From IMG/VR virus record IMGVR_UViG_3300035337_000237: DNA of 20,000 nucleotides, one strand, 5' to 3'. The notes beneath the pieces were generated by a model. That model was not told the origin of the DNA and did no database searches. It saw only the letters and a list, made by a program, of their open reading frames with translations. The position numbers and the translations under genes are program-made. How positions within the stretch are numbered: position 1 is the first letter of the stretch; each line of letters opens with the position of its first letter. Positions 1-20,000 of the stretch are shown here, in pieces. This DNA is from an uncultured virus (IMG/VR IMGVR_UViG_3300035337_000237). Taxonomy: Duplodnaviria > Heunggongvirae > Uroviricota > Caudoviricetes.

Positions 1-8
1 TTACTCAT
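1..8 (-). CDS. 5' end of a leftward gene running off the window
   Basis: CAT at 6-8 (ATG on the minus strand) with a strong SD GGAGGAGG (CCTCCTCC at 15-22). Confidence 0.5.
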
Positions 9-41
9 TTTGTGCCTCCTCCAATAAGTTAAAATTTAAAC

Positions 42-82
42 AAAAAAAGTCGCCCAACCCTCATTTCTGAGGGATTTGCGAC
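42..82 (-). terminator. Rho-independent terminator after ORF 82..531
   Basis: Minus strand reads GTCGC-AAAT-CCCTCA-GAAA-TGAGGG-TTGG-GCGAC-TTTTTTT: a stem with a GAAA tetraloop and a U7 tail, directly after the stop codon. Confidence 0.7.
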
Positions 83-531
83 TAAATCATCTCCGCCCCA
101 TCGCCGTAGATGGGGTTGCCGTAGGAATCATATTCTACGGCCTCTTTTTTGACAGGAGCCGGGGTTTTAGCCGGTTTCTCGTCAAAAACTCCAAGGATAC
201 GGACGCGCGGTCCATATCCCTCGTAATCAATGACATCAGCCCATACTGAGCCGTCCTCATCGACCTCTGGGAATTCCAGGTGGCGGAACTCCTCAACATC
301 CCGGCCACCGTCCCAGATTGCCCGGGTTCCGGGCCGGAGCTTGCCTTCAGCCGTGAGGCCAAGGGCGAGGAAAATACTAGCCTTGTCCAGAGGGTCAGGA
401 CAAGGCTCCGCATAGCAATCCCAGCGTGTTTTTGCCGGTAGTGCGGAGATGTAATTCTCCGCGTTTTCGAGGGATGAAAATCCCTCTGCGAAAATTTCCC
501 CGTCCCAGCGGGACATGACTCTAAAATTCAT
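82..531 (-). CDS. Hypothetical phage protein, 149 aa, divergent from the structural operon
   Basis: SD AAGGAGG upstream of ATG 531, acidic natural-looking sequence, downstream terminator and upstream sigma54-like promoter. Confidence 0.75.
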   Translation of the reverse strand: MNFRVMSRWDGEIFAEGFSSLENAENYISALPAKTRWDCYAEPCPDPLDKASIFLALGLTAEGKLRPGTRAIWDGGRDVEEFRHLEFPEVDEDGSVWADVIDYEGYGPRVRILGVFDEKPAKTPAPVKKEAVEYDSYGNPIYGDGAEMI

Positions 532-568
532 TTTGTTCCTCCTTTTTTATTTAATTACTATTATATAA

Positions 569-584
569 TGCATATGCTATGCCA
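569..584 (-). promoter_or_regulatory. Sigma54 (RpoN)-type -24/-12 promoter for the leftward genes
   Basis: Minus strand TGGCATAGCATATGCA has exact GG-N10-GC spacing, lies about 40 nt upstream of the ORF start, and has an IHF-consensus site about 40 bp further upstream. Confidence 0.65.
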
Positions 585-624
585 ATGAGTTATACCCATA
601 TATATTATTTTAATTGTGTAATAA

Positions 625-873
625 AATCAGCAACTTAACCGCTAAAATAAATTATGGCACGGAATATAAGGCGTGCCGGAAACATGTCAGGCGGGTAAAA
701 TAACCACACCTCTAACCTGTTAATAACTTAAAAACTATTTATAAATCAGCAACTTAGCCAATAATATGCGCTTGTGAAAATAACCGCAAAACGGGGCAAA
801 ATAACCATCGATAGCGGTTGTCAACAAGGCTATCCACAGGTACTAGCAATAACACTATAAAATCAATAACTTA
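625..873 (+). promoter_or_regulatory. Three IHF-consensus sites (WATCARNNNNTTR)
   Basis: AATCAGCAACTTA 625-637, AATCAGCAACTTA 744-756, AATCAATAACTTA 861-873. Further matches at 1622-1634 and on the minus strand at 12586-12598. Confidence 0.65.
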
Positions 874-1051
874 GCATAAATGCAAAATTACAGGTCTGTT
901 GATAACTCCGATAATCAGGTTGCATGTAATATATCTGTTATGCGCGTAGGTTTCCGCCCTCCCCGTGATCGCGCAACCTGAGCCAACCTCGCAAGCTGAT
1001 TTTTTGCAACGCGATTTGCTATCATTATTATAATGTGTCGATTTTTTGCTG

Positions 1052-1206
1052 CTGTGTCAAAAATACCACACTTACTGTGTCAAAACTTACAAGGTGTCAA
1101 CTCACTGTGTCAAATACACCATACCTACTGTGTCAAATATACCACTGATAGCAGTCATCTTGCAACTGTGTCAAAAATACCACACCTACTGTGTCAAATA
1201 CACCAC
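1052..1206 (+). repeat. Repeat family A: CTGTGTCAAA(A/T)..., six copies as three tandem pairs
   Basis: Copies start at 1052/1075, 1105/1128 and 1166/1189; each pair is exactly 23 nt apart. Confidence 0.9.
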
Positions 1207-1301
1207 TGGGGAATTATACCCCACTACTGGGGCATTTTACCCCACTAATAATTTTGCTACTGGGGCATTTTACCCCACTACTGGGGAATTATACCCCACT
1301 A
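1206..1301. repeat. Repeat family B: 21-nt palindromic units CTGGGG-N7-CCCCACTA, four copies as two pairs
   Basis: Copies at 1206, 1227, 1260 and 1281 in A-B/B-A order (GGGGAATTATACCCC and GGGGCATTTTACCCC). Confidence 0.9.
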
Positions 1302-1390
1302 ATTGTAATTATTAGTGATATTATATCAGTACAATTGTACGTAATAATTATGAGGCAATGATAAGATGTGAGTGCTACATTTCCATGATT

Positions 1391-1428
1391 GAGTCGCATT
1401 TTTGCGACTGGAGTCGCATTTTTGCGAC
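1391..1428. repeat. Repeat family C: GAGTCGCATTTTTGCGAC x2 (palindrome GTCGCA-N4-TGCGAC)
   Basis: Exact 18-nt copies at 1391 and 1411, a 20-nt period. Confidence 0.9.
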
Positions 1429-1446
1429 AAGTTATCAACAATGTGC

Positions 1447-1504
1447 TATTTTGCCCTTTCCCTCCACTTTACCCCTTATTTTGCCTTCTTCCCTCCACTT
1501 TACC
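1447..1504 (+). repeat. Repeat family D: TATTTTGCC...TTCCCTCCACTTTACC x2
   Basis: Near-identical copies at 1447 and 1477; CCCTCCAC recurs twice near 1684-1703. Confidence 0.8.
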
Positions 1505-1993
1505 AATGTTGATATATACAGTTTCCTGTCATAATCCTCACTATAATCCAATTATTTGTTACATATTAAGTACTTACACAATACAACGTCCTATAATTAA
1601 TCTTATGTCTCCTTATTATAATATCAGCTACTTACGCGGCTGTTTTTAGGTGGAGTATAATTTATTGAGTTATCAACAGGTTCCCCTCCACTTTGCCCTC
1701 CACCTGGGGGAAAAAGAATTACTTTATGGTTAAGGCGGCAACACCTGAAAGAGTGAGAATGAGGGGGTACTAAGTATCATATGGGAATCATATCCATGAC
1801 CGGCAAGTTTAAAAACATACAAAATATACCCAATATATCAATTACTAGTGTCTGGATAGTAATTAAGGTACTCCAGCCCTTGTTTCCTGGAATCCCAAAA
1901 TTGATTACTATACACAAAAACAGTTGCCGGAAAATTTCAGGAAAAAATCAGCAAAGTGGTTTCCGGTAAAATTGAAAATTGAAAAGTTAAAAG

Positions 1994-2022
1994 TTGACAG
2001 ATAATTCCCTTCGGTGTATGAA
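1994..2022 (+). promoter_or_regulatory. Candidate sigma70-type promoter for the packaging operon
   Basis: TTGACA (1994-1999), 17-nt spacer, TATGAA (2017-2022), about 45 nt before ATG 2067. The -10 element is imperfect. Confidence 0.45.
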
Positions 2023-2066
2023 GAAAGCAGCAGTGGCAACTTTTCGAGGGAAAGGCGCAAAAACTC

Positions 2067-2600
2067 ATGGCTGATACTTCTTCTGTCGGAGGCAAAACCA
2101 AGGACCGGGAAATAACCGACAATTTCAATCCTTTTAAACGCGGCAACCTGTCTGAGCGTGAATTCAATAAAGTGAAAAAATCAGTAGACAACCGGCTTCC
2201 TGATATTCCTGATGGAGAAGATGTTGCCGGACTTCTTGACGATGATTCTTTCCAGATGCTGAAGGACATGAGGGCGGCTTACAAATCAGTTAATGGCCGG
2301 AAACGCCTTAAAGAAATGATTTCCAGCGATAAAGACTTTTCCTTCATGGTGAAAGAGTTGTTAAGAGTGGAATCGGCTTTGCTGGCCGCCAAGATGAAAA
2401 GGGACGGGGAAGGCGGAATTGGAAATTCTGCGGCTGTGTTTGTTATCATTAAAGGGTTGGAAGATGAGAAACGGGTGGAGAAGGCAATTAAACTTGCCGA
2501 CGATGGAGTGGATTTAGAGCAGGTGATGAATGCGCTTAATCCTAATGCTGAAAAGAGGGTGGAGGCAGAGGAAAAAGTGGAGGGACCAGAGACATGGTGA
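2067..2600 (+). CDS. Hypothetical protein, possible terminase small subunit (177 aa)
   Basis: Helical charged protein at the head of the operon upstream of TerL with a purine-rich SD. The function call is positional only. Confidence 0.5.
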   Translation: MADTSSVGGKTKDREITDNFNPFKRGNLSEREFNKVKKSVDNRLPDIPDGEDVAGLLDDDSFQMLKDMRAAYKSVNGRKRLKEMISSDKDFSFMVKELLRVESALLAAKMKRDGEGGIGNSAAVFVIIKGLEDEKRVEKAIKLADDGVDLEQVMNALNPNAEKRVEAEEKVEGPETW

Positions 2601-3301
2601 CAAAGGTAGATGGCAGTATTATAGAATTCAAATACAAAGACATTGATTTTAAATTTACCAATACCCCGACCGCTCCTGCGTTAATCCATGAAATTTTCAG
2701 TGATAATTATAAAATATTAGAAAGAGGATTGCAGTTTCAGCCGGATGACATTATCCTGGATATTGGAGCCAATGAGGGAATGTTTTCTATTATGATGGCT
2801 AAATTGTTTCCATCCACCAGAATTATTGCTCTTGAGCCGGTTCCGAAAACATTCTTTACCATGATCAGGAATATAGGGTTGAATGGAGTTACCAACATTC
2901 ACCCGTACAACCTAGGAGTGGGCGGGAAAAGTAATAAGTCTGAAATTATCTATTGCGATAAAACTTATTCCGGTGGTTCGTCTATGGTGGTCACTCCCGA
3001 TTTTAAGTCCATGGATATAGTCAATGTTGAAGTCGTGGCGTTTGATGACATATTTGATTCCTGTAAATTCCTTAAATTCCCTTCTATTAATCGTGTTAAA
3101 CTTCTCAAAATGGACATTGAAGGCGCTGAGTACGAAACTCTTTATAATTCCACCTGTCTTACTCAAGTTGACAACATGGTTGCCGAGTTCCATATCAATG
3201 ATAGACTTACTGGGATGGGTTATGATATAAATGAACTGGCTGCGTGGGTGGGAAGCCGGTGTAATTTGGTTTATTACGAAAAAATGAAGATGGCGGAGTG
3301 A
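2594..3301 (+). CDS. FkbM-family SAM-dependent methyltransferase (235 aa)
   Basis: Motif I ILDIGANEG, IIALEP, and the FkbM hallmark LLKMDIEGAEYETL...EFH. Confidence 0.9.
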   Translation: MVTKVDGSIIEFKYKDIDFKFTNTPTAPALIHEIFSDNYKILERGLQFQPDDIILDIGANEGMFSIMMAKLFPSTRIIALEPVPKTFFTMIRNIGLNGVTNIHPYNLGVGGKSNKSEIIYCDKTYSGGSSMVVTPDFKSMDIVNVEVVAFDDIFDSCKFLKFPSINRVKLLKMDIEGAEYETLYNSTCLTQVDNMVAEFHINDRLTGMGYDINELAAWVGSRCNLVYYEKMKMAE

Positions 3302-3312
3302 GGTAATTAGTC

Positions 3313-6300
3313 ATGACTGAAAATCAAAAAGCATATCAGATTCTTTTTGATTACGAGGATATTCCGACATTAAAACGTTTTGCTCTGGATAATTCACGGA
3401 TGAGACTTTGTTTAGGTCCATTTGGATGCCTGTCTTCCGATACGGAATTTCTAACTCCTGCCGGTTGGAAGAAAATATGTGATTATACAGAGACGGATAT
3501 ATTAGCTGAGTTTGATTTATCTACATCAAGAATATTTTTTCATAAACCATCTGATTATATAAAATTACCTTGCGATTCTTTCCTTCATTTAAAAAATAGA
3601 TACGGCATTGACCAGTTATTAAGTGATGAACATATTGTTCTTTTTAATACAGCTTTTAAACCAGAGGAGTGGAGAACAATCCCGGCTGGAGAACTTGCCG
3701 GGAAACATAATTCGCTTAATGATGGATGGTCGGGAAGAATACCAACAATATTTAAAGCTCCGGAAACTAATGGTATTGACTTAACCGGTAATGAAATTCG
3801 TTTAATGGTTGCAGTATCAGCCGATGGTCATTTCTCCAAAAAAAGTAATACAAATAGATGTCATATATGCGTTAGGAAAGAACGTAAAAAAATAAGATTA
3901 AGAATGTTATTAACGGAATGTGGAATTGATTGGAATGAACGAAATTATGAGGCGCGTCCGACTGAAACAACTTTTGATTTTGACGCTCCGGAAAGAAATA
4001 AATTACTGTGGAAGTATTTTAATGCTGATGAATCTCAATTAGCAATTATAGCTGACGAGTTTGTACATTGGGATGGATGTCTTGATTGTTATGGCGGAAG
4101 AATATATGCTTCGACAATAAAAGAGAATGCGGATTTTATTCAGTATGTTTTGACTACCACTGGAGTGCGCGCTACCATTGCGAAAATAAATTACAATAAT
4201 GATAAATGGAAAACCGGGTATAGAGTTTATGCAAATACAGGAACAAATTTTTTATCGATGAGAAACGCTCCAAAAATAGAAAGAGTTCCTTCTCCTGATG
4301 GTTTTAAATATTGTTTTAAAACATCAACTGGTTTTTTTGTTGCCAGAAGAAATGGTAAAATATTTATAACTGGAAATTCGGCGAAAAGCAGCGCATGCGT
4401 AATGGAGGTTATCCGCCGTGCGCTGGCGCAAACACCTTCTCCTGATGGAATACGCAGGAGCAGATGGGCTGTGGTGAGGAACACCTATTCGATGCTGAAA
4501 GATACAACTATAAAAACTTTTCATGATTGGTTTCCTCCTAAATTATTTGGAGAATACAGGGTTACCGACCATACATATATTATAACAAAATTTCCAGGAG
4601 TCCATCTGGAAATTATGTTTCGCGCTCTTGACCGACCGGATCAAGTTTCAAATTTATTGTCCCTCGAAGTAACTGGCGCTTGGTTTAATGAAGCACGCGA
4701 GATACCTATTGCTATCATTGATGCTATGGATGGAAGAATTGGGAGGTATCCTAGTGGGAGAGATGGCGGGGCAAGTTGGTATGGTATTATTATGGACTCG
4801 AATCCTCCATCAGATGACTCAGTATTGTATAAACGTTTTGAAGTCATCCGACCGGAGGGCTGGAAAATATTTAAACAACCATCAGGGTTATCAGTCCATG
4901 CGGAAAATACAAAACACCTCCCGAAAAACTATTATATCAATCTTGCCAAAGGCAAAGATGAAATGTATAAACGTATCTATATTGACGGGCAGTATGGGTA
5001 CCTTGTCAGCGGGAAACCGGTATTCCAGTCATTTAGAGACAATATCCATGTCGCGCCCCATCAACTTGAGCCGCAAAAGGGATTAGATGTTTTGGTAGGG
5101 ATGGATTTTGCCCTTCAGCCAGCTTGTATTATTGGTCAAATTACAACCCTTGGTCAACTTCAAATATTAGACGAGGTGGTGTCTGAGGGTATGGGATTGC
5201 GTCAATTCTGTGATAATAAACTTCTTCCACTTCTTCGTCTTAAATACTTTGGTATGAACGTTATGGGATTTGGAGACCCCTCCGGGGTTGCCCGTGCGCC
5301 GACAGATGAGTCCACCTGTTTTGAAGTTCTTCAGGGGCCGGAAGTGGGTCTGCGCAATATTGTTCCGGCTCCAACCAATGCTATTCTTCCCCGGGTGGCT
5401 GCTGTGGAAAATTTCCTGAATAAAATGTATGCGGGAGAACCTTCTTTTATCCTTTCTCCCAACTGCCATTATCTCCGTAAAGCCATGAACGGCGGGTATC
5501 ATTATGAAAAGGATCCGAGAAGTATGGGCGAGGAATACAAAATCATGCCAGTGAAGAACTTCTCGAGTCATTGTTGTTTTAGTGGAAAAACCATGATTCT
5601 TACACCAACCGGTGAAAAAAGAATTGATGAAATCAGAGCGGGGGATTTTGTTGTTACACCCTTTGGAAACCGGAAAGTAATTGCAGCAGGATTGACACAC
5701 AAAAAAACTAAAGTTATTGAGATAACTTTTTCAGATGAAAGGAAAATTGAATGCACTGAAGATCATGAATTTATAAAATCAAACAAAAGTATTGCAAAGA
5801 GTAATGCTTTGCGATATAGTGATGTCCTGCAAGATTATAATTCATGGAGGACATTACAATGGAGCATCCAGAGTTTATTGAGTTTGAAGAAAAGAAATAC
5901 CGGCTTTCGTCAGGTAATTACTACAGGGTCGAAAATTGGAGAAAGGCAACATGCAATCTTCACAGAGCTGTTTGGGAAAGTCATAATAAATGTAAAGTTC
6001 CTGAAGGATATGATATCCACCATATTGATGGAAATGTATTTAATAATGATATTTCCAATCTTGAGGCCATCCATGGTTCCGAACATTCCAGATTCCACCT
6101 GTTTGAAAGAATTAAAAACGGAACCTGGGATTTTAAAAAAAGTCTCGAATTGGCGCGGGAAGCAGCGAAATCCTGGCATGGGTCTCCTGAAGGAATCAAG
6201 TGGCATAGTAAACATGGAAAAGAAACATGGGTTGACAGAAAAATTTATATCACATGTTGTCTGTATTGCGGGAAAAATATTGAAGCTTCATTCCCGTCAA

Positions 6301-6666
6301 GAAAGAAATTCTGTAATGCAAACTGCCAAAATAGATATAGATACTACAGTGGAAAAGACAACGTTCAAAGAACGTGTGTTATTTGTGGTAAAAACTTTAC
6401 AGCGAATAAATATTCTAAAATCAAAACCTGTGCCAAGGATTGTGCAAATATCTCAACTTCCAGAACTAAAAGATGTATATAATATTACCGTAGACATTGA
6501 TCATGTTTTTTACGCGAATGGTATCTTGTCTTGTAATTGCGATGCTCTTGAATATCTTTGCATGTTTATTGCCGAGCGTGATATTCATGATAAACGCTGG
6601 AAAGATTTAAGTTCAAAAGTAAATTTAACAAACTATAAACCAGTGAATTCAATCGGGGGATACTAA
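3313..6666 (+). CDS. terL: Terminase large subunit precursor with two inteins (1117 aa; spliced product about 479 aa)
   Basis: Splicing restores Walker A GPFG|SAKS. Also RSRWAVVRNTY, Walker B-like GAWFNEARE, nuclease motifs VGMDFALQPA, GDPSG and SHC|CDALEYL. Lies directly upstream of the portal. Confidence 0.93.
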   Translation: MTENQKAYQILFDYEDIPTLKRFALDNSRMRLCLGPFGCLSSDTEFLTPAGWKKICDYTETDILAEFDLSTSRIFFHKPSDYIKLPCDSFLHLKNRYGIDQLLSDEHIVLFNTAFKPEEWRTIPAGELAGKHNSLNDGWSGRIPTIFKAPETNGIDLTGNEIRLMVAVSADGHFSKKSNTNRCHICVRKERKKIRLRMLLTECGIDWNERNYEARPTETTFDFDAPERNKLLWKYFNADESQLAIIADEFVHWDGCLDCYGGRIYASTIKENADFIQYVLTTTGVRATIAKINYNNDKWKTGYRVYANTGTNFLSMRNAPKIERVPSPDGFKYCFKTSTGFFVARRNGKIFITGNSAKSSACVMEVIRRALAQTPSPDGIRRSRWAVVRNTYSMLKDTTIKTFHDWFPPKLFGEYRVTDHTYIITKFPGVHLEIMFRALDRPDQVSNLLSLEVTGAWFNEAREIPIAIIDAMDGRIGRYPSGRDGGASWYGIIMDSNPPSDDSVLYKRFEVIRPEGWKIFKQPSGLSVHAENTKHLPKNYYINLAKGKDEMYKRIYIDGQYGYLVSGKPVFQSFRDNIHVAPHQLEPQKGLDVLVGMDFALQPACIIGQITTLGQLQILDEVVSEGMGLRQFCDNKLLPLLRLKYFGMNVMGFGDPSGVARAPTDESTCFEVLQGPEVGLRNIVPAPTNAILPRVAAVENFLNKMYAGEPSFILSPNCHYLRKAMNGGYHYEKDPRSMGEEYKIMPVKNFSSHCCFSGKTMILTPTGEKRIDEIRAGDFVVTPFGNRKVIAAGLTHKKTKVIEITFSDERKIECTEDHEFIKSNKSIAKSNALRYSDVLQDYNSWRTLQWSIQSLLSLKKRNTGFRQVITTGSKIGERQHAIFTELFGKVIINVKFLKDMISTILMEMYLIMIFPILRPSMVPNIPDSTCLKELKTEPGILKKVSNWRGKQRNPGMGLLKESSGIVNMEKKHGLTEKFISHVVCIAGKILKLHSRQERNSVMQTAKIDIDTTVEKTTFKERVLFVVKTLQRINILKSKPVPRIVQISQLPELKDVYNITVDIDHVFYANGILSCNCDALEYLCMFIAERDIHDKRWKDLSSKVNLTNYKPVNSIGGY
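3427..4377 (+). mobile_element. Intein 1 (317 aa) with LAGLIDADG/DOD endonuclease, inserted in TerL Walker A
   Basis: Block A CLSSDTEFLT, block B LSDEHIV, DOD motifs LMVAVSADGHF and FVHWDG, block F/G KYCFKTSTGFFVARRNGKIFITGN followed by +1 Ser. Confidence 0.92.
5792..5820 (+). promoter_or_regulatory. Candidate internal sigma70 promoter for the nested HNH gene
   Basis: TTGCAA-N17-TATAGT, ending 38 nt upstream of ATG 5859; SD GGAGG at 5846-5850. Confidence 0.45.
5859..6482 (+). CDS. HNH endonuclease with C-terminal Cys zinc-finger repeats, nested out of frame inside intein 2 (207 aa; 212 aa from ATG 5844)
   Basis: LHRAVWE...IHHIDGNVFNNDISNLEAIHGSEHSRFH is an HNH motif. CxxC pairs CLYC/CNANC and CVIC/CAKDC. 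SD GGAGG lies 8 nt before ATG 5859. Confidence 0.9.
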   Translation: MEHPEFIEFEEKKYRLSSGNYYRVENWRKATCNLHRAVWESHNKCKVPEGYDIHHIDGNVFNNDISNLEAIHGSEHSRFHLFERIKNGTWDFKKSLELAREAAKSWHGSPEGIKWHSKHGKETWVDRKIYITCCLYCGKNIEASFPSRKKFCNANCQNRYRYYSGKDNVQRTCVICGKNFTANKYSKIKTCAKDCANISTSRTKRCI

Positions 6667-6702
6667 AATCAGCGCGAGGGAAATAAAACTCAGGGGAAAA
6701 TT

Positions 6703-9060
6703 ATGGATGAAATAAAATCAGAGTTTCAGGAATCAAAACGTAATTCAGAAGTAATGGTGTCATTCGGCGCGCGCCTTTATAACCAGTTCACCGCCAATGA
6801 AGGGTTCCGGTACGCCAAGGAGCAACAGTGGCTGGAAGACCTTCGCGCATACAAAGGATTGTATGACCCGGATGTAAAAATATCAGCGGATGCTTCTAAG
6901 GTCTATCCGAAGTTGACCCGTTCCAAGGTCAATATCGTTCTTTCCCGGCTCCATGAAATGCTGTTCCCGGAGAATGACAAGAATTTTGAAATCAAGCCGA
7001 CTCCGGAACCCAAAATATTTCCGGAAATAGTAGAGGAAATAATTCAAGGTTTACTTCAACAGAAAATGATGGAAATACAAATAGCGATGCAACAGAATCA
7101 GCCCGGTTCTATGCCCGGTTCTATGCCTGGTTCTATGCTTGGCCAACAACCGGAAATCCAGCCTCTGTCTATCGAGGATGTCCGGATGGCCATAAAAGCT
7201 TTTTCCGATGCCACCTGCGAATCTATGTCCAAAGTAATCGATGACCAACTTCTTGAAATGGATTACCCTGAAGAAACTAAAAAAGTATTAAAATCAGGAT
7301 TATTGTATGGAACCGGTATTATGAAAGGTCCTATGATTAATAAACATACCCGGCATAAATGGGAACCAAATCCTGACGGTGATTATCAGGAAGCCAGAGA
7401 AACAGAGGATGTTCCTTATTTTGAAGCCATTCGTATCTGGGACTGGTATCCTGATATGACGGTTACTGAAATGTCCATGATAGAGGGAAGTTTTGAACGT
7501 CATATCATGTCCAAACATGATATTCGTGAACTCATTGACCGTGAAGATTATTACGGTGACATTATAACAAAATTCCTTACCGAACATCCAAATGGCAACT
7601 ACACTGCAAAGAATTGGGAAATTCAACTTCAAACCATAGAAATGGAAGCCGGAGCCAAAAGTACTGCTACAACAACCGCTTATACTGCAACCGGCGAAAC
7701 CAGCAGGGCGACCAACCGTCAAATTGGCAAAAAATATGAAGTTCTTGAATTTTGGGGATATATTGACGGTTCTGATCTTGAGGCATGTGGAGTCAATATA
7801 TCAGACCCGACTCTGGAATATGCGGCAAATGTCTGGATAATAGGGAAAACAATTATCAAGGCTACTCTTTTTGAAGGCGCTCTCAATCGCTATAAACTGT
7901 TCTATTACGAAAAGGATGAAACAAGTTTGTACGGTGAAGGTCTTGCTCGTGTCATGCGTCATAGCCAGATTGCCGTTGCGTCTGCGGCCCGTATGGTTCT
8001 TGATAATGCCGCTGTAATCAGTGGACCTCAAGTAGAAATTAATTGGTCACTACTCACTCCCGGACAAGATATGTCATCCTTCCATTCTCGTAAAATATGG
8101 TATCGTGAAGGCCGTGGAATTGAAGCCCAATACCCGGCTATCCGCAATCTGAGTTTTGAATCCCACATTGATGAACTTATTGGAGTTTCCAAATTCTTCA
8201 TGGAATTTGCCGATATCGAAACCACACTCCCTACCTGGCTGGCCGGTCAAATGGTCAATAATGAAACTGCGCAGGCTGCTTCCGGCAGAATGGCAACCAT
8301 AACCATAAGTATTAAAGACATTGTAAAGAACTTCGACATGTTTACAGAACATATTATCCAGGATCTCTACGCCTGGAACATGGAATTTAATCCCAGACCT
8401 GATATAAAAGGTGATTATAGTGTAAAAGCCCGTGGGGTGTCTTCCCTTATTATGAAAGAAATCCGTATGCAGGCCATAAATCAGTTCATGTCTACCCTTA
8501 CCCCTGAAGATTTGGTCTACATTCCCCGCCGTGAACTTCTGAACGAACGTCTGAAAGTCCATGATATCAATATCAATCTTAAAACAGAGGAAGAGGCCGA
8601 TAAGATCCGCGAACAACAGTCCAATTCTGAGATGGCCGTATTGGAAAAAGAAATGTTGAAGTCTGAAATAGCCAAAAACAAGGCTCAGGCCATGAGTAAT
8701 TTAACTAAGGCAAAACAAAAAAATGTAGAGGCCAACAAAGAGGCGGAAACTCCACCCGAAATTTCTGAAAATGAGTCACCGGAAATGAAAGCGGCCAGAT
8801 TAGAACAGGAACAGGCCAAAACTGATGATCAGAGAACTAAAACCGTCTTGATGGTTGACAAACACCAAGCAGAAAAGGCAAAATCGGATCATGAAATGGG
8901 TCTGTCTACCGCCCAAACAGCCATTGAGGAACGCCGGAAGGAAGAAAAACACCAGACTGAGTTGGAGATTAAGAAAGAGACAGCAAGACATGGTATGAAA
9001 ATGAAGGAAAAGGCGGTTAATAAACCGAAAACCGGACTAGTTAAAGGGGGAGGGAAGTAA
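6703..9060 (+). CDS. Portal protein (785 aa) with a long coiled-coil C-terminus
   Basis: Position after TerL and size; motifs GLLYGTGIMKGP, WDWYPD, EVLEFWG, SLYGEGLAR..RHSQ, RMVLDN; helical tail as in P22-like podovirus portals. Confidence 0.85.
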   Translation: MDEIKSEFQESKRNSEVMVSFGARLYNQFTANEGFRYAKEQQWLEDLRAYKGLYDPDVKISADASKVYPKLTRSKVNIVLSRLHEMLFPENDKNFEIKPTPEPKIFPEIVEEIIQGLLQQKMMEIQIAMQQNQPGSMPGSMPGSMLGQQPEIQPLSIEDVRMAIKAFSDATCESMSKVIDDQLLEMDYPEETKKVLKSGLLYGTGIMKGPMINKHTRHKWEPNPDGDYQEARETEDVPYFEAIRIWDWYPDMTVTEMSMIEGSFERHIMSKHDIRELIDREDYYGDIITKFLTEHPNGNYTAKNWEIQLQTIEMEAGAKSTATTTAYTATGETSRATNRQIGKKYEVLEFWGYIDGSDLEACGVNISDPTLEYAANVWIIGKTIIKATLFEGALNRYKLFYYEKDETSLYGEGLARVMRHSQIAVASAARMVLDNAAVISGPQVEINWSLLTPGQDMSSFHSRKIWYREGRGIEAQYPAIRNLSFESHIDELIGVSKFFMEFADIETTLPTWLAGQMVNNETAQAASGRMATITISIKDIVKNFDMFTEHIIQDLYAWNMEFNPRPDIKGDYSVKARGVSSLIMKEIRMQAINQFMSTLTPEDLVYIPRRELLNERLKVHDININLKTEEEADKIREQQSNSEMAVLEKEMLKSEIAKNKAQAMSNLTKAKQKNVEANKEAETPPEISENESPEMKAARLEQEQAKTDDQRTKTVLMVDKHQAEKAKSDHEMGLSTAQTAIEERRKEEKHQTELEIKKETARHGMKMKEKAVNKPKTGLVKGGGK
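7102..7137 (+). repeat. 12-nt tandem repeat x3 in the portal gene (PGSM x3)
   Basis: CCCGGTTCTATG CCCGGTTCTATG CCTGGTTCTATG. Confidence 0.9.
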
Positions 9061-9290
9061 TGCAGGAGAAAATGCGTAAAAAAGGCGAGTTAGTTTCAGC
9101 AGTCAACGGGTTCAACCATACCCCTCCAATGGATGCGGTTATTGCCCTGTTGGATTTATACATTGAATTAACCAGAATTCAAAACGATGTCGCTCAAGAA
9201 TCTGAACTTAAACACAACCAGGGGAAAATTGCGGCATTCAGGGAATTAAAAGATGTCATCACGCGAGGCAACCCGCAAAGACCTGTGTGA
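9060..9290 (+). CDS. Small hypothetical protein between portal and scaffold (76 aa)
   Basis: TAATG stop/start overlap with the portal gene and SD GGGGAGG; helical sequence ending QGKIAAFRELKD. Confidence 0.75.
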   Translation: MQEKMRKKGELVSAVNGFNHTPPMDAVIALLDLYIELTRIQNDVAQESELKHNQGKIAAFRELKDVITRGNPQRPV

Positions 9291-9317
9291 AAAATTATTG
9301 ACAACGGAATTAATTTT

Positions 9318-9530
9318 ATGATATATGGTAATCGGAAACATTGTGAAAAAGATTTGAAGCGTGATTTAACAACTTTTAATCATCAACCAGAAGAAGGAAA
9401 AGAAGGAAAAGAAGGAAAAGAAGGAAAAGATAATGATGAAGTAAAGATGTCAAAACAGGAAGCTATTGAACTCTGTAAACTGTTGGAGGGAGCGAAAAGA
9501 ATTATGCAGGGCAAGATAGCGAAAGCTTAA
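9318..9530 (+). CDS. Possible short ORF with an EGK repeat (true start may be ATG 9447, giving 27 aa)
   Basis: Open frame containing AGAAGGAAA x4 (9392-9427); no clear SD for ATG 9318. Confidence 0.35.
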   Translation: MIYGNRKHCEKDLKRDLTTFNHQPEEGKEGKEGKEGKDNDEVKMSKQEAIELCKLLEGAKRIMQGKIAKA

Positions 9531-9552
9531 ATCTCAATTAATAAACGAGACT

Positions 9553-9600
9553 AAAGGTCAACATTCAGGAATTAAATTTCCTTTCTGTTGACCTTTTTTT
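9553..9600 (+). terminator. Terminator-like hairpin upstream of the scaffold gene
   Basis: AAAGGTCAACA...AGGAA...TTCCT...TGTTGACCTTT followed by a T run. Confidence 0.6.
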
Positions 9601-9622
9601 ATTAAAAATGAGGGGAAAAATT

Positions 9623-10639
9623 ATGAAAGAAAAACCGGATGAAAACACTGCCGCAGAAATTCTGTCACAACAGAATGAAGTATTTAATGAAGCATTTAAT
9701 GAAGCAGAAGTAAAAAGTGAAGATGGGGTCCCTGCTTCCGGTCTGCCCGATCCCGGTGATTTAAGTAAAACCAAACCGGAACCATTTCATGCAAAAGGTG
9801 ATGAACCATCTCCCGTTGATGATAAAAAATCCGGTACACCCGCTGAACCGCCTCCTTTGGAAGATTACGAACAAAAATGGAAAAGTCTCAACGGGATAAT
9901 CAAGTCTAAAGAACAGCAGTTTCAAACCCGCGAATCAGAACTTTTAACAGAGATAGAGAAGTTAAAGACTCCACCGCCTTCTCTTCCTGTTGATGATAAA
10001 AATAAAAAAGTGGAAACCGGACTGGATGTCGAAACTCTTTTAAAAAATCTTAATCTTAACGATGAAGAAAAGGCCATGTTAAAAGAGTATGATGAAGAAT
10101 TCGGATTAGTTTCCAGAGTGGAAAGTTTAAGACTCGGTAAAGCAATCGAATCAATTTACGGTATACTGAACGAAGGATTCCAGAAACAACTCAAAGAAGT
10201 AAAAAATGAATTCCAGAGTCAGTTGAAACCGACCGCAGAGTTTGTCGAAAAGACAACCAGGGAACGGGAAGAGGATGCAGTCAGCAACCACTTCAATACA
10301 ATCGAAACGGCTTATCCTGATTATAAGACCTACCATGAAAATGGTAAAATCATCGAATGGATTCAAAGTAAACCGGCATATCTCCAAAAGGGAATGCTGG
10401 AAGTTTGCCAGTCGGGAGCAGCCGGGGAAGTTATTTCTCTTTTGGACGACTTCTATAAAGAAAGTAATATCCCGGTAACCAGTAATCCGCCTCAGAATAA
10501 TGTTGTGGGAATGGACAGGGCCAAAAAAGACCGGAAGGCCGCCTTGACTCCTCCGCAAAGTAAACGCGGCGCAATAAATCCAAACCTTAAACCATCTGAT
10601 GATTTCGATGGAGCGTTTGATGAGGCGATAAGTAAATAA
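9623..10639 (+). CDS. Putative capsid scaffolding protein (about 338 aa)
   Basis: Acidic, Pro-rich N-terminus and coiled coil, ends DDFDGAFDEAISK, directly before the capsid gene. SD GAGGGG favours ATG 9623 over 9608. Confidence 0.75.
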   Translation: MKEKPDENTAAEILSQQNEVFNEAFNEAEVKSEDGVPASGLPDPGDLSKTKPEPFHAKGDEPSPVDDKKSGTPAEPPPLEDYEQKWKSLNGIIKSKEQQFQTRESELLTEIEKLKTPPPSLPVDDKNKKVETGLDVETLLKNLNLNDEEKAMLKEYDEEFGLVSRVESLRLGKAIESIYGILNEGFQKQLKEVKNEFQSQLKPTAEFVEKTTREREEDAVSNHFNTIETAYPDYKTYHENGKIIEWIQSKPAYLQKGMLEVCQSGAAGEVISLLDDFYKESNIPVTSNPPQNNVVGMDRAKKDRKAALTPPQSKRGAINPNLKPSDDFDGAFDEAISK

Positions 10640-10651
10640 GGAGAAAATTAA

Positions 10652-10756
10652 ATGAATTTAACTACTTACGGAAATATAACTCCTAGAACTGCCGCCTTTG
10701 TTGCGGTGGATTTGTTAAAAAGAGCCATGCCGTATCTGGTGCTGGAAAAATTCGGT
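10652..10756 (+). CDS. Major capsid protein exon 1 (N4-gp56-like family)
   Basis: SD AAGGAG; encodes MNLTTYGNITPRTAAFVAVDLLKRAMPYLVLEKFG, which joins exon 2 in frame as LEKFG|QAKSLP. Not in the ORF track. Confidence 0.88.
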
Positions 10757-11704
10757 GGACGATAGTTTGGCCGAATAAAAAGTCCTTAAAGTCGGGGAAC
10801 ATCCTATAATAGGACAATCCCGAGCCAATCCGTAATGGAAGGTGTAACGACTATGAACGACGATGAATTTAGAGGAGCAGTAATAGGAATGATTTTAGGA
10901 GATGGAAGTTTATCGCATTGTGCTACAGGGAATACTAACTCGCATATAGATTATGCTCATTGCATGAAACAAAAAGAGTATGCTCTATGGAAGGCTGATA
11001 TACTTAAAAATCTCACCACCGTTACGATCAAAGATGGAATTAGTAAATGCAAAGGGAAAGAATATTCAAAAGTGAGAGTTTTAACAAAGGCTCATCCTGT
11101 TTACACTCATTTATGGAAACGATTTTATCATCAAGGAAGAAAAACGATAGATTCTTTTTTGATGGAACAACTCACTCCTTTGGGTTTGGCAATCTGGTAT
11201 CAAGACGATGGACATCTTAAAAATCATGAAGATTATTTAACTCCGATGTTGGAAACAAATTGTTTTAATGTGGCAGAGCATTTAATAATGACAAAAGTTC
11301 TTGCCGATAAATTCCATCTTGAATTTCGCTCGAATCATCTTAATGCAAAATATTTAATGTTGAGACTTCGCCGAAAAGACAGGGAAAAATTCTTTGATAT
11401 TATACGAGAATTTATTCATCCTACAATGGAATATAAAATTAAGGATGATGGAAAAACATTAAGAGAATTTGGCGATCCGATGGAATGCAAATGCGAAATA
11501 TGCGGAGAGAAAATTATTAAAGCATTTACCTTGCGTAATGATGATCGCCGTGGAAGATTTTGTCGCAAATGTTATAATTCTCATCGTTCAATAATTGGGA
11601 CGACTCGCAATCAATATAGTGAGTCAAAAGATAGTCTGGACCCAGTAGTAATACCGGGAGTTTGTTAGAAATAATAAACCAAGGGAAACCTTGTAACAAT
11701 GATG
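10757..11704 (+). mobile_element. Group I self-splicing intron (948 nt) in the major capsid gene
   Basis: Exon ends in U and intron ends in G. P1 AUUCGGU/GCCGAAU with a U-G pair at the splice site; P10 UAGUUUG/CAAGCUA; P/Q-like GUCGGGGAAC/AAUCCCGAGC; P7 GACUA (10849-53)/UAGUC (11632-36); P8 GACUCGC/GUGAGUC; GNRA-capped P9 hairpins. Confidence 0.9.
10853..11668 (+). CDS. Intron-encoded two-motif LAGLIDADG homing endonuclease with a C-terminal Cys4 module (alternative start 10835)
   Basis: AVIGMILGDGSL and PLGLAIWYQDDG motifs; CEIC...CRKC; SD-like GAAGGTG before ATG 10853. Confidence 0.88.
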   Translation: MNDDEFRGAVIGMILGDGSLSHCATGNTNSHIDYAHCMKQKEYALWKADILKNLTTVTIKDGISKCKGKEYSKVRVLTKAHPVYTHLWKRFYHQGRKTIDSFLMEQLTPLGLAIWYQDDGHLKNHEDYLTPMLETNCFNVAEHLIMTKVLADKFHLEFRSNHLNAKYLMLRLRRKDREKFFDIIREFIHPTMEYKIKDDGKTLREFGDPMECKCEICGEKIIKAFTLRNDDRRGRFCRKCYNSHRSIIGTTRNQYSESKDSLDPVVIPGVC

Positions 11705-12583
11705 CAAGCTAAAAGTTTACCTGCAAACAAAACGCAGTCTATGAAGTTCAGGCGTTATAACAGTCTGGGACTTCGCACAACGGCATTGACTGAAGGCGTA
11801 ACTCCTGTGGCTGATAAAATGACCGCAACAGATATAACGGCAACCTTAAGTCAGTACGGCGGCTTAATCGGTATTACTGATGTTGTTCAGGATACCCATG
11901 AAGACCCGGTTATGCAGGAAGGAATTGCCGTTATCGGTGAACAGGCGGCCAAGACAGTTGAAACATTACGTTATAATGTGCTCAAGGCGTGCAGCAACGT
12001 TTTCTATGCGAATTCAGTTGCCTCCCGTGATTTAGTCGCAGCGGCCATTTCCCGTGCCGACCAGCGTCGGATTGTCCGCGCACTGGAACGTCAGGAAGCC
12101 GGATTTGTAACCAATATTGTCAAATCCACTCCGTCGTTCAATACCGAATCCATCCTCCCGGCTTATGCCGGTGTAACCCATGTCGACCTTACATCCGATA
12201 TACGCGGACTTACGGGATTCACTTCTGTAGCGGATTACGGAAAAGTCTCTCCATGGGAAACAGAAATTGGTTCCTGTGAAGATGTCCGCTATCTGAAATC
12301 CACAATCTTTACTCCCTATAATGGCGTGGGCGCGACAACTTCAACCATGATAGCGACCGGCGGTAACTGTGATGTTTACCCGGTAATGTATTTCGGCAAA
12401 GACGCTTACGGGTTTATCGCTCTCAAAGGCAAGTATGCGATTACTCCCATGGTGGTCAACCCGAATCCGAGTATTGCTGATCCATTAGCGCAAAGAGGTT
12501 CAATTTCCTGGAAAACCATGCAAACAACGGTTATTTTAAATGACGCCTGGATGGCGGTTGCCGAGGTTGCATGTACGAATTAA
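11705..12583 (+). CDS. Major capsid protein exon 2 (spliced protein 327 aa)
   Basis: MKFRRY, LTEGVTP, LSQYG, EIGSCEDVRY, DVYP, DPLAQRGSISWK and ILNDAWM are motifs typical of N4-gp56-like capsid proteins. Confidence 0.9.
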   Translation, partial: QAKSLPANKTQSMKFRRYNSLGLRTTALTEGVTPVADKMTATDITATLSQYGGLIGITDVVQDTHEDPVMQEGIAVIGEQAAKTVETLRYNVLKACSNVFYANSVASRDLVAAAISRADQRRIVRALERQEAGFVTNIVKSTPSFNTESILPAYAGVTHVDLTSDIRGLTGFTSVADYGKVSPWETEIGSCEDVRYLKSTIFTPYNGVGATTSTMIATGGNCDVYPVMYFGKDAYGFIALKGKYAITPMVVNPNPSIADPLAQRGSISWKTMQTTVILNDAWMAVAEVACTN

Positions 12584-12603
12584 AGTAAGTTATTGATATA
12601 TAA

Positions 12604-12767
12604 GGTCTTTTCGTATATACTGAAATAAAAAAAGGTGCAACGAAAGGGTCGAAAATGGCAACGTTACAGCCTTAAGTGAGAGTTGGCTTGAGACTGTATA
12701 GGCCAACCGTGCTGAACATCCCGGCGGGTACGGTAACTGAATTGAAGACCGGGACAACTCAACTCAC
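12604..12767 (+). ncRNA. Candidate structured RNA element in the capsid-to-next-gene spacer
   Basis: Several complementary segments, including a possible H-type pseudoknot at 12665-12707. Family not recognised. Confidence 0.35.
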
Positions 12768-12786
12768 AATTTAAAGGAGTAATATT

Positions 12787-13401
12787 ATGGCTTACGCAAA
12801 ATTTGACGATCCTAAAATCAGCGCCGAGAATGCCAAACGAAAAGCGCCGCAGGCTTTCTATGATGATACTATTCGCCGGACTATTCAGGGTATTGTAAAT
12901 AGAGTAGTTGCCGGAACAGGTGGTACGGCGGGTACGGCGGGTGCGGGTGTGGCTGCCGGGACTGCCGCAACTGGAGTGTATACCGGCAATCCCGTGTTAG
13001 CTTCCATCAATGGTTCAATCTACACCATCGTTGCTACCAGTAACATCAATCTCGGCACCGGCGCTTATTCCGGAAGCAATATTCAAACCGGTATGGGTTC
13101 GATGGGAACCAACTGCTGTTGCAGGTTCCTTGTTTATGGCGGGACGGATGGCACTGCCCGGGTATGCGGCCCGGGTAATATTGTCAGTAAAAACGATTAC
13201 GCAACTCCGGCGCTGGCCGCTGCGGAATGTAAACTTCCCGACCTTCCCGATAACTGTGTGGCTCTGGCTTCCATGTTATTGCAGGGTCCGGCAGCTGTCG
13301 GGGTAAACTTCAGTGTTGGCGGGGCCGGTACAATGGGCACATGCACTTTCACTCAATTGGTACATATGCCGTATCAGGAACCGTTTGTGGCGGAATCGTA
13401 A
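12787..13401 (+). CDS. Putative capsid decoration or minor virion protein (204 aa)
   Basis: Strong SD AAGGAG; Gly/Ala/Thr-rich; directly after the capsid gene. Confidence 0.6.
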   Translation: MAYAKFDDPKISAENAKRKAPQAFYDDTIRRTIQGIVNRVVAGTGGTAGTAGAGVAAGTAATGVYTGNPVLASINGSIYTIVATSNINLGTGAYSGSNIQTGMGSMGTNCCCRFLVYGGTDGTARVCGPGNIVSKNDYATPALAAAECKLPDLPDNCVALASMLLQGPAAVGVNFSVGGAGTMGTCTFTQLVHMPYQEPFVAES

Positions 13402-13423
13402 AAAATTAATCAATTAACCAACA

Positions 13424-13445
13424 GGAGGAGGGGCAACTCTCCTCC
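13424..13445 (+). other. Stable intergenic hairpin with a GCAA tetraloop
   Basis: GGAGGAGGG-GCAA-CTCTCCTCC with no U tract, so a pause, processing or stability element is possible. Confidence 0.55.
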
Positions 13446-13474
13446 ATAACCAATAAAAATGAGGGGCGACTATT

Positions 13475-13864
13475 ATGGCTTTTACAAGAGAAGAAAAAAC
13501 AGAAGAATTAACTGCGGCTAGAAAACTGGAGTTGGATATGAAGAAAAATCCGGAAAAGTATTTTACCGGCCCGGGCAGCCATATCCGCGACCGTATTATC
13601 ATTAACCAGACTCCCGACATTCCGTCAGAGGGTGTTTTTATTTCCCTTAACGGATTTGCTTATTTAGCCAAACCGGGAGTCGAAATAGATATCCCGAGAC
13701 CTGTTCGTACCATGCTGGATACAAGAATAAAAACGGACACTATCCAGATTCAGAATCCGGATGGAAATTATAAGTCTCAGGGAAGAGATATGCCCAGAAT
13801 TACTTATATACTAATCAAAGAAGATGTCGGCAGGGAAGAAGTTCCGGCAACGGAGCAAACATGA
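13475..13864 (+). CDS. Hypothetical phage protein (129 aa)
   Basis: SD GAGGGG; contains VFISLNGFAYLAKPGVEIDIPRPV; ATGA overlap with the next gene. Confidence 0.75.
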   Translation: MAFTREEKTEELTAARKLELDMKKNPEKYFTGPGSHIRDRIIINQTPDIPSEGVFISLNGFAYLAKPGVEIDIPRPVRTMLDTRIKTDTIQIQNPDGNYKSQGRDMPRITYILIKEDVGREEVPATEQT

Positions 13865-14604
13865 CAGGAAGAGAATTGATTGCCCATATGCGGGAAAGCG
13901 TGCTGGATGATGTGTCCATACCCTATTTATGGCCGGATACGGAACTCCTTCGTTTTCTCAATTATGGTGAAGTTCAGGCATGCCGCCGGGCGCATCTGAT
14001 CATTGATGCAACCACGTCTGATGATTCGGGAACAGCCGCAACCGCTTCAACAGCTGGGCAGAAATCTCTGTGTGTTCTTCCTGTTATAGCTGATCAGGGG
14101 GTATATCAACTCAGTCCCAAAATCCTGCAAGTCAAACGATGTCAGTTAAAATCTATGACCTGGCCTCTTCGCGGCCCTCTTCATTATCCTCAGGTTGATG
14201 AAGAATTCAACGCCTGGTGGGGAACCAGCGGAACGGTGGGCACATGCGGTAGTGGCGGGTATCCTGACGCATTTCTCAATGAGCCGGGTAATACCATAAC
14301 TTTTCTTTTTGCTCCATCATCTAACGATACCGCTTATCTGGTTGTGTCCCGGCTTCCATTAATTTCCTTTACCATGCAGACCTCTCCGGAAATAGATGAA
14401 AAATACCATATCGATTTGTGTGACTGGGCGGCGAAGTTGGCGTTTTCCAAACCGGATTCCGACACTTTAAATCTTGTCCTGGCCAGACAGTACGAAGACA
14501 GTTTTACAGCAAAATTCGGCCCGCTTCCCGATGCTTATTCCGACCGCATGAGGAAAACATTACCCATGATGGGACGAATGAGGAGTCGGGAATTCGGCAG
14601 TTAG
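13861..14604 (+). CDS. Putative head-tail adaptor protein (247 aa)
   Basis: N-terminal ELIAHMRESVLDD...WPDTELLRFLNYGE and C-terminal PEIDEKYHIDLCDWAAKLAFSK resemble podovirus adaptor proteins; position after the capsid genes. Confidence 0.65.
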   Translation: MTGRELIAHMRESVLDDVSIPYLWPDTELLRFLNYGEVQACRRAHLIIDATTSDDSGTAATASTAGQKSLCVLPVIADQGVYQLSPKILQVKRCQLKSMTWPLRGPLHYPQVDEEFNAWWGTSGTVGTCGSGGYPDAFLNEPGNTITFLFAPSSNDTAYLVVSRLPLISFTMQTSPEIDEKYHIDLCDWAAKLAFSKPDSDTLNLVLARQYEDSFTAKFGPLPDAYSDRMRKTLPMMGRMRSREFGS

Positions 14605-14642
14605 GAATAAAATTAACCCCTCATAAAGGAGGACTTTTCAAA

Positions 14643-14822
14643 ATGGCAATTGTAAAAATTAAAAAACTTATTGAAGATCTTGAAAGTGGATCAACTCAGG
14701 TTCTTTCCAGTATCGGAATGGTGGCCACCACGGCTAACTATGCCGGAACCGCCGGGTATGCAATCTCTGCGGGTTCGGGGACATCGGGTACTTCCGGCAC
14801 CAGTGGAAGTTCAGGCGCATGA
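14643..14822 (+). CDS. 59-aa small protein with a Gly-Thr-Ser tail (missed by the ORF track)
   Basis: SD AAGGAGG; translates as MAIVKIKKLIEDLESGSTQVLSSIGMVATTANYAGTAGYAISAGSGTSGTSGTSGSSGA. Confidence 0.75.
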   Translation: MAIVKIKKLIEDLESGSTQVLSSIGMVATTANYAGTAGYAISAGSGTSGTSGTSGSSGA

Positions 14823-14958
14823 GTATTATAACAATGTGAACCATAAGGGAGGGGGACAACCAACGCTCCTCCCGTTATTAACCCCTCTGGATATTTTTCC
14901 TCTGTTTATCCAGATACAAAAAAGGTGAGCGGCACCTAAACAACGCAAGGAGGATATT

Positions 14959-15330
14959 GTGGCTAAAATAACAACCATATCAGTCTTTAAAAATCAAAAT
15001 TTAAATTCTGGAACATCTTGCGTATCAGATAAAATAGACCTCAGATATATCGCCAATAATGGCAATTTTGCCTTGGCTACCAATATAATGAATGGCACGG
15101 CTGCTACCTGCGGCACCACATCATTCACCTATTCCGGCTGCGCGTTGGAAGATGGAACTTTTATTACTCCATCTAAAGCGGTGGCGATTGGCACATTCGG
15201 AACCGCCGGAAGAGATATTCTTACCTTCGAACCGGAAATAATGCCTTTTATTAAAATAATCGCCAATCAGACCGGGGGAACTGCCGGAGGAAATAACAGC
15301 AAATTCGATGTGGAATTGATTGTCCAGTAG
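14959..15330 (+). CDS. Hypothetical beta-rich virion protein (123 aa)
   Basis: SD AAGGAGG with a GTG start; within the structural module. Confidence 0.7.
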   Translation: MAKITTISVFKNQNLNSGTSCVSDKIDLRYIANNGNFALATNIMNGTAATCGTTSFTYSGCALEDGTFITPSKAVAIGTFGTAGRDILTFEPEIMPFIKIIANQTGGTAGGNNSKFDVELIVQ

Positions 15331-15381
15331 GATTGGTAGAAGAACCAGTTGACGCGAAAATAAACTAAGGGAAGTGTAAAG

Positions 15382-15612
15382 ATGGAACGGGAATCGATTA
15401 AGGAAGCTGTTAAGGAAGCATTATACGAAGAATTAAAGTCGTTCTACATTGACCGTGAAACTCACTACAAGCAGCATGAGTGGTTAGCGTCGATGATGAT
15501 TTACAGTGAAACGTGTAAAAACGTAGTGCTAAAAACTTTGATTACACTGGTTATTAGCGGATTGGCTGGCTTAATGTACCTAGGCTTCTGCATTAAACAA
15601 GGTGGAAAGTGA
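15382..15612 (+). CDS. Small membrane protein, possibly holin-like (76 aa)
   Basis: One C-terminal hydrophobic helix (VVLKTLITLVISGLAGLMYLGFCI) after a charged helix. Confidence 0.55.
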   Translation: MERESIKEAVKEALYEELKSFYIDRETHYKQHEWLASMMIYSETCKNVVLKTLITLVISGLAGLMYLGFCIKQGGK

Positions 15613-16001
15613 TGGCATATAAACGTCTAAGTTTAACCCGTGGAAATTCGCATACTTACGGAGTAACCTTCAAAAACTCTGCCGGTATTCCCTATAATAT
15701 TAAAAACTGGGTATTAAAATTTACTCTCAAGACTAATTATGACCTTCCAGACTCTGAAGCGTCTCTTCAAAAAATAGTTACTTCATTTGACGACACAACA
15801 TCCGGGACATCCGGCAGCGCTCAGATTTCTCTTGTTCCATCCGATACAATCAATCTGGACGTTGGAGTTTATGATTATGATATTTCTGTAACAACTGGTT
15901 CTGCCAATGAATTTATAACTGTAATGAAAGGCAGATTTGACCTTGAATATGGAGTTACAAAAACTCCAGGAACTGCGGGGACAGCGGGAACAGCGCCATG
16001 A
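15612..16001 (+). CDS. BppU-N-like Ig-fold fibre attachment or structural protein
   Basis: TGATG coupling; pattern LTRGNSHTYGVTF...AQISLVPSDT..LDVGVYDYDISV; coupled to the fibre gene. Confidence 0.6.
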   Translation: MAYKRLSLTRGNSHTYGVTFKNSAGIPYNIKNWVLKFTLKTNYDLPDSEASLQKIVTSFDDTTSGTSGSAQISLVPSDTINLDVGVYDYDISVTTGSANEFITVMKGRFDLEYGVTKTPGTAGTAGTAP

Positions 16002-17461
16002 GTGATACTGATATAATCGTAACAATAAGTGATGCCACTGATATTAACGTTATACTGGATAATGTAGGATTGTCCGGGTCTTCCGGCACCAGTGGGACTT
16101 CTTCTTTTGGGAGTTCCGGCACCAGCGGGACGTCTGGAGTAGATGGAACATTTTTGGGAACTTCGGGTAGTTCAGGAACCTCAGGTAGTCCAGGAATAAA
16201 TGGAATAGATGGAATAGATGGAATAAATGGAACATCCGGTTCATCGGGTAGTTCAGGCAGTTCAGGCAGTAGCGGCACCTCCGGCACCGGCACCAACGGC
16301 ACATCAGGCACTTCCGGCACATCAGGTAGTTCAGGCTCTTCAGGAACAAATGGTGTTTCCGGGTCTTCCGGTTCCAGCGGCACAAGTGGCACAGGGAGTC
16401 CGGGAACTTCAGGAACTTCAGGCAGTTCAGGGACATCCGGGATTGGAATAGATGGTTCTTCCGGTAGTTCTGGAACCTCAGGAATTGGTGTAAGCGGTTC
16501 GAGTGGCACGTCGGGTAGTTCTGGGACCTCAGGTATTGATGGTTCATCTGGAACGTCCGGCACCTCAGGAACTGGTGTAAGCGGCTCTTCCGGTACTTCC
16601 GGTTCGAGTGGTATCTCCGGTTCGAGTGGCACATCAGGCACCTCAGGGGTAGATGGAACATTTTACGGCAGCAGTGGTACCAGTGGTAATTCCGGCAGTT
16701 CAGGAACCAGTGGAACCTCAGGTATATCAGGTACATCAGGAACTTCCGGCGTGGGTTCTTCAGGCACATCAGGTATAAATGGAAGTTCCGGCACGTCAGG
16801 CAGTTCGGGAATTGGTGGGTCTTCCGGCAGTTCAGGTACGTCAGGCACCTCAGGATTAGACGGTACATTTTATGGCAGCAGCGGTACTTCCGGTTCCAGC
16901 GGGTCTTCCGGTACCAATGGGGTAGACGGCACAAATGGCTCCAGCGGTACCTCAGGTAGTTCGGGGTCACATGGCAGTTCAGGCACCAGTGGTTCCAGTG
17001 GAAGTTCAGGGAGTTCGGGCACTGGTGTAAGTGGTTCTTCAGGAACGTCTGGCACCTCAGGAGTAGACGGTACATTTTACGGTAGCAGTGGCACCAGTGG
17101 CAGTTCCGGCACCAGTTCCGGCACTAATTACTTAGGCGCAGGTTCTATCGCCGTATCAGGAACATCGGGAACCTTCTCTCTTGATTTTTCACAGGGGAAC
17201 GGTTTCTACGGAACGGCTAATTTATCAGGGATGAAAGTTGCTTTCTCCAATCCGGCGGACGGTCAGGTTTACCGTTTCGCAATCAGGCAGGGAACAGCAG
17301 GCACCGCAACAATTACCGGATGGACTCAAATGGACGGAACAAATGGTTTTTGGCTTGGCGGCGGAACAGCGGGAACATTATCAACAGCGGCGGGAAAACG
17401 GGATGTGGCTACTTTCTGGTATGAAAATAGTATTTATCTGGGAAGTTATCTTAATGGGTAA
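15998..17461 (+). CDS. Gly-X-Y (GSS/GTS) repeat fibre-like protein with a globular C-terminal domain (487 aa)
   Basis: About 350 aa of G-[ST]-S triplets and a beta-rich C-terminal domain (SLDFSQGN...FSNPADG...IRQG...LSTAAGKRDVATF). Confidence 0.8.
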   Translation: MSDTDIIVTISDATDINVILDNVGLSGSSGTSGTSSFGSSGTSGTSGVDGTFLGTSGSSGTSGSPGINGIDGIDGINGTSGSSGSSGSSGSSGTSGTGTNGTSGTSGTSGSSGSSGTNGVSGSSGSSGTSGTGSPGTSGTSGSSGTSGIGIDGSSGSSGTSGIGVSGSSGTSGSSGTSGIDGSSGTSGTSGTGVSGSSGTSGSSGISGSSGTSGTSGVDGTFYGSSGTSGNSGSSGTSGTSGISGTSGTSGVGSSGTSGINGSSGTSGSSGIGGSSGSSGTSGTSGLDGTFYGSSGTSGSSGSSGTNGVDGTNGSSGTSGSSGSHGSSGTSGSSGSSGSSGTGVSGSSGTSGTSGVDGTFYGSSGTSGSSGTSSGTNYLGAGSIAVSGTSGTFSLDFSQGNGFYGTANLSGMKVAFSNPADGQVYRFAIRQGTAGTATITGWTQMDGTNGFWLGGGTAGTLSTAAGKRDVATFWYENSIYLGSYLNG

Positions 17462-17496
17462 AAGTTAAAAAAGGATAAAAAGAGGGGGAATAATAA

Positions 17497-18129
17497 ATGA
17501 TAGAAAGCGCTTTGGAGATTGTCAACGGTGCGGAATTATTAACAAAAAAAGATTTTGAGTCTCTTTCTGTAATTAAAGATGAGTTACTTAAAACATGGGA
17601 AACGGTGCAAATCTTCCGTACCCGCACTGAAATGGAAATAAGTGTTCTTGCGGATAATAAACGTCCTACACCAGACGCTAAGTACTGGCAGGCAGTGCGT
17701 GAACAAAATGTTATGTTTCAGGAACTTGTAATGCTCTCTTATGAATACCGGAAAAACATGGTGGAAATTAAAAAACTCAAAAGAGATATACTTAAGGAAG
17801 ATGACGAGATTGAAATAGAACTGTCTCAGATTGAAATAGAAAAGAAACAGTTTATTGCGCGGAATATGGAACGCACCGCCCATGATAGAATTAGGGAAAT
17901 TCTGGAATGGAGTAATATTAAAACTTCCCTCAAACCGTATCTAAAATATGGTGATGAGAATGTAAATGCTCATCAATTTGAAGCGATGAAGAAAAGGTAT
18001 GAAAAGGAAGCGGCGCTTGTTACGCAGCAGACTCCCCCGGCGGATGCCAGTAATATACTGGGACTTTGGGACATGGTTAAAAAGGGGAATAAGGGAGATA
18101 AAGGTAATGGTATACATCAAATTAAGTAG
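17497..18129 (+). CDS. Hypothetical coiled-coil protein (210 aa)
   Basis: SD GAGGGGG; long charged helical sequence. Confidence 0.75.
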   Translation: MIESALEIVNGAELLTKKDFESLSVIKDELLKTWETVQIFRTRTEMEISVLADNKRPTPDAKYWQAVREQNVMFQELVMLSYEYRKNMVEIKKLKRDILKEDDEIEIELSQIEIEKKQFIARNMERTAHDRIREILEWSNIKTSLKPYLKYGDENVNAHQFEAMKKRYEKEAALVTQQTPPADASNILGLWDMVKKGNKGDKGNGIHQIK

Positions 18130-18161
18130 TGATACTGGTAGTAGAAAAGGAGGAATAGAAA

Positions 18162-18812
18162 ATGGGCGCACCAAGTTATACAGATAATGTTACAGTATTA
18201 GCTCCCTATGCCGTGATTAAAGGGGAATCCTACAGAGTTTCCGGCGCAAGTGTAGCTGGTCTTGATTTACGAACAAAAGTAGGCGCATGGTTAAAATTGG
18301 CCATCGCTTGTGGTGGATCAACCGCTTTAACCGCCGGGGCAGCATTGTATGCTAAAATATATAGATGTCTAAATGCAGATGGTGTAAATCAGATGAATGG
18401 CTCTTTATTTTTTAACGGAGTTCATACTGCCATTGGTAAAGTTTTGATAAATGGTGCAGTTGATGCCGGTGTGCAGTCTATTACCTATGATGGTGCGGCG
18501 GGCACGGCATTTGCTGCGGAGAATACAGTATGTATTTGGGGCACCGATACGATTCCTGCTGCATCCGGTGCAGTAGTGGCAAATCACGGAGTGGAATTTC
18601 TCAACCTAAGCAAAGGTGTTGCATCACCTTGTCTTTTTAATACACCAACGAAATATGACCACCATGATAATGAAGTCATCACTTTAGCTTCAGCGTGGGA
18701 TTTATGGCTTCCGGGCGGTTCAGTTTATTCTCTGGTTGCTGATCATCTTTTCGATGCTGCCGGAGAAGCAATGATTTGTGCGGCGTATCTCCAGAGCTTT
18801 GATAGTTATTAA
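18162..18812 (+). CDS. Hypothetical virion-associated protein (216 aa)
   Basis: SD AGGAGG; Ala/Gly-rich, beta-type composition. Confidence 0.7.
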   Translation: MGAPSYTDNVTVLAPYAVIKGESYRVSGASVAGLDLRTKVGAWLKLAIACGGSTALTAGAALYAKIYRCLNADGVNQMNGSLFFNGVHTAIGKVLINGAVDAGVQSITYDGAAGTAFAAENTVCIWGTDTIPAASGAVVANHGVEFLNLSKGVASPCLFNTPTKYDHHDNEVITLASAWDLWLPGGSVYSLVADHLFDAAGEAMICAAYLQSFDSY

Positions 18813-18822
18813 GGATTAAGAA

Positions 18823-19599
18823 ATGATATTATCTCCTTACCAAAAACCACCTATCGGCACACAGCTGGATAGAAATCATCCTTTGACCAAAGGGCTGATT
18901 GGTTGCTGGATTATGAATGAACGTGCCGGACGAAGATTAACGGATTACTCCGGTTATAATAAGCATGGCATATTAAAAAATATGGTGAATCCTTGGCGGG
19001 AATCAGGTTTATATTTTGGGGGTGGAGCTGTTTGTGATTATGTTCTACTTCCCTCTATGTTGCCGAAACCCCCATATACAATAATTGCCAGAGTCAATCC
19101 TGTTACTTGTGGAGAGGTTAATGCCGCGAATGGTCTTGTTTATCAGGGAACTGGCTATTATGATATAGGAACTCATTTTGCTCTTGCTAATGATTCTAAT
19201 TATGTTGGTTTTAAGAATGAAGGTGGAGATGTGGTTAGGAGTAATAACTACGCGGTATCCCTTGGGGTATTTCAGCAATTAGCTGCAACTATTAATGCTG
19301 CCGGATGGGCAACACTCTATAAGAATAAAACCGTTCTAATAACAGGTTCATCAGGGACGAATGCCCCAAGTAATAATCCGACATATCTTGGTTTTTGGTA
19401 TATAGATAGTAGCACAAGATTCCTTAATGGACTTATGGATTATGTTTACATTTACAATCGTGATTTGTCAGCGTTGGAGATTGAATCTATTTACAATAAT
19501 CCCTACTGTTTTTTTGAAATGCAGCCTGATTTGTATCAATACACTTCATCAATGGCTGCTATTTTGGCTAACCGTGGATTATTTACATTCCATGGGTGA
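18823..19599 (+). CDS. LamG/concanavalin A-like domain protein (258 aa)
   Basis: GLIGCWIMNE..G..LTDYSGYNKHG start and FLNGLMDYVYIYNRDLSALEI end, the typical LamG-like signature. Confidence 0.85.
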   Translation: MILSPYQKPPIGTQLDRNHPLTKGLIGCWIMNERAGRRLTDYSGYNKHGILKNMVNPWRESGLYFGGGAVCDYVLLPSMLPKPPYTIIARVNPVTCGEVNAANGLVYQGTGYYDIGTHFALANDSNYVGFKNEGGDVVRSNNYAVSLGVFQQLAATINAAGWATLYKNKTVLITGSSGTNAPSNNPTYLGFWYIDSSTRFLNGLMDYVYIYNRDLSALEIESIYNNPYCFFEMQPDLYQYTSSMAAILANRGLFTFHG

Positions 19600-19664
19600 A
19601 AAAGGGAATAAAAAGGAATTAAAAAGGAATCAGGGAAACGATTAACTTTTAAGGAGTGTAAAAT

Positions 19665-20000
19665 ATGTCCAGCCGGAACCCGAAAGATTTAAGCGATGAA
19701 ATGTACTATAAGTGGTCTGAATGGGACAAGGTTATGAAGTCAAACAATATTGACTATATATTAACTTGCACCCTCCGAACGCTTGACCAACAAAAAGAAC
19801 TCTATGCACAAGGAAGAAGCAAGCCAGGCAAAATAGTAACATGGACTTTAAACAGTAAACACCTCACAGGAGAAGCTTTTGATTTTTGTATTATGAATAA
19901 CGGGAAGTGTGACTGGGCCATGGATAAAAAAGAAGATTGGGAAACAGCCGTGGAAATAGGAAAAAGTCTGGGCCTGTCACAGGTTGTTGATAGCAAAGGA
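19665..20000 (+). CDS. M15-family peptidase endolysin (L-Ala-D-Glu type), 3' truncated
   Basis: Not in the ORF track. SD AAGGAG; translates as MSSRNPKDL...TCTLRTLDQQKELYAQGRSKPGKIVTWTLNSKHLTGEAFDF, with the SxHxxGxAxD zinc motif. Confidence 0.9.
   Translation, partial: MSSRNPKDLSDEMYYKWSEWDKVMKSNNIDYILTCTLRTLDQQKELYAQGRSKPGKIVTWTLNSKHLTGEAFDFCIMNNGKCDWAMDKKEDWETAVEIGKSLGLSQVVDSKG

Follow-up and report, generated by a model that had tools for sequence, protein, structure and literature searches.

Within its gene for the terminase large subunit (terL), an uncultured virus carries an intein that raises a question about reading frames. The middle of the intein, where an endonuclease domain would be expected, shows no nuclease motif in the frame of the terminase, and the same DNA encodes an HNH nuclease in another frame of the same strand. 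Is this a contiguous intein that houses a separately translated homing gene, or does the layout reflect an error in the assembly, an unusual mode of expression, a decaying relic, or a nuclease that serves DNA packaging? We addressed this question with the window (the whole stretch of 20,000 nucleotides that was analysed) and with a set of 99 related loci, which consists of the window, eight loci from phage records and 90 from IMG/VR.

The splicing element and the gene within it

The terL precursor (3313..6666 in the open reading frame list; all features discussed here are on the plus strand) encodes 1117 amino acids and holds two inteins. Its product matches the PHROG profiles phrog_2 ("terminase large subunit", E 9.9e-26) and phrog_30251 (E 1.3e-17), and its match to the Pfam family Terminase_3 is weak (E 0.035). 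Intein 1 (3427..4377) is inserted in the Walker A region (..GPFG↓C...TGN↓SAKSS.., arrows marking the junctions) and lies outside the present finding; its limits were set against the intein-free allele of a related locus, L012 (..GPFSSGKSS..). It has a match to phrog_32482 that spans residues 25-360 (E 8.6e-48) and a weak match, under the cut-off, to Pfam LAGLIDADG_3 (E 3.9e-4).

Intein 2 (5575..6537) comprises 963 nucleotides, or 321 amino acids in the terL frame. It begins with the Cys codon at 5575 (..SSHC↓CFSGKT..) and ends with the Asn codon at 6535-6537, followed by Cys (6538-6540) as the +1 residue (..ILSCN↓CDALEY..), with which the C-extein of TerL starts (6538..6666, 42 amino acids and the stop codon). 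The Pfam family Intein_splicing gives a single match interrupted by an insert (residues 36-321 against profile positions 39-155, E 2.4e-9, over the cut-off), and Hint_2 matches residues 1-36. Among 53 aligned relatives C1, T61 (in the TxxH motif of block B), H64 and N321 are invariant. The penultimate residue of a textbook intein is His; here it is Cys, and the relatives have S, H or G at this position. HMMs built for this study recognize the N-terminal splicing domain with blocks A and B (5575..5865; E 2.3e-37; pLDDT 95-98 over residues 1-90) and the C-terminal splicing domain with blocks F and G (6445..6537; match 6445-6540, E 1.5e-16; pLDDT 97-98). The predicted structure is a Hint fold with matches to 26 chains of inteins or Hint domains (E <= 0.001), the top match being the gp41-1 mini-intein 6qaz (E 5.1e-7, TM 0.85 by target length); gp41-1 is reportedly a split intein of the Dassa et al. 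2009 study. Intein-free terL alleles run straight across the insertion site. Given the intact residues and the need for TerL, we infer that protein splicing of intein 2 restores the terminase.

Between the splicing domains the intein frame runs through a linker of about 190 amino acids (5866..6444), which is the +1 reading of the HNH gene and contains no stop codon. It matches no Pfam family at E <= 0.01, and in the AF2 model of the intein frame its pLDDT is 41-61 (approximately residues 105-280), compared with 95-98 in the splicing domains. An earlier note on this DNA had placed intein 2, with intact splicing blocks and without a nuclease motif in its in-frame middle, from the letters alone; all of its coordinates hold.

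The HNH nuclease gene (5859..6482; 207 amino acids and a TAA stop) lies in frame +2 relative to terL, where the same note had described a nuclease with two zinc modules. Its product matches Pfam HNH_3 (E 9e-10, 38.5 bits against a cut-off of 24.8) and phrog_15471 ("HNH endonuclease", E 5.9e-33), so that profile searches of both frames, as the note had proposed, return Hint and intein families in the terL frame and HNH families in frame +2. The Pfam family Endonuclease_7 does not match the product at E <= 0.1; of the families in Pfam, HNH_3 and zinc-finger families alone appear. The reading frame is open from 5841 to 6482, after a TAA at 5838-5840, and has two ATG codons, one at 5844 without a Shine-Dalgarno (SD) motif and one at 5859 with an SD-like GGAGGA (5846..5851, read from the sequence) 7 nucleotides ahead of it. 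The TAA (6480-6482) falls across two codons of the VYN in block F, those for Tyr and Asn, where it had been noticed before, and the C-terminal splicing domain overlaps the final 38 nucleotides of the gene.

In 53 HNH sequences H35, H54, H55, N63, N67, H76, C134, C137, C152 and C156 are invariant, and the two C-terminal zinc ribbons are FCS/YacG-like. The nuclease is modelled by AF2 with a pLDDT of 94.5. Its catalytic part finds I-HmuI as the best sequence-profile match (E 0.018), and I-HmuI is also the best fold match of the model (Foldseek probability 1.00); the alignment with structure 1u3e has a Z of 7.7, which being below 8 is only moderate, with an rmsd of 3.2 over 77 residues and 23% identity. 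I-PpoI aligns with a Z of 5.2, and both enzymes align over model residues 2-90. With its conserved catalytic His and Asn residues (H54, H55, N63, N67 and H76) and its beta-beta-alpha fold, the product belongs to the HNH (His-Me finger) nucleases; metal-dependent cleavage of DNA is its predicted activity.

Layout and selection across the relatives

Among the 99 loci, a contiguous intein has the HNH gene at offset +2 in 69 cases, at offset +1 in two and in frame in none; in 12 loci the intein is split around the HNH gene, in 13 the HNH gene occurs without a detected Hint domain, and three are cut by contig ends. Genome assemblies give a similar picture: of 28 loci with full-length kin, 13 are contiguous at +2, six split, four without a Hint domain and five partial, and again none is in frame. 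The nested layout is also present in Clostridium phage phiCDHM19, Tetrasphaera phage TJE1, Acinetobacter phage Highwayman and Rhodobacteraceae phage LS06-2018-MD07, and the split form of terL with this HNH family is found, for example, in Lactobacillus phage CL2. Carriers of the nested layout are separated by tree branches of about one change per site. These comparisons of sequences show that the nested arrangement is old and widespread, and that the nuclease is always out of frame.

The same observations bear on a trivial explanation, namely that two compensating indels from sequencing or assembly mask an ordinary in-frame HNH intein. We found nothing in favor of it. Five IMG/VR contigs of different data sets repeat the frames at 98-100% identity; contigs of three independent DNA runs from three studies, in which the compensating indels named by the earlier note were sought, have none in 5575-6537; and the layout is out of frame in 71 of the 99 related loci and in 13 of the 28 genome loci. 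As far as assemblies can show the artefact is refuted, and we grant it next to no probability.

A start codon (ATG, GTG or TTG) directly follows the N-terminal splicing domain in all 67 contiguous loci examined, which extends to the family what had been noticed for the window, and in all 67 the HNH frame is open from start to stop. An SD motif of at least 5 nucleotides precedes the start in 28 of 62 non-redundant contiguous relatives, compared with a background of 7.2% at 7603 other ATG triplets, an approximately six-fold enrichment. An alternative to internal initiation is that programmed ribosomal frameshifting or transcriptional slippage joins the nuclease to the N-extein and N-intein in one fusion protein: both frames share one mRNA, and 21 of the 62 relatives lack an SD-like motif of even 4 nucleotides. 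However, in the 62 loci the nearest upstream stop in the HNH frame is a median of only four codons from the start codon, and with this stop so close a shift could scarcely occur without loss of the conserved N-terminus. Inspection by eye of 5841-5861 revealed no slippery heptamer, and in the split relatives the HNH gene is clearly separate, with its own start after a stop. Together with the universal start codon and the enriched SD motifs, these observations make the fusion highly improbable. The window stretch appears in no RNA run.

The intein frame has no stop codon in any of the 62 non-redundant contiguous loci, compared with an average of 18.8 in the third frame. After synonymous permutation of these loci the intein frame contains 2.5 stops on average, and the median fraction of permuted sequences that remain open is 0.03. 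In the 25 split or Hint-less loci the intein frame contains between 0 and 12 stops, with at least one in 23 of the 25; one locus with none (L089) is unclassifiable. For the window alone synonymous permutation is a weak test, as 25% of the permuted sequences stay open. When its HNH gene was re-encoded with the codon usage of nine other window genes, an average of 4.4 stops arose in the intein frame, and 0.42% of 5000 trials left it open; the nine genes themselves, read in their +1 frame, contain 6.5-14.4 stops per 207 codons. It is therefore the codon-usage null and the relatives, not the permutation of the window, that place the openness of the intein frame beyond chance.

Conservation of protein sequence tells the two frames apart. 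Likeness at E < 1e-5 is found for all 1891 pairs in the HNH frame (median 100 bits), compared with 200 of 1891 pairs in the intein frame (median 19.6 bits). Three near-identical relatives (L011-L013) differ at 14 sites, of which eight are silent only in the HNH frame and five only in the intein frame, with both frames altered at two, 5942 and 5946 (G>T variant); site 5946 is counted twice, its G>A variant being in the class synonymous in the intein frame. A clean HNH-silent pattern is limited in this set to the region downstream of 5970 (three of three sites), and the set as a whole is not one-sided. The family-wide comparisons show that selection at the protein level acts on the HNH frame, and that all selection demands of the middle of the intein frame is freedom from stops, which the nuclease gene achieves by avoiding xTA and xTG codons. 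With its low pLDDT, the in-frame text agrees with the tolerated linker proposed in the earlier note. That note had also proposed to test whether both frames stay open in homologous inteins; they do so in the contiguous relatives examined, and none of the outcomes that it had named as refuting was observed. The other frame of the HNH gene would be far harder to keep open (about 19 compared with about 2.5 stops), and this is probably why the +2 offset is the one observed.

Could the gene be a decaying relic that is no longer expressed, with both frames open merely because the insertion is recent? Its expression is a prediction from sequence, 34 of the 62 relatives have an SD-like motif shorter than 5 nucleotides, and some loci of the family do decay; phage phi CD119 has three stops in the intein frame and one in the HNH frame. 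Recent insertion is, however, difficult to reconcile with the branches of about one change per site that separate carriers of the same architecture, and HNH sequences at only about 37% identity retain every catalytic and zinc-binding residue. The significant likeness of every HNH-frame pair and the intact reading frames with start codons likewise argue against a relic, which we consider very unlikely.

Mobility and the proposed mechanism

Eight of 80 close terL relatives carry the element, and this sporadic presence fits a mobile homing element. Three alleles with empty sites (L105, L106 and L108) have 87-88% identity in the N-extein and uninterrupted reading frames; the intein-free sequence reads ..SSHI↓SDALEYLC.. 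in L106 and ..SSHI↓CDATEYLC.. in L108. Low-depth contigs in two metagenomes also join the exteins directly, although the matching side of only 27 letters makes this weak. L012 has a near-identical intein in a diverged terL, and its high identity to the window runs on into the portal gene. This identity marks a recombination breakpoint near 5220 and not a co-conversion tract limited to the intein; because it continues into the portal gene, L012 is not diagnostic of homing.

HNH proteins play a role in HK97-type packaging. The nested gene might accordingly be a non-selfish accessory nuclease that acts with the terminase, as do HNH proteins whose genes adjoin the terminase genes of cos phages, and for which the intein is a mere resting place. 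Zinc-ribbon HNH nicking enzymes that adjoin terminase genes have been described (PMC3592412), and in all three annotated cases counted as intein-less (PAE1, CL2 and Poludnitsa) the HNH gene lies between terL and the portal gene. Yet no HNH-family match occurs within 2.5 kb of terL in 72 of the 80 close relatives, save one weak match in L158, which indicates that this TerL family works without the HNH protein. Moreover, the best match in both sequence and fold is a homing endonuclease, I-HmuI, and by our reading of the loci the gene is always located in the endonuclease slot of an intein or between the halves of a split one. A packaging role thus appears unlikely.

We favor, with a probability of about four in five, the reading in which the intein is contiguous and an HNH homing gene, out of frame and translated on its own, occupies its endonuclease slot. 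All computational tests of this study agree with it. The slot of intein 2 would be filled in frame +2 by a homing endonuclease gene of the free-standing type. Ribosomes that translate terL in frame 0 would read through this gene and produce an unstructured linker of about 190 amino acids between the splicing domains, and splicing would take out the whole of intein 2 and restore TerL. A second set of ribosomes would start at the internal SD motif and ATG (5846-5851 and 5859) and make the 207-amino-acid nuclease, with its predicted I-HmuI-like His-Me finger and two C-terminal FCS/YacG-like zinc ribbons. The expected target of this nuclease in co-infecting relatives is a terL allele that lacks the intein, which it would nick or cleave close to the site ..SSH(C/I)↓(C/S)DA..; repair of that allele would copy intein and nuclease together, which amounts to homing.

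Known systems and what the locus adds

The architecture is not new. The earlier note did not know it as well described, but it is in print, from Gorbalenya 1998 (as cited in bioRxiv 10.64898/2026.09.14.751524) to Gogarten-lab work of 2025-2026, and because of these publications our finding does not open a new field. What is new here is that the nuclease comes from another family and that the layout is far more widely spread than had been reported for the published out-of-frame inteins.

The closest parallel is given by the inteins of Gosselin et al. 2025, in which, as described there, a same-strand nuclease gene occupies the endonuclease slot in "reading frame 3 relative to the intein", the terminase large subunit is among the hosts and the in-frame middle has no recognizable structure. 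The window has the same layout, with an open intein frame, the nuclease in another frame of the same strand, and a linker pLDDT of 41-61 compared with 94.5 for the HNH protein. The origin proposed by Gosselin et al. 2025, a free-standing homing endonuclease that invades an intein, is shared with our reading. However, their nuclease, compared here by its description only, is endonuclease VII-like (IPR004211; 1E7D matched over residues 1-67), whereas that of the window is HNH_3/I-HmuI-like with two zinc ribbons. Their set, as presented, consists of actinophages and is termed rare; ours includes phages of Clostridium, Acinetobacter, Tetrasphaera and Rhodobacteraceae and many metagenomic lineages.

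The cyanobacterial dnaX intein with an out-of-frame LAGLIDADG endonuclease (Phillips, DeSimone, Gogarten, bioRxiv 10.64898/2026.09.14.751524) is, in the account given there, likewise contiguous, with a functional-looking endonuclease in an overlapping reading frame, purifying selection on that frame but not on the intein-frame middle, a sporadic distribution and intein-free alleles that coexist in populations; it differs in its cellular host gene and its LAGLIDADG nuclease. The out-of-frame dnaX case is the one first proposed by Gorbalenya 1998 (as cited there); a 2025 preprint calls it anti-sense and the 2026 preprint "+2ORF".

The fractured genes of Dassa et al. 2009 (PMC2677866) have the same order of N-intein, nuclease gene and C-intein, and exactly this arrangement, as described there, occurs in terL with the present HNH family in 12 of the 99 loci and six of the 28 genome loci. 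In the window, by contrast, the halves are not on separate reading frames; because no stop interrupts the intein frame along the nuclease gene, the intein is in one piece and presumably splices in cis. The nucleases in that study are GIY-YIG and Vsr-like, and HNH fracturing with split inteins is a prediction in its text. The ShiLan domain of a phage methylase (Arsenault et al. 2025, PMC11855218) also has an out-of-frame HNH gene within an insertion that is open in the host frame. Unlike intein 2, this insertion is described as lacking splicing domains and is presumably retained in the protein; the authors found no ribosome binding site and proposed a leaderless GTG, whereas the window has GGAGGA and an ATG. 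I-HmuI itself is an intron-encoded HNH homing (nicking) endonuclease from a group I intron, in contrast to the HNH gene in an intein described here, and its DNA-binding tail differs from the two zinc ribbons. Finally, canonical inteins with an in-frame HNH domain have the same three modules in the same order as the window. Their nuclease is part of the intein polypeptide, a state that the present family has in none of the 99 and 28 loci.

A 2025 preprint suggests that out-of-frame nesting might be a rare, short-lived intermediate toward an in-frame intein nuclease. For this HNH_3 lineage we tentatively propose, at a little under even odds, that nesting is instead the predominant, ancient and stable state, maintained by selection at the codon level in phages of many bacterial (perhaps archaeal) groups and interconverting repeatedly with split terL inteins and free-standing copies. 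If so, the terminase genes of uncultured phages would constitute a large and as yet unexploited source of cis-splicing inteins able to accommodate unstructured inserts of about 190 amino acids, and would also hold matched natural split inteins; inteins that tolerate such large inserts are candidate tools for protein engineering. In annotation by gene callers the nested loci become a single long "terminase" in which the nuclease goes unnoticed; from split loci the small C-terminal exon-like reading frame is omitted, as in the record of phage CL2. The locus is also a clean natural example of overlapping genes: in one frame selection acts on the encoded protein sequence, and in the other it does no more than exclude stop codons. 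A single nuclease family thus occurs in three forms, as a free gene, between the halves of a split intein and overprinted on a contiguous intein. These forms link contiguous and natural split inteins within one gene, terL, and support the view of intein origins in which the splicing element came first and the nuclease invaded later.

The nuclease gene nested in intein 2

The window comes from a 43-kb IMG/VR virus record and carries a late-gene block on its + strand, with a methyltransferase gene (2594-3301), the terminase large-subunit (terL) ORF of 1117 aa with two inteins (3313-6666), a portal-like gene (6703-9060), the gene for the major head protein (11699-12583), and tail fibre genes. On the same strand, the major head protein gene is immediately preceded by a free-standing LAGLIDADG nuclease gene (10835-11668; phrog_11023, E 6e-25), and the head-protein match itself lacks the first 56 profile positions. 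An Rfam scan of the whole window returned no family at threshold, and nothing points to a group I intron close to the LAGLIDADG gene.

Reading the sequence places intein 2 at 5575-6537, as the earlier note had it, with the borders SSHC/CFSGKT and ILSCN/CDALEY. Pfam Intein_splicing gives a single match (E 2.4e-9, above the cut-off) that is interrupted by a long insert, Hint_2 covers the first 36 residues, and the approximately 190 residues separating the two splicing domains match no Pfam family at E <= 0.01. On the same strand, in frame +2 relative to the intein, an ORF is open after the TAA at 5838-5840; it offers ATGs at 5844 and 5859, the latter preceded by GGAGGA at a spacing of 7 nt, and its own TAA (6480-6482) falls on the Tyr-Asn codons at the start of block F. 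This ORF matches HNH_3 (E 9e-10, above the cut-off) and phrog_15471, "HNH endonuclease" (E 5.9e-33). Frame-by-frame profile searches find the Hint and intein families in the intein frame and HNH_3 in the other. The ORF, the borders and the family matches of each frame therefore confirm in every detail the observation of an HNH gene nested out of frame in a terL intein. The frames are reproduced by five IMG/VR contigs at 98-100% identity, and no indel appears within 5575-6537 in the contigs of three DNA runs (three studies), which excludes sequencing error, including the compensating indels that the earlier note had considered.

AlphaFold2, run on our alignments, predicts the HNH protein with a mean pLDDT of 94.5. 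I-HmuI is the best match of its catalytic half (profile E 0.018; Foldseek probability 1.00), and VIA-align of the model gives I-HmuI a Z of 7.7 (rmsd 3.2 over 77 residues), followed by I-PpoI with a Z of 5.2; the two C-terminal modules are similar to zinc fingers of the FCS and YacG types. For the intein-frame protein, the pLDDT is 95-98 in the splicing domains and 41-61 at about residues 105-280. This model matches 26 Hint/intein chains at E <= 0.001, the best being the gp41-1 mini-intein (TM 0.85 by target length), which aligns across the insert. Given the low confidence in the linker and the gp41-1 match, frame 0 thus specifies a mini-intein in which a long disordered insertion takes the usual site of the endonuclease domain.

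Contiguous, split and free forms among the relatives

A blastn search with window positions 5400-6700 against phage records gave no match, and relatives are visible only at the protein level. With tblastn, the HNH protein matched 24 of 50,697 phage records. In four annotated phages (Clostridium phage phiCDHM19, Tetrasphaera phage TJE1, Acinetobacter phage Highwayman and Rhodobacteraceae phage LS06-2018-MD07) the match falls within the terL CDS as annotated, shares the +2 offset and has the same intein blocks on either side. In IMG/VR, the single HNH protein found 10 loci and an 11-sequence alignment found 283 relatives, from which the best 80 were taken. The resulting 99 loci (the window, 8 phage-record loci and 90 IMG/VR loci, with six of the 99 being near-copies of the window) were classified with an HNH HMM and HMMs of the N- and C-splicing domains built from 8 seeds, and doubtful loci were read by eye. 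A contiguous intein accompanies an HNH gene at +2 in 69 loci and at +1 in 2; in 12 the intein halves occupy separate ORFs that flank the HNH gene, 13 have no detected Hint domain, 3 are cut by contig ends, and none has the HNH in frame, in a sample that leans to nested forms because the 80 were the best matches to a nested query. Our C-domain HMM missed the C domain of three loci (L044, L064 and L095), which were reclassified by reading, so some of the loci without Hint may contain diverged inteins.

Scanning one genome for each prokaryote species yielded 80 loci, of which 28 have full-length kin; the other 52, with weaker HNH_3 kin, were left outside the classification. Among the 28, the intein is contiguous with the HNH at +2 in 13, split in 6, without Hint in 4 and partial in 5, and again no HNH is in frame. 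The labels of the genome bins range over groups as far apart as Nostoc, Nitrospiraceae, Planctomycetales, Ktedonobacterales, Saccharibacteria and Thermoplasmatales, though such labels are no proof of the host.

The split form is well illustrated by Lactobacillus phage CL2 (locus L007, NC_028835.1, 1670-2774), where a natural split intein breaks up terL and the HNH gene sits between the intein halves. An annotated terL CDS ending with the N-intein half is followed by an annotated "HNH endonuclease" and then by an ORF (2487-2774), without annotation in the record, that encodes the C-intein half and the C-extein. Another 11 loci and 6 genome loci share this layout, among them isolates that bear the labels Peptococcus simiae and Limosilactobacillus gastricus. 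In the unrooted HNH tree (93 rows, the six window near-copies being left out), most of the tree consists of contiguous +2 carriers on long branches, and split and free forms gather chiefly in one starred clade of 10 rows, the remainder being scattered. The backbone is poorly supported (15 of 90 branches starred); the tree implies at least 15 changes of architecture, a soft count of which the well-supported branches force only 3-4 per class.

Among the relatives, phage phi CD119 (1543-2595 in its locus) shares the element with its close relative phiCDHM19. The intein frame of its copy contains three stops and the HNH frame one, and the annotation divides its terL into pieces; the stops could be decay or old sequencing errors.

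Selection on the two frames and the synthesis of the nuclease

The intein frame has no stop across the HNH gene in any of the 62 non-redundant contiguous loci, against a mean of 18.8 in the third frame. Permuting synonymous codons within each HNH gene yields a mean of 2.5 stops and leaves the frame open in a median fraction of 0.03. Among 25 split or no-Hint loci the corresponding frame contains 0-12 stops, with at least one in 23; the one free-standing locus without stops, L089, is of doubtful class. For the window itself the within-gene permutation is weak (25% stay open) because the codon usage of its HNH gene, which avoids ATA, GTA and GTG, is already purged. When the codon usage of 9 other genes in the window is used to re-encode the gene, the mean rises to 4.4 stops and 0.42% of 5000 trials stay open.

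Protein conservation resides in the HNH frame. All 1891 pairs of HNH-frame proteins are alike at E < 1e-5 (median 100 bits), compared to 200 of 1891 pairs of intein-frame proteins read from the same DNA (median 19.6 bits), and this residual likeness coincides with the HNH motif that is conserved best. Among 53 sequences, neither the catalytic His and Asn residues nor the first Cys4 module vary. Homologous inteins thus keep both frames open while conserving the protein of only one, a pattern that the earlier note had proposed to test for; the intein frame is selected for stop avoidance only, and the quantitative evidence for this is new here. Polymorphism among near-identical relatives was rejected as a test of constraint, as the 14 variable sites are too few and mixed: 8 changes are silent in the HNH frame only, 5 in the intein frame only, and 2 alter both frames (at 5942, and the G>T variant at 5946, a site with two variants that is counted twice).

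The two sister loci with the HNH at +1 relative to the intein, L079 (3113-3991) and L065 (3155-4150), form a separate case. The intein frame of L079 has no stops against a permutation mean of 10.9, and none of 1000 synonymous permutations leaves it open. The +1 overlap in L079 is much costlier, yet it is maintained.

A start codon (ATG, GTG or TTG) in the HNH frame directly follows the N-splicing domain in all 67 contiguous loci examined, and it is ATG in 55 of the 62 non-redundant ones. An SD-like motif of at least 5 nt precedes the start in 28 of these 62, a somewhat inflated figure since the best of up to three candidate starts was chosen; for 7603 other ATG triplets from those loci the share is 7.2%. 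The nuclease could instead be made as a fusion through frameshifting from the intein frame; however, an HNH-frame stop lies a median of only 4 codons upstream of the start (62 non-redundant loci), which leaves almost no room for such a fusion. In the split relatives, moreover, the HNH is plainly a separate gene. Together, the start codons, the SD enrichment, the nearby upstream stop and the separate gene of the split forms make internal initiation the best-supported route by which the predicted HNH nuclease would be synthesized. No RNA run carrying the stretch is listed; four "RNA?" rows have small shares, and run X17, labelled "probably DNA", gave only 5 short contigs.

Mobility of the element and comparison with published systems

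Intein 2 is present in 8 of 80 IMG/VR loci with N-extein relatives (the best 80 of 255), and three of these carriers are the same contigs as the window near-copies. Three loci with 87-88% N-extein identity (L105, L106 and L108) and four more alleles read are uninterrupted across the site, for example SSHI/SDALEYLC and SSHI/CDATEYLC; some other N-extein loci end before the insertion site or were left unread. Two metagenomes that also contain the window sequence have low-depth contigs joining the exteins directly (depth 4.95 versus about 126, and 13.8 versus about 453), with a matching side of 27 letters, flagged as weak. The sporadic distribution of intein 2 with its HNH gene fits a homing element, and we infer that the predicted HNH nuclease would cleave empty alleles and bring about copying.

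Related locus L012 carries an intein 2 about 99% identical to that of the window. We rejected this near-identity as a footprint of co-conversion during homing: nucleotide identity to the window rises from 64-86% to 93-100% at about 5220 and keeps that level through the portal gene, which points to a recombination breakpoint near 5220 rather than to homing limited to the intein. The breakpoint lies inside terL, about 350 nt upstream of the intein 2 insertion site. L012 (1095-3503) has no intein 1, which in the window occupies 3427-4377 in the terL Walker A region; the 802-aa terL of L012 reads GPFSSGKSS across the site. Since L012 shares intein 2 and lacks intein 1, the two inteins of terL are inherited independently.

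Contigs in two metagenomes (runs X14 and X16; window 5926-6354) match the flanks of the HNH gene around a core of the same length that is strongly diverged, and the same mosaic is seen in L103 and L104, with 63-78% identity in the HNH core and 90-95% at both ends. These mosaics suggest recombination within the nuclease gene. In several terL relatives (L144-L146, L155 and L166) the N-extein match ends at query residue 288, which may reflect a further insertion at a third terL site.

The earlier note had supposed that this architecture was perhaps not well described, but it is already in print. The preprint of Gosselin et al. 2025 on non-canonical actinophage inteins with out-of-frame, same-strand endonucleases of the endonuclease VII-like type also reports anti-sense LAGLIDADG and VSR-like endonucleases, calls such arrangements rare, and proposes that they originated from free-standing endonucleases invading inteins. 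Other papers describe a cyanobacterial dnaX intein whose homing endonuclease is read out of frame, the first proposal being credited to Gorbalenya 1998 (Phillips et al., bioRxiv 2026), and an out-of-frame HNH that lies concealed in a methylase insertion lacking splicing domains (Arsenault et al. 2025, PMC11855218). Split inteins whose halves flank a free-standing nuclease gene are described by Dassa et al. 2009 (PMC2677866), who predict that the same is possible for HNH genes. None of the 37 records found by tblastn with our N-splicing domain is an actinophage named in the 2025 preprint. Full-text searches turned up no account of a contiguous terL intein overprinted by an HNH_3/I-HmuI-like gene, or of the breadth of distribution seen here; supplements of the preprints may list such cases.

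The nested HNH gene in a contiguous terL intein is thus a real finding, correctly interpreted, of an architecture that was recently described and is not a new kind. What is new is that the nuclease family probably differs from the published cases, that the distribution is much wider, with the frame offset staying constant and no member in frame, and that contiguous, split and free forms coexist in one HNH family.

Follow-up and report, generated by a model that had tools for sequence, protein, structure and literature searches.

A group I intron of 948 nt splits the only major capsid gene of a 68.6-kb phage; it likely splices itself out to leave a gene for a 327-aa capsid protein and likely homes by means of a predicted nuclease encoded in its own open reading frame (ORF), a reading to which we give a probability of about 0.9. 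The gene is split at exact boundaries by an element with a paired core and an intact ORF set within that core, and anatomy and comparison make splicing and nuclease-driven homing the most likely account of it. The window that we analyzed, 20,000 nucleotides long, forms the end of a contig of 68,576 nt whose termini overlap by 141 nt and which is probably a complete phage genome.

The window holds a head module with an intein-bearing terminase, a 785-aa connector-family protein and a 343-aa ORF that is the probable scaffold, and then the capsid, adaptor and tail genes. Searching the whole genome we found a single capsid gene without a second copy (tblastn) and a single group I core motif (motif scan), and an Rfam search of the genome outside the window gave no matches. 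The large terminase subunit (window 3313-6666) has one intein starting near residue 39 and another starting near residue 755; the latter is open in the terminase frame and contains an HNH/zinc-finger ORF (5844-6482) in another frame, an arrangement of which examples are already described in the available text of a recent preprint (bioRxiv 10.1101/2025.01.02.630785). Elsewhere in the window, a 487-aa ORF of long Gly/Ser/Thr repeats (15998-17461) probably encodes a tail-fibre-like protein and its neighbouring genes repeat similar short motifs, and upstream of the packaging module a non-coding-looking stretch of imperfect direct repeats seen in ORF translations (1033-1361) is a possible origin or packaging site.

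Exon 2 scored 258.6 bits against TIGR04387 (N4-gp56 family major capsid protein; curated cut-off 60). Its alignment begins at model position 33, and the ORF called at 11699..12583 is therefore truncated at its N terminus, as the initial annotation had argued. Several 293-aa database entries (P0001-P0003, P0006) are likewise N-truncated capsids. Removal of 10757-11704 yields a protein of 327 aa, which translation of the joined exons confirmed; the nearest capsid from a cultured phage is 43% identical.

The initial annotation had proposed the split by a group I intron, to be checked against intronless capsids and given up if homologues lacked the segment encoded by exon 1. Many full-length database homologues of 326-329 aa align to both exons without a gap, and the exon 1 segment is conserved and in register in intronless relatives. 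Among 80 viral loci encoding close capsids, many of them near-copies of each other, 63 join the exons directly, 13 carry this intron and 4 are cut short. Together with the paired core described below, the gap-free fusion of the same exons bears out the split.

Both splice sites lie where they had been placed. Exon 1 ends in TTCGGT, and U10756 stands opposite G10770 of GCCGAA (10770-75), which confirms the diagnostic U-G pair in the sequence. At the other end, TAGTTTG (10763-69) pairs with the CAAGCTA that follows G11704, giving a P10 of seven out of seven pairs, one of them G-U. No other G at 11600-11800 has a 7/7 match to the guide directly after it (across the whole window, 11 of 4563 G positions do); P10 is shorter in some relatives. 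Exon 1 could be seen in 12 intron-bearing loci, and in each of them it ends in TTCGGT; among the 59 intronless loci counted, by contrast, just 10 have GGT as codon 35. A requirement of the intron for U at -1 would produce this difference. The frame of exon 1 closes at TAG 10763-65, two codons into the intron. Contigs of four low-share sequencing runs, probably DNA, contained an unspliced fragment of exon 1 and intron and one intronless relative; the only joint found in these contigs, X1, is a diverged intronless allele with C rather than U at -1.

Table 1. Features of the split capsid gene and its intron (window positions)
Feature	Position	Strand	Basis
Shine-Dalgarno-like site AAGGAG of capsid gene	10638..10643	+	sequence; function inferred
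Capsid exon 1, 35 codons, ends in U of U-G splice-site pair	10652..10756 (105 nt)	+	sequence, intronless homologues
Group I intron, 948 nt, IA-like: P7.1 present, no P2, no P7.2	10757..11704	+	partial Rfam, homologues, covariation
P1 (10750-56 with 10770-76) and internal guide; P10 strand 10763-69	10750..10776	+	pairing, covariation
P3 5' strand, partner 11595-11601	10782..10788	+	modelling, covariation
P4, short P5, P6, P6a; GGAAGG 10837-42, predicted nuclease ribosome-binding site	10792..10843	+	ribosome-binding function inferred
P7 5' strand 10847-53 (bulge C10848, guanosine-site G10849), P7.1 5' strand 10854-60	10847..10860	+	modelling, covariation
271-aa ORF: two-motif I-SceI-like LAGLIDADG (about 1-197), putative zinc finger C214, C217, C237, C240, core-encoded tail	10853..11668	+	
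P7.1 3' strand 11584-90, P3 3' strand 11595-601, P8 hairpin 11602-25, J8/7, P7 3' strand 11632-37	11584..11637	+	
P9 11641-58 (GUAA loop), P9.1 11660-79, P9.2 11680-93, terminal G11704	11641..11704	+	
Capsid exon 2, 292 codons plus stop, N4-gp56 family major capsid protein	11705..12583	+	profile matches

Exon 2 might instead be translated alone from ATG 11699 or 11702, as a capsid that lacks the 35 N-terminal residues and needs no splicing; most intron copies do have an in-frame ATG directly before exon 2, which gene callers use. However, this ATG is made of the intron's last bases, ending in the terminal G, and it reads ACG in L095 and AAG in L098. The sole purine run before exon 2 is 14 nt away within the P9.2 stem, whereas exon 1, kept in register by intronless relatives, is preceded by a strong Shine-Dalgarno site. 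We consider independent translation of exon 2 very improbable and favour the spliced 327-aa product.

The intron combines a U-G pair in P1 and a guide, a terminal G and P10, and a P4-P6 and P3-P7-P8 core with a bulged guanosine site, all hallmarks of group I. The Rfam search suggested in the initial annotation gave a mixed outcome: RF00028 had no match on the whole window and, on the 1-kb region, two partial matches of 22-23 bits that fell below the gathering score of 50 and were separated by the ORF. According to the available text of one survey, such fragmentary matches are usual for ORF-bearing phage introns (PMC11878797). We modelled the fold by hand on seven aligned copies, in which P4, P7 and P9 show two-sided changes; the model has no P2 and no evident P9.0. 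Both halves of the core fold better than shuffled sequences (z -3.0 and -3.6). Despite the low Rfam scores, the comparison of copies supports the presence of a full group I core.

The low Rfam scores could also point to a dead intron in a defective phage. Against this, compensatory changes keep the core pairs, the ORF is under purifying selection (see below), near-identical intron copies occur on several independent contigs and the genome has no second capsid gene. We regard a dead element as scarcely credible, and treat the intron as a probably functional ribozyme in what follows.

The more unusual feature, absent from the initial annotation, is the placement of the ORF within the ribozyme. 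A first model of P3, with the partner directly after P7 and the ORF in L8, was rejected, having a C-C mismatch and being broken in three of the seven copies. The downstream partner at 11595-11601, after the ORF and immediately before P8, is kept in all seven. Since the P3 partner lies beyond the ORF, the ORF loops out between P7 and P3, in L7.1; this loop is closed by a 7-bp stem (10854-60/11584-90), and 4 nt lie between the P7.1 stem and P3.

We examined the layout in 35 loci (28 distinct) with intron-like anchors that were picked from an 80-locus nuclease search. The P3 partner followed the ORF in 20 of the 28 distinct relatives and stood directly after P7 in 3, compared with matches in 41 of 664 cross-intron controls; for 8 of these 28 no P3 could be recovered. 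The top pair of P7 is Watson-Crick in 27/28, with four pair types, and the P7 bulge is C with A-U or U-A and A with G-C or C-G; a bulge that switches between C and A is a known group I pattern. Covariation is weaker for P7.1 than for P3: all six of six pairs form in 8/28 relatives versus 40/562 controls, and at five of six pairs (26/28 versus 300/562) the control is uninformative. P1 covaries with the exon, five Watson-Crick pairs plus the terminal U-G being present in 32/32 testable distinct relatives (35 distinct motif matches were found and 3 skipped). This set includes five exon/guide variants, plus a spurious pick for L193, whose true P1 is visible.

The position of P7.1 between P7 and P3 is the insertion typical of subgroup IA. 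In the available text on IA2 introns of T4-, SPO1- and T7-like phages, P7.1 and P7.2 are linked by GUA (PMC3428280); here we found no P7.2 outside the ORF loop. The absence of P2 fits subgroup IA1 as described in the accessible part of another report (PMC1995217). When the 5' half (window 10782-10861) was folded alone, the 5' strand of P3 and J3/4 paired with the start-codon region, a possible interim fold before transcription of the 3' core. The AUG itself is only partly paired when the 5' half is taken alone (unpaired probability 0.5-0.8).

The ORF had been read as a LAGLIDADG gene, and this holds: its product matches PF03161 (E 5e-30) with two motifs, and I-SceI is the best sequence match. 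The predicted fold (pLDDT 81.5) has two LAGLIDADG helices with acidic residues in an I-SceI-like arrangement and best matches I-WcaI/I-SceI (PDB 6x1j and 1r7m; E 4e-14). Across 15 aligned nuclease proteins D17, D118, D119 and K195 do not vary and K97 hardly does; they align with I-SceI positions that have a catalytic role. Unlike I-SceI and I-WcaI, to which it is 22-24% identical, the protein is phage-encoded, its activity is predicted, and it has a C-terminal four-cysteine domain and a core-derived tail. The nearest nuclease from a cultured phage is 30% identical. Over the nuclease domain pN/pS is 0.17-0.31 (7 pairs), and by this measure the domain is under purifying selection; in the tail, where computable, the ratio is about 0.65-1.6. 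The tail is also predicted to be disordered, and a weakly constrained, disordered tail is the pattern expected of 'core creep' as outlined in the available text of PMC3073962.

Both ends of the ORF are built from core RNA. The AUG at 10853-55 consists of the last base of P7 and two bases of P7.1. GGAAGG, which precedes it by 10 nt, makes up the 3' strand of P6a and P6, and P3, P8, P7 and P9 supply the last 29 codons. A start codon is in frame at P7 in 26/28 distinct relatives (23 ATG, 3 GTG), and in 25/28 the ORF extends past the point where the P3 partner starts. An in-frame ATG further upstream in the window, at 10835, is not conserved, being ACG in L006, L011 and L013. In three loci (L008:3702-4064 on the minus strand, L009 and L099) the same intron has its loop L5 enlarged by about 406 bases, which encode a 121-aa antisense HNH nuclease and bring the number of nuclease genes in the intron to two.

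A 720-nt P7.1 loop raises the question of help in splicing: the intron may be real and yet be able to splice over this distance only with a maturase, in the form of its own ORF product, or with a host chaperone. LAGLIDADG maturases exist, a bacterial Thermotoga case among them (PMC3984707, available text), the ORF is intact in nearly all full-length relatives and has the extra four-cysteine domain, and no ORF-less members turned up in searches that required the ORF or its start codon. However, all core helices are present, homing alone explains the purifying selection and the shared flanking tract described below, and P0148 lacks the C-terminal cysteine domain. We judge dependence on such a helper rather unlikely, and self-splicing remains our preferred reading.

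The distribution of the intron is patchy. On the capsid tree, made by a quick method from 52 rows (48 of the 80 loci, three others and the window, near-duplicate and truncated loci being left out), intron presence requires at least six gains or losses, five of them forced by well-supported branches. L006, L011 and L013 are identical to the window from -9 to +17 around the insertion site and 16-19% different beyond +30. L013, which has the intron, and the intronless L012 encode almost identical capsids; 7 of their first 15 exon-2 bases differ, versus 30 of the next 690, and within those 15 bases L013 matches the window. The shared -9 to +17 flank looks like co-conversion, and the patchy distribution with the shared tract suggests homing, as far as comparison can tell. 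The flank is not universal: in L038 and L119 the intron is followed by an exon 2 that starts differently.

A phage might gain from the intron beyond its self-copying if the nuclease cut the capsid gene of intronless competitors and so lowered their yield. Such an effect is reported for phage PhiPA3 gp210 in the available text of PMC11620839, intronless close relatives coexist in the collections, and one sequencing run contained both the intronless relative X1 and a near-identical intron-bearing fragment. Ordinary homing accounts for these data as well, however, and we think a benefit of this kind improbable, keeping homing as the working explanation.

A 32-letter core pattern found 60 loci (35 distinct) in two collections; it was built from capsid-resident copies and is therefore biased to close kin. 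All but one of the 35 distinct matches lie in the N4-gp56 capsid family, the last being cut at a contig end. By site, 21 are at the position described here, 8 after Phe-Tyr-Gly near residue 86 and 3 after Gln-Val-Asp near the start, with 3 unplaced. Among 28 flanking exons from more distant nuclease relatives, 21 match PHROGs major-head families (16 of them phrog_1357), one more matches a capsid model of NCBIfam and one is a terminase.

The same capsid family also holds other group I introns of about 700 nt, after Gly7 (L015, L018, L064, L069, L072) and after a Gly near residue 86 (L060-L063, L071). Their ORFs are LAGLIDADG-like with a single motif, span most of the core and often terminate at the 3' strand of P7; the insertion sites follow aromatic-Gly codons (TAYGGT, TTCGGT). 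Four capsid genes (L121, L129, L130, L144) apparently have two or more introns. In gut phages of about 95 kb (L156, L167, L169), introns of another gene encode more distant PF03161 nucleases on the 5' side of the core; the upstream peptide there resembles uracil-DNA glycosylase. A 68.3-kb contig, L102 (JAHEYD010000005.1), is 98% identical to the region described here, including the intron, and its bin is labelled Nitrosotalea, an archaeon. We rejected the Nitrosotalea (99%) and Thermodesulfovibrionales (69%) bins as host evidence, these being probably binned phage contigs.

Both the type of element and the type of location are familiar, and the system as such is not of a new kind. The initial annotation had called a LAGLIDADG-bearing intron in a capsid gene less usual. 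That remark is only partly right: LAGLIDADG ORFs are described as less typical of phage introns in the accessible text of PMC3984707 but do occur there, and capsid-gene introns were already published. In mycobacteriophage LittleE, splicing of a capsid intron with a LAGLIDADG-like ORF was shown by RT-PCR and N-terminal sequencing, and Tuc2009 is cited there as another case (Pope et al. 2013, PMC3706429, available text). The LittleE intron, too, is of group I type in a major capsid gene, preceded by U, ending in G and about 0.8-0.9 kb long. Its ORF, however, is I-CreI-like, has 177 aa and lies on the opposite strand in the capsid gene of an HK97-like siphovirus, whereas ours is a sense, two-motif I-SceI-like ORF with a cysteine domain, in L7.1 of an intron in an N4-gp56-family gene, where splicing is deduced from the anatomy. 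In crAss-like Delta and Zeta phages, a different lineage from the present phage, group I introns interrupt metagenomic capsid genes, in some cases several in one gene, according to the available text of Yutin et al. 2021 (PMC7886860), and a PF03161 ORF is described in a Bacillus-phage polymerase intron (PMC11878797, in part).

Overlap of ORF and core is likewise known as 'core creep', with T4 td/I-TevI, Bacillus nrdF, Synechococcus LSU and Pf-WMP3 I-PfoP3I as examples in the accessible portions of PMC3073962, PMC1995217 and PMC3428280. The present intron shares with them an ORF that reaches into P7/P3/P8/P9, ribosome sites hidden in structure and an in-frame stop just past the 5' splice site. 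The ORF sites listed in these portions are P1, P6/P6a and P8, whereas here the ORF body is in P7.1 and both ends are core. In the main texts of the open-access literature we found no description of introns in N4-gp56-family genes, and none of an intron whose ORF loops out of P7.1.

ORFs in L7.1 are listed in some tables of algal organelle introns. What appears to be new is the L7.1 layout in which the start codon falls in P7, an arrangement that a capsid-associated lineage has conserved.

From known group I chemistry, ribosomes translating exon 1 would stop at TAG 10763, P1 would set the 5' splice site after U10756, a guanosine bound at P7 would attack there, and P10 would align exon 2 for a ligation driven by G11704. 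In a co-infection, the predicted nuclease would cut intronless capsid alleles, and repair would copy the intron with a short flanking tract. Since the ribosome-binding site (P6a/P6), the AUG (P7/P7.1) and the last 29 codons are all core, splicing and nuclease translation should exclude each other in any one molecule: each RNA would be either folded for splicing or open for translation of the nuclease. Such exclusivity would hold nuclease output low on an abundant capsid message. The overlap implies competition between the two processes, which may be a selected control or merely tolerated. Tentatively, and with less than even confidence, we propose the intron as type member of an undescribed capsid-specialised lineage with a nuclease gene in L7.1, a core-built start, a splicing/translation switch, and residence at three N4-gp56 sites and in other capsid families.

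These results have consequences for annotation, as database entries for N4-gp56-family capsids whose genes carry an intron of this family are systematically N-truncated, and the family escapes the standard Rfam model at its threshold. They add to the evidence that phage capsid genes, beyond those of DNA metabolism, are regular intron hosts. The family supplies diverse I-SceI-like nucleases with natural intron-plus/intron-minus target pairs (L013/L012), and the intron, with its start codon in P7, ribosome site in P6 and ORF tail in P3-P9, is a compact natural test of sequence sharing between ORF and ribozyme. If the proposed lineage and its switch are real, the switch would enable a selfish element to reside in the phage's most abundant late message.
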